Shown here piece by piece: positions 1 through 64,000 of a stretch of 64,000 bases of DNA. A model generated the notes under the pieces. It was given only the letters and a program-made list of their open reading frames with translations. It did no database searches and was not told the DNA's origin. Source of the DNA: Marinicella sp. (GTDB lineage: Bacteria > Pseudomonadota > Gammaproteobacteria > Xanthomonadales > Marinicellaceae). The DNA is taken from contig OZ246001.1 in NCBI GenBank assembly GCA_965230295.1, positions 2,240,001-2,304,000 on the forward strand. Reading direction: 5' to 3'. Made by a program: the position numbers and the translations under genes. Within the stretch, counting starts at the first letter, position 1. Every line of letters begins with the position of its first letter.

Positions 1-185
1 GATTCAGTGGCGAGCAAGGGTAACACGGTTTTAATTTCTATTGACGCATCAGTGAGGTTCAGGTCTTGACTGGCCTTGGGGTTGATGTGAATGATTTCAT
101 TCTGCTCGTTGAGGGTGATGATCCCCCATTCAGCCGCTTGGTAATGATCATAAATGTGCTGCAGAATGGTTGCAGGTAAACTCAC
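1..185 (-). CDS. Partial CDS (runs off the window), N-terminal PAS-like sensor domain; probably a signalling protein
   Basis: Not in the ORF track. GTG at 185-183 overlaps the GTPase TGA (GTGA). Reads MSLPATILQHIYDHYQAAEWGIITLNEQNEIIHINPKASQDL... with no stop to the window edge; GIITLNEQNEIIHINPKA resembles a PAS start. Confidence 0.6.
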   Translation of the reverse strand, partial: MSLPATILQHIYDHYQAAEWGIITLNEQNEIIHINPKASQDLNLTDASIEIKTVLPLLATE

Positions 186-658
186 GGCAGTTGCTGTGAC
201 AAGGCCAAAAACCCTGCTTCAACATTTTCTCCTGTTTTGGCGCTGGTCCAAAAACTATGCGTTGTCAGGTTGGCGATTGTATGGTCAAAATCGTCCTGCC
301 AATTGATGTCGTCTTTAAGGTCAGATTTATTGATAAAACAAACGGCTGGCAGTTCTTTCAATTCTGGAGAGTCCTGGATGATTTGTTCTAAAGTAACCAG
401 TGACTCTGGTTCTGTGGCATCCACCACATAAATGATGCCATGAGCACCTCTGAGGTAGGGTTTGTAGTGGTTTTCCTGCTCAAAACCAGCGATGTCCCAA
501 ATGATGAATTTGGTGCGGTCATCAATGATTTTTGTGGCAATGGCCACACCCACCGTGGTTTGGTATTTTTCAGAAAAATGATTTTTAACATAACGATCAA
601 CCAATGATGTTTTGCCCACCGCGAATCGACCAATCATACAAATCTTTTTTGAAATCAT
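182..658 (-). CDS. Rab/Ras-like single-domain small GTPase (Rup-type)
   Basis: 158 aa with G1 GRFAVGKT, G2 YQTTVG, G3 WDIAG, G4 NKSD, G5 TSAKT. Confidence 0.92.
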   Translation of the reverse strand: MISKKICMIGRFAVGKTSLVDRYVKNHFSEKYQTTVGVAIATKIIDDRTKFIIWDIAGFEQENHYKPYLRGAHGIIYVVDATEPESLVTLEQIIQDSPELKELPAVCFINKSDLKDDINWQDDFDHTIANLTTHSFWTSAKTGENVEAGFLALSQQLP

Positions 659-2457
659 TCCAATACCTCAAACCACACACCAATCTTGGTGAGATCAATT
701 TCTTCTGTTGTGGTGTTGCATGTGGTGGCTTCGGTCAGCATGTCATTCGGTTTTAATCCATTTGATTGTAAGTAATTATAAACCATACTTAATCGCAATT
801 GATTGTTCTCATTGCTTTGACTCACCGAACCTTGACAATCACTTTGGGCGATCAAGTTAATTTTGGCATTGGGATGAAAAACTTGTAACTGTTTGAGCTT
901 GGTTACCAACAAATCTAATTGTAAACGATGTTCATCACCCATATTGACCACACTGATGAGGCTTAGGGAATTTGAATTGATGTGATTTCTGAGTTCTGAC
1001 GGCTCCACCAACTTGACTGCATCCGTGATGATCGGGCCGAATTTTTCAAGCTGAGCTGAATATGCGTTGTAAGTGACCTCATCACTGACACCTGCCAATG
1101 TGATACCATCACCTGTTTCAGTGACCTGAAGTGCAAGAGGCGGTGGATTGGCATGCAGGAAATCACTCAAAGTTTCGCTGTCGATCAAAGTGGTTTGGTC
1201 AGATAATTGATTAACCCCAGGCATCATTCGAATGAAATTCAACTCTTGTTGTATGTCAACGGATTCATCGATGGCCCCCGTCAAAGTGACTTCATTGTTT
1301 TCAGAATGAACTTTGATGTTGGGCTGACCCAACAGATTCGCAATGCGTTTTGCCACGATTTCATCTTGCAAAGATATATAGGGTGTACTGTTAATTACGA
1401 CATGGTCATCCAGCCCGGTAAACTCTGCCAAAGGGTCTTGTAAGCCGGTGGCTTGGAATGCATCGTTTTCATAAGTCAGGTCTTGCAGCACAAAGCCAGG
1501 TGTGGCAGATAATTGATTCGAAATGGCTAACTTGGCTGACTGGTGTTGGTAGCTTGACCAGGAGAAATAAACGATGATGGCCATGATGGCAATTAACCAA
1601 GGCCAATAATTGATGCCTTTAGGCTTGTCTTCATCTTCAGACTGGGATTTGGTTAACAGCAGTTTTTCCAATTCAGACCGCAGCTCAGAGTTCTGATTCC
1701 ATTTGGATTGATCTTCAAGATCTTGGAAGTAATTTAAATGAATACCTTCCAGGACGCCAGTCATGCTGTCCCTTAACCGGGCGGTTGGTGCACCTTTAAT
1801 GACTGCAGCAATGTTGGCTGTATTGCCGTGGATCAGCCAAACCAAATTGTCACCCAATTCAGCCGCTGATAGGCCTTCGCCGTCCTTGCTAACGGCGTCT
1901 TTGACAAAATCTTGGATCGCTGTCAACATCGCAGACATGGCTTCTTTATCTTGTAACAGTTCTTCTTCATGGCCGACGAATTCAATCAACATCCCTGAAT
2001 GGTTATCAATCAGAAAGACTTGTTGGACTTGATACTCGATGGTGTTATTAAAGACAATTTCTGCAAATGGAACGCCGGTGGTAAAAGCTTTCCAACGCCA
2101 CCTCAATGCTTTGGCAGAAATGCCCATTTCCACCGCTCGGTTTACATCGGCCACGAATCGGCGAATGGCCGAGGAGACAGATTTCCTGATCATTGGTCCA
2201 ATGATGGGTAGCAAAGCATCTATGAAGGTTTGCTTGTTGGCTTTAACCGCTCGAACATAAGACTTGGGGTCTATCTTGGAGAACTTTTTTTGAAAATTGG
2301 GGTTGGCTGCAATGACCAAGTCAGCAGCAGGGTCCAAAACTTCACTGACTTTTTCAGTGAGCTGTTGCTTGTCATGCAGTAATTTGTGTATGGCTTTTAA
2401 TTGAGCAAGTTCCTCACTCAGCAACAAGGCTTTGAGTTTTTGGCGGTCATCGCTCAT
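655..2457 (-). CDS. Membrane protein: cytoplasmic helical + roadblock/longin-like region, one TM helix, periplasmic BON-like and degenerate OmpA-like domains
   Basis: VQQVFLIDNHSGMLI...MSAMLTAIQDFVKD; TM WPWLIAIMAIIVYFSW; NIKVHSENNEVTLTG (BON-like); INLIAQSDCQGS...RLSMVYNYLQSNG (OmpA_C-like). ATGA overlap with the GTPase. Confidence 0.7.
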   Translation of the reverse strand: MSDDRQKLKALLLSEELAQLKAIHKLLHDKQQLTEKVSEVLDPAADLVIAANPNFQKKFSKIDPKSYVRAVKANKQTFIDALLPIIGPMIRKSVSSAIRRFVADVNRAVEMGISAKALRWRWKAFTTGVPFAEIVFNNTIEYQVQQVFLIDNHSGMLIEFVGHEEELLQDKEAMSAMLTAIQDFVKDAVSKDGEGLSAAELGDNLVWLIHGNTANIAAVIKGAPTARLRDSMTGVLEGIHLNYFQDLEDQSKWNQNSELRSELEKLLLTKSQSEDEDKPKGINYWPWLIAIMAIIVYFSWSSYQHQSAKLAISNQLSATPGFVLQDLTYENDAFQATGLQDPLAEFTGLDDHVVINSTPYISLQDEIVAKRIANLLGQPNIKVHSENNEVTLTGAIDESVDIQQELNFIRMMPGVNQLSDQTTLIDSETLSDFLHANPPPLALQVTETGDGITLAGVSDEVTYNAYSAQLEKFGPIITDAVKLVEPSELRNHINSNSLSLISVVNMGDEHRLQLDLLVTKLKQLQVFHPNAKINLIAQSDCQGSVSQSNENNQLRLSMVYNYLQSNGLKPNDMLTEATTCNTTTEEIDLTKIGVWFEVLE

Positions 2458-2464
2458 GCTTTAT

Positions 2465-2860
2465 TTACTCAGCAATTTGATCAGCCATTTTTCTCAACAG
2501 GTCTGACAATTCATTGCGGTGAGTCAGTCGCTGATCCAAGTCATTGGATTTATCTTGTAACTCACCCAGGATGCTGGCTTCGGTTTCGATGATGCGGTTT
2601 TTCAAGCTGTCTTCAATAGATTGCATGCGATCACTTTGATCGGCTTGTAAGTCGGTTAAATTTTGCGCACTTTTGTCTTCAGCTTTTTTCAGGTTGTTAC
2701 TCAGCTGCTTGTTCAAGGCTTCTATTTGTTTCTTGATGGCATTGAACTGTTTGTTAATTTCTGATTCCAATTGGGCAAATTTTTTCTCGATGTTTTTGGT
2801 CTGCTCACCAAACAGAATGTCTCTGATTTGATCCACTGAATCAATGTTTTTTTCTGACAT
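2465..2860 (-). CDS. Coiled-coil protein
   Basis: 131 aa, VDQIRDILFG N-terminus then heptad-rich helix; 7 nt from the next gene. Confidence 0.75.
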   Translation of the reverse strand: MSEKNIDSVDQIRDILFGEQTKNIEKKFAQLESEINKQFNAIKKQIEALNKQLSNNLKKAEDKSAQNLTDLQADQSDRMQSIEDSLKNRIIETEASILGELQDKSNDLDQRLTHRNELSDLLRKMADQIAE

Positions 2861-2878
2861 AAAAAATAGCTCCTGTCG

Positions 2879-3556
2879 TTATACTTTAATCAGTCGATAA
2901 CCTTTGTGGTACACCGAGACCAATTTCCAACCAGTGCTGCCATCCAATGAAAGCTTCTTGCGCAATCGACTGATGTGGGTGTCTACGGTTCGGGTGGTGA
3001 TGGCTGAACTTTTGGTCCAGATGGTCTCTAATAGATAATCTCTGGATATCAAACGGTCCTGGTTGTTAAAAAAGAAATTGGCCAACTGATATTCTTTGGC
3101 GGTTAATTTCACTGAAGTTTGGTTGTAAGAAATGACTGTTTCTTTGGCGTTGAAAGTGAAGGGTTCAACGGAAACCAGATTATCCATACTTTGACTGTGT
3201 CGTCGATGTAAAGCTTGAGATCGGGCGATCAATTCCGCTTGCTTAATTGGCTTAACCAGATAATCATCAGCACCCTGGTCCAAGGCTTTAACCAAATCAT
3301 CTTCGTGATTGCGGGTGGTGGCAAAAATAACTGGTAGGTCTTTGTGCTCACTGGATCGGACCCAATTCAAAACTTCAAGACCGCTGATGACGGGTAAATT
3401 CCAGTCCAGTATCAACAGATCAGGATGCTCGTAGGGAAGCTTTTCGATAAAATCCCTGCCATTGCTGTAGCATTGACAGCTGTGGCCCTTTTCTTCCAAC
3501 CAATGCTGAACCAACTGGGCTTGATCCAAGTCGTCTTCTAAGATAAATACCTTCAT
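2879..3556 (-). CDS. OmpR/PhoB-family response regulator
   Basis: Receiver (ILEDD, LILDWNLP, GADDYLVKP) plus winged helix (RTVDTHISRLRKKL...GYRL). Confidence 0.95.
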   Translation of the reverse strand: MKVFILEDDLDQAQLVQHWLEEKGHSCQCYSNGRDFIEKLPYEHPDLLILDWNLPVISGLEVLNWVRSSEHKDLPVIFATTRNHEDDLVKALDQGADDYLVKPIKQAELIARSQALHRRHSQSMDNLVSVEPFTFNAKETVISYNQTSVKLTAKEYQLANFFFNNQDRLISRDYLLETIWTKSSAITTRTVDTHISRLRKKLSLDGSTGWKLVSVYHKGYRLIKV

Positions 3557-3688
3557 TCAATTCCTATTCTTTTCAGTAGTTATAGTAACATTCTAACCTA
3601 AATTAACAAATTATTACATGTTCAATAATGCATGTAAAATGTTGATCTATAAATCAAAACCCATTATGTATGAATTTATCAACAAAAC

Positions 3689-5047
3689 TCAGCGGTTCAT
3701 TAAGTTGATGAATGCTTTTTTCAAGCCTGTATATGGTGCTCGGACCAAGCTGTTCAGGTTGATTCTGGATTGATAATAAACTGACTTCATGTGGCTCATA
3801 GACACAAAGCCCTGATAGCCATGATAGCTGCCCATACCGCTGGCACCAATGCCGCCAAAAGGCAGTCCTTGTTGAGCAAACTGAACCAGGGTTTCATTGA
3901 TGGTTAATGAGCCAGAATGGGTCTGCTCAGAGACTTTTCTGATGGTTTGTTTGCGGTTGCTATATAAGTATAAAGTCAAAGGACGGTCCCTTGCATTGAT
4001 GAAGTCAATTTGTGCAGACAGGTCATCACAACTGATGATCGGTAATATGGGGCCAAAGATTTCAGCGGTCATGATGGGGTGATCCAAGGGTGGATCAATC
4101 ACCAATGTAGGTGGCATTTTTCGGTCTTGGTCACTGGTTCCGATGGTTTTAATACTTTCTGGTGGCAGGTTTGATAATAAACTTTGTAATCGATGGTGGT
4201 GGTTAGGATTGACCACACAACTGTATTGTGGGTTGTTTCCCGGGTCCGGGTATGTGGCTTCTATAGCAGTTGTTAAACATGACACCAATTCATTGACTCT
4301 ACCTGGGTCCACCAAGATGTAATCTGGTGCCAGACAAGTTTGTCCCGCATTGAACCATTTGCCTGCAACAAGGCTGTTGCAGGCTTTTTTCAAGGAATAG
4401 TCGGAATCGATAAGAACCGGTGATTTACCGCCCAATTCAAGGGTCAGTGGCGTCAAATTATCACTGGCATTGTGCATGATGATTTTGCCAACTTCAGTGG
4501 ACCCAGTGAACAGGATGTGATCCAAAGGCAGTTTGCTGAAATGATCAGCCACCAGAACATCACCCAAGACCACAAACACTTCGTCAGGACGGAAAACTTG
4601 AGCCAACACCTGTTCTATCATTTGTGCTGTTTTGTTGGTGATCTCAGAAGGTTTGACCATCACTCTGTTTCCTGCAGCGATGGCGGCCACCAAAGGTTCG
4701 ATCACCAGGTTGAAAGGGTAATTCCACGGTGCCATGATGCCGATGACACCTTTGGGTTGGGGTGTAACGGCACACTTTGATGGATAAAATTTCCAATCAG
4801 CATGCCAGGTCTTCGATCGGGTCCATTGTTTGATGTGCTTGAGGGTGTAATTGATTTCATCCAAACAAACCATGACTTCAGCCAATAAAGTCTCTTCGGT
4901 GCAGCGGTGACGGAAGTCTTGGTTAATGGCAGTAACCACAGTGGTCTGGTTTTTCTTGATGGCTTTGGCCAGTTGCTTCAACCGTTCAATTCTGGTTTTG
5001 ACAGGAATGGGCGGCAGTGACTGCATTTTCTTTAATTGATCTTTCAT
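3689..5047 (-). CDS. Aldehyde dehydrogenase (coniferyl-aldehyde/ALDH3-like)
   Basis: PWNYP, FTGSTEVG, LELGGKSP, catalytic Cys in NAGQTCLAPDY, EIFGP. Confidence 0.93.
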   Translation of the reverse strand: MKDQLKKMQSLPPIPVKTRIERLKQLAKAIKKNQTTVVTAINQDFRHRCTEETLLAEVMVCLDEINYTLKHIKQWTRSKTWHADWKFYPSKCAVTPQPKGVIGIMAPWNYPFNLVIEPLVAAIAAGNRVMVKPSEITNKTAQMIEQVLAQVFRPDEVFVVLGDVLVADHFSKLPLDHILFTGSTEVGKIIMHNASDNLTPLTLELGGKSPVLIDSDYSLKKACNSLVAGKWFNAGQTCLAPDYILVDPGRVNELVSCLTTAIEATYPDPGNNPQYSCVVNPNHHHRLQSLLSNLPPESIKTIGTSDQDRKMPPTLVIDPPLDHPIMTAEIFGPILPIISCDDLSAQIDFINARDRPLTLYLYSNRKQTIRKVSEQTHSGSLTINETLVQFAQQGLPFGGIGASGMGSYHGYQGFVSMSHMKSVYYQSRINLNSLVRAPYTGLKKAFINLMNR

Positions 5048-5086
5048 GGTTTGGTACTGGAATTAATGGTTAAGTACATGGATTAC

Positions 5087-7243
5087 TCACGCGATTGGTA
5101 GATGAATCATGATGGCTGCACCTTCTTGGTGGTTTTGTACGAGGATGGTACCGCCATGTTCTTCAACAATTTTCTTGACAATGGCCAACCCCAATCCAGA
5201 TCCACCCTTCTTGGTGGTTTCATAGGGTTCAAAGACATGGCCAATGATGTCAGGGTTGAATCCATGACCATTGTCTTTGATGGTTAAAATCAGTTGATCG
5301 TTGATGGTCTGGGTGCTGATGCCAATACGAATGTCACCTTGATCCACACTTTCTTGGGCATTCTTAATTAAATTGGTTAACAACTGGGTCATTCGACCTC
5401 GATCCAATAACAGACGTGGCTCAGGTTCAGCCAACTGGATGTTAAAGATGATGCCAGGGTGGGACAAGCTATACAGATCGACCATTTCATTAATCAGTGG
5501 GTTCAACCCACCCAATTCTTTTTTCAATTCAGGCGGTTTGGCATAATCTGAGAAGGCATTGACCAGGGTCTTTAGATTTTCCACTTGCGATACGATGGTC
5601 TGAGTGGCACGATCCAAAATCTCGTCTTCCTCTTTGGTCAACTTGCCACTGAAACGCATGTGCATACGTTCTGCTGATAACTGGATGGGGGTCAACGGAT
5701 TCTTGACTTCATGGGCCAATCGTCTGGCCACCTCGCTCCATGCGGCATCCCTTTGTGCCTGGTTGATGATGGTTTGATCATCAAAGACAATCACATGACC
5801 GCCACCTTCCATTTCAGCTTCACTGATTTGACTGCCACGAACCAGCAATATTCTGCGCAATGAATCTTCTGCGATCAAAACTTCTTGTTGCCAATAATTG
5901 GTTTTGTCGGCCACTTTTTGTTTAATGATGTCGACCAATGGTATCAAAGTCGGGTTTTTCATCGCAATGAAATCAATATTTTGATTGATCAGACTGCGGT
6001 CTTGAAGGTGTAAAATTTTATGGGTGGCTTCATTGCTGAGTCTGATTAAAAAATCATTGTCGATACTGATCACACCACTGGTTAAATGCGACATCACACT
6101 TTCTAGGTAAGCGCGTTGGTTTTCTGCTTCACTTTGGGCACGGTGGGCCAGGGCACTGGAGGTGGCGATCTGGGTTGACATGGAGTTGAAGGATTCGACC
6201 AATAAGCCCAGTTCATCTTTAGTAGCCACTGGGATGACTTTGCTGAAATTGCCTTGGGTGATGGCATCGGTGGCTTCAGACAGCATTTTAATGGGTTCAA
6301 CCAATCGTCTGGCGGATGAAAATGCCCGCAACATGGCCAGCAACACACTGATCAAAAGTACGATCGATAAAATGATCATGAATGTGCTTTTCAGTTGCTG
6401 ACGTTGGAAATTTTGTTTGTTGTATTCGTGGTATTGGGTCTCAATATTGACTGCCAAGCTTTCATAATCTTCAGGGATAGGAAATAAACCTTGTAAGATG
6501 CGGCTTTGGCCGAAATTGATCGAGCGATTGCTGTTGATGGGCACAGCAACCCTCACTTGCATGCCCTCATCAGCAGTGGGCTCGACCCGCGCCAATATGC
6601 CATTGTTGTTCAGTTCACTGATGGTGCTTTGCGGCAGGTTGGGTGAGACAAACTTAAGCGGGTCCAAAGCATTGGAATAAACCAGCTGTCCATCTGCACT
6701 GTAAATGCTCAATGACTTGGCCTTGGAGTCATCCATGAGGCGATCCAGATAAATACCTTGGTTCAATGGGTCAATGTCGGCCAAATCTGCAGCCATGTTT
6801 CGACCCGTGCTCAAATGGGTGTTGGTCTGGGTGTCCAAAAAGATATTGCCCAATGATATGGCATCATTCAAAGCCTCGTCAGTGGCCACATCAAACCACG
6901 AATCGACATATTGGTTGACCAACATGGTGGCAAATAAATACAGCACAATCACTGGTGGTAAAGACAAACCGGTGAACATCAACACCATGCGTGTGGTCAG
7001 TTGTATGCCAGGTTCTTTGCTCCTGCGTTTAAGGATCAGCCACACAATCCGTTGGATGATGATCAAAATCAAGATCACCACTGCCAGCACAGAGGCGGCG
7101 AATAACCAAATATAAATGCGATTGAATTGTTCTTCACCTTGAATGGCCGTGCCCAACAAATAAAGGGCAGCCAATAAAGTGATCACCAGAATGAAAATGG
7201 GCAGGTTTTTATTCAACAGCAGTGATTTCAAGCGTTTTTTCAT
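5087..7243 (-). CDS. NtrY-like sensor histidine kinase (TM, HAMP, PAS, HisKA, HATPase)
   Basis: AWSEVARRLAHEVKNPLTPIQLSAER H-box, NLIKNA, DNGHG, GSGLGLAIVKKI; follows rsmB-DUF4390. Confidence 0.9.
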   Translation of the reverse strand: MKKRLKSLLLNKNLPIFILVITLLAALYLLGTAIQGEEQFNRIYIWLFAASVLAVVILILIIIQRIVWLILKRRSKEPGIQLTTRMVLMFTGLSLPPVIVLYLFATMLVNQYVDSWFDVATDEALNDAISLGNIFLDTQTNTHLSTGRNMAADLADIDPLNQGIYLDRLMDDSKAKSLSIYSADGQLVYSNALDPLKFVSPNLPQSTISELNNNGILARVEPTADEGMQVRVAVPINSNRSINFGQSRILQGLFPIPEDYESLAVNIETQYHEYNKQNFQRQQLKSTFMIILSIVLLISVLLAMLRAFSSARRLVEPIKMLSEATDAITQGNFSKVIPVATKDELGLLVESFNSMSTQIATSSALAHRAQSEAENQRAYLESVMSHLTSGVISIDNDFLIRLSNEATHKILHLQDRSLINQNIDFIAMKNPTLIPLVDIIKQKVADKTNYWQQEVLIAEDSLRRILLVRGSQISEAEMEGGGHVIVFDDQTIINQAQRDAAWSEVARRLAHEVKNPLTPIQLSAERMHMRFSGKLTKEEDEILDRATQTIVSQVENLKTLVNAFSDYAKPPELKKELGGLNPLINEMVDLYSLSHPGIIFNIQLAEPEPRLLLDRGRMTQLLTNLIKNAQESVDQGDIRIGISTQTINDQLILTIKDNGHGFNPDIIGHVFEPYETTKKGGSGLGLAIVKKIVEEHGGTILVQNHQEGAAIMIHLPIA

Positions 7244-7791
7244 GGCACTTCAACTGCGGTCGATGCTGCCATCAAATCAGTGGCTTGCCAGTCTGAATTG
7301 AGGTTCCAGTCGGCATCAAAGACATTGGGTAATTGCATGATGGAGGGCAGGGCTTGCTTGTCCAAAAAGATCCGAGTCATCAAATAATCACCTGCGTGAT
7401 CAGCTGGGAACACGAAACTGGTTTCATGGCCCAGATGTTGTAACAGCTGATCCAGATCAACAAAGCTCTGTTTGGTTTTCAGTATTTTGTTGTGCAATTG
7501 ATATTGGTTGCTGAGCGAAAAATAGCGCACTTCAAAAGTCAGGATTTTACTGCTCACATTGGTGTCAAACCACCAGTCAATTGATTGGTTGATTTTGGCT
7601 TGAACAACAAAGGTAATTACGATGCCGCTTTCAATGGCATCGTGCACTTTTTGTGAAATTTGAACATCAAACTGTGGTTTTACCTGTAGCTCATTGCCCA
7701 CCAAGACTTGTTTGACGCCCTTGAACTCTGTGGCTCCCAGGTTGAAAGTAAACCACAAGAAAACAATCAGAATAAGTCGCTTTACACTCAT
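7240..7791 (-). CDS. DUF4390-family exported protein
   Basis: Signal peptide; conserved position between rsmB and ntrY; ALP...W...SDW C-terminus. Confidence 0.7.
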   Translation of the reverse strand: MSVKRLILIVFLWFTFNLGATEFKGVKQVLVGNELQVKPQFDVQISQKVHDAIESGIVITFVVQAKINQSIDWWFDTNVSSKILTFEVRYFSLSNQYQLHNKILKTKQSFVDLDQLLQHLGHETSFVFPADHAGDYLMTRIFLDKQALPSIMQLPNVFDADWNLNSDWQATDLMAASTAVEVP

Positions 7792-9047
7792 GCGGTTCGT
7801 GATAACAAACAGTAATAAAAGCCATCCATGTGGTCAGTTCCTGTAATGATTTGTTGGCCAAAAAGACAGTTTTCAGCAGCTTCAATGTTGGTTTCCACTG
7901 GCGTGAAACCCGGATTGAACTTTAAAAATTTTTTTATTTGTCGCTCGTTTTCTGCACGAAATACTGAGCATGTGGCATACAAAATTTGACCGCCAATTTT
8001 CACCAAGGGCGCCATCGTTTCAAGGATTTGCTGTTGTAGTTGGGTCAATTGCTTAATGTGTTCTGGTTGCCTTAATAGTTTGATATCTGGGTTGCGTCGC
8101 ACCACACCTGCGGCACTACAAGGTACATCCAACAATATTTTGTCATACTTCTGACCTTGAAACCATGTTTTTGCTTGGGTGGCATCACCTAAAATGATTC
8201 GGCTTGCTGATAAGCCAAGTCTCAATAAGTTGTCTTTGATCAATTCGAGTCTGTGGGCTTCCTTTTCTAAAATATCCAGTTCAATGGTTGGTTCAAGCTC
8301 CAGTAAATGGCAACTCTTCCCACCTGGTGCGGCACAGGCGTCCAAAATTTTCTCATTCGGTTGGGGCGCCAGCATCAGAGCCGCATACTGGGCCGCAGCA
8401 TCTTGCACTGAATAGTCGCCTGACTTCAAAGCAGCGCTGGTAGATGCCTGCGTGTTGGTCAACATTTTTGCTGTTTCGATGCTCTTGTGTGGTGTGCCAT
8501 CGGGTGATGATTTGTGGCTCCGGGTGCGAATCCACAAAGGTGGTTTTTGGTTGTTGGCCCGGAGGATGTCTTCACAGTGGTTTGGCCAGTCTATTCTCAG
8601 TAAATCGATCCACCATTTTGGGTGATTATATTCAACCGATTCATCTTTTGCTTGGAAGCTGTCGTCATGTAAAGTCAGTTTCAATACTTTGTTCAATAGC
8701 CCGGCTGCCCAGTTTTTTTTCAGTTTCCTGGCCGCCCTGATTGCTTCGTTGACCACAGCGTGATCTGGGGTATCTAGATGAAATTTTTGTGCCACAGACA
8801 GGGTCAACAATTCAGCAACTAATTTGTCTTTCAGCGGTTTGTCGATGAATTTTTGCCAGCGGGCGGTTAGGTTTTGGTGGTGCCTCAAGCTTTGGTAACA
8901 GAGGTTTTGGATCCACGCTTTGTCTTGGCTTGAAACATCTTTTGGCAGTATTTGGTTGATGGCTTGTTTCAAGTGTTGTTGTTTGATCACCACTTGATAC
9001 AAGACTTGAGTGGCCAGTACGCGAGTCCTTACAGAGGACTGGGTCAT
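7788..9047 (-). CDS. rsmB: 16S rRNA m5C967 methyltransferase RsmB/Sun
   Basis: NusB-like N-terminus, VQDAAAQ, DACAAPGGKS, LDVPCS, YATCS; follows fmt. Confidence 0.93.
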   Translation of the reverse strand: MTQSSVRTRVLATQVLYQVVIKQQHLKQAINQILPKDVSSQDKAWIQNLCYQSLRHHQNLTARWQKFIDKPLKDKLVAELLTLSVAQKFHLDTPDHAVVNEAIRAARKLKKNWAAGLLNKVLKLTLHDDSFQAKDESVEYNHPKWWIDLLRIDWPNHCEDILRANNQKPPLWIRTRSHKSSPDGTPHKSIETAKMLTNTQASTSAALKSGDYSVQDAAAQYAALMLAPQPNEKILDACAAPGGKSCHLLELEPTIELDILEKEAHRLELIKDNLLRLGLSASRIILGDATQAKTWFQGQKYDKILLDVPCSAAGVVRRNPDIKLLRQPEHIKQLTQLQQQILETMAPLVKIGGQILYATCSVFRAENERQIKKFLKFNPGFTPVETNIEAAENCLFGQQIITGTDHMDGFYYCLLSRTA

Positions 9048-9970
9048 TGGGTGTACCAGTCTGATTTAGCGGCCATAAAGGCTTCAACAGGCATGCGTTT
9101 CTTACCGGCTTTTTGCACCTCCAGCAATGCCAATTGTCCACTGCCACATTGGATGATGAGGTTGGCTTTATCGGCTTTGACTGTTTGGCCAACTTCAGTA
9201 CTGGGCCATTCACAGGAGATCACTTCAGCGGCCCAAATTTTTAGGGCATCGTCATTCAACACTGTGTGACTTCCAGGCCAGGGGTTGAAAGCCCTGATTT
9301 GGCGCTCAATCGCATCAGCGCTTTGGTGCCAATCAATCAGGCTTTCAGTTTTTTGTAATTTATGCGCATAAGTGGCCAGTGTGTCATCTTGTGATTTTGC
9401 AGGAGGCAAAGTGCCCGCCAGCAACTCTTGCACGCATGAAACAATGGCTTCACCGCCCATCAAACTCAATCGGTCATGCAGGCTTTGCCCGGTGTCATCG
9501 GGTCTGATGTCTGTTGGGTACATATGGAAAACCGGTCCTGTATCCAGGCCAGCTTCCATCTGCATGATGGCCACGCCTGTTTGTTCATCACCGGCCAAGA
9601 TGGCTCGGTGAATTGGAGCGGCGCCACGCCACCTGGGCAACAAAGAGGCATGGATGTTCCAACAGCCGTTTTTAGGCAAATCCAAGATGTTTTGTGGGAT
9701 GATCATGCCATAGGCCACAACCACCATCAGATCAGCTTGTTGTGCTGAAATCAATTCCACCACCTCTGGATCTTTCAGGCTGGTGGGTTGAAAAACAGGA
9801 ATGCCGTGCTTCTCTGCTTCAATCTTGACAGGGGTTTTCTGTACCAGTTGACCCCTGCCTTTGCGTTTATCCGGTTGTGTGAACACCGCTTTGACATTGA
9901 GTCCGGCAGCCACTAAATCGGCCAATGGTGGTACAGCAAAATCAGGTGTGCCACAAAAAATGATGTCCAT
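9044..9970 (-). CDS. fmt: Methionyl-tRNA formyltransferase
   Basis: GTPDFA, TQPDK, NIHASLLPRWRGAAPI, GLDTGP. Confidence 0.97.
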   Translation of the reverse strand: MDIIFCGTPDFAVPPLADLVAAGLNVKAVFTQPDKRKGRGQLVQKTPVKIEAEKHGIPVFQPTSLKDPEVVELISAQQADLMVVVAYGMIIPQNILDLPKNGCWNIHASLLPRWRGAAPIHRAILAGDEQTGVAIMQMEAGLDTGPVFHMYPTDIRPDDTGQSLHDRLSLMGGEAIVSCVQELLAGTLPPAKSQDDTLATYAHKLQKTESLIDWHQSADAIERQIRAFNPWPGSHTVLNDDALKIWAAEVISCEWPSTEVGQTVKADKANLIIQCGSGQLALLEVQKAGKKRMPVEAFMAAKSDWYTQ

Positions 9971-9973
9971 GCT

Positions 9974-10591
9974 TCAAAGGTCCTCAAGTGGTAATGAAAT
10001 TTGTGAAGGCTTGATGCTGCCCTTGTCATGGAATATGCGTTTATATTCGACTCTGGAGACTGATACATACCGTTCATTGCCACCAATTTGAATTTGTGCC
10101 CCGGTTTTTATGGCCTGGCCATTCTCATCTATGCGCACCACCATGATGGCTTTTTTACCGGTGTGACAGATGGTCTTCAATTCGCGCAATTCATCGGCCC
10201 AAGCCAATAAGTATTGACTGCCCTCAAACAATTCGCCTTGAAAGTCTGTTCTCAAGCCATAGGCCAGGACAGGAATGTCGAGTTTATCGACAATCTCGGT
10301 GAGTTGATAGACTTGTGTTTTGCTTAAAAACTGGGCTTCGTCAACCAAGATACAATCCACCCTGGGTCGATTTTCAATCAACTCGAAAAGGTCTTCTGTT
10401 TGGTTGAATATGATCGATGGTGATTCGATGCCAATTCTGGATTTCACCACGCCTTGGCCGAAGCGATCATCCAATGACGATGACAAGATCAGCGTTTGCA
10501 TCCCGCGTTCGCGGTAATTGTGACTGGATTGTAATAAATGGGTGGTTTTACCCGCATTCATTGCGGAGTAGTAAAAGTACAATTTTGCCAT
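9974..10591 (-). CDS. tdk: Thymidine kinase
   Basis: [30 protein letters not shown]; start moved to ATG 10591 (ORF track starts at 10648). Confidence 0.95.
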
Positions 10592-10805
10592 GCAAACCGA
10601 TCCATCAAAATGCAGTATTTTATCAGAAGGGGTAAATACTGACATCAATAGTCAGCCAACTATTTTCTGTGGTCATTCTTGAACAATTGAAAAATTAATT
10701 GCAAATTTATGAGGTTTCAGCCTGATTTCACACAAAAGTGACCAAAAAAATGTTATATTAATTAGGTTACCCGGGTCTTTATATTAACTTTAATAATTAA
10801 AACCA

Positions 10806-12293
10806 GTGAGGAAAAGGTACATACTAATTGGGACCATCTGTGTTGTTTTCTTAACGATGGCCTTGATTGCGGCCTTTTCTATTTCCCAACTCATCCAATC
10901 ACAGCCAGATCTGATAGCTGTACAAAATAAATTGTTGCTGCTTAATGCGCTGGTGGTGGTCAGTGTGGCTGGTTTGATTTATATGGCTCATGTGGCCATC
11001 TATCAAACCCGCAGAAATCGTTGGTTAGGCATCATCAGAAAGGCCAATGTTGATCTCCTGACAGGTTTACCCAATCAATACAAATTGATCAAAGACCTCA
11101 AACATTCTGAGCACACCAATTTGGCATTTCTCAAATTTCACAACTACAATGGGATCCTCAGTACCTATGGCCCAGCCATCACCGATGGTGTGGTGAAACA
11201 AGTGGCTGCTGTACTGGCCAGTTTCAGCCACCCCATGCTGAAAAAATCGTCTTGTTATTACATTCAACAAGCGGTTTTTGCCATTTTGGAAGACCAAGAG
11301 GCAGATTATGAACGCATTGCCACCATCACCAAAGCCATTGTCAAAAAAATCATGTCGACCCGTTATCAGGTGGGTGATGATGAATACATCGCTCTGAACA
11401 TCACGGTGGGTGCTGTGCGTCAAAAAGAAGATGCTTTTACATTGGCCAATATGGCATTACAAGAAGCTGAATCCAAAAAACTGCAGTTCTATTTGATTGA
11501 TCAGTCAAAAAGCATGATTCCGGAAACCTACAAGCGGGATTTGGCGCTGACTCAAGCTTTGTTGCTTGGCATTCAACAGCGACGGGTGGTGCCGTACTTT
11601 CAGCCGATCTTTTCTTCGAAGAATCAATCGATTCAAAAATATGAATGTTTGGCACGCATGTTAGACAGTAACCACGAAGTGGAGATGATGCCCAATGCCT
11701 TCATGCATTTAGCCCATCGGGCCAACCTTTATTATCTGATCACCCGCATCATGGTCAGTCAGGCCGTGCGGTTTGCCAAAGCCAATCAAGTCATTGTTAC
11801 CATCAACATCAGCATGACCGACATCAACAACAGGCGCACTTGTGATTATATCTTTAAAAAAGTCAAAAGCTCAGGAGTGGGGCACCTGATTCAATTCGAG
11901 TTGCTGGAGAATGAAGCCATATTAGAATCTGATGCCATAGTTGCTTTCATTCACAAAGCACATGAACTGGGTTGCCAAGTGGGGATGGATGATTTGGGCA
12001 AGGGGTATTCGAATATTGAGCGGTTGATTAACTTGCCCATCGATTTTGTGAAAATTGATCGCAGCATCATGGAAAACGTAACACAGAATCTTGAAATGCA
12101 GAATGTGGCCAGAGGCATTGTGAAACTGGCTCACAAGAAAGGCTTGCAAGTGGTGGCAGAATTTTGTGCTGATGCCACCATCACCAACATGGCCATTGAC
12201 TTGGGGGTGGATTACCTCCAGGGTCATTACTTAGGTGAGCCATCACCTGGTGTGGTCGAGGAAAAAAAACAAGTGGTTAGTGCCTGTTCATAA
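10806..12293 (+). CDS. Membrane-anchored EAL phosphodiesterase with degenerate GGDEF domain
   Basis: Two N-terminal TMs; DLLTGLPN but YYIQQAVF in place of GGDEF; YECLARM, ELLE, DDLGKGYS, KIDRS, QGHY. Confidence 0.85.
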   Translation: MRKRYILIGTICVVFLTMALIAAFSISQLIQSQPDLIAVQNKLLLLNALVVVSVAGLIYMAHVAIYQTRRNRWLGIIRKANVDLLTGLPNQYKLIKDLKHSEHTNLAFLKFHNYNGILSTYGPAITDGVVKQVAAVLASFSHPMLKKSSCYYIQQAVFAILEDQEADYERIATITKAIVKKIMSTRYQVGDDEYIALNITVGAVRQKEDAFTLANMALQEAESKKLQFYLIDQSKSMIPETYKRDLALTQALLLGIQQRRVVPYFQPIFSSKNQSIQKYECLARMLDSNHEVEMMPNAFMHLAHRANLYYLITRIMVSQAVRFAKANQVIVTINISMTDINNRRTCDYIFKKVKSSGVGHLIQFELLENEAILESDAIVAFIHKAHELGCQVGMDDLGKGYSNIERLINLPIDFVKIDRSIMENVTQNLEMQNVARGIVKLAHKKGLQVVAEFCADATITNMAIDLGVDYLQGHYLGEPSPGVVEEKKQVVSACS

Positions 12294-12388
12294 GTCCCTT
12301 CATTCATTCAATCACTAAACTTCACCGGGTTCATCAAATGAATCTGATAGAATAACGGCTTGCTCGAAATCTTTAACAACTTTTTTGT

Positions 12389-12712
12389 ATGAATTATCCA
12401 TTTATACAGGTCTTTGTCAGCTGTGAATCAAAGGCTCAAGCGAAAACCATGGTTGATTCCTTGTTGAATGACCAGATAATAGCTTGTGCACAAATCTTGC
12501 CTGCGGTGGAATCTCACTATCGATGGCAGGGTCAAGTTAATCAGGACACTGAAACTTTGTTGTTGTTGAAGAGTCAATCAAAACACTTCAAAGCGATTGA
12601 AGCAACGGTGAAGAAGTTGCATTCATATGATGTGCCAGAAATCATTGCTGTGCCCATAGTGGCTGGCCAACCAGACTATTTGAATTGGATCAATGAACAA
12701 ACTAACAAATAA
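12389..12712 (+). CDS. cutA: Divalent-cation tolerance protein CutA
   Basis: ACAQILP.VESHYRWQG, HSYDVPEIIA; upstream of dsbD. Confidence 0.92.
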   Translation: MNYPFIQVFVSCESKAQAKTMVDSLLNDQIIACAQILPAVESHYRWQGQVNQDTETLLLLKSQSKHFKAIEATVKKLHSYDVPEIIAVPIVAGQPDYLNWINEQTNK

Positions 12713-14909
12713 AATCACCTGGATATCAGCCGTGTGGATGCTGGTGTTCTTTCAGGCCCAAACATCAGCCATGGACAACCCGCCACCGCCCGATGAAGCG
12801 ATGAAAGTTTCAGTGAAGGTGGTGAATAAAGATGTCGTTAAGGTCACCTTTGATTTGATAGATGACGTGTACTTATACCGCCATGCTTTTGGGTTCAGCG
12901 GAGAAGGTTTAACTGTCAATGAAGACTTGTTGGTCATCCCGGAAGGCAAAGAAAAAGATGATCCGGCATTTGGTTTGGTTGAAACTTACTATGGATCTGT
13001 CAGCATCGATGTGCCAGTATCATCAGTGGGCCCCGATCCCAAGTTGATGGTCAGGTACCAAGGTTGTGTCGAAAATTTTATCTGCTACCCACCACAGAGA
13101 AAATCATTTGATTTGACCGGTCAATTACCGAGCAATCAAGTGAGTCAATCAGCGCCATCAGGTGGTTTACTCAACACCACAAACGCCAGCTTTTTTGGTG
13201 GTGATCAGCAATTATTGCCGGTTGATCAGGCTTTTCAATTTGAAACCATCGCACTGGATGCTGATTTGTTGATGGTGCGTTTCACCATGGCGCCGAATAT
13301 CTATCTGTATAAGGATCAGGTGCAGTTCAGTACTTTTACTGATGGCGTGCAATTGGGTGAGCCGATGTTTCCACAGGCGCAGTTAAAAGATGATCCTGAG
13401 TTTGGTTTGGTCGATGTTTTTTATGATGTGGCAGAAATAGAGCTGCCGTACTCACGATCAAAAGCAGGCATTGAAAAACTCGACATTGAGGCTGCTTTTC
13501 AGGGCTGTGAGGACGGCAAAGTGTGTTACCCGCCAACGGCTCAACTGGTGACGGTTGACCTGCCTGCAGCCAATCAGTTGGTTGATTCGGCAACAACTCC
13601 GGTTGAAGAGGCCGCTGAACTTTCAGAAACAGATGCCATCATAAAGGGTTTTGACGGTTCAATCTGGTTGGTTGTGTTGCAGTTTTTTGGTTTTGGCTTG
13701 TTGTTGTCCTTGACCCCATGTGTGTTTCCAATGATTCCCATCTTGTCAGGATTAATTGTCGGCCAAAAAGACCCATCCACAGCCAAGGCGTTCAGCTTGT
13801 CAGTGATTTATGTGTTGGCCATGGCCTTGACCTATACCTTTGTGGGTGTGTTGGCCGGCTTGGCAGGTACCAATTTACAGGCACTGTTCCAAACCCCATG
13901 GATCATCATCAGTTTTTCTTTGGTCTTTGTGTTGTTGGCTTTGAGCATGTTTGGGTTTTACGACTTACAACTACCGGCAAGTTGGCAAAGTAAGTTATCC
14001 AGCATTTCCAACCAACAAAAAAGTGGTTCATGGCTGGGCGTGGCAGTGATGGGCTTGTTATCCGCTTTGATTGTCGGGCCTTGCGTTGCGCCTCCCTTGG
14101 CAGCGGCAGTGATTTACATTTCATCGGCAGATGGTGGACCTGTGGTTGGTGGTTTGGCTTTGTTTGCCATGTCCATGGGCATGGGCGTGCCTTTGATAGC
14201 CATTGGTACTTCGGCAGGAAAATGGATGCCCAACGCGGGTGGCTGGATGAATGTGATTAAATCGTTCTTTGGGGTGTTGTTGATCGGCATGGCCATTTGG
14301 TTCTTGTCTCGCATCATGCCAGAGAATGTGATTTTATTGCTGTGGGGTTTGTTGTCTATTGCCACGGCGGTTATGTGGCACCAGCATGCCAAAGACAATG
14401 GATTGACTGGTTGGGTGATGTCTATGTTTGATGCCATCAAGGTGATCTTGTTGGTGGTTGGTGTGGCCCAGTTAATTGGTGCCATGGCAGGTCAATCAGA
14501 CCCACTGCGGCCATTGAAAGGTGTCTTCACAGCAAGTTCAGTGACGGAACAAAAAGTGGTGTTCAAAAAAATTAAATCTTTGGACGACTTAAACCGTGAA
14601 ATCGAGAACAGTGATCAGCCAGTGTTTTTGGATTTTTACGCGGACTGGTGTATTGAATGTATTCGCATGGAAAAGACCACTTTTAAGGATCCGGAAATTG
14701 TGGCATTGTCAGAGCAAATGACTGTTTTAAAAGCGGATGTCACAGCCAATGACGAATTGGATGCAGCACTGATGAAGCATTTTGGCATAGTTGGTCCGCC
14801 AGCCAGTTTATTCTTCGCTGCGGATGGTACACCGCTGAAGGCTCAGAACTTCTTTGGTTATAAATCTGCTGCCGACTTAAAACAAACGTTTGAAAAAATA
14901 CTAAAATAA
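12693..14909 (+). CDS. dsbD: Thiol:disulfide interchange protein DsbD
   Basis: Two N-terminal Ig-like domains (GCVENFICYPP, GCEDGKVCYPP), TM TPCVFPMIP and GPCVAP, thioredoxin FYADWCIEC. Confidence 0.95.
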   Translation: MNKLTNKITWISAVWMLVFFQAQTSAMDNPPPPDEAMKVSVKVVNKDVVKVTFDLIDDVYLYRHAFGFSGEGLTVNEDLLVIPEGKEKDDPAFGLVETYYGSVSIDVPVSSVGPDPKLMVRYQGCVENFICYPPQRKSFDLTGQLPSNQVSQSAPSGGLLNTTNASFFGGDQQLLPVDQAFQFETIALDADLLMVRFTMAPNIYLYKDQVQFSTFTDGVQLGEPMFPQAQLKDDPEFGLVDVFYDVAEIELPYSRSKAGIEKLDIEAAFQGCEDGKVCYPPTAQLVTVDLPAANQLVDSATTPVEEAAELSETDAIIKGFDGSIWLVVLQFFGFGLLLSLTPCVFPMIPILSGLIVGQKDPSTAKAFSLSVIYVLAMALTYTFVGVLAGLAGTNLQALFQTPWIIISFSLVFVLLALSMFGFYDLQLPASWQSKLSSISNQQKSGSWLGVAVMGLLSALIVGPCVAPPLAAAVIYISSADGGPVVGGLALFAMSMGMGVPLIAIGTSAGKWMPNAGGWMNVIKSFFGVLLIGMAIWFLSRIMPENVILLLWGLLSIATAVMWHQHAKDNGLTGWVMSMFDAIKVILLVVGVAQLIGAMAGQSDPLRPLKGVFTASSVTEQKVVFKKIKSLDDLNREIENSDQPVFLDFYADWCIECIRMEKTTFKDPEIVALSEQMTVLKADVTANDELDAALMKHFGIVGPPASLFFAADGTPLKAQNFFGYKSAADLKQTFEKILK

Positions 14910-14981
14910 GCAGTTTTCTGGACATTCGCAGCCAATTGATGCACAATCGCGGAACTTAGAAGCGAAATTTGTTTTGTTCAT

Positions 14982-15410
14982 ATGCGTGAAATTGCCATCA
15001 TCAATGGTCCAAATTTAAATTTATTGGGGGTTAGGGAGCCAGAAGTTTATGGTTCCGAGACCTTACAGGACATCAACCAGTCCTTGTCAAACCTGGCCAA
15101 TGAATTGAATTTGTCATTGCGCTTTTTACAGTCCAACGCAGAGCATGAAATCGTGGGGTATATTCACCAGTGTTTTTCAGATCAAATTTCAGGCATCATC
15201 ATCAACCCGGCGGCATTCACCCACACCAGCGTGGCCATTCGTGATGCCTTGTTGGGAACACAAATTCCTTTTATCGAAGTGCACTTATCTAACGTCCATG
15301 CCAGAGAATCTTTCAGGGCTGAATCATGGTTGTCAGACGTGGCCATTGGAACCATCACAGGATTGGGTTCGATGGGATATGCCATGGCTCTTCGGTATTG
15401 GGCAGACTAA
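14982..15410 (+). CDS. aroQ: Type II 3-dehydroquinate dehydratase
   Basis: [32 protein letters not shown]. Confidence 0.96.
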
Positions 15411-15439
15411 ACACATTAAATCAATCACAGGATACAGCA

Positions 15440-15895
15440 ATGGATATCAGAAAAATTAAAAAACTCATTGAACTGTTGGAACAATCTTCTTTGACTGAAA
15501 TGGAAATCACCGAAGGCGAAGAAACAGTCAAATTGTCACGCACCACTCAGGCTGCACCTGCAGCTGCGCCCGTGCAGGCTCAAACCATCCAAGCTGCAGC
15601 ACCCGTTGCTGCTGCGCCAGCCGCCCCAGCTGCAGAAGCACCAGCTGCTGAAGAACCATCAGGATTGTTGGTACGCAGTCCCATGGTAGGTACCTTTTAT
15701 GCATCTCCTTCGCCAGACTCGGAAGCTTTTGTTAAAGTCGGTCAGAGTGTCAATGTCGGCGATACTTTATGCATGGTCGAAGCGATGAAAATGTTCAATC
15801 AAATTGAATCTGAGCACAAAGGCAAGATCAAAAGAATTTTGGTTGAGAATGGCCAACCGGTTGAATTCGATGAGCCTTTGTTTGAAATTGAGTGA
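15440..15895 (+). CDS. accB: Acetyl-CoA carboxylase biotin carboxyl carrier protein
   Basis: [11 protein letters not shown] start at 15440, Ala/Pro linker, EAMKM biotin site. Confidence 0.97.
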
Positions 15896-15909
15896 GCTGA
15901 GAGAATATT

Positions 15910-17256
15910 ATGTTCAGTAAAATAGTCATCGCCAACCGGGGTGAAATTGCCCTGCGAATATTAAGGGCCTGTCAAACTTTGGGGGTGAAAACTGTAGCGG
16001 TTCATTCAACCATAGACCGCAACCAAAAACATGTGGGCATGGCCGACGAGTCAGTTTGTATTGGTCCACCCTCATCGGTTGAATCGTACTTAGACATCCC
16101 CAAAATCATTGCTGCAGCTGAAGTGACTGATGCAGAAGCCATTCACCCAGGATATGGGTTTTTGGCTGAGAATGCAGAGTTCGCTGAATGCATAGCCGAA
16201 TCTGGATTTAAATTCATTGGCCCAAGGGCCGAAACCATCCGCTTGATGGGTGATAAGGTGGCAGCCATTGAAGCCATGAAGCAAGCAGGCGTGCCCTGTG
16301 TACCCGGTTCAGATGGCCCATTGAATGATGATCCTGAAAGAAACCTGGGTATTGCCAAAAAAATTGGTTACCCCATCATTGTTAAAGCAGCTGCGGGTGG
16401 TGGCGGGCGTGGTATGCGCGTGGTCCACACCGAAGCCGCTTTAAACAACGCCATCATGACCACCAAAACCGAAGCCAAAGCCGCCTTTGGTGATGATACG
16501 GTTTACATGGAAAAGTATTTGGAAAACCCACGGCACATTGAAATTCAAGTGTTGTCTGATATGCATGGCCATGCCATCCATTTGGCTGAACGTGATTGCT
16601 CCATGCAACGCCGTCACCAAAAAGTGGTGGAAGAGGCGCCTGCTCCAGGCTTGAGCGAAAAAGAACGGGCCGCCATCGGCGAAGTTTGTGTTGAAGCCTG
16701 TAAACGGATCAAATACGAAGGGGCTGGCACATTTGAATTTTTGTATGATGATGGGCGGTTTTATTTCATCGAAATGAACACCCGCATACAGGTAGAGCAT
16801 CCGGTCACAGAATTAATCACCGGTGTTGATTTGATCAAACAGCAGCTGCTGATAGCCAGTGGTGAACCGATGAAGATTCAACAGTCTGACATCAAGATTT
16901 CTGGCCATGCCATTGAGTGTCGCGTCAATGCTGAAGATCCTGACACTTTCATGCCGTCACCTGGCACGATAGATATTTTCCATGCGCCCGGCGGGCCTGG
17001 CGTGCGGGTAGATTCGCATGTCTATGATGGCTACCGTGTGCCACCCAATTATGATTCAATGATAGGTAAAATCATCACCCATGGTGAAGACCGCATCACT
17101 GCCATCAGGCGCATGCGTTTGGCCTTGGCAGAAACGGTGGTTAATGGCATCAAATCCAACATACCATTGCAGCAAAGAATCATGAATGATCAGGGTTTTG
17201 TAGCGGGTGGTAAAAACATCCATTATTTAGAAAAACGCCTCAACGAAAACAAATAA
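15910..17256 (+). CDS. accC: Biotin carboxylase
   Basis: [46 protein letters not shown]. Confidence 0.97.
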
Positions 17257-17266
17257 GCAATATCGC

Positions 17267-18151
17267 ATGGCGTTCTTTGAATTGACCGTTTTTGTGTCGC
17301 AAGCCTTGTCTGAGGAAATTGATGAGGCTTTGCAGGCCTTTGGGGCTGTTGGGGTCACTTATGCTGATGCCAAAGACAGCCCCATATACGAACCCAAACC
17401 GGGTGAAATGCCCCTGTGGAGTTACATCAAAATCACCGGCTTGTTTGATGATGATCAGCAAATGGAACAAGCCTGCCAACAATTGGCTCGCACCCATCCC
17501 CAACTGGAACAGTTAAAAACTCAACTCAAAGATCAAGTATGGGAGCGGGTCTGGATGGATCATTTCAAACCCATTCAATTTGGCCAAAACAGTTGGGTGA
17601 TTCCTGAAGGTTATGACTTGATTGATCCTACAGCCAAGAATTTGATTCTTGACCCAGGGCTGGCATTTGGTACCGGTACCCACGAAACCACTGCATTGTG
17701 CCTCAAATGGTTGGACCAAAATGATGTGACCGGCAAAACCTTGGTTGATTTCGGCTGCGGTTCCGGCATTTTGGCAGTGATGGCTTTGTTGCATGGGGCT
17801 GAAAAAGTCATTTGTGTTGATATCGATGATCAAGCCATCCAGGCTACTCGACAAAACGCAGAGAAAAATGGAGTTGCCAGTGGTATTGAGGTGGTAAACC
17901 CTGAAAATGTGCACAGCATCAAAAATCAAGATGGAATAATGGCTAATATATTAGCTGAACCATTGATGGCGCTTTGCGATGATTTCCACCAAATGCTCAA
18001 AGCTGATGGGTTCATAGTGCTCAGTGGCATCTTGAAATCACAGAAAAACATGATTTGTGAGAAATATGCTTCTCGATTTGTTGACATTGAGTGTGAAATT
18101 GAACAAGATTGGGTTCGTGTGGGAGCCATCAAAGGTCCAGTCAGCAAATAA
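17267..18151 (+). CDS. prmA: Ribosomal protein L11 methyltransferase
   Basis: LDPGLAFGTGTHETT, DFGCGSGILA, ANILA. Confidence 0.96.
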   Translation: MAFFELTVFVSQALSEEIDEALQAFGAVGVTYADAKDSPIYEPKPGEMPLWSYIKITGLFDDDQQMEQACQQLARTHPQLEQLKTQLKDQVWERVWMDHFKPIQFGQNSWVIPEGYDLIDPTAKNLILDPGLAFGTGTHETTALCLKWLDQNDVTGKTLVDFGCGSGILAVMALLHGAEKVICVDIDDQAIQATRQNAEKNGVASGIEVVNPENVHSIKNQDGIMANILAEPLMALCDDFHQMLKADGFIVLSGILKSQKNMICEKYASRFVDIECEIEQDWVRVGAIKGPVSK

Positions 18152-18257
18152 GACTGACAAATAATCTAGTTTTCTCGAAAGAACGGCTTATTAGTGTGTG
18201 CTTGTGATTGTGTGTGATAACTGGTCAATTTAGTGAATTTAGACGCAGAGAAATAAT

Positions 18258-19064
18258 TTGTATACTCAATGCAGAGGTTGTGGAGAAGTTTTTGTGATCG
18301 AGGTCGATCACTTAACGCATGCTCGCGGTCAAGTCAGATGTAATTTGTGTGGCACCGTGTTCGATGGAATGGAGACATTGAGTGCCGAAAGGCCGCATGA
18401 AGATGAAGATTTGTTGTTGCATGATTTTGACAACGCACCCCCCTTATTGACCCAGGCTTACCACTCAATGCAAGTGGCGGATACGGTTGAAGAAGAACTC
18501 ACTGAACCGCACACCCCCGATTTTATCACTGCTGAGGAATCGGTTGCTGATGTTCCCTTTGTGGCGGAAAAACGCATCCAGAAAGAACCCAAAACTTCTA
18601 ATTGGGTTTGGAGTGGTTTATCTTTTGTGATGGTGGTTGTTTTGTTGTGGCAAGCACAAATGGCCATTGCTTCTGGACAAGTCAAATTGCCTGATCATCC
18701 ACTGAGTGAAAAATTATGTGGGCTGATGGACTGTGCCAAGCCCGCTGAGGAAGTTGATTTGAATGCCATTTCATTGGTTTCACGTAACATCAGACCCCAT
18801 CCTGGACGTGATCAAGCATTGATCATCACAGCCAGCATGATCAATGCCAATAAAGACAACCAAAAATTTCCTGCCTTGGAAATCAAGTTGTCAGATCTAG
18901 ATGGACAAATTGTGGCGATGCGTCGCTTCATTGCGGCTGAATATGTGCCTGCAGATGTGTTGCGTGCTGGCTTTGTCGCCAATACATTGATTCCAGTCAA
19001 CTTGGAAATTGTCAGTCCTGGTGACAATGCAGTGGCTTTTGAAATAGGTTTTGTGCAACCATGA
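18258..19064 (+). CDS. Zinc-ribbon / DUF3426 membrane protein
   Basis: CRGC...VRCNLC zinc ribbon, one TM, periplasmic domain; usual neighbour of prmA. Confidence 0.8.
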   Translation: MYTQCRGCGEVFVIEVDHLTHARGQVRCNLCGTVFDGMETLSAERPHEDEDLLLHDFDNAPPLLTQAYHSMQVADTVEEELTEPHTPDFITAEESVADVPFVAEKRIQKEPKTSNWVWSGLSFVMVVVLLWQAQMAIASGQVKLPDHPLSEKLCGLMDCAKPAEEVDLNAISLVSRNIRPHPGRDQALIITASMINANKDNQKFPALEIKLSDLDGQIVAMRRFIAAEYVPADVLRAGFVANTLIPVNLEIVSPGDNAVAFEIGFVQP

Positions 19065-19303
19065 AACCATCTGATCAAAACCAAAAAGCCTTTACCCGAG
19101 AATCAGTCAGGTTGTATCTTGAATCTTTGAATGGCCACAGCACCAATTGTTTGTATGATTTGGTGATTGATGAAACAGAAAAAGGCATGATCATGGAAGT
19201 ATTGAATTGGTGTAAGGGTAACCGATCTAAAGCCGCTGATATTTTAGGCATCACCCGCACCACCCTGCGCAACAAAATGCGCAAGTTGAAAATATCGGAC
19301 TGA
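19061..19303 (+). CDS. fis: Fis-family DNA-binding protein (short form)
   Basis: LYDLVIDETEK...GNRSKAADILGITRTTLRNKM; upstream of purH. Confidence 0.8.
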   Translation: MKPSDQNQKAFTRESVRLYLESLNGHSTNCLYDLVIDETEKGMIMEVLNWCKGNRSKAADILGITRTTLRNKMRKLKISD

Positions 19304-19475
19304 GTATTTCACAAGGGATGGATTCCCTGAATTGTCAGTAGCACAAAAAAATACAGCTGGGTGGGGCGGAATAGAATTATTTTTGTTTGTAGGCTGTAAA
19401 ACTTAGATAATCAATTCATTTAAAAAATAATCGCGTTTATAATACGCGGCTTCCTGACCATAATATAGACAAATC

Positions 19476-21053
19476 ATGGCACAAAATCGTGTACCCATCA
19501 GAAGGGTTCTGATCAGCGTTTCTGATAAAACCAACATAGAAATGTTGGCTTCTGGTTTGGCGCGTTTAGGCGTTGAAATTTTATCAACAGGTGGCACTGC
19601 AAAAATGTTGGAGCAAGCCGGCATGATTGTCACCGAAATTTCTGAATACACAGAGTTTCCAGAGATGATGGATGGTCGGATCAAGACTTTGCATCCGCGG
19701 GTTCATGGCGCCTTGTTGGGCAGAAACGGGGTTGATGATGATGTGATGTCTCAGCATGGTATTGAGGGCATTGATTTGTTGGTGGTGAACTTGTACCCCT
19801 TTGAATCCACCATCAAGAAAACCGATGTGACCCTGGATGAAGCCATTGAAAACATCGACATCGGTGGACCTGCCATGATTCGAGCCGCTGCGAAAAATCA
19901 TGATCGAGTTACGGTACTGGTGAATCCAAATGATTATGAAGAAATGCTGGATGAATTAACCACTTATGGTGGCATTTCACATGCCAATCGCCACATCTTG
20001 GCCGCCAAAGCTTTTGCGCATACGGCGCGTTATGATGGTTTGATTGCCAACTACCTCAGTGCCATCAACGACACTGGAGAACATGCCGATTTTCCACGGT
20101 ATTTCACCAACCAATTCAAACACCGCTCTGAATTGCGTTATGGTGAGAACCCCCACCAAAATGCCGCCTTTTATACCGAACAAAAACCCGATTCAGGAAC
20201 CATGGGCTATGCCTGGCAAATCCAGGGAAAAGCCTTGTCCTATAACAACATCGCTGATGCAGATGCGGCATTGTCATGCGTCAAAGAATTCAAAGATACA
20301 CCGGCCTGCGTGATTGTCAAACACGCCAACCCTTGTGGTGTTGCGGTCGAAACCGATCACACTTTGGCCTACCTAAAAGCATTTGCTACCGACCCAACCT
20401 CGGCTTTTGGCGGGGTGTTGGCCTTCAATGGAAAATTAACCGCAAAAACCGCTGAAACCATATTGGAAAAGCAGTTTGCCGAAGTCATTGTGGCCCCTGA
20501 GTTTGACAAAGCCGCTTTAGAGGTGTTCGCAACCAAGAAAAATTTAAGGGTCATTTGTTGTGGTGAGATTCCGGAACAAGACAAGCCCTGGTTGATGTAC
20601 AAACGTGTCAGTGGTGGTTTGTTGGTACAAGATGCTGACATCCAAATGATTGATGTCAATGATGCCCAAGTGGTCACCAAGCGCCAGCCAACCCCACAAG
20701 AATTGGTTGATATGGCATTTGCGTGGAAAGTGGGTAAATGGGTTAAATCCAATGCCATCGTGTATGCCAAGAATGCCCAAACCATCGGTGTAGGTGCTGG
20801 TCAAATGAGTCGGGTTGTTTCCGCCCGTATTGCTTCTATCAAAGCCGATGATGCAGGATTAAAAGTACCAGGGTCTGCCATGGCATCCGATGCTTTTTTC
20901 CCTTTCAGGGATGGTATTGATGCTGCAGCACAAGCCGGCATCACAGCAGTGATTCAACCCGGTGGTTCAATTCGAGATGAAGAAGTGATCGAAGCGGCCA
21001 ATGAACATGACATGGCCATGATATTCACTGGTATGCGCCATTTCAACCACTAA
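19476..21053 (+). CDS. purH: AICAR transformylase/IMP cyclohydrolase
   Basis: [36 protein letters not shown]. Confidence 0.98.
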
Positions 21054-21071
21054 AAAATACAGGAATCAATA

Positions 21072-22343
21072 ATGAATCGAGTCTTAGTCATAGGATCAGG
21101 TGGGCGAGAGCATGCCCTGGCCTGGCGCTTATCACAATCTGATACAGTTGAAAAAACTTTCGTGGCACCGGGCAACGCCGGAACAGCTACTGAACCGAAC
21201 ATTGAAAACGTGGCTTTGGATGTGAGTGATTTTGCTGCCGTGATTGCCTTTTGTGAACAACAAAAAATCAATTTGGTTGTGGTGGGCCCTGAACAGCCAT
21301 TGGTGGATGGTATGGTGGATGCCTTGTCGGCGGCCGGAATCGCTTGTTTCGGTCCTTCAGCACAAGCAGCGCAGTTGGAAGGCTCAAAAGCATTTGCCAA
21401 AGACTTTTTACAACGCCATCAAATTCCCACAGCCGCCTATGGTGAATTCACTGACGTGGCTGAGGCCAATACCTATTTAGCTCAACAAGCATTTCCCATC
21501 GTGATCAAAGCCGATGGCTTGGCTGCAGGTAAAGGCGTGGTGATCGCTGAAGATTTAGGGCAAGCAGAAGCCACAGTGGCTGATATGCTGGCCGACAATA
21601 AATTTGGTGATGCCGGTAGTCGCATCATTATTGAAGAGTTCCTGGCGGGTGAAGAAGCTTCATACATCGTTATTGCCGATGGTAATAATTTCATTCCGAT
21701 GGCCACCTCTCAAGACCACAAAGCCCGTGATAATGGCGATGTTGGTCCGAACACGGGTGGGATGGGTGCTTACTCACCTGCACCCGTGGTTACCACGGAA
21801 ATTGACCAGCAAGTGGCAGAAAATGTGATTCAGGCCACCTTGGATGGCATGGCCAAAGACGGCATGCCATTTACCGGCTTTCTTTATGCTGGTTTGATGA
21901 TCGATGCCCATGGGCAAGCCAAAGTACTGGAATTCAATGTGCGCTTTGGTGATCCTGAGACCCAACCCATCATGACCCGCCTACAAAGCAATCTGGATCA
22001 GTTGTGCTTGGCAGCCATTGCTGGCGAACTGTCTCAAACTTCAGTTCAGTGGGATCCGCGCTTTGCTTTGGGTGTGGTGATGGCTGAAGAGGGTTATCCA
22101 TTCAGTTATGCCAAAGGCAACACCATCAATGGCCTAGATGAAGTTAATTCTGACATCAAAGTCTTTCATGCAGGTACTGCCATGAGTAATGATGATGTGG
22201 TTACCAGTGGTGGTCGGGTATTGTGTGTTTGTGCCATGGATGAAAACCTGGCAGCTGCACAGCAAAAAGTCTATGAGGCTGTGAACCAAATCACTTGGGG
22301 CAGCGAATATTTCCGCACCGACATCGGTTTCAAAGCGCTTTAA
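21072..22343 (+). CDS. purD: Phosphoribosylamine-glycine ligase
   Basis: GSGGREHA, KADGLAAGKGV, GPNTGGMGAY, EFNVRFGDPE. Confidence 0.98.
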   Translation: MNRVLVIGSGGREHALAWRLSQSDTVEKTFVAPGNAGTATEPNIENVALDVSDFAAVIAFCEQQKINLVVVGPEQPLVDGMVDALSAAGIACFGPSAQAAQLEGSKAFAKDFLQRHQIPTAAYGEFTDVAEANTYLAQQAFPIVIKADGLAAGKGVVIAEDLGQAEATVADMLADNKFGDAGSRIIIEEFLAGEEASYIVIADGNNFIPMATSQDHKARDNGDVGPNTGGMGAYSPAPVVTTEIDQQVAENVIQATLDGMAKDGMPFTGFLYAGLMIDAHGQAKVLEFNVRFGDPETQPIMTRLQSNLDQLCLAAIAGELSQTSVQWDPRFALGVVMAEEGYPFSYAKGNTINGLDEVNSDIKVFHAGTAMSNDDVVTSGGRVLCVCAMDENLAAAQQKVYEAVNQITWGSEYFRTDIGFKAL

Positions 22344-22361
22344 ATTGATATAGGTTTGGGT

Positions 22362-22389
22362 AAAAAGGGCGCATTATTGGCGTCCTTTT
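22362..22389 (+). terminator. Intrinsic terminator after purD
   Basis: AAAAAGGGCGC-ATTATTG-GCGTCCTTTT hairpin with T tail. Confidence 0.7.
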
Positions 22390-22451
22390 AACGTTCCAAG
22401 TAATCATTGGTGTTATACTGCAGGTTTTTAAGCGTACAAGTGTAAACTGAA

Positions 22452-23093
22452 ATGAGCAGTCAAACCGTCAAATTCTACCCACCATTAGAAGAAAAGTTGA
22501 ACATCGGTTCGCATGCATTGGGGGTGATTCTCAGTGTGACTGGGCTGGTGTTTCTGTTGCTGCAAGGATTTGCCGAATCGGGCTTCATTAAGCCTTTGGC
22601 ATACGCAGTTTATGGTGTCAGTATGGTGCTGTTGTATACCGTGTCAGCAACCTATCACGCCAGTAAGACCCCTGCATTCAGAAGTAAAATGCGGATTTTA
22701 GATCATGCAGCGATCTACTTACTGATCGCCGGGACCTATACCCCTTTTATGTTGATCACCTTACCAGGAACTTTGGGTTATTCAATTCTGGCCGCTGCTT
22801 GGGGCATGGCTGTTGTGGGCATTGTACTGAAGATTTTTTACACCGGGCATTTTGTGGTGTTATCAACTTTACTTTATGTCTTCATGGGCTGGGCGATCGT
22901 GTTTGCCATCAAACCATTGGCGGCCAATCTGGATGCCGCAGGCTTGTCATGGTTGATAGCCGGTGGTGTGGCTTACACCGTGGGTGCTGTGTTGTATGCA
23001 ATCAAAAAAATACCATTCAACCACGCCATCTTCCATGTATTTGTGTTGATTGGCAGTGCCTGTCATTTCGTTGCTGTCTATAACTACGTCTGA
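22452..23093 (+). CDS. Hemolysin III / PAQR-family membrane protein
   Basis: EEKLNIGSH, SATYH, DHAAIYLLIAGTYTP, HAIFHVFV; multiple TMs. Confidence 0.92.
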   Translation: MSSQTVKFYPPLEEKLNIGSHALGVILSVTGLVFLLLQGFAESGFIKPLAYAVYGVSMVLLYTVSATYHASKTPAFRSKMRILDHAAIYLLIAGTYTPFMLITLPGTLGYSILAAAWGMAVVGIVLKIFYTGHFVVLSTLLYVFMGWAIVFAIKPLAANLDAAGLSWLIAGGVAYTVGAVLYAIKKIPFNHAIFHVFVLIGSACHFVAVYNYV

Positions 23094-24149
23094 TCAATCC
23101 ATTGCCTGACAATCCATGTTGAGGTGCTCTAGGCGATTGATCATGGTCTGGGTGCCAAAGCATTGCATCTGATCATTGATGATCAAAACCTGTTCAATGC
23201 CCATTTGCTCAGCAATGGCTAACCAGTCATCTGAGCCAGCGACCACCAAAGCAGTGGCTGCTGCATCGGCAGCTATGCCTGATTCTGCCACCACTGTGGC
23301 GGAAACCACCTCACCCACTGGCATGCCCGTTTGGGGGTTGATGATGTGTGCGTAGCGTTGGCCATCAAATTCTTTGTACCTTTGGTAGTTGCCTGAGGTG
23401 AACACCGCTTCATCTTTCTCAAGCAACAACTCGGCCACCATCGACCAATCTGTGGGAGACTGAATGGCCACTCGCCAGGGCGTTTCACCTTTGTTGCCGA
23501 TGCTCCTGAGGTCACCTCCGGCATTAACGATGGCATGGTTGATGCCGTGTTGTTGCAATATTTGAATCGCTCGATCAACGGCGTAACCTTTGGCGATGCC
23601 ACCAAAGTCGAGCCACATATGGGGGTTGTCACTGCGGAGCATCAAACCATCAAATTGCAAATTATTGACAGTCAATTGTTGCCTGATGAGGTGGTTGATG
23701 TCGGCTTCAGCAGGGGGTGGCGTCAGCAAAGGGTAGTCATCGGTATGAAACCCCCACAGGTTGATCAACTCACCGATGGCGGGATTGAACAGGTGATTTG
23801 AAATTTGTGCCTGCTTGATGGTTTGTTTGATGAAATTATATTCTTCCCGGGTCAACGCAATGGTCTGTCCATTGCGCAGTGCGGCATTGATGTCGGACAA
23901 ACGCCCGGGTTTCCATGCATGCCATTGTTTGTGCATGCCGTTGAAAGTTTCACTGATCTGATCAATGGCGGTTTGGGTTTCTTCGGTGTCAGGATGCCAG
24001 ACATTGATCTCAACCAAGGTACCAAAGACAAACAGTTGGTGTTTGGTGACTTGGCTGACTTGACTGGTACAGGCCGATAAAAGTATGACACAGATCAAGC
24101 TTGTTAATCTTTTATTAATATTCGTGTTGATAATCATTATCATTAGCAT
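23094..24149 (-). CDS. apbE: FAD:protein FMN transferase (ApbE lipoprotein)
   Basis: Lipobox LSAC, DFGGIAKGYAVD, NAGGDLR, TSGNYQR, HIINP; exact start uncertain (ATGs lie in or next to the Fur box). Confidence 0.93.
   Translation of the reverse strand: MLMIMIINTNINKRLTSLICVILLSACTSQVSQVTKHQLFVFGTLVEINVWHPDTEETQTAIDQISETFNGMHKQWHAWKPGRLSDINAALRNGQTIALTREEYNFIKQTIKQAQISNHLFNPAIGELINLWGFHTDDYPLLTPPPAEADINHLIRQQLTVNNLQFDGLMLRSDNPHMWLDFGGIAKGYAVDRAIQILQQHGINHAIVNAGGDLRSIGNKGETPWRVAIQSPTDWSMVAELLLEKDEAVFTSGNYQRYKEFDGQRYAHIINPQTGMPVGEVVSATVVAESGIAADAAATALVVAGSDDWLAIAEQMGIEQVLIINDQMQCFGTQTMINRLEHLNMDCQAMD
24128..24142. promoter_or_regulatory. Fur box between divergent apbE and porin
   Basis: TGATAAT-C-ATTATCA, a perfect 7-1-7 Fur consensus. 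Confidence 0.85.
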
Positions 24150-24185
24150 TACAATTCGCTCACTTTTTAAAATTATCTAAGCGTT

Positions 24186-25394
24186 ATGAAAAACAAAGTT
24201 CTGATTTTAGCATTGACCTGTTTCTCAGTGGTTGCTACTGCACAAGAAGAAGCACCCAGCATGGAAGAAATGTGGAAGATCATTCAACAACAACAAAAAA
24301 CCATTGAAGCCTTGCAAGAAAAATTGATTGAGCAAGACAAGACTGTGGTAGAAAACACCCAACAAGTCGAAGCTCAGCAAGAAGCCATTGCTGTGGTGGC
24401 AGATGCCATAGAAGAACAAAGTGAACCTGTTGACCGCGTTAAAATTGGTGGTTATGGCGAGTTGCACTACAACAATTTAGATTCAGGCGATGAAATTGAC
24501 TTTCACCGTTTTGTGATGTTCTTTGGTTATGATTTCAATGAACGCACCCGTTTTTTCTCGGAGTTTGAATTAGAACATGCCCTTGCTGGCGACGGTAAAC
24601 CTGGCGAGGTTGAATTGGAACAAGCTTACATTGAGTATTTGTTCAATGACACCACCAAAGGTACTGCAGGTGTGAGTCTGGTGCCTGTGGGTATCTTGAA
24701 CGAAACCCACGAACCCAATACTTTTTTCGGGGTAGAGCGCAACAACGTTGAGAAAAACATCATTCCATCAACTTGGTGGGAAGCGGGTTTGGGCTTCAAC
24801 AAAGAGTTCAATGATAAGTTGGGCTTGGATCTGATGGTTCACAGCGGCCTAAACACCCCAACTTCAGGCAGCAAAGCATTCTTGATCAGAAGTGGTCGTC
24901 AGAAAGTGGCAGAAGCTGTGGCTTCAGATTTTGCTTACACGGCCCGTTTGCGTTACAACCCCATTCCTGGTTTGAAATTGGCTGCCACCTATCAGCATCA
25001 GTCAGACCTGACACAAGGTGCTTTGGATGTGGGTGCTGACTTGTTTGAAGTCAACGCACAATACTACCGCAATGGCTTTGGTTTGAAAGCTTTATACGCC
25101 ATGTGGGATCTGGACAACAACGTCAACACAGTCAATTCAGCCCGATCAGAACAAATGGGTTATTTCGTTGAACCTTCATACCGTTTCGGTGATAATCGTC
25201 AGTTTGGTGTGTTCGCTCGTTATTCTGTTTGGAACAACAACGCCGGTGACAACAGTGCATTGGATGTTGAGCAAATGGACATTGGTATGAACTACTGGTT
25301 GACAGATCGAACCGTATTTAAATTTGATTACCAAGACCAAAGTGAGGGTGGCTCAGATGACGGCTTCAACTTAGGTGTGGGATACTCGTTCTAA
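24186..25394 (+). CDS. Outer-membrane beta-barrel (porin-like) with N-terminal coiled coil
   Basis: Signal peptide, Gln/Glu coiled coil, IGGYGELHY...ELEQAY, C-terminal GVGYSF. Confidence 0.8.
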   Translation: MKNKVLILALTCFSVVATAQEEAPSMEEMWKIIQQQQKTIEALQEKLIEQDKTVVENTQQVEAQQEAIAVVADAIEEQSEPVDRVKIGGYGELHYNNLDSGDEIDFHRFVMFFGYDFNERTRFFSEFELEHALAGDGKPGEVELEQAYIEYLFNDTTKGTAGVSLVPVGILNETHEPNTFFGVERNNVEKNIIPSTWWEAGLGFNKEFNDKLGLDLMVHSGLNTPTSGSKAFLIRSGRQKVAEAVASDFAYTARLRYNPIPGLKLAATYQHQSDLTQGALDVGADLFEVNAQYYRNGFGLKALYAMWDLDNNVNTVNSARSEQMGYFVEPSYRFGDNRQFGVFARYSVWNNNAGDNSALDVEQMDIGMNYWLTDRTVFKFDYQDQSEGGSDDGFNLGVGYSF

Positions 25395-25403
25395 ATTAAT
25401 TCT

Positions 25404-25937
25404 TTGAAGCAACTGAAATTCCAAATTGTTGTGATGATCAGCCTGTTGGTGGCAACACCGGCAGGCTGGTCTTACACGGTCGAAGAAAAATTCAAGATCG
25501 AACAATTTCTCAATGCACAGTTTGACCATAACATCCCTAAGCCCAACAGATTGTGGGTCAAAGGCGACATGAAGACCGCCATCAAAGGCATTCTGGACAG
25601 GCCGGCAAAAAAACTCAATTACCGCTATTGGCAAGCACAAGGCAAGACCATTTGGTTACTCAATGAAATTGGCAAGGAGCGTGACATCACCACCGCAGTA
25701 GTAGTGAAAAACCAACAAATAGCTGAAATCAAAGTGATTGTCTATCGAGAATCACGGGGTGGGGAAGTCCAGGTGCCCTGGTTTTATGAGCAATTCATCG
25801 GTGCTCAGCAAGGTCAAAAATGGCAGCGCAGTATCGACAGCATCAGTGGTGCCACCTTGTCAGTCAACGCGATGAAGAAGCAAGCTGAATTGGCCTTGTA
25901 TTTGAGTGAATCCTTAATCAGCTCAAAAGCGCCATGA
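25404..25937 (+). CDS. Exported FMN-binding (flavinylated) domain protein
   Basis: Signal peptide, YRESRGGEV, flavinylation motif DSISGATLS. Confidence 0.85.
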   Translation: MKQLKFQIVVMISLLVATPAGWSYTVEEKFKIEQFLNAQFDHNIPKPNRLWVKGDMKTAIKGILDRPAKKLNYRYWQAQGKTIWLLNEIGKERDITTAVVVKNQQIAEIKVIVYRESRGGEVQVPWFYEQFIGAQQGQKWQRSIDSISGATLSVNAMKKQAELALYLSESLISSKAP

Positions 25938-26662
25938 GGTTACGCAAAGCTTTAAGAAAAATACACCGCTGGGTTGGTTTGTTGTCTGCACTTTGGTTGT
26001 TACAATTGGCCGTCACAGGCTTGTTATTGCAACATGCGGATGATTTTAACCTGACCCAAATGCATGTTTCATCACCCAAAGTTTTGCAATGGTTTGGTTA
26101 TGGAACCAGACAGCAGATCATCACTGTGCAAGATCAAAATCTGTATCAAATTGATGAAGTGGTGGGTTTTGATGAACACAAAATTCCAATCACTGGCCAA
26201 CTGGTGGCAGCAGTTCGATCGATCGATATCCAAGGTCAGGACCTTTGGGTGTTGGCAACAGCCAATTCGCTGTATTGGATCAACCCACAAGGTGAAATAA
26301 TCCAACAATTGGATGACTTCGATGGTTTACCGACGCCAGTCAGTGGGTTATTCAGTGCCGAAGGTAAAGTCAATGTGGCCAAAGGAAAGCAATGGTATCA
26401 ACTGTTGAAGACCGGTGATTTCGTGCCACTCACTGGTCAGTTCAGTTCTCCCGAAATTTTTCGCAGCATGAGTTCAGCAGAACAAGACCAATACTTTGAA
26501 GCGGCTTTACAAGGTAAGCTGAGCTACGACAAAGTTTTGCATGGCATCCATGCCGGCATTCAAGGATCGAAATGGTTGAATTCATTGTCAGCCCTGGCAC
26601 TTCTGTACCTGAGCGTTTCTGGTATCTACTTGTTCTTTAAACAGCCAAAACGAAAGCGCTGA
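25934..26662 (+). CDS. PepSY-associated TM-helix protein
   Basis: RKIHRWVGL...TGLLLQH first TM; LHGIHAG and SGIYL second TM. Confidence 0.8.
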   Translation: MRLRKALRKIHRWVGLLSALWLLQLAVTGLLLQHADDFNLTQMHVSSPKVLQWFGYGTRQQIITVQDQNLYQIDEVVGFDEHKIPITGQLVAAVRSIDIQGQDLWVLATANSLYWINPQGEIIQQLDDFDGLPTPVSGLFSAEGKVNVAKGKQWYQLLKTGDFVPLTGQFSSPEIFRSMSSAEQDQYFEAALQGKLSYDKVLHGIHAGIQGSKWLNSLSALALLYLSVSGIYLFFKQPKRKR

Positions 26663-26749
26663 AAACATTTCTGATATTTTTAACTGTCCATGCATCTGAA
26701 TCGGTGTTTGGTTGACTCTATAGTAGTGTTATCAATCACAGAGGTTTTT

Positions 26750-27112
26750 ATGCATACAGAAGTCGTTGTTTTGTTTTTCATTGTGGGTTCATTGGCAGCC
26801 ATCATTTTGGTCCATTTGATGAACACCCATAAAACCCGAATCAAAACCCATGAGCTGTTAGAGAAGAGCATTGAAAAAGGTTTTGACGTCACTCCTGAAA
26901 TTCTGGACAAACTCAATAACGTTAAATCCTCTCGATTCAAGGACTTTCGCCGTGGTATCATCATGTGTGCCATTGGTGTAGCGGTGTTCTGCTTCAGCCT
27001 GGTGATTCCACAAGATGACGGGGCGGTGTTTTTCAGGGCCATTTCGCTGTTTCCATTTTTTATTGGTGCAGGATTTTTATTGGTGTGGAAAGTCAACAAA
27101 TACGAAAATTGA
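26750..27112 (+). CDS. Small membrane protein (DUF6249-like)
   Basis: GAGG RBS before ATG 26750; IEKG...DFRRGII; three TMs; precedes an ECF sigma. Confidence 0.65.
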   Translation: MHTEVVVLFFIVGSLAAIILVHLMNTHKTRIKTHELLEKSIEKGFDVTPEILDKLNNVKSSRFKDFRRGIIMCAIGVAVFCFSLVIPQDDGAVFFRAISLFPFFIGAGFLLVWKVNKYEN

Positions 27113-27675
27113 AGCTGGTGAACCAAGATTCTATCTTGTCACTGGTCAACCGTGTGGTCAGCAAAGACGACCACACGGCTTTTTCGCGGTTGGTCCAAAT
27201 CCACCAAAGTGTGATTCGACATTTCCTCAGAAGGCTCACCGCAGGTAACCACACTTTGGCCGAGGATCTGGCCCAGGAAACATTTCTGTTGGCCTACCAA
27301 AAGATTCATCAGTTTCGCTCCAAAGGCACCTTCAGTGCCTGGTTACACACCATTGCTTATCGGCTGTTTTTAAGAGCGGTTGATAATGTTCAGATGGTGG
27401 CATTTGATCCTGAGTTGCACCACAAAACTGAAACCACTCCACCGACCATGGCACCTTCAGATGCCGACATCTATGCCGAACAGCTGATGTCGGTATTGAA
27501 TCACAAAGAACGGGTGGTGATCACTTTGTCCTGCTCGGCCGGGATGAGTCATGGCGAAATTGAAGCCGTGACCCAATTGCCTCTGGGCAGCATCAAATCC
27601 TTGATCCAAAGGGGCAAACAGAAAATCCTTCAATTTGCCCAGCAAGACCTCAACACACAACAGGCACAAACATGA
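27085..27675 (+). CDS. ECF RNA polymerase sigma factor
   Basis: AEDLAQETFL, FSAWLHTIA, sigma4 GSIKSLIQRGK; true start may be TTG 27109 or GTG 27118. Confidence 0.9.
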   Translation: MESQQIRKLKLVNQDSILSLVNRVVSKDDHTAFSRLVQIHQSVIRHFLRRLTAGNHTLAEDLAQETFLLAYQKIHQFRSKGTFSAWLHTIAYRLFLRAVDNVQMVAFDPELHHKTETTPPTMAPSDADIYAEQLMSVLNHKERVVITLSCSAGMSHGEIEAVTQLPLGSIKSLIQRGKQKILQFAQQDLNTQQAQT

Positions 27676-27956
27676 ACGATCCAGTCCTGAAAGATTTACT
27701 GAACTATCACCAGCCTTTGAACGATGCCGAATTCAGTCGCCAATTATTGGCGAAAATCACGGCTGCAGAGCGCCAGCGCCGTTTGATCATGTGGTTTTTT
27801 TCAGTGGTGGGATTGGTCCTCAGTGCCGTGTACCTGGTTTCGGTCTCTGCGGTTTTTAGTTGGACCAGTTTGATGACACCCGTCAATGGTCTGTTGCTGT
27901 TCAGCATCGGCTTGTTTGTGGTTTGGCTGTGGACTGATACTTTGGCCAGTCATTAG
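27672..27956 (+). CDS. Small membrane protein, putative anti-sigma factor
   Basis: ATGA overlap with the sigma gene; D.EFSRQLL..I helix followed by two TMs. Confidence 0.6.
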   Translation: MNDPVLKDLLNYHQPLNDAEFSRQLLAKITAAERQRRLIMWFFSVVGLVLSAVYLVSVSAVFSWTSLMTPVNGLLLFSIGLFVVWLWTDTLASH

Positions 27957-27982
27957 CAGCCAACAACTTAAGTTGACAATCA

Positions 27983-28090
27983 GGCTTCGACTCCGCTCAG
28001 CCAGCGGACATTCTTACGCCCATAAGTATTTATTAAGCTTCGTCTGAATTTAGTCAACGGTTACCGTTCACTGAGCGGAGCCGAAGTGAA
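27983..28090. repeat. REP-like inverted pair, copy 1
   Basis: GGCTTCGACTCCGCTCAGCCA (27983) ... CCGTTCACTGAGCGGAGCCGAAGTGAA (28064-28090). Confidence 0.8.
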
Positions 28091-28185
28091 CATTACCCGG
28101 ATTTTGTCTCAGTAATTCATCCATCTTAGCCAAGCACATCTGGGTATCTGGTAAACTGATTGTCAATGCAACCAAGGAACCTGTC

Positions 28186-29436
28186 ATGAATCCAGAGCAA
28201 CCAAGCTATTTAATTCAATCCGATGCCGTGCTCTTCGGTATCTTGGCCCTGATTTTGGGTCTGGTGTTTTACACCAAACAAAGCAAGCATCCTATATTCG
28301 TCAAATTTTATACCTATGTACCGGCTTTGTTGATGTGCTACTTGTTGCCGTCATTCCTCACCACTTTTGGACTGGTGGATCCTGATGCATCGAATTTATA
28401 TTACATGGCGTCCAGGTATTTGTTACCTGCCGCATTGGTGTTGTTGACCATCAGTGTTGATTTGAAAGGCATCATTCGGCTGGGCCCCAAAGCAGGGATC
28501 ATGTTTCTGACCGGTACTTTGGGTATCGTGATTGGTGCGCCGGTGGCGTTCCTGGCCACCCGTGCCATGTTCCCTGAGGCCTTTGCCGCATCAGGTGCAG
28601 AAGACATTTGGCGTGGCATGACCACCTTGGCTGGCTCCTGGATTGGTGGTGGGGCCAATCAGGCCGCCATGAAAGAAGTGTGGCAAGTGTCAGATGCGGC
28701 CTTTACGCAGATGGTTGCGATCGATGTGGTGTGGGCCAATATCTGGATGGCGATCCTGTTATTGATGGCAGCCCGATCTGCCAAAATCGATGCCAAAACC
28801 GGGGCTGATGTTTCAGCCATTGAGCGGATTAAATTGAAAATGGAAACCTTCCAAAAAGAAAATGCCAAAGCCGTCACCTTACCTGATTTGGTGTTCATGG
28901 CGGCCATTGCTTTTGGGATCACCGGATTGGCCCATGCCACAGCCAATTGGTTGGGGCCAGCCATCAGGGACAGCTTTCCAGTCCTGGCTGAATTGAACCT
29001 GCATTCCACCTTTTTTTGGTTGGTGATTTTGGCCACTTTGGGTGGCGTGCTGTTGTCGTTCACCCGCGCCAGTAAATATGAAGGTGTTGGCGCTTCTGGC
29101 ATCGGTTCTTTGTTTGTTTACATCTTGGTGGCCACCATTGGCTTGAAAATGGACGTCACCCAAATCAAACCCTTCTTGTTTGTCATCGGCGGTATATGGA
29201 TCAGTATCCATGCTGTGTTGTTATTGGTGGTAGGAAAGTTGATCAAGGCGCCGGTGTTTTTCCTTGCAGTGGGCTCACAAGCCAATGTGGGTGGTGCTGC
29301 ATCTGCCCCAGTGGTGGCATCGGCTTTCCATTCGGCCTTGGCACCTGTGGGTGTGTTATTGGCGGTCTTTGGCTATGTGGTCGGCACCTCGGCGGCGATG
29401 TTGACCGGTATTATTTTGCAGTGGTTGGCGGGGTGA
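28186..29436 (+). CDS. DUF819-family multi-pass membrane protein (putative transporter)
   Basis: GSWIGGGANQAAMKE, GSQANVGGAASAPVVA; many TMs. Confidence 0.85.
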   Translation: MNPEQPSYLIQSDAVLFGILALILGLVFYTKQSKHPIFVKFYTYVPALLMCYLLPSFLTTFGLVDPDASNLYYMASRYLLPAALVLLTISVDLKGIIRLGPKAGIMFLTGTLGIVIGAPVAFLATRAMFPEAFAASGAEDIWRGMTTLAGSWIGGGANQAAMKEVWQVSDAAFTQMVAIDVVWANIWMAILLLMAARSAKIDAKTGADVSAIERIKLKMETFQKENAKAVTLPDLVFMAAIAFGITGLAHATANWLGPAIRDSFPVLAELNLHSTFFWLVILATLGGVLLSFTRASKYEGVGASGIGSLFVYILVATIGLKMDVTQIKPFLFVIGGIWISIHAVLLLVVGKLIKAPVFFLAVGSQANVGGAASAPVVASAFHSALAPVGVLLAVFGYVVGTSAAMLTGIILQWLAG

Positions 29437-29519
29437 TCAAAGGCGCGTCAGTCATCCCGAGTGCAGCCGAAGGTTACTGTTCATAGCCAGTACGACGGCA
29501 AGAAGATATGTTTTGCAAA

Positions 29520-29573
29520 GGCTTCGACTCCGCTCAACCAACGAATCCGTTCACTGAGCGGAGTCGAAGTGAA
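29520..29573. repeat. REP-like inverted pair, copy 2
   Basis: GGCTTCGACTCCGCTCAACCA-ACGAAT-CCGTTCACTGAGCGGAGTCGAAGTGAA; degenerate half-site GTCATCCCGAGTGCAGCCGAAGG at 29451-29473. Confidence 0.8.
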
Positions 29574-29605
29574 GCTGTTAGAAAAAGTATGACAAAAAAC
29601 CAGTT

Positions 29606-30631
29606 TCAATAGTCCCCATACTTGGCTTTATAAATCTTCAACGGTAAGGGAAAGTCCTGTTCGGTGATGAACGCTGCCCGCAGTTCTGGAGACAGGTGGC
29701 CATTGATGGTGTCGAACAGTTTAAACATGTCGGTTTCTTCACTGTGCAGCAGCTTGTATTTATCAGCCTGGTCCTCATCGATGTAAGCATGGGCTTCCAA
29801 ATAATTGATAAAGGCTTCGGCAGCGGAGGTAAAGGGCACCACCAACAAGCCATAGGATTCTTCATAAAAGTGTTCTGAATCGATGTCATTGGCTTTGCGA
29901 TAATGCTCCAGTGCCGCATCTTGCCAATGGTATAAGTCATCTTCCTTTAGTTGGATAAAAGCTTCTCTGAGGTTTTTGTCATTGGTTTTGAAGCTGGCTT
30001 CATCATTGGTACCCATGAATTCTTCGAAACTGATGCCACCTTTTCGGGTTCGCCATGCCATGTCTTTTTTATACGCGGCTTCGAAAAAAGCCCTGAAGTT
30101 TTCTTCATTGATGGCGACAAATTCTTTGTCAGATTGGTTTTTCAGTTCGGTGATTTGTTGAAATATATCATTGACAGTGAGTGATGGGTCCATGATTTTC
30201 TGGCAGTCTTCAGGTGCATCAATGGCTGCGCCCATGGGCGCATTGGACACGGTGTATTCAGTGCCGTCAACTTCATTCAATACAATGTCCACCCACGCAC
30301 CGGCAATGGGGTGTTGGTAGACCACAGCACATATGGGCCCTTGGTGCATGGACACCAGTTGTGTGCCTTCCATCTCTCTGATCAGGTAGGCATCACCCGC
30401 CACAAAACCCAGTGATTTCAGTTCATCAATGTACTGTTGTGGCTGTTTGTTTTGGATCCATTCAGGGTTGATGTCTTTATTCAAATGAATGATCAATGGC
30501 TCAGGATTGGTATTGGCATGCAAGAATTTGCCAAACTTGATGCGGATGAACAGATAAAACAGGATGATGAGGACTAAAATGGCCACCACAATGCCGCCTA
30601 TGATTTGCAAAAATAACATCTCGAGCTCCAA
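29606..30631 (-). CDS. Hypothetical protein with N-terminal TM anchor
   Basis: 341-aa ORF, hydrophobic N-terminus, acidic remainder; no motif recognised. Confidence 0.7.
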   Translation of the reverse strand: MELEMLFLQIIGGIVVAILVLIILFYLFIRIKFGKFLHANTNPEPLIIHLNKDINPEWIQNKQPQQYIDELKSLGFVAGDAYLIREMEGTQLVSMHQGPICAVVYQHPIAGAWVDIVLNEVDGTEYTVSNAPMGAAIDAPEDCQKIMDPSLTVNDIFQQITELKNQSDKEFVAINEENFRAFFEAAYKKDMAWRTRKGGISFEEFMGTNDEASFKTNDKNLREAFIQLKEDDLYHWQDAALEHYRKANDIDSEHFYEESYGLLVVPFTSAAEAFINYLEAHAYIDEDQADKYKLLHSEETDMFKLFDTINGHLSPELRAAFITEQDFPLPLKIYKAKYGDY

Positions 30632-30736
30632 TATGGGTTCACAAATAATTTGATGCGCTTGAGGTCATTATAAAGCAAGTTAAGACAGTCGATCGATGAC
30701 TGTCATCGATATCAACGCCAAAACAATGGCAGAATT

Positions 30737-31402
30737 TCAGTTCAATGGCAAATGTCCAGTTTTAACCCAGATGATGGTTTCCTGATCAACAAAGGGATGG
30801 TGATTACTGAGGTGGGGGCTGCGTATCCAGGTGCCTTTGGGGTAGCTGCCGTATTCGTCTTTGAAGGTGCCTGAGAGCACGAATATTTCTTCACCACCAA
30901 AGTGCGAGTGTGGTTGAAACAATTCTCCGGCTGGCCATTTAACCAAAGCCGTGTTTTCGGTGCCGTGGTTATGTAGTGGCATGACCTCAAGCCCCCCAAT
31001 CCCAGGTTGCCAATGGGTCTTTAGGGTGTTGATGCGAATTGGTTGTTGATCAGTGGATTGAAATTGACAGAGCTTGACCAGCAGCACACAACCGTGCTTG
31101 CTGTAAGGCGCGTGTGATGTGCCATCAGGGTTTCTCAGATAAGTGCCCGTTGGGTAATCGCCATGTTCATCAGAAAAGACGCCATCAAGCACCAAAATTT
31201 CTTCACCTTTGGGGTGGCGATGGGTTTTAAACATGGCGCCAGGTTCGTATTTCACCACACTGGTGGCATGGCCATGTTCAGCACCAGCACGAGCCAGGCG
31301 CTTTCTGAACACCGAGGGTGATGGACTGGCTGACCAGTCCATCTTTTCAGTCTCAATCACCACCCTTTGGGTGAAGTCCATGTTGAGGTTTGTTTCATTC
31401 AT
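30737..31402 (-). CDS. ChrR-like tandem cupin protein
   Basis: Two cupin repeats (HRHPKGEEILVL; HSHFGGEEIFVL); start moved to 31402. Confidence 0.88.
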   Translation of the reverse strand: MNETNLNMDFTQRVVIETEKMDWSASPSPSVFRKRLARAGAEHGHATSVVKYEPGAMFKTHRHPKGEEILVLDGVFSDEHGDYPTGTYLRNPDGTSHAPYSKHGCVLLVKLCQFQSTDQQPIRINTLKTHWQPGIGGLEVMPLHNHGTENTALVKWPAGELFQPHSHFGGEEIFVLSGTFKDEYGSYPKGTWIRSPHLSNHHPFVDQETIIWVKTGHLPLN

Positions 31403-31416
31403 CAAATATCTCGCGT

Positions 31417-32181
31417 TCAATTCCTGCCAGCCATGACACCGCCATCGACGTCCCATATGGCGCCGGTGACCCAATCGGCCTGGTCGGACAATAAAAATGT
31501 GATGGTTTGGGCCACGTCATTGGGTGTACCAATTCTACCAATGGGATGGAATGAATCAAAGCCTGACAAGGTCTCATCGACTTGATCAGCATCGATGAAG
31601 GCCTCGTAAATCGGGGTTTTGACCACGGCCGGGGCCACGGCGTTGACACGAATGTGATCGCTGCCCAGCTCCATCGCTAAATGCTGGGTCAAGGCATGCA
31701 GTCCGGCCTTGGCCATCGAATAAGCGGATGATGGGGTGGCCTTGATGGCTTGTTTGGCCCACATCGAACCGATGTTCACAATGCTGCCATGTTGTTGCTG
31801 TTGCATGTTTTTTACCACCGCTTGGGTGATCAGAAAGGTGGCCCTGTTGAGCCCTGCATAGCGGTCGTATTCGGCACCCGTATGATCGATAAAGGCATTG
31901 GGGCTGAAAGTACCAGCGGCATTCACCAGGTAGTTATATTGGTGTTCGGACAGTTGTGCCACAAAGGCATCAACAGCTTGGGCTTCTAACAGGTTAACAG
32001 CATGGGTATTGATGGTCCCCAATTGTGAAAGTTGATTCTGTACAGCCGCCAGCTTTTCAGGGTTGTTGCCCACGATGTCGACCGCAACACCTCGCTGCAA
32101 CAGTTGTTTTGCGGTGGCCAATCCCATGCCGCTGGAACCGCCGACGATCAGCGCTCTACTTTGGGGTTTGAAATGGTTCAT
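31417..32181 (-). CDS. SDR-family oxidoreductase
   Basis: GGSSGMG, VNAAG, YSMAK, VNAVAP; start estimated. Confidence 0.92.
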
Positions 32182-32284
32182 TCTAGGTCTCATGTTGTTT
32201 AAGTGAGGTGTCATGATATGATGTGGAAACCTCAAAAAAAAGTAAGTACAAAATGGTGGGATAGGTACCTACCGGTGTAAATTC

Positions 32285-32635
32285 ATGAATTCAAAAGATA
32301 AAAAATTTTCAAGAAAAACAGCGCCTGAGGATGGTGCAAGAATGGTTGAGACCATATTTGGTTGTAAGTGGTCATTGACGGTCTATCAATTGTTGGCCAA
32401 CGGCATCAACCGACCCGGAGCAATGGTGCGTTCGGTCGATGGATTAAGTACTAAGGTTTTGAATGAGTGCTTGCGGAGAAATTTACAATTTGGGATATTG
32501 GAGAAAATCAACTACCCAGAGATCCCACCTCGGGTTGAATACCATGTCACTGACCTGGGTGCGCATTTCATCGAGACGATTGACAAGATCCAACAACTGC
32601 AAGTTTTGATTGATGCAGAACAGCGGGATTCATAG
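32285..32635 (+). CDS. HxlR-family winged-helix regulator
   Basis: GCKWSL, GLSTKVL, YPEIPPRVEY; divergent from the SDR gene. Confidence 0.9.
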   Translation: MNSKDKKFSRKTAPEDGARMVETIFGCKWSLTVYQLLANGINRPGAMVRSVDGLSTKVLNECLRRNLQFGILEKINYPEIPPRVEYHVTDLGAHFIETIDKIQQLQVLIDAEQRDS

Positions 32636-32672
32636 CAATTAAGTCACCATAAATTCAGGTTCGCTTCATAAG

Positions 32673-33096
32673 GAATGTTCTTGGAGCTTCATTCTGGTTC
32701 ATGGTCTGACAGGTCTTCATATTTGCTGCGCAAATAAACCGACCTTTACAGACTATTGTCTGAGCAGTTGCTTCGCACTGCATGTCTGTTTCTGACAAAG
32801 ATGAAAGCGACCACGTCGAACATGACATACTACTTCGCACGAATAACGCCATTCACATAAGGCTTCTTGACTTCGTCAAATCGCCATATGCTCATTGGCT
32901 ATTCTCTTCGCCTCTGATTGGCCTACATGGATGTAGGTCTGCCGCGATAGCAAGGAGCGATAGCGGCCGCAACATCAAAAGCTCACGGCTAATCAATCAT
33001 TTCATCAAGGCTTCTTTGCTTTGCAAAATCGCCATGATTGCATGATTTGCCTAACCGGCTCGGCGGGTCAAGCTGCTCAGCAGCTTTCCACTGGAT
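32673..33096. ncRNA. Unidentified structured non-coding element, long copy (candidate ncRNA or ssDNA element)
   Basis: Four blocks shared with 50360-50535; compensatory changes; nested hairpin arms. The repeat is certain, but RNA status is unproven. Confidence 0.5.
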
Positions 33097-33192
33097 CACT
33101 GATAATCTTTCCGTAACTCAACAGCAACGAATTCTTAATGATGACTCAATTAAGATTCATTGCTTTTTGATTAACCCACTTGAGGAAAGAAC

Positions 33193-34086
33193 ATGAGTTC
33201 GATAAAAACAATTTGCCTGCTGATCTTGCTTGGTACCGTACCGACATCGTGGGCCGTGACTGAGGCCCAAAAAATAACCATCCGTGATGCATTGAAAAGC
33301 AAGGATTGGGACACGGCCTTAGATTTGGCGGAAGATTTGGTTGATGATCACCCCACCAGTTCTGTGGCGCATTATTTATTGGCCAGTGCGATACGAATCA
33401 AAATGCAAGAAGTCAGCCAAGTGCGGGCCATGTTCTCTTTGGGCGATTACAAAGAAGCTTTGGCGAAGAGTATTGAGTTGGATCCCCAAAACATCGATGC
33501 CAGGACTGAAGAAATTGGATTTTATTTGTTTGCTCCAGGTGTGGCAGGCGGAGACAAGGATTTTGCTGCTGAACGCATCATTGAGCTGAAGACTGTAAAC
33601 CTTTTTAGTGGCTTACAAATGGAAGCCCAATTGGCTGCCGTTAATGAAGACACAGATAAGCGATTACAACTGCTGCAACAAATGGTTGAGCTTGAACCGG
33701 GAAACCCACAAGCTTTGATGCAGCTGGGCGGGTTAATGGTTCAATTGAAACGGTTTGAACAGGCTGAGGATTCGTTCATCAAAATCACTGGGGAAGAAGA
33801 CCCGACATGGCCGTTGGCGGCACAGTACCAACGAGCCAAGTGGCGTATTTTGGCTAAGCAAGAATCTGATCTGGCGATTGAATTGTTGCGCAGTTATCAA
33901 CAACAATTACCCAATATTGAAAGTGAGGTCAACTTACCATCTTTGGCTGCGGCTTTGTGGCGAGAAGCCTTGGCATTTGAAAACAAAGGCGATGAAAAAA
34001 GTGCCATTGCATTGCTGAAAAAGAGTTTATCAGCGGATGGTGAATTTGAACCTGCAGAAGATGATTTGGACCGCTTGACTGACTAG
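33193..34086 (+). CDS. Exported TPR-repeat protein
   Basis: GAGGA RBS, signal peptide, TPR-like helices (AHYLLA, KSIELDPQN, MVELEPGN). Confidence 0.8.
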   Translation: MSSIKTICLLILLGTVPTSWAVTEAQKITIRDALKSKDWDTALDLAEDLVDDHPTSSVAHYLLASAIRIKMQEVSQVRAMFSLGDYKEALAKSIELDPQNIDARTEEIGFYLFAPGVAGGDKDFAAERIIELKTVNLFSGLQMEAQLAAVNEDTDKRLQLLQQMVELEPGNPQALMQLGGLMVQLKRFEQAEDSFIKITGEEDPTWPLAAQYQRAKWRILAKQESDLAIELLRSYQQQLPNIESEVNLPSLAAALWREALAFENKGDEKSAIALLKKSLSADGEFEPAEDDLDRLTD

Positions 34087-34105
34087 GGCCTGTTAACAGA
34101 TCCTA
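34084..34105. mobile_element. Collapsed MITE relic (fused terminal inverted repeats)
   Basis: TA-GGGCCTGTTAACA-GATCC-TA; the first 15 nt are identical to 43771-43785. Confidence 0.7.
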
Positions 34106-35350
34106 GCTAAGCAGATCGATTTGTTGTTGAATAAAACCACGTTCTTGTCGGTTTTTCGATAAAGCCATGGCATGAGAAAAATAATTCACTGCGGCTTGAG
34201 GTTCGGCGCGTAATTTTGAAATCTGTGCGTGGGCCAGGTAAAAGGGTAGGTAATTTTTCAATGACTTTTGATCGATGGATTGCAACAAATGCCAGGCCGT
34301 TTCAATTTGACCGGCATAGGACATCGCCACAGCCTGATTGATTTTTACAGTGGCCGTAGGCACATATTGCATCAATTTTTCATACAAGGCCACAATCTGT
34401 GGCCAGTCAGTCTCATTCCAGGTTTTGGCTAAGCTGTGCACGCCACTGATGGCGGCTTGAATCTGGTAAGGGCCCATACACTTAAGGTCCATGGCTTGTT
34501 TAAACAATTCATTGCCTTTTTCTATCATTTCAGTTTGCCACAGCGTCCTGTCCTGATGTTCTAAACTGATGAATTGTTCGGTGCTTTTGGCGCGGGCTTT
34601 CAGTCTGGATTGATGGAAGTGCATCAAGGCCATCAAGCCCAAAACTTCAGCTTGGTCAGGCATCAATGCATTCAAAGTGTTGGCCAGGTAAAAGGCCTCA
34701 TCGGTGTGCTCCAGATTAAACAATTCATTGTACTCGCCGGTATAGTAGCCGGCATTGTAAATCAAATAAATGACAGCCAGAACGTGATCTAATCTTGTAG
34801 GTAATTGCTCTGTATCAGGCACTTGGTAAGGAATGGCTGAGTGTTTTATTTTTCGCTTTGCGCGAACCAATCTTTGGGCCATGGTGGCCGTGTTAAGTAC
34901 AAATGATTCAGCGACTTGTTCAGCCGTAAAGCCACAAACGGTATTTAAGGTTAATGCCACTTGGGTGTTGTCATCCAGAGCGGGGTGACAACAACTGAAT
35001 ATCAATCGCAGTCGTTCGTCCGGAATACCTGAATCATCCATCTCAACAGTCATGTCATGTTGTAATTCATGTAGCTGGGCTATGAGGGTTTGTTTGCTGT
35101 TGAAGTTTTGTTGTCTGCGCAGGTTGTCTATGGCTTGGTTATAGGCTGTTTTTAGCAGCCAGCTTTTGGGGTTTTCCGGTATTGTGGATTCTGGCCACAG
35201 CGCCCAGGCTTTGATAAAAGCTTCTTGTAGTACATCTTCAGCCAGTTCGATGTCTTTGATTTGTTTGATCAGGATGGCCAGTAGCTGGGCCCGCTCATGG
35301 CGCATCAAATGATTCAGCGTGTTGCGCAATGAGTCGGGCTTTTTACTCAT
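34103..35350 (-). CDS. ECF sigma factor with C-terminal TPR extension (ECF42-like)
   Basis: [53 protein letters not shown]; downstream of a DGPF gene. Confidence 0.9.
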
Positions 35351-35355
35351 AGGGT

Positions 35356-35709
35356 TTAGGATGGTATGTGCATGATGGGACGAATTTCGACACGGCCATA
35401 CGCGGCTGAGGGTATTTTGGCTGCATAGTGAATGGCTTCGTCCAGATCTTTACAGTCCAATAAATAATAGCCTCCCAGTGCCTCTTTGGTTTCGGCAAAT
35501 GGTCCATCTGTGATGTGGCTTTTTCCAGACCTCACTTTAACGGTTGTGGCCATGGTAATGGATTCCAAAGCTTCACCGCCCAACATCACGCCATTGGCTT
35601 CAACTTCTTCGGTAAACTTCTGGTATTCGCCGATCATTTGCATGAACTCATCGGTACCTGGTTGTGGTCCGGCATCTTCTGCGCTGTATATCATCAGTAA
35701 ATATTGCAT
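35356..35709 (-). CDS. YciI/DGPF-family protein
   Basis: [16 protein letters not shown]. Confidence 0.92.
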
Positions 35710-35908
35710 GTTTTGACTCCTGTAAATGGTTAATTATTTTATGCGAAAGGAGAATTTAATACACCTCCTTGTTCAATAGGACGAAAATGCAGTCTTGAAA
35801 TAGACATCATTCATTAAATTATTGACAAAAGGGATGTTTGTGTGTCTAAATGTAACCTTAGGGTATCATTATGATAATTATAGGTAACTAATGTAAACAG
35901 GAATAAAA

Positions 35909-36388
35909 ATGAATAGAACACAAAATTGTGCAGAAGCCATGGATTTAATGAACACCAGAATAGCAATAGGTTTACTGATTGCCTCTTTTGCGTATGCATT
36001 GGATTCCGCATCCATGTTAGTACCGGGTGGCGATCAATCGTTGTTGGGCTGGATAAGTTTCGCAGTAAGCATCGTGTCTGTGTTATGGATATTTCGTGCC
36101 ATAGGACCCAGTTTATGGAAAAAACTTAAAAACCGATCATTATCACACCAGGAGCCAGAAAGTTTCATCACAGAAGCTTTTCACCAAGCCATCATTAAAT
36201 CGTGGATCATTACGGTCATTGCATTAATGGTCTTAAAATCGCTTGAACGAGTGGTCATTAAATGGGCATTACCGGTGGATTTTTATTTCAAAACATTGAT
36301 CTTTGTTATGCTTTTTTCAGCCAGTCTGATTTTTCTGATCTCAACTTATGTAAGAGATGGTGTAGACCAAAATGAGGAATTGGGTTAA
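35909..36388 (+). CDS. Membrane protein (about 4 TM), coupled to an XRE regulator
   Basis: Hydrophobic segments; TAATG overlap with the next gene; start uncertain. Confidence 0.65.
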   Translation: MNRTQNCAEAMDLMNTRIAIGLLIASFAYALDSASMLVPGGDQSLLGWISFAVSIVSVLWIFRAIGPSLWKKLKNRSLSHQEPESFITEAFHQAIIKSWIITVIALMVLKSLERVVIKWALPVDFYFKTLIFVMLFSASLIFLISTYVRDGVDQNEELG

Positions 36389-36615
36389 TGGGAGGCCAAT
36401 TGAATAATCGAATCAGGGTATTCCGTGCAGAGCACCGCATCAGCCAAAGCGAATTGGCTGCGGCCATCGGCGTATCCAGAAAAACCATCAGCACCATTGA
36501 AGTGGGCCGTTTTGTGCCATCGACTGTGATTGCTTTGAAGTTAGCTCAATTTTTTAATACCTCAGTTGAAGACATGTTCAGTTTACCCAACAACGAATCA
36601 GGAAGAAGTTCATGA
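36388..36615 (+). CDS. XRE/Cro-family HTH regulator
   Basis: SQSELAAAIGVSRKTISTIE.GRFVPS. Confidence 0.92.
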   Translation: MGGQLNNRIRVFRAEHRISQSELAAAIGVSRKTISTIEVGRFVPSTVIALKLAQFFNTSVEDMFSLPNNESGRSS

Positions 36616-37553
36616 AAGCCATTGTGTGTAAAAGGTACGGCAGCGCGGATGTGCTTCAAGTGCGGGACTTGCCAGAACCCAAACCCAGAACCAACCAAGT
36701 ATTGATCCAAGTGAAGGCCTGTTCGGTTAATCCGGTGGACTGGAAAATCCGCAGTGGTGCATTGATCATCAAAACTGGCTTGAAACCACCGAAAATTCTG
36801 GGGTCGGATTTCGCTGGAGTGATCAAGCCAACTGGTTCACAAGTGAACGAATACCGGGTGGGTGATGAAGTTTGGGGTAAATTTGATTCATTCAAAGGAG
36901 GGGCCTATGCACAAATGGTGGTGGCCAACAGTAAAAACATCAGTAAAAAACCCAAAAATCTGGACTTTTTCCAAGCGGCCTCCATGCCCAATGTGGCTTT
37001 AACGGCTTTGCAGGCTATGATCAACAAGGGCCATTTACACAAAGGTCAGCATGTGATGGTCAATGGGGCATCGGGTGGAGTGGGTCAGATGGCCGTGCAA
37101 ATTGCCAAAGCCATGGATTGTCATGTCACTGCTGTGTGCAGTGGAAAAAACAAAGCATTGGTTGAATCATTGGGTGCCGATACTGTGCTGGATTACCAAA
37201 CTCAAGACATATTGCGCCATCAGCAAACTTACGATGTTTTTTTTGACTGTGTGGCCAATCAATCATATCTTAAAGTCAGGAAAACATTGAAAACAGGTGG
37301 AGTTCATGTCAAAACCACACCAGACTTGTTCAGCATGCTGGGTTTGTTGTTGCGGCCATTCATCAGTAAAGTACCGGACCACATCATGGTCAAGCCCAGC
37401 CATCAGGATTTGCTGCGATTAAAGGAATGGGTTGAGTCGGAACAACTGAAACCGATGATTGAGCAGGTGTTTCCAATGGAAGACGTGGCAGCAGCTCACC
37501 AATTGAGTCAAGCTGGTCGCGTGGTTGGTAAACTGATATTGGACTTATCGTAA
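36612..37553 (+). CDS. NAD(P)-dependent MDR (quinone oxidoreductase-like)
   Basis: SVNPVDWK, GSDFAG, NGASGGVG, GKLIL. Confidence 0.9.
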   Translation: MKAIVCKRYGSADVLQVRDLPEPKPRTNQVLIQVKACSVNPVDWKIRSGALIIKTGLKPPKILGSDFAGVIKPTGSQVNEYRVGDEVWGKFDSFKGGAYAQMVVANSKNISKKPKNLDFFQAASMPNVALTALQAMINKGHLHKGQHVMVNGASGGVGQMAVQIAKAMDCHVTAVCSGKNKALVESLGADTVLDYQTQDILRHQQTYDVFFDCVANQSYLKVRKTLKTGGVHVKTTPDLFSMLGLLLRPFISKVPDHIMVKPSHQDLLRLKEWVESEQLKPMIEQVFPMEDVAAAHQLSQAGRVVGKLILDLS

Positions 37554-37558
37554 AGGGA

Positions 37559-38017
37559 TTAAACCAACTGGTCCAATGCGTCATGGACACGGTTCATGAT
37601 CGCCAGGTTGTTTTGAATTTCTTCTTCACTCAGCACCGAAGTCATGGTTTGTACCATCTCAATCTGCACCGCCATGGACTCGCTCAATTTCAGTTGGCCA
37701 TCTGGAGTTAGGTACAACAAATGTGCTCGGCCATCGATGTCACTTTTGCGTCGATCAATCAGGCCTTTGGTCAACATTTTTTTCAACAAAGCTGAAATGT
37801 TACTTTTGACCACCAACAAATGATCGCTGAGTTGTTGTTGTGTCATGCCGGGTCGGTGGTTGATGTTCATGAGGATGTCATGTTGAGCGGCGGTTAAATC
37901 CAATGCATTCAACTTTTGATTCATGACTTTTTGACATTTGAGGTAGCAGCGAACCACTGACAGCCAAGAAGCATGGGCTTGAATGTCACAGGGTCTGATG
38001 GCTTGGTTTTGTTTCAT
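37559..38017 (-). CDS. MarR-family regulator
   Basis: LTAAQHDIL, KSNISALL, DGRAHLLYLT; start moved to 38017. Confidence 0.9.
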   Translation of the reverse strand: MKQNQAIRPCDIQAHASWLSVVRCYLKCQKVMNQKLNALDLTAAQHDILMNINHRPGMTQQQLSDHLLVVKSNISALLKKMLTKGLIDRRKSDIDGRAHLLYLTPDGQLKLSESMAVQIEMVQTMTSVLSEEEIQNNLAIMNRVHDALDQLV

Positions 38018-38088
38018 ATTCACCACAAATTCGTTGATGTAAGTTTTTATCGAAAATTGCCTGACTGTGCCAGCCAACCTAATTTTCA

Positions 38089-38120
38089 GTGAACTTTCAC
38101 AAAAAGTTCACTTGTGAACT
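38089..38120. promoter_or_regulatory. Candidate MarR operator
   Basis: Palindrome AGTTCAC-TT-GTGAACT (38105-38120) plus an extra half-site GTGAACT (38089-38095) between divergent genes. Confidence 0.55.
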
Positions 38121-38158
38121 ATATACTGTATAATGAAACCATTCAAAAGTAAAATGAA

Positions 38159-38896
38159 ATGATTGATACCATGTACCCTCCTGCAACAGGTCCTTTGAAG
38201 CCACCCAGTAAGTTCAGCACCCTCAAAGAATTGCGTGCTCCTCTGGAGTGGTTGTTTGCTTTCAGCAACCGCAGAAAGTTGACCCATGTGCCCAAAGGCA
38301 ATCAGCAATTGGTTGTTTTGGTGCCTGGTTATGGTGCCGATGAATGGTCCATGCGCCCATTAAAGAAATTCCTTAAAAGCATCAACTACCGGGTTTTCGA
38401 CTGGGGTCATGGTCGCAACCGGGGTCATGTCACGCATGACACCCACTTATTGGCAGAAACCGTACGTCAAATAAGGGCGAATCATGATCAACAAAAAGTC
38501 ACCTTGATCGGTTGGTCTTTGGGTGGTGTGTTGTCACGAGAAGTGGCCAGGATCCATCCTGACAGGGTCAGTGAGGTGATCACCATGGGTACCCCTTTGA
38601 TTGGAGGGCCTAAATATACGGTACTGGCAACAAAGTATGCCAAAACCATGGACATGGATTTGGATGCCTATGAAGCAGAAATTCATGACATCAATTCAGA
38701 AGGCATCAAACAACCCTTGACGGTGATTTACAGCAAATCAGATGGCATTGTCGGATGGCGAGCCATGGTGGATCAGTACAACAAACATGCCAATAACATT
38801 GAAGTCGATTGTTCTCATATGGGTATGGGTGTCAATGCCGAAGTGTGGCAAATCATTGCAGAAACATTAGGAGGGCGACATGATCAGTCTGCTTAA
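38159..38896 (+). CDS. Alpha/beta hydrolase (esterase/lipase-like)
   Basis: VPGYG, nucleophile GWSLGG, DGIV, SHMG. Confidence 0.9.
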   Translation: MIDTMYPPATGPLKPPSKFSTLKELRAPLEWLFAFSNRRKLTHVPKGNQQLVVLVPGYGADEWSMRPLKKFLKSINYRVFDWGHGRNRGHVTHDTHLLAETVRQIRANHDQQKVTLIGWSLGGVLSREVARIHPDRVSEVITMGTPLIGGPKYTVLATKYAKTMDMDLDAYEAEIHDINSEGIKQPLTVIYSKSDGIVGWRAMVDQYNKHANNIEVDCSHMGMGVNAEVWQIIAETLGGRHDQSA

Positions 38897-39722
38897 AAGT
38901 AAGCCAAATGTCGCAGGTTTCGATGACTTACTGCATCAGCTGGATCAAAGTGCTGATCACAGTCTGATGGTTCCGGCACAATGGGCCCAAGGCCGAACTG
39001 TATACGGAGGATTGACGGCTGCTTTGATATTTCATCGGATGCAGCAAATATCCCGGCAAAGTAACCCCACTGAGCACCGACCAATACGGTATCTTAATTT
39101 GAGTTTTATCGGACCGTTGATGGTTGACTCAAAAGTCACAGTTGATGTTAAGTTGTTGCGATCTGGTCGCAGTGCCACGCAATTGATGGCAGAGGTTAAA
39201 CAAGATGGAAAGACTGCGGTGATCGCTCAAGCCTGTTTTGGTGTTGATCGAGAATCGAAGATCAAGATAAAAAGTGTTGAACCCAGCACCATGGACCTGC
39301 CTCGAAAAGCCAACTTCCTCCCTCAAGTCCCCAAAGTGGTGCCCAAGTTCTTACAGCATTTTGACCTCAGTCTGCAAGCAGGTCGTCTACCATTTATGCA
39401 CAGCAAAAAATCACACTTGCAAGGTTGGATGCGGTTTAAAAATCCACTGAAGTCATTCAATGATGCACATTTGATTGGTTTGATTGATGCCTGGCCTTGT
39501 ACCGTGTTGCAGCAGTTGAAGCTACCGGCCGCTGCCAGTACCATGAGCTGGAACTTAGAGTTCCCTCAAACCGCCAATAGACCAGATGTCAATGAATGGT
39601 TGGCATACCAAGCTGAAACCGATCATGCTGCAGATGGCTACGTATTTACCGACGCCAAAGTGTGGAATGAACAAGGCCAATTGTTGGCCCTCAGCCGCCA
39701 AACGGTTGGCGTATTTGGGTGA
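38880..39722 (+). CDS. Acyl-CoA thioesterase (TesB-like double hotdog)
   Basis: WAQGRTVYGG, LRSGRS, DAWP, SRQTV. Confidence 0.88.
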   Translation: MISLLKSKPNVAGFDDLLHQLDQSADHSLMVPAQWAQGRTVYGGLTAALIFHRMQQISRQSNPTEHRPIRYLNLSFIGPLMVDSKVTVDVKLLRSGRSATQLMAEVKQDGKTAVIAQACFGVDRESKIKIKSVEPSTMDLPRKANFLPQVPKVVPKFLQHFDLSLQAGRLPFMHSKKSHLQGWMRFKNPLKSFNDAHLIGLIDAWPCTVLQQLKLPAAASTMSWNLEFPQTANRPDVNEWLAYQAETDHAADGYVFTDAKVWNEQGQLLALSRQTVGVFG

Positions 39723-39737
39723 GTGTGATCTCAGTGC

Positions 39738-41039
39738 TTATTTCACGAACCGCTTAAGTCCATTCGAGGTAAAGACATTGTCTTTGACTAACTTGGCGTC
39801 ATAGACATTGCTTTTGGGTGATTCATTTTGTAAACCCATCACGTGGTATTTCCTGGCAGTCAAGTCGTGGTAGGCATTGAAGACGGGAAAGGTGCCTGGC
39901 ATGTTGGGGTCTTGACGCAGGTATGACAAACTGACCCGAAACAGTTGGCCCTGTTTGTCATATTGGTCTGCGATCACTATGGACCAGGAATCGGCATCTA
40001 AATAAAAATCTCTTTGACTGTATACATGGCGCCATTCGTCTTTTAAGGTGGCACGTATCACCCATACACGGTGTAGTTCATATCGGGTGTGTTCAGGGTT
40101 GATGTGGCCGATATGTAAGATGTCTTTGTATGACAACGCTTTGTTTTCTAGTCGGTCATTGTTGTAAGGGATGTATAAGGTTCTGGGTTCTAGCAGCTGC
40201 CAATGGAATCGATCAGGTGAACCGTTCACCATATCGGTGTCATCTGCAGTGCGCATCCCGTTGGCTGTATTGATGGGCTGATCATAGGTGAAATTGGGGG
40301 CTCTGATGACCCGGCGCCTGCCTTTGTCCCATAGCCAGGCTGATCTGGCTTGTTCGATTTGATCAATGGGTTCAAGCACCAATCCGCCACTGCCAGAACG
40401 GGAGGCCGGTGCGGTGGTTTTTGAAATGGCAGAGAACAAACGGTTGGGGTTGGGATTGTTTTCAAGGTAGTGGTCATAACGAACTATAGATTCTCTGGTA
40501 GAAATCTGAAATTGACCTTTTTCATCTACATTGGCATCACTGGCAAAATTAACCAGCTGCAAACCACGCCATCTGGCCACATGATTGAAATAAACCTCAA
40601 GCGCACTTTGCGGTATTGGGAATGGTATCCCGCCAGAGGTATTCAACAGGCCAGTTTGATCGGTATTCAGTTCGGCAGTTGTGGCATTCTTTTGGGTGTT
40701 TTCATAAACCCAATCTGGTGCTTTGAAAGTGCGGTGGCTGGGGAAAACGGGCATTTGAAAGGTTTCAGGGTAGGTTTCAAACAACGCCATTTGACCAGCT
40801 GTTAAATGGTCTTGGTGTTGTAGATGGTTGTCATGAGTAATGGTGAATAGCGGGGCTTCGTCGGGATCAACAGCCGCCACATCTTGCCATTCTGGAATGG
40901 TACCGTCATCACCAGCTCGGGTCGCACCGAAAGGTGTCAACTGTTGGCCTAACTGTTTGGCTTGCTCAGGGCTGACTTTAGCCTGAGTCAGACCAATGAA
41001 GCCAACCATCAACCACAGGAATGATTTCACACCATTCAT
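39738..41039 (-). CDS. DUF1329-family exported protein
   Basis: LTPFGA.RAG, GIPFPIP, RRVIRAP, RYELHRVWVI. Confidence 0.88.
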   Translation of the reverse strand: MNGVKSFLWLMVGFIGLTQAKVSPEQAKQLGQQLTPFGATRAGDDGTIPEWQDVAAVDPDEAPLFTITHDNHLQHQDHLTAGQMALFETYPETFQMPVFPSHRTFKAPDWVYENTQKNATTAELNTDQTGLLNTSGGIPFPIPQSALEVYFNHVARWRGLQLVNFASDANVDEKGQFQISTRESIVRYDHYLENNPNPNRLFSAISKTTAPASRSGSGGLVLEPIDQIEQARSAWLWDKGRRRVIRAPNFTYDQPINTANGMRTADDTDMVNGSPDRFHWQLLEPRTLYIPYNNDRLENKALSYKDILHIGHINPEHTRYELHRVWVIRATLKDEWRHVYSQRDFYLDADSWSIVIADQYDKQGQLFRVSLSYLRQDPNMPGTFPVFNAYHDLTARKYHVMGLQNESPKSNVYDAKLVKDNVFTSNGLKRFVK

Positions 41040-41500
41040 ACTTTGCTCCTGTTCAAGCGCATTTCAATCAAGTGATTTTCAAACCCTGATTTTTCATAGG
41101 CCTTGATGGCTCGTGGGTTTTTGGCATACACATGCAAGATGACCTCTTCAATGTGTTGTTGATCAAACCAATGGGTGATGGATTCAATCAAGGCTTGGCT
41201 GACGCCTTGACCTCGATAGGCCCGGCGTACATACATAAAGCCGATGTAACCGAGGTGACTGGTTTGAAAGAATGGTTTGCGTGCCCTGATTTGACCATAG
41301 ACACTGCCGAGCAATTCGCCATCGACTTCAGCCACCAGCACTTCGGTGTCTTTGGCATCAAGGTATTCAGCGATGGGGTAGTAAGAGATCGGTTGATCTT
41401 GGATTAAAGTGGGATCCATCGGCCGTTCTGCGGCAATGATTTTTTGCTCAAAATCCAACAGGGTCGGCAAGTCTTCTTGAGTAGCGGTTCTGATGTGCAC
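41036..41500 (-). CDS. GNAT acetyltransferase
   Basis: MYVRRAYRGQGV, N.RAIKAYEKSGF. Confidence 0.9.
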   Translation of the reverse strand: MHIRTATQEDLPTLLDFEQKIIAAERPMDPTLIQDQPISYYPIAEYLDAKDTEVLVAEVDGELLGSVYGQIRARKPFFQTSHLGYIGFMYVRRAYRGQGVSQALIESITHWFDQQHIEEVILHVYAKNPRAIKAYEKSGFENHLIEMRLNRSKV

Positions 41501-41604
41501 GTTTGCTTATGGTTCGTTTGGACAGTAACCTATGATAAAACAATTTCAGCATATTTTCATGCTGATTGAATGGGTCTATTGGGCTGTTTTCTGTGTTGGC
41601 GAAG

Positions 41605-41626
41605 AAAAGGGGCACATGGCCCCTTT
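41605..41626 (-). terminator. Intrinsic terminator after the SDR gene
   Basis: AAAAGGGGC-ACATG-GCCCCTTT hairpin 17 nt past the stop. Confidence 0.7.
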
Positions 41627-41643
41627 GTGATCGAAATGATTGA

Positions 41644-42393
41644 TTATTCTGCTGCTGGTGCCTCAATGACATGGGCAGCATAGTCTTGATACGCGACTTC
41701 AAACTGTTTGGCCATGTTATCCGGAAAGACATGAAATTGACCGGTGGCCAATGCCTGAACAATGCCCGTGGCCACCACATCAGCCGGATCGGCTTCATCA
41801 AAGCCTGCTTGTTTGGCCATGTCGGTGGCGATGGGTCCGGGGTGTACGGACAACACCTGAATGCCTTGACCTGCCCAGGTATCTTTCATCCCTTGGGTCA
41901 GAGAATAAGCGGCTGCTTTTGAGGCTGAGTAAGTGGTGAAAGGAGCAAAGTTTTTGATCGAAGCCACTGAATTCAACTGTACAAAAGCTGCTTTAGGCTG
42001 TTTGGCCAATATCGGTTCATAGGCTTGAGCCATTCGCAACAAGCCCAGGGTATTGATGTTGTATTCATAATTCAAAGCCGCCTCAGCACCGGGGTCATGT
42101 GCATCAGCCGCTTTGAGTACACCCGCATTGTTCACCACCACTTCAGCGTCTGGTGTTTGGGCTGCCAATTGTTTGATTGATTCGGCATCTGCCACATCAA
42201 CTTGTACGGCAGCCACTCGTTCGCCGTATTTGGCTTCCAAGGGTTTGACTGACTCAAGATTGCGTACTGCCAAATACACTTTTTTAGCGCCTGCATTTAA
42301 AAATGTTTCTGTGATGGATAAGCCTATGCCTCGGTTAGCTCCTGTTACAACAGCCGTTTTGTCTTTGATGTTTATGTTTAATTGTTGGTTCAT
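41644..42393 (-). CDS. SDR-family oxidoreductase
   Basis: TGANRGIG, NNAG, YSASK, HPGPIATDM; start moved to 42393. Confidence 0.92.
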   Translation of the reverse strand: MNQQLNINIKDKTAVVTGANRGIGLSITETFLNAGAKKVYLAVRNLESVKPLEAKYGERVAAVQVDVADAESIKQLAAQTPDAEVVVNNAGVLKAADAHDPGAEAALNYEYNINTLGLLRMAQAYEPILAKQPKAAFVQLNSVASIKNFAPFTTYSASKAAAYSLTQGMKDTWAGQGIQVLSVHPGPIATDMAKQAGFDEADPADVVATGIVQALATGQFHVFPDNMAKQFEVAYQDYAAHVIEAPAAE

Positions 42394-42504
42394 TGTTATG
42401 TCCTGTTTTGGTTTGATTATGCCGCTCCTTTTGGGATCCGGCTTGTCATCCTGGTTGGTTAAGCGCAGCCTAATCAGCAAGGTGGTCTTGTTAATTTAAT
42501 TTTG

Positions 42505-42544
42505 TACCGTTCGGTATGTTTGCAATTCTATACTGATCGGTATA
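42505..42544. promoter_or_regulatory. Two TetR-type operators
   Basis: TACCG-TT-CGGTA (42505-42516) and TATACTGATCGGTATA (42529-42544) between divergent SDR and tetR. Confidence 0.65.
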
Positions 42545-42586
42545 AAATGGTCAAGAAATTTTTGAAATGATTGATGAGGCAACTCA

Positions 42587-43198
42587 ATGGCCGGTGGCAG
42601 ACAACGCAGTTTTGATAAACAACAAGCTTTAGAACAAGCCATGCGGGTGTTTTGGCAAAAAGGCTTTGTCGGTGCTTCTTTGATGGACCTGACTGAAAGC
42701 ATGGGCATCAACAAACCCAGCATGTATGCTGCTTTTGGCAACAAAGAACAGTTGTTTATACAGGCCACGAAAAACTATATGGACAACTATGCTTCAGGGC
42801 ATGCGGCGTTTTTAGCACAGCATGAAACCCCCTTATCGACCCGTTTAAAAAATTACCTCATGTCAGCGATCGCTTCTCAGTGTGGTAAGGATGGTCCCAA
42901 AGGTTGTTACTTATCGGTTTGTGTCACCGAATCAGCCAGTGAAGACATGCCAGCCAAAGCCCATGCCACCATTGAACGTGCCAAAGTACAGGCTGAAGTA
43001 TTGTTAACCAATTTTTTTACCCTAGCACAGCAACAACAAGAACTCTCAACTGATCATGATGCAGGCCAATTGGCGCAATATTTTGTGACCTTGCTACACG
43101 GGACAGCAGCCATGGCCAGGGCAGAAAAGAGTTTGGCCGAGTTAGAACAAACCATTGATTTGGCACTGAACATCATTAAACCAACAGCCACACACTGA
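42587..43198 (+). CDS. TetR/AcrR-family regulator
   Basis: GRQRSFD...FWQKGF...GINKPSMYAAFGNKEQLF. Confidence 0.95.
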   Translation: MAGGRQRSFDKQQALEQAMRVFWQKGFVGASLMDLTESMGINKPSMYAAFGNKEQLFIQATKNYMDNYASGHAAFLAQHETPLSTRLKNYLMSAIASQCGKDGPKGCYLSVCVTESASEDMPAKAHATIERAKVQAEVLLTNFFTLAQQQQELSTDHDAGQLAQYFVTLLHGTAAMARAEKSLAELEQTIDLALNIIKPTATH

Positions 43199-43212
43199 AA
43201 CAGGAATCAAGA

Positions 43213-43707
43213 ATGGGATTATTAAAAGGTTTAAGAAGCGCCACTCAGGCCAGTAAATTAAAACGCATGTTGAATTGGTATGGCCCCTACCTGGGAGCAG
43301 GGGTTAAAGTGGAATACCTGGCCGATGATTGGCGAGAATTGCGTGTGGCCATGCATATGAAGTGGTTCAATCGCAATGCGGTGGGTACACACTTCGGCGG
43401 ATCGCTGTATTCAATGGTTGACCCTCATTTTATGTTGATGTTGATGAAGATTTTGGGCCGAAACTACATTGTGTGGGACAAAGCGGCCCACATTGAATTC
43501 ATCAAACCAGGCACAGGCACGGTTCGTGCCACCATGAAAATCACTGAAGAGATACTCAATGACATTTATGAAAAGACTGAAAATGGAGCTAAATATTTAC
43601 CAGAATTCGAGGTGGACATCATGGATGAAACTGGTGACTTGGTGGCCCGAGCGGTGAAAACCCTTTATGTCAGAGAGAAACGTAAAACCAAACCGAACAA
43701 TGAATAA
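43213..43707 (+). CDS. DUF4442 / PaaI-like hotdog protein
   Basis: NRNAVGTHFGGSLYSMVDP, VWDKAA.IEF.KPG. Confidence 0.85.
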   Translation: MGLLKGLRSATQASKLKRMLNWYGPYLGAGVKVEYLADDWRELRVAMHMKWFNRNAVGTHFGGSLYSMVDPHFMLMLMKILGRNYIVWDKAAHIEFIKPGTGTVRATMKITEEILNDIYEKTENGAKYLPEFEVDIMDETGDLVARAVKTLYVREKRKTKPNNE

Positions 43708-43772
43708 AGACACACCCATAAGTAAGCCTTAACTCATAAAATTCAAATCATTGCAACTGTGGCATTGAACTA

Positions 43773-44040
43773 GGGCCTGTTAACACTAAATAAATGACGA
43801 CTGTTATGACTGAAAACATCACTATCAAGGCGCGAATCGCGTGATTTGGCATGCCAATTGAGTGATGAGCAACGCAGGGTGTGGTGTTTTCAGCCTTAAC
43901 CCATCGGGCTGGACCGTATTTTCCACCCACCGGCCTTAGCCAATCGTTCATGTGGAGTGACCACATATCACGATGGGTGGGCGTTGTTGGCTGAAAAATA
44001 CGGTTTCAGCAGTGGCCATTTATTTAGTGTTAACAGGCCC
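43773..44040. mobile_element. MITE, 268 bp, non-autonomous
   Basis: Perfect 24-bp TIRs GGGCCTGTTAACACTAAATAAATG / CATTTATTTAGTGTTAACAGGCCC, TA on both flanks, internal hairpins, no transposase. Confidence 0.9.
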
Positions 44041-44143
44041 TAAGCCAATCATACCGACCGTTGGTCGCCATTTTTATGCCATTGAGACCAGAAGTGGGTT
44101 TGAAAGGCTTTGCAGAGTGCCCAGTTGTCGCTAGAATTATTTC

Positions 44144-44599
44144 ATGGCCAAACACAACGACATCACCATCATCATTGAGGGAAAAACCCATCATTTCAAC
44201 CAGGGTGATACAGAATCATTCAAATCGTTGCCTTGGAGTGAGCGCAAACAATTGATTGAATTGCTGGAAGGCATCAAACAAGCCGAGTACATCAAACAAC
44301 CAGCGGGACCTCAGGTTGATGACACTCGCGAAAAAGAGTCGGTAAGCCGCACCATCAATGGTTCGGCGGTTCAAGCAGGTTTAGACCCCAATCCAATCAA
44401 TCACCAACAAGCTGGCAATCCTGCCGATGCTGGTTTTGATGCATCGGTAAAGAAGAGCGACAAGGATGTTGATGATTTGATGCAACGCTTGATCATCCAG
44501 GAAAAGCAGCACCACAAGCCCATTCCGGACAAGTCAACAGTGATGAAGTTATTGGTTGGAATGTTTGTGGTGATCTTTGTCTTGGCGGTTATGTTTTAA
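44144..44599 (+). CDS. Hypothetical tail-anchored membrane protein
   Basis: 151 aa, low-complexity middle, C-terminal TM. Confidence 0.65.
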   Translation: MAKHNDITIIIEGKTHHFNQGDTESFKSLPWSERKQLIELLEGIKQAEYIKQPAGPQVDDTREKESVSRTINGSAVQAGLDPNPINHQQAGNPADAGFDASVKKSDKDVDDLMQRLIIQEKQHHKPIPDKSTVMKLLVGMFVVIFVLAVMF

Positions 44600-44693
44600 G
44601 CAGATCCGTTTCTTTAAACTAAGCCCTTGAAACTTAATGCAATTCATGTAACTTGTTGAATAAGGCCGGCCTGTATATAATCATTGCTTTTGT

Positions 44694-45581
44694 TTGACTG
44701 ACAATTTACCCATGCCCTTGAAACTGGGACCTTACGAGGCCGATCTCACCACTCAGAAAGTAACGCGCCATGGCCAGCCGGTTAAATGGGGTGACAAAGC
44801 ATCTGTGTTGTTCATCCAGTTGCTCAGTGAAGCGCCCAAAACCATCTCCAAAGAAGACATTTTTGCGCATGTGTGGAAAGGGCGGGTGGTCACAGAAAAC
44901 TCGCTTTATAAAATCATCAGTAAGCTGCGGCAAGCTTTGAATGCCGATGACATCGAAGTGGAGTCGGTGTTTGGAGAAGGGTATCGAATCGTCAGCAATG
45001 AACCTGTTTCAACCAGCAGCCATCAGCAGAGTCGAACAAAAATAAAAACTTGGGTGATGGTAGGCATGTTGTCACTGTTTGCCCTGAGTTATGTCATGTA
45101 CCACCAAGTGAAAAAACAGCGCTTGTATGGCAACATGCAATCATTACAGCAAGTGATGGCCGTCACCAAACAAGCCTTCATCAGCCAAGTCTATCGCCGC
45201 AACGAGCTGGGTGAATTGTTGGCACAAAGGTTTGAACTCAAACAAGAAGATTCATGGGAGAAACGGTTTTATAACCTGTATGATCAAATGAATGAAGCGG
45301 AACGTTTTTTGTGTCAACAAACCAGGGCTTACACCGAAGGACCTTTGTTTGAAAACAACAGGGCCGCCTTGCAATTGATGTTGGACCATGCAGCAATCGT
45401 TGAAGAGTTACCTTTGGCTCAGGATTTGATCACCCATTTGACCATTTGGCTGAATAAATATGAACGGGTGTTTAAAGGTTCTGAAAGAATGTGTTTGTTG
45501 TATGTTGGCGTAGAAGATGGTGCTGCTTTTCCGTCTGGGTTTGACGAACAACTTGCTGACTGGTTAACAGCCAATCAATGA
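44694..45581 (+). CDS. CadC/ToxR-like membrane-bound transcriptional regulator
   Basis: Winged helix (VWKGRVVTENSLYKIISKLRQAL...GEGYR), one TM, extracytoplasmic helical domain. Confidence 0.8.
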   Translation: MTDNLPMPLKLGPYEADLTTQKVTRHGQPVKWGDKASVLFIQLLSEAPKTISKEDIFAHVWKGRVVTENSLYKIISKLRQALNADDIEVESVFGEGYRIVSNEPVSTSSHQQSRTKIKTWVMVGMLSLFALSYVMYHQVKKQRLYGNMQSLQQVMAVTKQAFISQVYRRNELGELLAQRFELKQEDSWEKRFYNLYDQMNEAERFLCQQTRAYTEGPLFENNRAALQLMLDHAAIVEELPLAQDLITHLTIWLNKYERVFKGSERMCLLYVGVEDGAAFPSGFDEQLADWLTANQ

Positions 45582-45625
45582 GCCACAAAGCCAGTTGGGA
45601 GCCGGCCTTGTGGTGTGCTCTGAAC

Positions 45626-46360
45626 TCAAGGCTTCCTGTGGGTGCAAAAATTAAACGCCAACAGCAAGATCATTAACCCTGACAAAACCAACATGCCAGT
45701 CAAGCTTAATCCGGGCACAGCCGTTGGGGTACCTTGAGGTCCTGCCGGACCCACATTGATGCTGTCGATGGCAATCATGTTGCCATTGAATGGACTTTGT
45801 GACACCGATTCAACAAAATAAACAAATGCCAATTGGCCAGAACCATTGACTGAAGCGTTGAATGGTGTCCATTGATCTGGATACCCCCCAGGCTGAAGGG
45901 TTGGATTCACTGCCAATACCAAATCATAATCACCCAAGTTGTAACCACCCGAACGGGTCGGATCGGTGAAAACACAGGGTCCCGTTTGTGGGTTATTTTC
46001 CTCGCTGTAGACCAACAGCAATCGATCGGCTGCCACTGAATTGGTTTCGGTTCGTGTATAAAAACTGAACTGTTCAACAAAACCCAGATCTGGTAGCATC
46101 ACCCAATCACACAAGACATTGCCGCCGGTTTGACCCACGCCACCCAAAAGATAGGAGTTGACAGGTCCTTCATGTGCTGGGAAAAACTGATCGAATCCTT
46201 GGCTCCAGAACGCATCGCCAATCAGATCAGACCGATTTTCAAATACCCAGCCATTGCCAGGTAATTGGTTGATGTTTTCAAAGCCTTCGGAAAATCCACC
46301 TGCCCTGACAAATGGTGAACTCAATAAGATGATCAAAGCCATCACAGTGTTGTTATTCAT
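45626..46360 (-). CDS. Secreted protein with choice-of-anchor J-like domain and IPTL-CTERM-like tail
   Basis: GGAGGA RBS, signal peptide, FSEGFE...GW, FSFYTRT...DRL, GYPDQWT; tail VPGLSLTGMLVLSGLMILLL...HRK. Confidence 0.7.
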   Translation of the reverse strand: MNNNTVMALIILLSSPFVRAGGFSEGFENINQLPGNGWVFENRSDLIGDAFWSQGFDQFFPAHEGPVNSYLLGGVGQTGGNVLCDWVMLPDLGFVEQFSFYTRTETNSVAADRLLLVYSEENNPQTGPCVFTDPTRSGGYNLGDYDLVLAVNPTLQPGGYPDQWTPFNASVNGSGQLAFVYFVESVSQSPFNGNMIAIDSINVGPAGPQGTPTAVPGLSLTGMLVLSGLMILLLAFNFCTHRKP

Positions 46361-46478
46361 GGTTTCCTCCAATAATGTTAACCATGAAAAGATTAAAACC
46401 AACAGGCAGAATCAGTTACTGAAAAGTTCTGAACAATTCTGCCTGGTAGTGAATGTCATCTGTTTTTCAGCCCTGGTT

Positions 46479-48314
46479 TTACAAAAATTCAATCTGCCAG
46501 GAATTGATGTATCCGGTATCTTGGTTGTAAATGTCCACCACCTTCAATTGCCAGGTTCCGTTGGCGGCCGTGCTGCCTTGGTTGGTGGTTTTAGATTCGT
46601 CCAGGTTGTTGGTGCCACCACCACTGGGGTTGCGCAAAGTGGTGATGTTGCCATTGGGTGCAACCAGCTGAACCCTTAAATCGCCTCGATAGGTATGGAT
46701 GATGTTGTAACTGATGCGCATGCTTCCGGCATTGCCCGATAAGCTGACATTGATCGGACTGCTGGCGCCAATGGGGTTGTTGTCGGGGATGTTGTAATTG
46801 CTGTTATTGGTGTATATCAATTGTTCTGAGGTTGCATAATCGGCCACCAAACTGGCACCACTGAAACTGGCATATGCATGGATCATGACATGGTAAGTAC
46901 CCGCTTGAATGTTGCTGATGTGACATGTTTCATTGTTACTGGAGTTCCATGAACGGCAATCATAGTTGCTGGTGGTTGGTTGAGTGCCACGTCGGACATA
47001 TAAATCGGCATCACCTGAGCCACCACTGAGGGAGAAGCTGAGCGAGGTGGCAGATGCTGGCACTTCGATGGTGAAAAACTGCTGATTGTTGGTGGTGCCT
47101 GACAAGTTTGAAATTGGTGAGCCATTGATCAGGACATGGTTTGAATTGCCCATGGTGGCTGATACGGTGCTGCCATTGGCCGATTCATTGGCGGCCTGGT
47201 CTTCTGCTGTCACGTAGTAATAATAGGTGTTGCCTGCACTGACATTGGTGTCGGTGAAGTTAGAAAATGTCAACAAACTGGCATTCAACGGGTTGAAGTT
47301 GTTGCTGTTGTTGACGGATCGATAAATGGTGTAACCGGCCAAGTCAGTTTCATCGTTGTTGTACCAGTCCACATAGATTGAATTGTTATTGGCTGTGGCA
47401 CTGAGGTTGGTTACAGGCACAGGAGGGGTGGTGTCAGAACCGCCGCCTTCACAAACCAATTCAAACACACAAGTGACCCAGTTTGGATTATCGATGAAGG
47501 GGTTGCGGTTGCCTTGGGCAGCAGCCACGGCTTCATTGTGTTGGTGTTCATAAATATCCACCGGATCATTTTGATGCCAAACCAACAAGACAGACAATAA
47601 ACCCATATAGGCAACAGCTTCATTGTTACCGGTACTGGAAGCATTGATGAGGTTGATATCGTCAGTGAGGATTAAATCAGGCTCACTGAATCCGGAGACC
47701 CCATGGGTGCCACCTGCGTACCTGACATCCATATAAAACATGGCCCGGGCGATGTCTCCCTGGCGGCCTGACCAAACATCCCAAATACCTGACTTGGTTA
47801 AGTTAGATTGTCCAGGGCCACCGCGGTTGTTATTGATGTCTGTGGTCCTTTCTGAGCAACCATTGACACAAACATCGAACGGTTTGTTGCTGCGAGAAGA
47901 ATTGTATGAGCTGTTGGCGATGAACAAGTGATGCATGTCGGTGTAAGGGTAATTGCTGCTGCCATCATCTGGAAAGCCATAGGACTTGGGCCAGGAGTGC
48001 TCCCGATTGTAGCTGTTGTTGCCGCCACCCACCTTGGTGTTGGCTGAATTTTTATAAATGGTGATCACCTGATTGCTGTTGTCCACATTTTCCCCGGCAA
48101 GTTCCAGTACATCCCAAGTATCGGTAGCAGAGGATGTATAGGGGATGCGGGTGTGGTCATCAATGATGTCATGCAAAGAATTCCGCAGTGAAGAAGGTGA
48201 AGAGGCATCGACTGTGGCATAATAATTTGGATCAGCCTGAGCCAGCAATTGATGGGGAAGGACTGATAGGCAGGCGCAAGCAAGTGCACCCATGATTGAC
48301 TTGTGTTTGTACAT
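46479..48314 (-). CDS. Secreted endonuclease I-family nuclease with Fn3, PPC and P (proprotein-convertase) domains
   Basis: NREHSWPKS, TDMHHL, GDIARAMFYM.VRY, QGNRNPFID; GSGDADLYV (PPC); HTYRGDL...GTWQL (P domain). Confidence 0.9.
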   Translation of the reverse strand: MYKHKSIMGALACACLSVLPHQLLAQADPNYYATVDASSPSSLRNSLHDIIDDHTRIPYTSSATDTWDVLELAGENVDNSNQVITIYKNSANTKVGGGNNSYNREHSWPKSYGFPDDGSSNYPYTDMHHLFIANSSYNSSRSNKPFDVCVNGCSERTTDINNNRGGPGQSNLTKSGIWDVWSGRQGDIARAMFYMDVRYAGGTHGVSGFSEPDLILTDDINLINASSTGNNEAVAYMGLLSVLLVWHQNDPVDIYEHQHNEAVAAAQGNRNPFIDNPNWVTCVFELVCEGGGSDTTPPVPVTNLSATANNNSIYVDWYNNDETDLAGYTIYRSVNNSNNFNPLNASLLTFSNFTDTNVSAGNTYYYYVTAEDQAANESANGSTVSATMGNSNHVLINGSPISNLSGTTNNQQFFTIEVPASATSLSFSLSGGSGDADLYVRRGTQPTTSNYDCRSWNSSNNETCHISNIQAGTYHVMIHAYASFSGASLVADYATSEQLIYTNNSNYNIPDNNPIGASSPINVSLSGNAGSMRISYNIIHTYRGDLRVQLVAPNGNITTLRNPSGGGTNNLDESKTTNQGSTAANGTWQLKVVDIYNQDTGYINSWQIEFL

Positions 48315-48375
48315 GATTTACTCCCAATTTTTTGTCATGGTTGATGTATTTAAAATATTGATATCAACCACCTAC

Positions 48376-48431
48376 AACTTATCAGGGGTGTATGACCCAG
48401 TCATGAAGCTGTTATGACGATTCAATGAACA
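48376..48431 (-). promoter_or_regulatory. Pho-box array (4 units) plus -10 element for the nuclease gene
   Basis: Minus strand gttcattgaat/cgtcataacag/cttcatgactg/ggtcatacacc: TCAT cores at exact 11-bp period; TAAGTT 10 nt after the last core. Confidence 0.7.
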
Positions 48432-48555
48432 CATCACCGCAATCACATCCTGGTGTCATCAAACGTGCCATTATTCGGCATCTTTATGACGTCGCACAAT
48501 CTGGTGCTGATTGATTATAAACAGAAAGTGGTGTTTGGATTCATTACTCAGTTCA

Positions 48556-48596
48556 CAAAAACAGCGAAGCGAACCCGGGAACGCTTCAGTATTTTT
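48556..48596 (-). terminator. Probable terminator after the FG-GAP gene
   Basis: GAAGCG-N10-CGCTTC stem with flanking A/T runs, just past the stop at 48610. Confidence 0.45.
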
Positions 48597-48609
48597 CACA
48601 ACAAGTGCG

Positions 48610-50253
48610 TCATTGATCAAATGAGTCTTCGAAAATCACATCCGGGTTTTCGAACGTATAGACCCGAACTGATCCTGTGTCGTTTTCTGCATCTGTTGAG
48701 TCATCTCCTGGTAAGCCCACGGCCAATTCGGGACCGTTTCCAAAGTCGCCCACAGTCATTGACAATGACATTTCATCTCCGGTCAGTGATCCTGCATTTT
48801 GATAGATGTTGTCAGTGGTCGTGAGGCCATTGTTGCCACCAAAGATGATGTGAAAAGCACCCGCTAAGCCGTCTTCACGGGGTACACCCACCACCAAATC
48901 AGTGTATAAATCAAAATTCAAATCACCAGCAGTCAAGGTGTCACCAAATTGATCGCTGTTTTCCGCCACCCCGCCAATATCAGTGGTATTTTGGTGGAAT
49001 ATTTGATTGTCCAATGAACTTAAGCCAATTTGGCCACCGTAGATGATGTTCACTGCACCGGCCGCATTGATGCCATCTGCATCCAGGTCTTCACCAGAGA
49101 CTCCTATGGCCAAATCAGTGGCTTGATCGCCATTGAAATTACCAGTGGTTAAAGATGACCCAAAACGGTCATTGACTTCCGGAACACCCACTATGTCACC
49201 GCTTTGAGACCAGATTTCATCGTCTGCATTGGCCTGTAAGCCTGCAAAAGCACCATAAAATACCTGTACAGCACCGGCATTGTTTTCGCCATCTATGTCT
49301 TCACCAGGTACACCAACGGCCAAATCTGAGAAGATGATATCTGAACGGAACCGTCCGGCAGCCAAACTGCGACCAAATTGATCATTACTTTCCACCGAGT
49401 CATCAATACTGGCGGTGTTTTGCGACAGTGAATCCCGATTGGCACCATCCAATCCTGCTTGATCTCCATAGAATATTTCAACCTGACCACCATCGGTGAT
49501 TTGATCCATGTTGCCAAAGTCTTCAAATGGTGCTGAAACGGCCAGGTCAACACAGCGATTTCCGTTGTTGCTGTCACCGTTGAAATTTCCGGTAACCATG
49601 CTCCAGCCAAAGCGGTCGCCGGCAGAGATTGATGGTTCAAAAAAAATGCCCATACCAGAACCTTGCCAAATGAAGGTAGAGCCTTGGCCATTGTCAGTAA
49701 AGCCTGTATCAGAACCATAAAAAACATTGATGGCGCCGACATTATTTCTTTGAGCACCATTCAGAATGACATCTTCATTGGGTGTACCAACGGCCAAGTC
49801 ATCAATACCATCACAATTGAAATCGCCACTGGCCAGGCTTTGACCGAATTGGTCATTGGCTTCAACGCCATTCAAAGTTTCTAAATTGGTTCCACTGTTG
49901 TCAAATGTTTGGAACAAATATTGGTGGTCAGTGGCTGATAAGCCATTGGGCGTGCCGTAAATGATCAGCACAGTACCCGTGTTCAGTATGGCACCAAAAA
50001 AGAAATCATGGTTGGGGATGCCGATGGCCAGGTCTTGCCAGCCATCATGATTGAAATCGCCGTCTGCAATGGCTTCTCCAAACCGGTCAATGGGTTCGTT
50101 TGTTCCGGATATTCCTATACTGTCTTCGTTCCACAGCTGTTCATCAACGATGTTTTGAAACAAGGTATTGAACAAAGAGTCTTGTTCATTGTTTCGTTCA
50201 TTGGCACACAGCGATTGGGCCAAGAATAAGGTACATAATGTGATTTTTTTCAT
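48610..50253 (-). CDS. Secreted FG-GAP (integrin-alpha-like beta-propeller) repeat protein
   Basis: About seven repeats D.FG...GDFN.DG..DLA.G.P...GAV.I.YG; signal peptide; tail DVIFEDSFDQ. Confidence 0.9.
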   Translation of the reverse strand: MKKITLCTLFLAQSLCANERNNEQDSLFNTLFQNIVDEQLWNEDSIGISGTNEPIDRFGEAIADGDFNHDGWQDLAIGIPNHDFFFGAILNTGTVLIIYGTPNGLSATDHQYLFQTFDNSGTNLETLNGVEANDQFGQSLASGDFNCDGIDDLAVGTPNEDVILNGAQRNNVGAINVFYGSDTGFTDNGQGSTFIWQGSGMGIFFEPSISAGDRFGWSMVTGNFNGDSNNGNRCVDLAVSAPFEDFGNMDQITDGGQVEIFYGDQAGLDGANRDSLSQNTASIDDSVESNDQFGRSLAAGRFRSDIIFSDLAVGVPGEDIDGENNAGAVQVFYGAFAGLQANADDEIWSQSGDIVGVPEVNDRFGSSLTTGNFNGDQATDLAIGVSGEDLDADGINAAGAVNIIYGGQIGLSSLDNQIFHQNTTDIGGVAENSDQFGDTLTAGDLNFDLYTDLVVGVPREDGLAGAFHIIFGGNNGLTTTDNIYQNAGSLTGDEMSLSMTVGDFGNGPELAVGLPGDDSTDAENDTGSVRVYTFENPDVIFEDSFDQ

Positions 50254-50359
50254 GATATTCTCCTGTTAAATTTAATCAAGTAAGGTTCTTCCCTTGATTA
50301 CCTGCTTCGTCAAATCAGGATGAATTTTTTTGAAAAATCGAAAAAACCATGAAAACAAA

Positions 50360-50535
50360 GAATGCTCTTGGGTCTTCATACATTTTTGTTTGTGCTGAGA
50401 GCAGCCGAAGTGACCCAAACAAAAATGAAAGCGACCACGTCGAGCATGTCTCACAACCTCACGCTCTTCGCCTCTGATTCGCTACGCTCACCAACCAGCT
50501 CGGCGGGTCAAGTTGCTAGGCAACTTTCCTTGGAT
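50360..50535. ncRNA. Unidentified structured non-coding element, short copy
   Basis: Same four blocks as 32673-33096 with minimal arms. Confidence 0.5.
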
Positions 50536-50619
50536 AAATGCCAATCACTTCACAATTTCACCAATCATTACTGAGTTGGCTTGAGAAACCAAAGCGTAGA
50601 GCGATATGATGGGTCTGTT

Positions 50620-51186
50620 ATGAACTCGGAAAATATACTTCAAACGGTTACGAACATATTGAATGAACACTTATCCGAAGGTGCCTGTGATGAGTTGTTC
50701 CATAAAATGTATCCAAGCATCAAGGTTTTGGCACGGCATGAATTGTCGAAACTCAACCCTGGGCAACAATTGTCACCAACGTTGCTGGTCAATGAATGCT
50801 ATTTGAAGTTGAAGTTGGGTGACTCATACAGTTTCAAAAGTAAAAAACACTTTTATAACACCATTGCCCGATGTATGCGGTTCTTCTTGGTCGATACGGT
50901 GCGACAACATTATCGATTGAAAAGGCAAGGTGTTCGCACCGAATTACAACTCAGTCAAGTGGCCGGGGATGAAGACATTGCACTGGACTTATTGATTTTG
51001 AATGATGTGATAGATCAACTGGAATCGATTGATCCGGAGTTGGCAATGATCACCCAGTATAAATTCTTTTCCGGAATGACTTTTGAGGAAATTGCAGAAA
51101 TTTATGAATGCAGCATCAGTCATGTGTTCAAGCAATGGCATATGGCGCGCTCATTTTTGGTCACCTTGTTAGAAGACCAGCAATGA
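50620..51186 (+). CDS. ECF sigma factor of the Ser/Thr-kinase-associated type (ECF43-like)
   Basis: LSPTLLVNECYLKL, MRFFLVD, KFFSGMT.EEIA, W.MARSFL; ATGA overlap with the kinase. Confidence 0.85.
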   Translation: MNSENILQTVTNILNEHLSEGACDELFHKMYPSIKVLARHELSKLNPGQQLSPTLLVNECYLKLKLGDSYSFKSKKHFYNTIARCMRFFLVDTVRQHYRLKRQGVRTELQLSQVAGDEDIALDLLILNDVIDQLESIDPELAMITQYKFFSGMTFEEIAEIYECSISHVFKQWHMARSFLVTLLEDQQ

Positions 51187-53972
51187 TGGAGAAAAACAAC
51201 TCACAAGCCATTTGGCAACAGGCCAAAACCCTTTTTGCCGAGTATCTTGATCTCCCGGTTGAGGATTCCTTGGCAGCTGTTGAAAAGCGCACAGACATTG
51301 AACCGGTGGTCAAGGAAAGGGTGGTTCGCCTGATCAAAGCCTTGGAAAAGTCAAAAACCATTTTACAACAGGCGGATTCGGGACAAATCATTCAACGCAT
51401 CAAGCAATTGTCTGACATGACTGGTCAACACGTAGATGGTTATGTGTTGAATGAGTTGCTTGCGGTCGGTGGCATGTCATCGATTTATCAGGCACAAAGG
51501 GTGGATTCAGAAGTGCAAAAACCAGTGGCCATTAAAATCCTTTCGATGCAGTCTGATGCCACAGATGTGGTGTTGTTGTTTAACCGTGAATTGAAAGCCT
51601 TGTCCAAATTAAATCATCAGAACATTGTGGCGTTTTATCACGGGGGTGAATCGACTTCAGGTATTTATTATTTGGTCATGGAATTGATTGAGGGGGCGAT
51701 CACCCTTGATCAGTATATTGAGCAACAACACGCCGACGTCAATCAAACCGTTGATTTGATTCAGCAGGTGGCCGTGGCGATGGTCAACGCCCATGATCAC
51801 TTGATCATTCATGGTGACTTGAAGCCCGAAAATATTCTGGTTGATGTTAACCACCAAGTGAAAGTGGTTGATTTTGGAATCGCCGCATTCACCTACCAGA
51901 ATCAACAACAACTGTCGCCCGTTTACACGCCGGCAGTGGCATCGCCAGAGCAAGTATTGGGCGCCAGTATCACCGTTAAGTCGGACGTGTTTTCTTTGGG
52001 CGCAACCTTATTGCAGTTGTTATCTAAACAATCACCCCAGCCCGGGTTTGCGCCTAACCAATATTCGACTGAAGGCATTCAAACACACATCAGTGGACTA
52101 TTGAAGGATTCAAATATTGACAGTGATCTGGGATGCATCATTAAAAAAGCCATGCACCCTGATCCAACACAAAGGTACATCACCATGCATGATTTTGCGG
52201 CTGATCTGACTTGTTGGTTGAAGGGTCGTCCTGTGATGGCAGTTCAGGGTGGGCGCTTGTATCATTTTAAAAAATTTGCCCTGCGTAACAAGTTGTTGAC
52301 AACCGGTAGCTTCTTGTTTATTGGTATCTTGATAGCTGCTTTGGTGGTGGTCCAAATTTACGCCATCAATGCCAAAAATGAAGCAGAAAAAGCCAAGACC
52401 ACCCTGGATTTCATGACCAGTGTGTTGAGCCAGGCAGATCCAGCCCACATAGACCAAGGCAACACCACGATCAAAGAAGCTTTTAAAATCACTCTGAACC
52501 AATCCGATGAGTTTTTAACCAATAATCCAGAGTCACAAATAGAAATATTGACTCAAGTGGCTGAAATTTACAATGAATTGGCCTTGTATGAAGAAGCGGC
52601 ATCTACAGCCGAGAAAATACATCAAGCCTATGGTATTACTGAAGGGCCAAACTCAAGAAATGCCATGTATTGGTTGTATGAAGCAGCCGGGCATTATCAC
52701 GCAGCAGGCGCCTTCGAAAAATGCCTTCAACTGGGACATGAAGTACTTGAGCAATTGGACCAGAATCAGCTGTCATATCCAGTGGTGCGATTGAATGCTT
52801 TGAATGTCATCATTAAATGCCATGTTGAAAAGTTTGAGAATGATCTGGCCTATCAATACATGAATGTGGCGCAGCAGCTGATGGATTCAGGAAAGATTAA
52901 TGATTATGAATCGCTGGGCAGAACATACAATTCATTCGCAGTCATCACACGTCGGCAACATCAGTTTGAATTGTCAGAAGGGTTTTATCAGAAAAGCCTG
53001 TTGAACATCGAAAAATCGTTGGGCAAAGACAACACGGCATATGCCACCATTTTGAATGGTTTTGGTCGCATGTACATGTTACAGGACAAGTATGAAGTTG
53101 CCAAACCGTACTTGATTGAGTCCATAGACAGGGTCCGTTCATTTGATCCAGACAGCCATGTGTTGGCCAGAAACATGAGCTATTATGCCAAGTACTTATT
53201 CAATACAGGTGAACAAGAAGCTGCCATAGAGCTATTGAATCAATCAACTGAAATCGCTGAAAAACGGGGGCATCAGTTTACAGTCATGATCATTCAGGAC
53301 TTGCGTCACGAGTACAACAGCATCATGGGCAACTTCATGGATGCTTTTGATGCCACATTGATCCGTTTACAATCAGCCCATGATATATATGGCCGAAACC
53401 ATTCGAGGGTGTCTTTGTACCTACAGCAGTTGGCTGACTTGTTGAGTTTTATGGGTCAAACACAAATGGCGCAAGAAGTTTGGCAGCATAACATTGAGCA
53501 TTATCTTGGGTCGGAAACAGCAATGACAGAAGAATTGGCCAACACCTATGCGTTTATGGGCTTAGATGCATGGTATTCAGACCAAAATGAATTGGCAGTG
53601 GCTTATTGGCAAAAGTCACATGCTTACGCATCCGGTGTTCAAGCAGTGCAGGTGTTGGGGTTTGTCATCGGAGAAGGTTATGCAATCGATTCAGAGGACA
53701 CCACAAAAGATGAATCTGAAGAGTTGATTTGGCAAATGTTGTTGAATGGGTCACAAGAAGCTGAAAAACCTATGAATTGTCCAGACAGGTCAGAAGTATT
53801 AAGCTTAATGAATTTACGCTATAAATACTTATTGCTCGAGGCGTGTTCAACATCAGACCACGATCTGCAAACAGCGTATGAGGCGATTAAAGAACAGCAG
53901 AAACTTGCTCAACAAGCATTTGGAGAAACACACAAACATCAAGTGGTTGACATTTTGGATGCTTTAAATTGA
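51183..53972 (+). CDS. Membrane Ser/Thr protein kinase with extracytoplasmic TPR repeats
   Basis: GGMSSIY, VAIK, HGDLKPEN, DFG, SPEQ, SDVFSLG; one TM; TPR-like C-terminus; start moved to 51183. Confidence 0.93.
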   Translation: MMEKNNSQAIWQQAKTLFAEYLDLPVEDSLAAVEKRTDIEPVVKERVVRLIKALEKSKTILQQADSGQIIQRIKQLSDMTGQHVDGYVLNELLAVGGMSSIYQAQRVDSEVQKPVAIKILSMQSDATDVVLLFNRELKALSKLNHQNIVAFYHGGESTSGIYYLVMELIEGAITLDQYIEQQHADVNQTVDLIQQVAVAMVNAHDHLIIHGDLKPENILVDVNHQVKVVDFGIAAFTYQNQQQLSPVYTPAVASPEQVLGASITVKSDVFSLGATLLQLLSKQSPQPGFAPNQYSTEGIQTHISGLLKDSNIDSDLGCIIKKAMHPDPTQRYITMHDFAADLTCWLKGRPVMAVQGGRLYHFKKFALRNKLLTTGSFLFIGILIAALVVVQIYAINAKNEAEKAKTTLDFMTSVLSQADPAHIDQGNTTIKEAFKITLNQSDEFLTNNPESQIEILTQVAEIYNELALYEEAASTAEKIHQAYGITEGPNSRNAMYWLYEAAGHYHAAGAFEKCLQLGHEVLEQLDQNQLSYPVVRLNALNVIIKCHVEKFENDLAYQYMNVAQQLMDSGKINDYESLGRTYNSFAVITRRQHQFELSEGFYQKSLLNIEKSLGKDNTAYATILNGFGRMYMLQDKYEVAKPYLIESIDRVRSFDPDSHVLARNMSYYAKYLFNTGEQEAAIELLNQSTEIAEKRGHQFTVMIIQDLRHEYNSIMGNFMDAFDATLIRLQSAHDIYGRNHSRVSLYLQQLADLLSFMGQTQMAQEVWQHNIEHYLGSETAMTEELANTYAFMGLDAWYSDQNELAVAYWQKSHAYASGVQAVQVLGFVIGEGYAIDSEDTTKDESEELIWQMLLNGSQEAEKPMNCPDRSEVLSLMNLRYKYLLLEACSTSDHDLQTAYEAIKEQQKLAQQAFGETHKHQVVDILDALN

Positions 53973-54035
53973 CATTTTTTTAGGCAGCTTAAACCTAAAT
54001 GATTAAACCTTGATCGCTGCAACTGTGGTCACGGT

Positions 54036-54542
54036 CTAGCGTCTTTGAATCAACCGCCCACGCAGCCACTGTTTTTGTGGCTTGCCCAACAATTGTTTTA
54101 AATCAAATGAAGCAGTTCTGAATTCTTTGAGGCGAATGGGGTTGTTGCGGCTGCCCAATTTGCCAAAAAATATGTATTCTTTATCAAATTTCAGCAGTGT
54201 CATGTCACATTGATCGGCCCTGGGTTGATTGCTCGAATTCATCCCGAAATCTTCAGGTACGCTGCCTTTCCAAATGGCCTTGGTTTCAATGTAGCCTCGG
54301 GCTTGTTTGTTCAGACTGATGTCCTTTTTGTAAATCCCCGAAAAAATGAAATCATAGTCCTTTTTTTTGATGGCCTTGAAATCGTTGCTGATTTTTGTTT
54401 TGGCATCGTTGCTGTTGTCAGAAACCCATTGGCCATCAACCAAGCGAGGCGGTTTGGATTTCTGTACCAGGAATTTTGAGCATGCCCAGGAGGTGTTTTG
54501 GGCCATCAATAAACAACAAAAAGTGGTCAGTAATATTTTCAT
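54036..54542 (-). CDS. Hypothetical exported protein
   Basis: Signal peptide ending SWA-C; TGATG overlap with dtd. Confidence 0.6.
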   Translation of the reverse strand: MKILLTTFCCLLMAQNTSWACSKFLVQKSKPPRLVDGQWVSDNSNDAKTKISNDFKAIKKKDYDFIFSGIYKKDISLNKQARGYIETKAIWKGSVPEDFGMNSSNQPRADQCDMTLLKFDKEYIFFGKLGSRNNPIRLKEFRTASFDLKQLLGKPQKQWLRGRLIQRR

Positions 54543-54979
54543 CAGGTCTCCAGCCAAAAAGTCACCGGCCCGTCATTGATCAAGCTGACTTGCATGTCAG
54601 CAGCAAATTGACCGGTTTGGACGTTTAAATCGGTTTGCTTAGCCAATTCGACCAGCTGATTGAAGATAAGTTCGCCATGTTCGGGAGAGGCTCCTCTGGA
54701 AAACCCGGGGCGATTGCCTTTTTTGGTGTCGGCAACGAGGGTGAACTGGGAGACCAGCAACAAATCGCCATTGATGTCATTCAAGGACAGGTTCATCTTG
54801 CCTGCCTGATCGGCAAATATTCGGTAGCGCCCAATTTTACCCAGTATTTTTCTGGCATGTTCAATGTCATCATCGCGTTCCACGCCAATCAAAGCCAGGA
54901 TGCCTTGTTTGATGTGTCCTACGGTTTTGCCATTCACATCTACTTGCGCTTGCTTAACCCTTTGTATCAGTGCTTTCAT
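54542..54979 (-). CDS. dtd: D-aminoacyl-tRNA deacylase
   Basis: LIQRV, SQFTL, KGNRPGF, NDGPVT. Confidence 0.96.
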   Translation of the reverse strand: MKALIQRVKQAQVDVNGKTVGHIKQGILALIGVERDDDIEHARKILGKIGRYRIFADQAGKMNLSLNDINGDLLLVSQFTLVADTKKGNRPGFSRGASPEHGELIFNQLVELAKQTDLNVQTGQFAADMQVSLINDGPVTFWLET

Positions 54980-55046
54980 GAGTGGGCATATTAGCAGAAT
55001 TGGTATGAACTTGGGAACTTACCCCAAAATCTCAGATGATTATATT

Positions 55047-56000
55047 TCACCCGGATAGAAAAAAATCCACATGGTTTTGTAGTTTATCCAGGTAATCGGG
55101 TTCCATGGGATCAAGCCACACGGCGTCTTCTTCTTTGCGCAGCCAGGTGAGTTGGCGTTTGGCCAACTGACGGGTGGCAGCGATGCCTTTGAAGATGAAG
55201 TCGTCTCTGTTGGTTTTGCCTTCCAGGTGTTCCCAGGCCTGGCGATATCCTACGGAGCGCATGGAGGGTAGTTCATCATGGTTCCTTGGATTGGCCATCA
55301 GCGTTTTCATTTCATCCAAAAAACCCTGTTCCAGCATGAGGTTAAACCGCTTGGCAATGCGTTCGTGTAAGACGCTGCGATCGGCTGGTGAAATGATGAT
55401 CTTTAAGGTGTTGTATTTGAGCTTTTGGCCTTGGTCCAATTCATGCCAAGTGGTCATGGTCTGGCCGGTTAATAGATAGACCTCATAGGCGCGATTGATG
55501 CGTTGCGGGTCGTTGGGGTGAATGCGAGCGGCACTGTCAGGGTCCACCTCGGCCAACAATTCATGTACATGTTCCCAGCCGAGTTCTGCGGCCATGTTTT
55601 GGATTTTTTCTCGTACCTCAGGGTCAGCTTCGGGCAGTTTAGACAAGCCATGCTGTAATGCGTTGTAATACAGCATGGTACCACCAGCCAGTAAGGGTAT
55701 GCGGTCATGATTGACACTGCCTTGCATCAACTCTATGGCATCCTGGCAAAAGTTGGAAGCTGAATAGGGTTCCCATGGTTCGCAGATATCAACCAATTCA
55801 TGAGGGGCTTTTTTAAGTGTTTCAGCATCTGGCTTGGCGGTGCCAATGTCCATGCCTTTGTAAACCAAGGCCGAATCAACGGAGATGATGTCACCCTGGT
55901 ATTGTTCATGCAACAATATGGCGGCATCGGTCTTACCCGCAGCAGTGGGACCCATCAGAAAAATGGCTTTGGGCAGCGAATGTTCGGTCTGATCATCCAT
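55047..56000 (-). CDS. miaA: tRNA dimethylallyltransferase
   Basis: MGPTAAGKT, SVDSALVYKGMDIGTAKP, GGTMLY, AKRQLTW. Confidence 0.97.
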   Translation of the reverse strand: MDDQTEHSLPKAIFLMGPTAAGKTDAAILLHEQYQGDIISVDSALVYKGMDIGTAKPDAETLKKAPHELVDICEPWEPYSASNFCQDAIELMQGSVNHDRIPLLAGGTMLYYNALQHGLSKLPEADPEVREKIQNMAAELGWEHVHELLAEVDPDSAARIHPNDPQRINRAYEVYLLTGQTMTTWHELDQGQKLKYNTLKIIISPADRSVLHERIAKRFNLMLEQGFLDEMKTLMANPRNHDELPSMRSVGYRQAWEHLEGKTNRDDFIFKGIAATRQLAKRQLTWLRKEEDAVWLDPMEPDYLDKLQNHVDFFLSG

Positions 56001-56010
56001 AGGAGGGTGA

Positions 56011-57837
56011 TTATTGACCACGCAAGAATAATTTGTCCAATTGTTTCATGTCTAATTGCGTCCAAGTGGGCCGACCATGGTTGCACTGGTCTGAACGCAA
56101 TGTATTTTCCATATCACGCAACAAGGCATTCATTTCCATAATGGACAATTGTCGGTTGGCCCTGACGGACCCATGACAGGCCATGGTGGACATGATTTCA
56201 TTGATTTGGGCTTCAATTTTTTGACTTGAGCCCAAAGCCACAATTTCAGACAACACATCCTTGATCAGGTTCTCCACATCGGCATGGGCCAGCATGGCGG
56301 GGATTTTGCGAACCACCAAACTTTCTTCTCCCGTGATGCTGATTTCAAAACCCAGCTGAGCGAACCAGTTTTGGTGGGTTTCTACGGCATTGACTTCACG
56401 GCTGGACACGTTAACCTGAATGGGCACCAATAACTTTTGGTTCTTCAGTTCGTCTGCCGCAAATTTTTGTTTCATGCGCTCGTAGGTGATGCGTTCATGG
56501 GCTGCATGCATATCGACAATGATCAAACCGTGTTGGTTCTCTGCAATGATAAATACACCATGAATTTGAGCTTTGGCATATCCCAATGGCGGGATGTCCT
56601 GGTTTTGTTCATCTGATTCAGGCAGGTTGGGCACACCAGCGACATCTGTACCTGGAAAATGATTGAAGTCCTGGCTGGCTTGAGCAGCTTGATTCAAGTA
56701 GTCAAAACTGGCCTCTCTGACCCCAACAGATGGTCTGTTGGACTGTAAGGCACCTTGTCCACCACCAGATAAGTTCAAGCGGTGTTGCATTTGTGAGTAA
56801 TCAGGTAAGGGCTCATTCACTGTAGCAGACATGGCACCAACTCGGGTTTCGGCCAGTGATTGATGGATGGAGCCAAAGATGAAATCATGAACCAACTTAG
56901 AGTCACGAAAGCGGACTTCGTGTTTGGTCGGGTGTACATTGACATCAACCAATTCAGGGTCAATGTCTAAGTACAACACGAAAGCCGGAAAACGACCATG
57001 AAACAGCACATCCTGATAGGCTTGTCTGATGGCATGACCGACCAGTTTGTCTTTGATCATGCGGTTGTTGATGTAAAAGAATTGGCGGTCTGGTTGGGCC
57101 CGATTCCATGAAGGCTTGGCGACCCAGCCTGACATTTTCAGGTTGCCCCGCTGCTGTTCAATATAAATGGCATTTTCAATAAAATCCTTGCCGCACAATT
57201 GATTGATGCGTTGGTGTTTGAGGATTTCAGAATCTCCGCCCTGGGCGTTGCGGATCATTTTGCCATTGTGGCTTAACCTGAAGGTGACATCAAAGCGTGA
57301 TAAAGACACGCGTTTGATCAATTCGTCAATGCGCAGGTATTCAGTTTGATCGGTTTTCATGAACCGCCGTCTGGCTGGCGTATTAAAAAATAAATCGGAG
57401 ACAATGATGGTGGTTCCAACGGGGTGTGCCGCTGGCATGGGCCCTTCGATTTCACCGCCATGTGCATTGACTTGAAATGCCATCTCAGCTTGATGGTGTC
57501 GAGAAATCAATTCGAAACGACTCACCGATGCAATACTGGGTAAAGCCTCACCACGAAATCCCATCGACAACAAGGACTCCAGATCATCCAAGGAGTGGAT
57601 TTTACTGGTGGCGTGTCGCTGTAAAGCCATGGTCAAGTCAGCTTCACTGATGCCGCGACCATTGTCGGTGACTTTGATGCGTTTTTTACCCCCTGTTTGG
57701 ACATCGATATCGATCACTGTGGCGCCAGCATCCAAGGCATTTTCGACCAATTCTTTGACCACCGATGCAGGACGTTCTACCACTTCTCCAGCCGCAATCT
57801 GGTCGATCAATTGGTTGGGTAATTTTCTGATACTCAT
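56011..57837 (-). CDS. mutL: DNA mismatch repair protein MutL (endonuclease-motif type)
   Basis: IAAGEVVERPASVVKELVEN, GFRGEAL, DMHAAHERITYE, CNHGRP. Confidence 0.98.
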   Translation of the reverse strand: MSIRKLPNQLIDQIAAGEVVERPASVVKELVENALDAGATVIDIDVQTGGKKRIKVTDNGRGISEADLTMALQRHATSKIHSLDDLESLLSMGFRGEALPSIASVSRFELISRHHQAEMAFQVNAHGGEIEGPMPAAHPVGTTIIVSDLFFNTPARRRFMKTDQTEYLRIDELIKRVSLSRFDVTFRLSHNGKMIRNAQGGDSEILKHQRINQLCGKDFIENAIYIEQQRGNLKMSGWVAKPSWNRAQPDRQFFYINNRMIKDKLVGHAIRQAYQDVLFHGRFPAFVLYLDIDPELVDVNVHPTKHEVRFRDSKLVHDFIFGSIHQSLAETRVGAMSATVNEPLPDYSQMQHRLNLSGGGQGALQSNRPSVGVREASFDYLNQAAQASQDFNHFPGTDVAGVPNLPESDEQNQDIPPLGYAKAQIHGVFIIAENQHGLIIVDMHAAHERITYERMKQKFAADELKNQKLLVPIQVNVSSREVNAVETHQNWFAQLGFEISITGEESLVVRKIPAMLAHADVENLIKDVLSEIVALGSSQKIEAQINEIMSTMACHGSVRANRQLSIMEMNALLRDMENTLRSDQCNHGRPTWTQLDMKQLDKLFLRGQ

Positions 57838-57985
57838 GGGATAAATTTTACCATGCTTCATGGTATATTCATGCCTTAAAACAGGTTTCTTTCACGGCTA
57901 CAGCACATTCCATTGATCGGTAAATGTACTTTAATCTTTTAATGGATAAGCCATGTAATGGTGCTGTTCAACTCTTAAAGCGGCC

Positions 57986-60190
57986 TTATTGAATATTCAG
58001 CGGTATAACTTTGTTAGATGGTTTGTTGGCATGTCGTTTGAGCAACCAATAAAAGCCCATCATGATCGCAGCAGACAAGATTAACCAGATGGTTGCAAAA
58101 ACCGGTTGGCTGGTGAAAGTGGCAACCTGGTAAAAACAGGTGGCGATCAGGTATGCAATACCTGTTGAGTAGGTGGCCGAGAACAGGGCCCAGTTTTTAC
58201 CCGTTTCTTTGGCGATGGTGGCGATCACCGTCACACATGGGAAATACAACAACACAAACAACAAGTAGGCATAGGCTGCCAGACCGCTGCTGAATTTATC
58301 TTGCAGGATGCCAAATAATTGAGTCGATACCCCTTGGTTTTCGGCCATGGTTTCCACTTCATCAATCTCAGTCAACGACAAGCCCAATGGATCAATCAAG
58401 GCATCAGCCAAGCCGGCTGCATTCTCCGGGATGGTTTGCAGGGCTTCCAGCAGTTCTTCGCCAACTGTGGCTTCACCCTCATCAATGGCTTTTGAATAAA
58501 TGGCATCCAGCGAACCCACCATCACTTCTTTGGCCAGCAAACCGGTGAATAAGCCCACCACGGCTGGCCAGTTTTCTTCATCAACCCCCATCGGTGCAAA
58601 AATGGGCGTGGCCATTTGCGACCCGGCTGCCAACATCGATTGGTCGACGTCTTTGTTGCCCCAGGTAAAGTCGCGGCCGATGGAAGATATGATTTGTAAA
58701 ATAACCACAATGATGATGATGATTTTCCCGGCATCAACAATGAAGCCACGCAGTTTGTGCCAGGTGGATTTCAGGATGAATAACAAACCGGGAAAGCGCC
58801 ATTTAGGCAACTCTATGACAAACGGATCAGGTTGACCTGGCAGGATGGTTTTGCGCATTAACAAGCCAGTGGCAATGGCGACAACGATGCCAATCAAATA
58901 CAACGACAAAACAATCAAAGCCGCGTGCTCAGTGAAGAAGGCTGCCACAAACAAAGCATAAACCGATAACCTGGCTCCACACGACATGAAGGGTGCCATC
59001 AAAGTGGTGATGATGCGTTCATCTTTTTTGGCCAGCTGGCGGGTGGCCATCACAGCCGGCACATTGCAGCCAAAGCTGACGATCAATGGCACAAATGCCT
59101 TACCGGACAGGCCGATTTTTTGCAGCCAATTGTTCATCACAAAGGCCGCCCTGACCATATAACCCGACTCTTCAAGCAGGGTTAAAAACAGGAACAGAAA
59201 GCCAATCACAGGGATGAAAGTGGCCACTGTTTGGATGCCGGCCCCCACCCCTTCTGCCAAAATCACAGTCAGCCAATCAGGGGCATGGATGGCAGCCAAC
59301 AATTGACTGGTACCGTTGATGAAAATGGCTCCGGTGGCGATGTCGAAAAAATCAATGAACACATTGGCAACATTGATGGCAAAGAAAAACATCAGATACA
59401 TGGCCAGCATAAAGGCCAATGATCCTGTCAATGGGCTGGTCAACCACTGGTCCACACGACTGAATTTGTCTTTCAGCGGGGTGCTGGATTTGGCAACGCC
59501 CTGTTCTGTCACCGCTTTGGCCATTTCCATGGCCTGTTTGAAGCGGGCATCAAAAATGCGTTTGCTTTCTTCGATCACATCTGTTGATGATTTGACGTAT
59601 TCCTTGATGGCTTCTGCACGACTGACTGCTGCTGGTAATTCAATGTCCTGAGGTAACGGGGTGTGGTGATGCTCGGTATTTTGATGGGCTATTAAGGTGT
59701 TGGCAATGGTGTCGAACAAGTCTTTGATGCCATGACCTTTGGTGGCTGTGGTGGTCAACACCGGGCAGCCGGTCAATTTTGATAATTCATCAGTATCAAT
59801 GGTTTTACCACTGGCAGCACGTTCATCATCCATGTTCAAAACCAACAGTGTTGGTACGTCTAAATCCAGAATTTCTGTGGTGAGAAACAAACAGCGTTCT
59901 AAGTTGTTGGCATTGATCACGTTGACAAACAAATCAATGTCTTTCCGGTCTAAGGCCTGTTTGACCACCAATTCATCTTGAGACAGTTCGGCCAAGGACA
60001 ATCCATAAATACCAGGTAAATCCAGTAAAGAAAACCGGGTGTTGTTGCGAATCAACTTGGCTTCGGTTTGACTGACAGTCACCCCTGCCCAGTTACCGGT
60101 TTTCTTGTTTTGACCAGCCAAGGCATTGAATAGGGTGGTTTTGCCACTGTTTGGGTTGCCAATCAGGGCGACTTTGGTGGGTTTGGACAC
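57986..60190 (-). CDS. feoB: Ferrous iron transporter FeoB
   Basis: GNPNSGKT, GNWAGVTV, DLPG, FGCNVPA, PFMSCGARL, LYFPC. Confidence 0.96.
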   Translation of the reverse strand: MSKPTKVALIGNPNSGKTTLFNALAGQNKKTGNWAGVTVSQTEAKLIRNNTRFSLLDLPGIYGLSLAELSQDELVVKQALDRKDIDLFVNVINANNLERCLFLTTEILDLDVPTLLVLNMDDERAASGKTIDTDELSKLTGCPVLTTTATKGHGIKDLFDTIANTLIAHQNTEHHHTPLPQDIELPAAVSRAEAIKEYVKSSTDVIEESKRIFDARFKQAMEMAKAVTEQGVAKSSTPLKDKFSRVDQWLTSPLTGSLAFMLAMYLMFFFAINVANVFIDFFDIATGAIFINGTSQLLAAIHAPDWLTVILAEGVGAGIQTVATFIPVIGFLFLFLTLLEESGYMVRAAFVMNNWLQKIGLSGKAFVPLIVSFGCNVPAVMATRQLAKKDERIITTLMAPFMSCGARLSVYALFVAAFFTEHAALIVLSLYLIGIVVAIATGLLMRKTILPGQPDPFVIELPKWRFPGLLFILKSTWHKLRGFIVDAGKIIIIIVVILQIISSIGRDFTWGNKDVDQSMLAAGSQMATPIFAPMGVDEENWPAVVGLFTGLLAKEVMVGSLDAIYSKAIDEGEATVGEELLEALQTIPENAAGLADALIDPLGLSLTEIDEVETMAENQGVSTQLFGILQDKFSSGLAAYAYLLFVLLYFPCVTVIATIAKETGKNWALFSATYSTGIAYLIATCFYQVATFTSQPVFATIWLILSAAIMMGFYWLLKRHANKPSNKVIPLNIQ

Positions 60191-60201
60191 GATGGTTAGG
60201 G

Positions 60202-60444
60202 TCAGATCAGTGAGACAGAGATGGAATTGATTAAATCAGAGCCCACAGCGATGTTACCAAAGGGAGTTTTGATCACAGCACCATGTTTGTACAATGCCAT
60301 CAACTCAATCACCATGCCCATGCCTAACCCCATCAATGTGAGCTTTTGACTCAACGATTCTGAACAAGCATTGTGACATACCTGGTAGGTGTTTCCGGCT
60401 TTGGCGTGAGAGAGTTGCACTGAATTTTCAGATGGGCTGGTCAT
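60202..60444 (-). CDS. feoA: Ferrous iron transport protein FeoA
   Basis: 80 aa SH3-like, KLTLMGLGMG; directly upstream of feoB. Confidence 0.8.
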   Translation of the reverse strand: MTSPSENSVQLSHAKAGNTYQVCHNACSESLSQKLTLMGLGMGMVIELMALYKHGAVIKTPFGNIAVGSDLINSISVSLI

Positions 60445-60461
60445 GGCTAGGTGCTAATCTA

Positions 60462-60483
60462 AATAATAATGGTTCTCATTATT
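60462..60483. promoter_or_regulatory. Fur box upstream of feoAB
   Basis: TAATAAT-G-GTTCTCA (60464-60478), 11/14 match to the 7-1-7 consensus. Confidence 0.7.
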
Positions 60484-60709
60484 GGGTATTGGCTAAAAAT
60501 AATCAAGTGTTGAACCAGAAAAAAGACAAAAGTTTGATTCTTGTCAAACAGCAGGGCTGGCACTTTTGTTCATGCCAGTTTGCCATTCTTGGGCACTGCA
60601 TGCTGTGGTTTTTGTCATTAATCGAAAAGATGGGTGTCTGCGTGACATATTTCTTTGGTTTAGTTGTTCCTGATTTGATAAAATCAACGGTTTATTTTGA
60701 CTGGAATCA

Positions 60710-62485
60710 TTGATGATTGGACACATTCAGGAGTTGATTGAAAACGCCTTGGAACATTTACAGGTAAAAGGTGAATTCAATTTAGACCAAACCCCAACAA
60801 TCAACATAGAACGAACCCGCAACAAAGACCATGGTGACTATGCATCCAACGTGGCTTTGACCTTGGCAAAACCGCTGAAATCCAACCCCCGTGCGATTGC
60901 CGAAAAAATCATCGCAGAAATGGCCGACTCAACCCATGTCAACAAAGTGGAAATAGCCGGACCTGGCTTCATCAACTTTTATTTGACTGACGCCTGTCGC
61001 TTGCAGGTTTTGAAAAGAATTTTAAAACTGAAACATGATTACGGCACCAGCCAATTGGGTGAAGACAAAAAAGTCACGGTGGAATTTGTTTCAGCCAATC
61101 CAACCGGACCCTTACATGTAGGACATGGTCGCGGTGCTGCCTTTGGCTCCAGTTTATCGAACATCTTGAAAAAAATGGGCCATGATGTCCATGCGGAATA
61201 CTACGTCAATGACCACGGTCGACAAATGGATATTTTGGCCACTTCGGTGTGGCTCCGTTATTTGGAGTTGTGTGGAGAGAGCATTGTGTTCCCGGCCAAT
61301 GGTTACAAAGGGGACTACATATTTGACATAGCCAGAAAAGTCAGACAGAAAAATGGTGATGATTACCGCCATGGTCAGATGGAGGTGTTTGCACAAGTCA
61401 GCCCCGATGAACCAGCAGGTGGCGACAAAGAACAACACATCGATGATTTGGTGATCAACGCCAAAGACATCTTAGGTGATGGTTACCAAAAGATTTTTAA
61501 AATTGCCTTGAAAAGTATCTTGGCCGGCATTGAAGATGATCTGGAAGACTTCAATGTGTTTTATGATGAATGGTTTTCTGAAAAATCATTGCATGAAAGT
61601 GACACCATTGACCGGGCTTTGGGTAAATTGAAAGAAGGCGGTCATCTGTATAAGAAAGAAGGGGCCTTGTGGTTCAATGCCACCCACTTTGGCGATGAGA
61701 AAGATCGGGTGGTGATGCGTGAGAATGGCTTGAAGACTTATTTTGCATCGGATGTGGCTTACTTGTTGAATAAGTTTGAACGCGGCTTTGAAAAATTGAT
61801 CTACGTGTTTGGTGCCGATCACCATGGATACATCCCTCGATTGAAAGCGGCCACCAAGGCTTTGGGTTTCGATGCCGAACAAATTGAAATTCTGTTGGTG
61901 CAATTTGCCCACTTGTATAAGCACGGGGAGAAACTGCCCATGTCAACCCGCTCAGGACAATTTGTGACCTTGAGCGAATTGGTTTCAGAAGTGGGTTGTG
62001 ATGCCTCTAGGTTCTTTTATGTGATGCGTTCGCATGACCAACATTTGGATTTCGATATGGATTTGGCCAAATCACAATCCAATGACAACCCGGTTTATTA
62101 CATTCAATACGCGCATGCCAGAATCTGCAGTATTTTACGGAAATTAGAAGAACAAAACATGACCCACAACATCGAAATCGGACATGTGTCAGTGGAATTG
62201 TTGGTCGAAGAACAGGAGTTGGATTTGATCAAGGCCTTGAGCCAATACCCCGAAGTGGTGGCCAAAGCAGCAGCCAACTATTCGGTACACTCCGTGGCCA
62301 ACTATTTACGCGATTTAGCGCAATTGTTTCACAGTTATTACAACGCCCATCAGGTGCAAATTGATAACGAAAATTTACGCAATGCACGGTTAAACTTGTG
62401 TTTGGCAACGCGTTATGTGTTGGCAGATGGTCTGGCTTTGTTGGGCTCGTCAGCACCCAAGGAAATGCGTTCAGAGGACAGATAA
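60710..62485 (+). CDS. argS: Arginine--tRNA ligase
   Basis: VEFVSANPTGPLHVGHGR, GADHHGY, MSTRSG, YYIQYAHARI. Confidence 0.98.
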   Translation: MMIGHIQELIENALEHLQVKGEFNLDQTPTINIERTRNKDHGDYASNVALTLAKPLKSNPRAIAEKIIAEMADSTHVNKVEIAGPGFINFYLTDACRLQVLKRILKLKHDYGTSQLGEDKKVTVEFVSANPTGPLHVGHGRGAAFGSSLSNILKKMGHDVHAEYYVNDHGRQMDILATSVWLRYLELCGESIVFPANGYKGDYIFDIARKVRQKNGDDYRHGQMEVFAQVSPDEPAGGDKEQHIDDLVINAKDILGDGYQKIFKIALKSILAGIEDDLEDFNVFYDEWFSEKSLHESDTIDRALGKLKEGGHLYKKEGALWFNATHFGDEKDRVVMRENGLKTYFASDVAYLLNKFERGFEKLIYVFGADHHGYIPRLKAATKALGFDAEQIEILLVQFAHLYKHGEKLPMSTRSGQFVTLSELVSEVGCDASRFFYVMRSHDQHLDFDMDLAKSQSNDNPVYYIQYAHARICSILRKLEEQNMTHNIEIGHVSVELLVEEQELDLIKALSQYPEVVAKAAANYSVHSVANYLRDLAQLFHSYYNAHQVQIDNENLRNARLNLCLATRYVLADGLALLGSSAPKEMRSEDR

Positions 62486-62489
62486 GAAT

Positions 62490-63068
62490 ATGGCCAAGAA
62501 GAAAGCGGTGCGCAAAACCACCAAACGAAAAACCACCCGCAAAGCCGGTCAAAAACGACCCGTACCAGGCTGGATCATCCTGCTCAGCGGTGTACTTTCA
62601 GGTTTACTGTTGGCGGTGTTTATTTACATCAAAGGTTGGGTCCCAGAGCCCATTCAGCAGAACCAACCGATACCCGGTGTGGCCAAGGAAGTGGTTGAGC
62701 CTGTTGAAGATGTCAGTAAAGACCTCAGTAAACAAAAACCTGATTATGATTTTTATTCAGTATTGCCTGAAATGGAAGTGGTGATCCCCAAAGAAGAACT
62801 GGAACAACAAGCGGCCAGAGACAGTAAGGAGTATACTTACATTTTACAAATTGCATCCTTTAAAAACCGGCCTGATGCGGAAGAGTTGAAAGCCAAAATT
62901 GCTTTTTCAGGTCAAATAGCTTTCATCCAATCAATTGATGTGAATGGCACCGAATGGCACCGGGTGCGCGTAGGTCCCTTTGATTCCAGCCGTGAAGCGG
63001 ACAAACAAAAAAGACAACTAGAACAAGGAGGTCACAAAGCTTTGGTTTTGAAAGAAACCAAATCATAA
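62490..63068 (+). CDS. SPOR-domain cell division protein (FtsN-like)
   Basis: Basic N-terminus, TM, YDFYSVLP, SPOR YILQIASF...WHRVRVGPF; follows argS. Confidence 0.88.
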   Translation: MAKKKAVRKTTKRKTTRKAGQKRPVPGWIILLSGVLSGLLLAVFIYIKGWVPEPIQQNQPIPGVAKEVVEPVEDVSKDLSKQKPDYDFYSVLPEMEVVIPKEELEQQAARDSKEYTYILQIASFKNRPDAEELKAKIAFSGQIAFIQSIDVNGTEWHRVRVGPFDSSREADKQKRQLEQGGHKALVLKETKS

Positions 63069-63107
63069 AGACAACGGCCATCTGATGGCCAACAAAAGGT
63101 ACAGAAC

Positions 63108-64000
63108 ATGAAAACATTGCTGACATTGCTATTGACCATCGGCATGGCTCAGGCCCAAATGAAAGGGGATACTTATTATTTGCCGGCGGTGGATGTTGGA
63201 CTTGAAAAAGAAGTGGCCGCCGAGCGTGCTCAAGGACAACCGCTAAAATATGCTTTGGGCACACCCATTGAAGTGATCCATCATTCAAAGCATGAAGTCG
63301 GTTCTGCAGGTCAATGGACTCAAATGTTTGATGGCAGTTGGGAGTTCCGGATCAGGTTATCAGCCGAAAATGCCACCAGTATAAATGTAGGGATGGTGGA
63401 CTTTTTCTTGCCACATTCAGCAGAACTTTGGGTCTATAGTGATGATGAAAGCATCATGCGAGGTCCATACAATGACACTTATAACCAATCACACGGGTTT
63501 TTCTGGATTGGAGATGTGCCTGGTGATCATGTCAATCTAAAGCTCACTGTCAATAACCGCGAAAAGCAGTACCTTTCTTTCCAGGTGAACAACATCACCA
63601 GAGGTTTTTATAAGTATTGGGAAGAGCCATCATACTTGGCAAAAAGTGGCAGTTGTAACGTTGACGTGGCTTGTCCGGAGGCAGATGGGTGGGATGATCC
63701 AATTAATTCTGTTGGGCAGTATTCATTCAGTACTTCTGAAGGCGGTTTTGTTTGTACCGGACAGCTGATCAACAACACGGCACAGGATGGCACACCTTAC
63801 TTTTTAACCGCTGACCATTGTGGATATTCCAATGAATCTACTCAGGAGCCATTGACTGTCAGGCAGAACGTGGCGGCATCGATTTCGTTGACATGGAATT
63901 ATCAGTCACTGACTTGTCGTGCACCTGGATCAGCATCCAGTGGAAACCAAATTTCACGCAGTGGTTTCAATGACCGACAATCAGGTACCACCTATTTGGC
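63108..64000 (+). CDS. Partial secreted trypsin-like serine protease (lysyl endopeptidase / Achromobacter protease I-like)
   Basis: Not in the ORF track (no stop in window). MKTLLTLLL signal, propeptide, SGSCNVDVACPE, CTGQLINNTAQDGTPYFLTADHC, WNYQSLTCRAP. Confidence 0.88.
   Translation, partial: MKTLLTLLLTIGMAQAQMKGDTYYLPAVDVGLEKEVAAERAQGQPLKYALGTPIEVIHHSKHEVGSAGQWTQMFDGSWEFRIRLSAENATSINVGMVDFFLPHSAELWVYSDDESIMRGPYNDTYNQSHGFFWIGDVPGDHVNLKLTVNNREKQYLSFQVNNITRGFYKYWEEPSYLAKSGSCNVDVACPEADGWDDPINSVGQYSFSTSEGGFVCTGQLINNTAQDGTPYFLTADHCGYSNESTQEPLTVRQNVAASISLTWNYQSLTCRAPGSASSGNQISRSGFNDRQSGTTYL

Follow-up and report, generated by a model that had tools for sequence, protein, structure and literature searches.

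Pneumococcal BOX and enterobacterial ERIC sequences are built of fixed end modules with optional internal ones at set positions, show strong predicted folding and have no known transposase. Integron attC sites and the attP site of the CTX phage are recombination sites that act in folded, single-stranded form; they have conserved mismatches and arms that vary, and are joined scarlessly. Insertion sequences of the IS200/IS605 type are excised and inserted on the lagging-strand template without duplication (PMC5027513). They and their derivatives, the PATEs, lack terminal inverted repeats (TIRs) and target site duplications (TSDs), have hairpins near both ends and are excised and inserted precisely. 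Orientation bias is also reported for IS families with other mechanisms (PMC3971601). REP sequences and REPINs (PMC3116915) are palindromes of 20-40 nt or their doublets that are dispersed, intergenic, structure-forming and non-autonomous, with RAYT as a possible single-copy trans-acting enzyme.

The element described here has traits in common with each of these systems. Its modular layout is that of BOX and ERIC, compared by description rather than by sequence, but it resides in different taxa, and it has covariation across bacterial families and scarless insertion at empty sites. Like attC and attP, it would depend for its function on a folded single strand and on scarless recombination; unlike attC, its copies are dispersed singly and not in cassette arrays, and no R-box (GTTRRRY) was seen by reading. 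The general description of REP/REPIN systems, including a possible single-copy enzyme acting in trans, suits it as well, whereas its length of 148-642 nt and its eight helices do not. By analogy, it appears to work most like a single-strand element of the IS200/IS605 type, although it fails the target-motif and enzyme tests of that family. In common with that type it has no TIRs beyond a 6-nt match, no TSD and precise insertion, and in two of four genomes young or high-scoring copies have one given strand on the lagging-strand template. Its P2 hairpin starts 22 nt from the 5' end and its P5 hairpin ends 3 nt from the 3' end, but the rest is a conserved multi-helix junction, and neither TnpA nor TnpB was found in several copy-rich genomes; no Y1 TnpA with matching ends was found in the host. 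In contrast to IS608, its subterminal hairpins, P2 and P5, do not resemble each other, and the conserved target base (G at +4) lies 3' of the insertion point instead of in a 5' tetranucleotide, the 5' flank being only A-W-W.

We propose, with somewhat more confidence than doubt, that this is a partner-less, structure-dependent, non-autonomous family of mobile DNA in Marinicella-type gammaproteobacteria, which moves via a folded single strand. The two copies in the window, which is the whole 64-kb stretch of Marinicella DNA analysed, are laid out as follows.

32670 to 33089, plus strand: copy 1, a mosaic form of 420 nt made of the core and three arms (one following A, one separating B from C and one separating C from D); its nhmmer pieces lie at genome 2272667-2273095
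32670 to 32692, plus strand: block A of copy 1, with the 5' end AAGGAATG and the 5' strand of helix P1, ATGTTC, at 32675-32680
32693 to 32790, plus strand: arm module 1 of copy 1, in place of the short P2 hairpin, recurring in other copies
32797 to 32824, plus strand: block B of copy 1, with the 3' strand of P1, GAACAT, at 32818-32823
32825 to 32903, plus strand: arm module 3 of copy 1, of the GGCTTCTT-hairpin-AAATCGCC type, at the P3 bulge
32904 to 32919, plus strand: block C of copy 1 (CTCTTCGCCTCTGATT), the 5' strand of P3 and the invariant TCTGA
32920 to 33052, plus strand: arm module 4 of copy 1, a long arm replacing the P4 mini-hairpin and closed by TGATTGGCC/GGCTAATCA
33053 to 33089, plus strand: block D of copy 1, with a CCAACC-like junction, the 3' strand of P3, the P5 hairpin at 33070-33086 and the 3' end TCC
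50357 to 50529, plus strand: copy 2, a near-minimal form of 173 nt with a lengthened P2 hairpin
50362 to 50367, plus strand: 5' strand of P1 in copy 2, ATGCTC, pairing with GAGCAT at 50442-50447
50381 to 50427, plus strand: extended P2 hairpin of copy 2 (CATTTTTGTTTG ... CAAACAAAAATG)
50464 to 50509, plus strand: block C, P4 mini-hairpin (TTCGC-TAC-GCTCA), invariant CCAACC and 3' strand of P3 in copy 2
50510 to 50529, plus strand: P5 hairpin AAGTTGC-TAG-GCAACTT and 3' end TCC of copy 2, with the target-side G at 50533

An earlier note on this DNA had described a modular element present twice, with shared blocks in the same order. The blocks are indeed where it placed them (B at 32801 and 50425, C at 32904 and 50464, D at 33058 and 50498), with no chance match to any of them in 100 shuffles. 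Within the window the count of two also stands: blocks B and C occur exactly twice each, and D twice exactly besides one chance-like site with two mismatches. For the genome it does not, as nhmmer gives 140 chained elements there, 105 of them at 40 bits or more. The limits of 424 and 176 nt had to be corrected to 32670-33089 (420 nt, from the empty site described below) and 50357-50529 (173 nt). Pairwise alignment of the two copies shows an identical block order with intervening stretches of different length. Copy 2 is a covariance-model match at genome 2290357-2290533 (141.5 bits), and its longer P2 hairpin is common to one other copy in the alignment.

The genome of origin (G000, 4,008,074 bp) carries approximately 105-140 copies. 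BLAST with copy 2 as query gave 47 matches there and, counted as local hits, 98; an nhmmer profile built from 14 canonical copies gave 224 pieces, which chain into the 140 elements mentioned; and fuzzy matching found 112 A blocks (up to 3 mismatches), 78 D blocks (up to 4 mismatches) and 66 complete A-D pairs. The commonest form has 148 nt, AAGGAATGTTC...GCAGCTTTCC, with copies 91-100% identical, and the minimal core of 148 nt runs from 5'-AAGGAATG to GCAGCTTTCC-3'. Longest forms reach 642 nt, and eight copies of at least 580 nt are near letter-for-letter alike when their alignment is inspected visually. What sets these long forms apart is additional modules, which occur at four fixed positions of an otherwise unchanged core: behind A, within B, ahead of C and between C and D. 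With its 420 nt, copy 1 is an intermediate form. Its spacers, taken earlier as unrelated in sequence, turned out to be recurrent modules, which many other copies share at 92-99% identity; arm module 1 (about 100 nt), which forms a hairpin in the minimum-energy fold of copy 1, is present in 8 of 24 aligned copies and in the long forms. Where block A alone matched, the sequence is a minimal or truncated form or belongs to a four-copy arm-1 variant.

Some details of the long and short forms were noticed on the side. In long copies (e.g. L103 258-899) the arms hold three paralogous units of the form GGCTTCTT-hairpin(loop TTC or TT)-AAA(T/C)CGCC, similar to the P1b-P2 arm of the core itself (GGCTTCAT-hairpin-AAAGCGACC), as though they had originated by internal duplication. 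At genome 1313006-1313530 (L102 207-730) there is a head-to-tail array of truncated units devoid of P5 (122 nt x 4.3, 96% identity), and another array of P5-less units is seen in another species (G015, L151 302-622; 150 nt x 2.1); unequal exchange and rolling-circle copying are both possibilities for their origin. At the other extreme, forms of about 30 nt on the minus strand, at genome 205227-205257 and 918511-918540, pass from block A directly to TTCCTT and can be folded as GGAATG...CATTCC, which suggests that the two ends of the element alone may persist.

The element is non-coding. Its four internal ORFs match no Pfam family at cut-off (best E-values 0.15 and 0.81). The earlier note could match the element to no known riboswitch, intron or ribozyme. 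In Rfam 15 there is no match at gathering score in the 64-kb window, and a permissive scan of 32500-33300 returned nothing better than E = 0.99.

The fold was examined in an alignment (A2) of 65 distinct short copies, of which 26 come from the same genome and 39 represent other species in the genus, made with MAFFT and not fitted to any structure. RNAalifold found 19 pairs in it, 14 with compensatory change. A fuller model comprises eight helices with 44 pairs in total (P0, P1, P1b, P2, P3a, P3b, P4 and P5): P0 pairs the ends of the element; P1 is ATGTTC/GAACAT; P1b consists of three pairs, formed by the G run in block A (TTGGGG) with GACC in block B; P2 is a hairpin; the stacked helices P3a and P3b join blocks C and D and have the mini-hairpin P4 inside; P5 is AAGCTGC/GCAGCTT. 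In this model 85.7% of the cells are paired and 34 of the 44 pairs have changes on both sides. Compensated cells number 287, against 76 +/- 8 in shuffles (none of 500 reaches the observed value) and 27-59 in slid controls. Both differences that had been read as compensatory between the two window copies, ATGTTC/GAACAT against ATGCTC/GAGCAT and AGCTGC-TCA-GCAGCT against AGTTGC-TAG-GCAACT, are true compensatory pairs and correspond to helices P1 and P5, each covarying in the 65 copies; for P1 at least eight different complementary variants can be counted by eye. The proposal made from two copies, of a conserved core that has covarying stems and arms able to expand, is borne out by the larger set.

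Single-stranded joints of the core are invariant (TTCTTGGG, GAAAGCGACCACGGCG, TCTGA, CCAACC and GGCGGGTC). Arms are inserted at the tips of P2 and P4, in the internal loop between P1 and P1b and at the bulge in P3, and they fold in the minimum-energy structure of copy 1, the covariation covering the core helices; the spacer hairpins ATGGTCTG/CAGACTAT and TGATTGGCC/GGCTAATCA, pointed out before, are both in that structure. Two inner positions of P4 are unpaired in 61 and 62 of the 65 copies and look like conserved mismatches, since they are almost never paired; on the plus strand they are pyrimidine-pyrimidine. Twenty-four further matches, in an alignment fitted to the model, gave 85.1% paired cells and compensation in 41 of 44 pairs; most come from genomes or loci outside A2, including another family, although G031 and G035 also contributed rows to A2. 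Even in this second bacterial family, where copies have about 60% G+C, the helices are kept by compensatory change. Separately, core positions 17 and 54 (A2 columns 17 and 84) covary as G/A, A/G, T/A and C/G, with 42 of 65 combinations non-standard and 23 standard, and may form a conserved purine-purine pair that alternates with Watson-Crick pairs.

Which strand folds is less evident from pairing alone. Copy 1 folds better than its shuffled controls on either strand, with z = -3.0 on the plus strand and -5.0 on the minus strand; the minus strand folds at least as well as the plus one, and on the minus strand the P4 mismatches become tandem purine mismatches under a GNA-type loop. Loops of the GNA type are especially stable in DNA. 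It had been argued that G-U pairs mark the plus strand as an RNA, and this argument fails because G-T cells (70) are about as frequent as A-C cells (57), with most of the G-T cells, 44, in a single column.

The element's mobility is shown by near-identical strains, and likewise by sister species, that differ in having a copy. A contig of run X2, from a near-identical strain, joins 32669 directly to 33090 and omits 420 nt beginning with AA and ending with CC, with 3 of 355 letters different in the flank; what it omits is exactly AAGGAATG...GCAGCTTTCC, i.e. 32670-33089, an empty site of the kind that the earlier note had advised to look for. For a copy in the genome G001, the syntenic spacer is empty in 5 of 5 other species, and their alignment puts the insertion at ...GCATAA(A)^ATCG.... 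The syntenic site of copy 2 in G003 is also without the element, with a spacer too diverged to fix the boundaries, and the flanks of copy 1 are 8 kb apart in that genome, too far to serve for comparison; contigs of X2 do not bridge the site of copy 2. Precise loss of the element, instead of an ancestral vacancy, could also account for the empty alleles.

Insertion is precise, scarless and without target duplication. No duplication is seen at the two empty sites (copy 1 and the G001 copy), and in 66 complete elements, compared in all registers, none rises above shuffles except a marginal 11 against 6.9. The only terminal inverted repeat is GGAAWG, 6 nt. In the 5' flank there is A at -5 in 74 of 112 cases and W at -4 and -3, while the 3' flank has three A/T-rich bases and then G at +4 in 61 of 78, and G stands at +4 in 7 of 7 copies read in the distant genome. 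Triplets of the P4 loop have no guide-like relation to the flanks by eye in 13 copies.

Orientation of the copies was related to replication. Cumulative GC skew has its minimum at 1.715 Mb, with dnaA at 1,721,237, and its maximum near 3.83-3.87 Mb. Among 105 elements, the A-to-D strand proved to be the G-rich one in 76 (p = 5e-6 against 0.5; p = 0.009 against the 60% of crude ORFs that are on the leading strand), and it is the lagging-strand template because it is G-rich. By class, the bias is strongest in near-identical short copies (14/15) and long copies (7/8), and diverged single copies (9/15) have none. For other genomes the sign of the local 20-kb skew was used as a proxy; tried on 400 random sites of the genome of origin, it gave the right answer for 381. 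By this measure G032 repeats the bias (22/26; 15/16 among high scorers), and there is none in G001 (5/11) or G031 (12/21); being real in two genomes with many similar copies and absent in these two, the bias is not a constant of the family. Relative to neighbouring ORFs the orientation is random (26/23/29/27 in four classes), which makes the closeness of both window copies to a plus-strand gene, remarked upon earlier, a coincidence.

The distribution of the family is narrow. Of 23 other genomes of the genus, 16 have a BLAST match to it; 12 genomes that represent other families of the order have none. G000, G031, G032 and G034 are rich in copies, and G003, G013 and G017 are free of them. The covariance model detected it in 16 of 151 genomes of the order, from 5 of 64 genera, among them one genome of another family with 17 copies at about 60% G+C. 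An exact-pattern scan with one genome per species (185,579 species) returned 52 stretches, all in Marinicella spp. or in bins named as Gammaproteobacteria, Proteobacteria or Xanthomonadaceae bacteria, and plasmid and phage collections had no match to the element. On this sequence evidence the family does not extend beyond Marinicella-type genomes and a small number of relatives. A search of published literature for its motif strings gave, among the matches listed, only primers or unrelated uses (subscription journals and supplements were outside the scope), and a search for Marinicella together with 'repeat' gave, among the matches listed, nothing on genome repeats. Together with the negative Rfam and Pfam results, this leaves us with a family of structured, modular, non-autonomous mobile elements that is real, well defined and, it appears, not described before.

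A natural question is what moves it. The only HUH candidate found is a single RAYT-like Y1_Tnp gene of 187 aa at genome 1669261-1669821 (L091 1300-1863), and a protein atlas search with it returned only Y1_Tnp clusters. This gene is flanked by a REP family of its own, different from our element (GGAGCG-NNGAC-TTCAG-TCNNC, inverted), with 39 matches at up to 4 mismatches, covarying stems and frequent inverted, REPIN-like doublets. Its ortholog is present in 4 of 24 genomes of the genus (G000, G031, G003 and G012). Profiles of other movers gave nothing in the genome of origin: there is no match to TnpB (PF07282); none to reverse transcriptase (RVT_1, PF00078), as a group II intron, a retron or a SINE-like element would have called for, with control genomes matched; none to the IS110 DEDD transposase (PF01548; controls matched), as for a derivative of the bridge-RNA recombinases IS110/IS1111; and none to the IS91 Y2 HUH profile (PF04986), for which the control matched in no genome either. 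Self-BLAST of the same genome shows no transposase-encoding repeat of at least 500 bp, only paralogous genes and the long element itself. No A...D pair there encloses an ORF, matches to block A alone have no transposase downstream, and no recurrent neighbour gene exists around 52 element loci. An explanation of the element by a HUH transposase, a nuclease or a reverse transcriptase that occurs along with it is not supported, the sole Y1/HUH gene being not co-distributed with it. The option of a folded ssDNA mobile element, also raised in the earlier note, gains support from the two empty sites and from the replication-strand bias of young copies.

Several explanations compete with the one we favour. 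The fold may act at the RNA level, as a structured non-coding RNA (sRNA, cis-regulator or ribozyme) under selection, mobility only spreading the gene. A complex multi-helix junction with invariant joints is what functional RNAs possess, one wobble position is T-G on the plus strand in 36 of 65 copies, and an orientation of 72-85% to the leading strand would suit a highly transcribed unit. We nevertheless regard this reading as unlikely: no Rfam family matches, no promoter-like or terminator-like site common to the copies of the core rises above chance, outside the one wobble column G-T cells (26) are rarer than A-C cells (45), P4 keeps its plus-strand pyrimidine-pyrimidine mismatches in nearly all copies, and more than a hundred near-identical copies are unusual for an RNA gene. 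Owing to the random orientation to neighbouring ORFs, read-through transcripts would carry either strand. Another route, which we think still less probable, is a kind of transposition that has not been described: the folded single strand, its ends clamped by P0 and P1, would be cut out and pasted at the replication fork by a new enzyme family, by host factors or by self-catalysis. It would explain why copy-rich genomes have no known transposase, why insertion is scarless and why such an intricate core is conserved across families.

More familiar machinery accounts for the data less well. That the single RAYT-like transposase moves the element in trans, as a REP/REPIN-type sequence, would agree with the finding of no other HUH candidate and with both the missing TSD and the lagging-strand bias, which are expected for HUH enzymes; the arm hairpin TTGAC-TTC-GTCAA resembles the RAYT-adjacent REP GTTGAC-TTCA-GTCAAC, and 5 of the 39 listed REPs are within about 200 nt of a copy of the element. 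Yet the gene is flanked by the other REP family and not by the element, and the two are not co-distributed: G003 has the RAYT ortholog and no element, while G032 (99% complete), G034 and G016 have many copies and no match to PF01797, which leaves this explanation with a small probability. Membership in the REP/REPIN-RAYT group was rejected as well, as the element neither flanks RAYT, nor shares its REP, nor co-occurs with it. Least credible of all, in our judgement, is a classical MITE, an internally deleted DDE-type IS mobilised by a TIR-recognising transposase. It is true that the element is small, non-coding, intergenic and multi-copy, and that its ends share the inverted GGAAWG, with about 14 of 22 positions matching by eye if one gap is allowed; against this, neither the 66 complete copies nor the two empty sites have a target duplication, the genome has no transposase-encoding repeat of 500 bp or more, and the covarying helices are internal and long-range rather than terminal repeats. 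As a class, the classical MITE was set aside for want of a TIR of about 15 nt or longer, of a TSD and of a parent IS with the same ends.

For the preferred reading, a non-autonomous element that moves as folded single-stranded DNA, we may suggest the following course of events. The fold itself would be the substrate of the moving machinery, with P0 and P1 bringing the two ends of the element together in the folded single strand. The replication fork would be the place of movement, the A-to-D strand serving there as lagging-strand template, and insertion would be directed into A/T-rich sites of the form A-W-W^N-N-N-G. A putative trans-acting enzyme would do the moving, and in at least two copy-rich genomes it is probably not a recognisable Y1/HUH transposase.

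Dispersed small repeats abound, but it is rare for one to combine a complex fold proven by covariation with scarless mobility, also proven, and the lack of any candidate transposase. Should the mover turn out to be a new enzyme or some host pathway, its mechanism would be added to the short list of single-strand DNA transposition systems, which have already yielded useful tools. More than a hundred natural variants per genome, with optional arms, provide material for dissecting which of the helices are needed. For annotation, the family accounts for many signals described as 'structured intergenic' in genomes of Marinicella and its relatives.

The window has also an unrelated repeat of about 275 bp, at 43770-44043, whose terminal inverted repeats, TTAACACTAAATAAATG / CATTTATTTAGTGTTAA, are perfect over 17 nt. 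The genome has eight more copies at 90-99% identity and some at about 73-74%, and by its sequence this repeat looks like a classical MITE without a parent IS in the genome.
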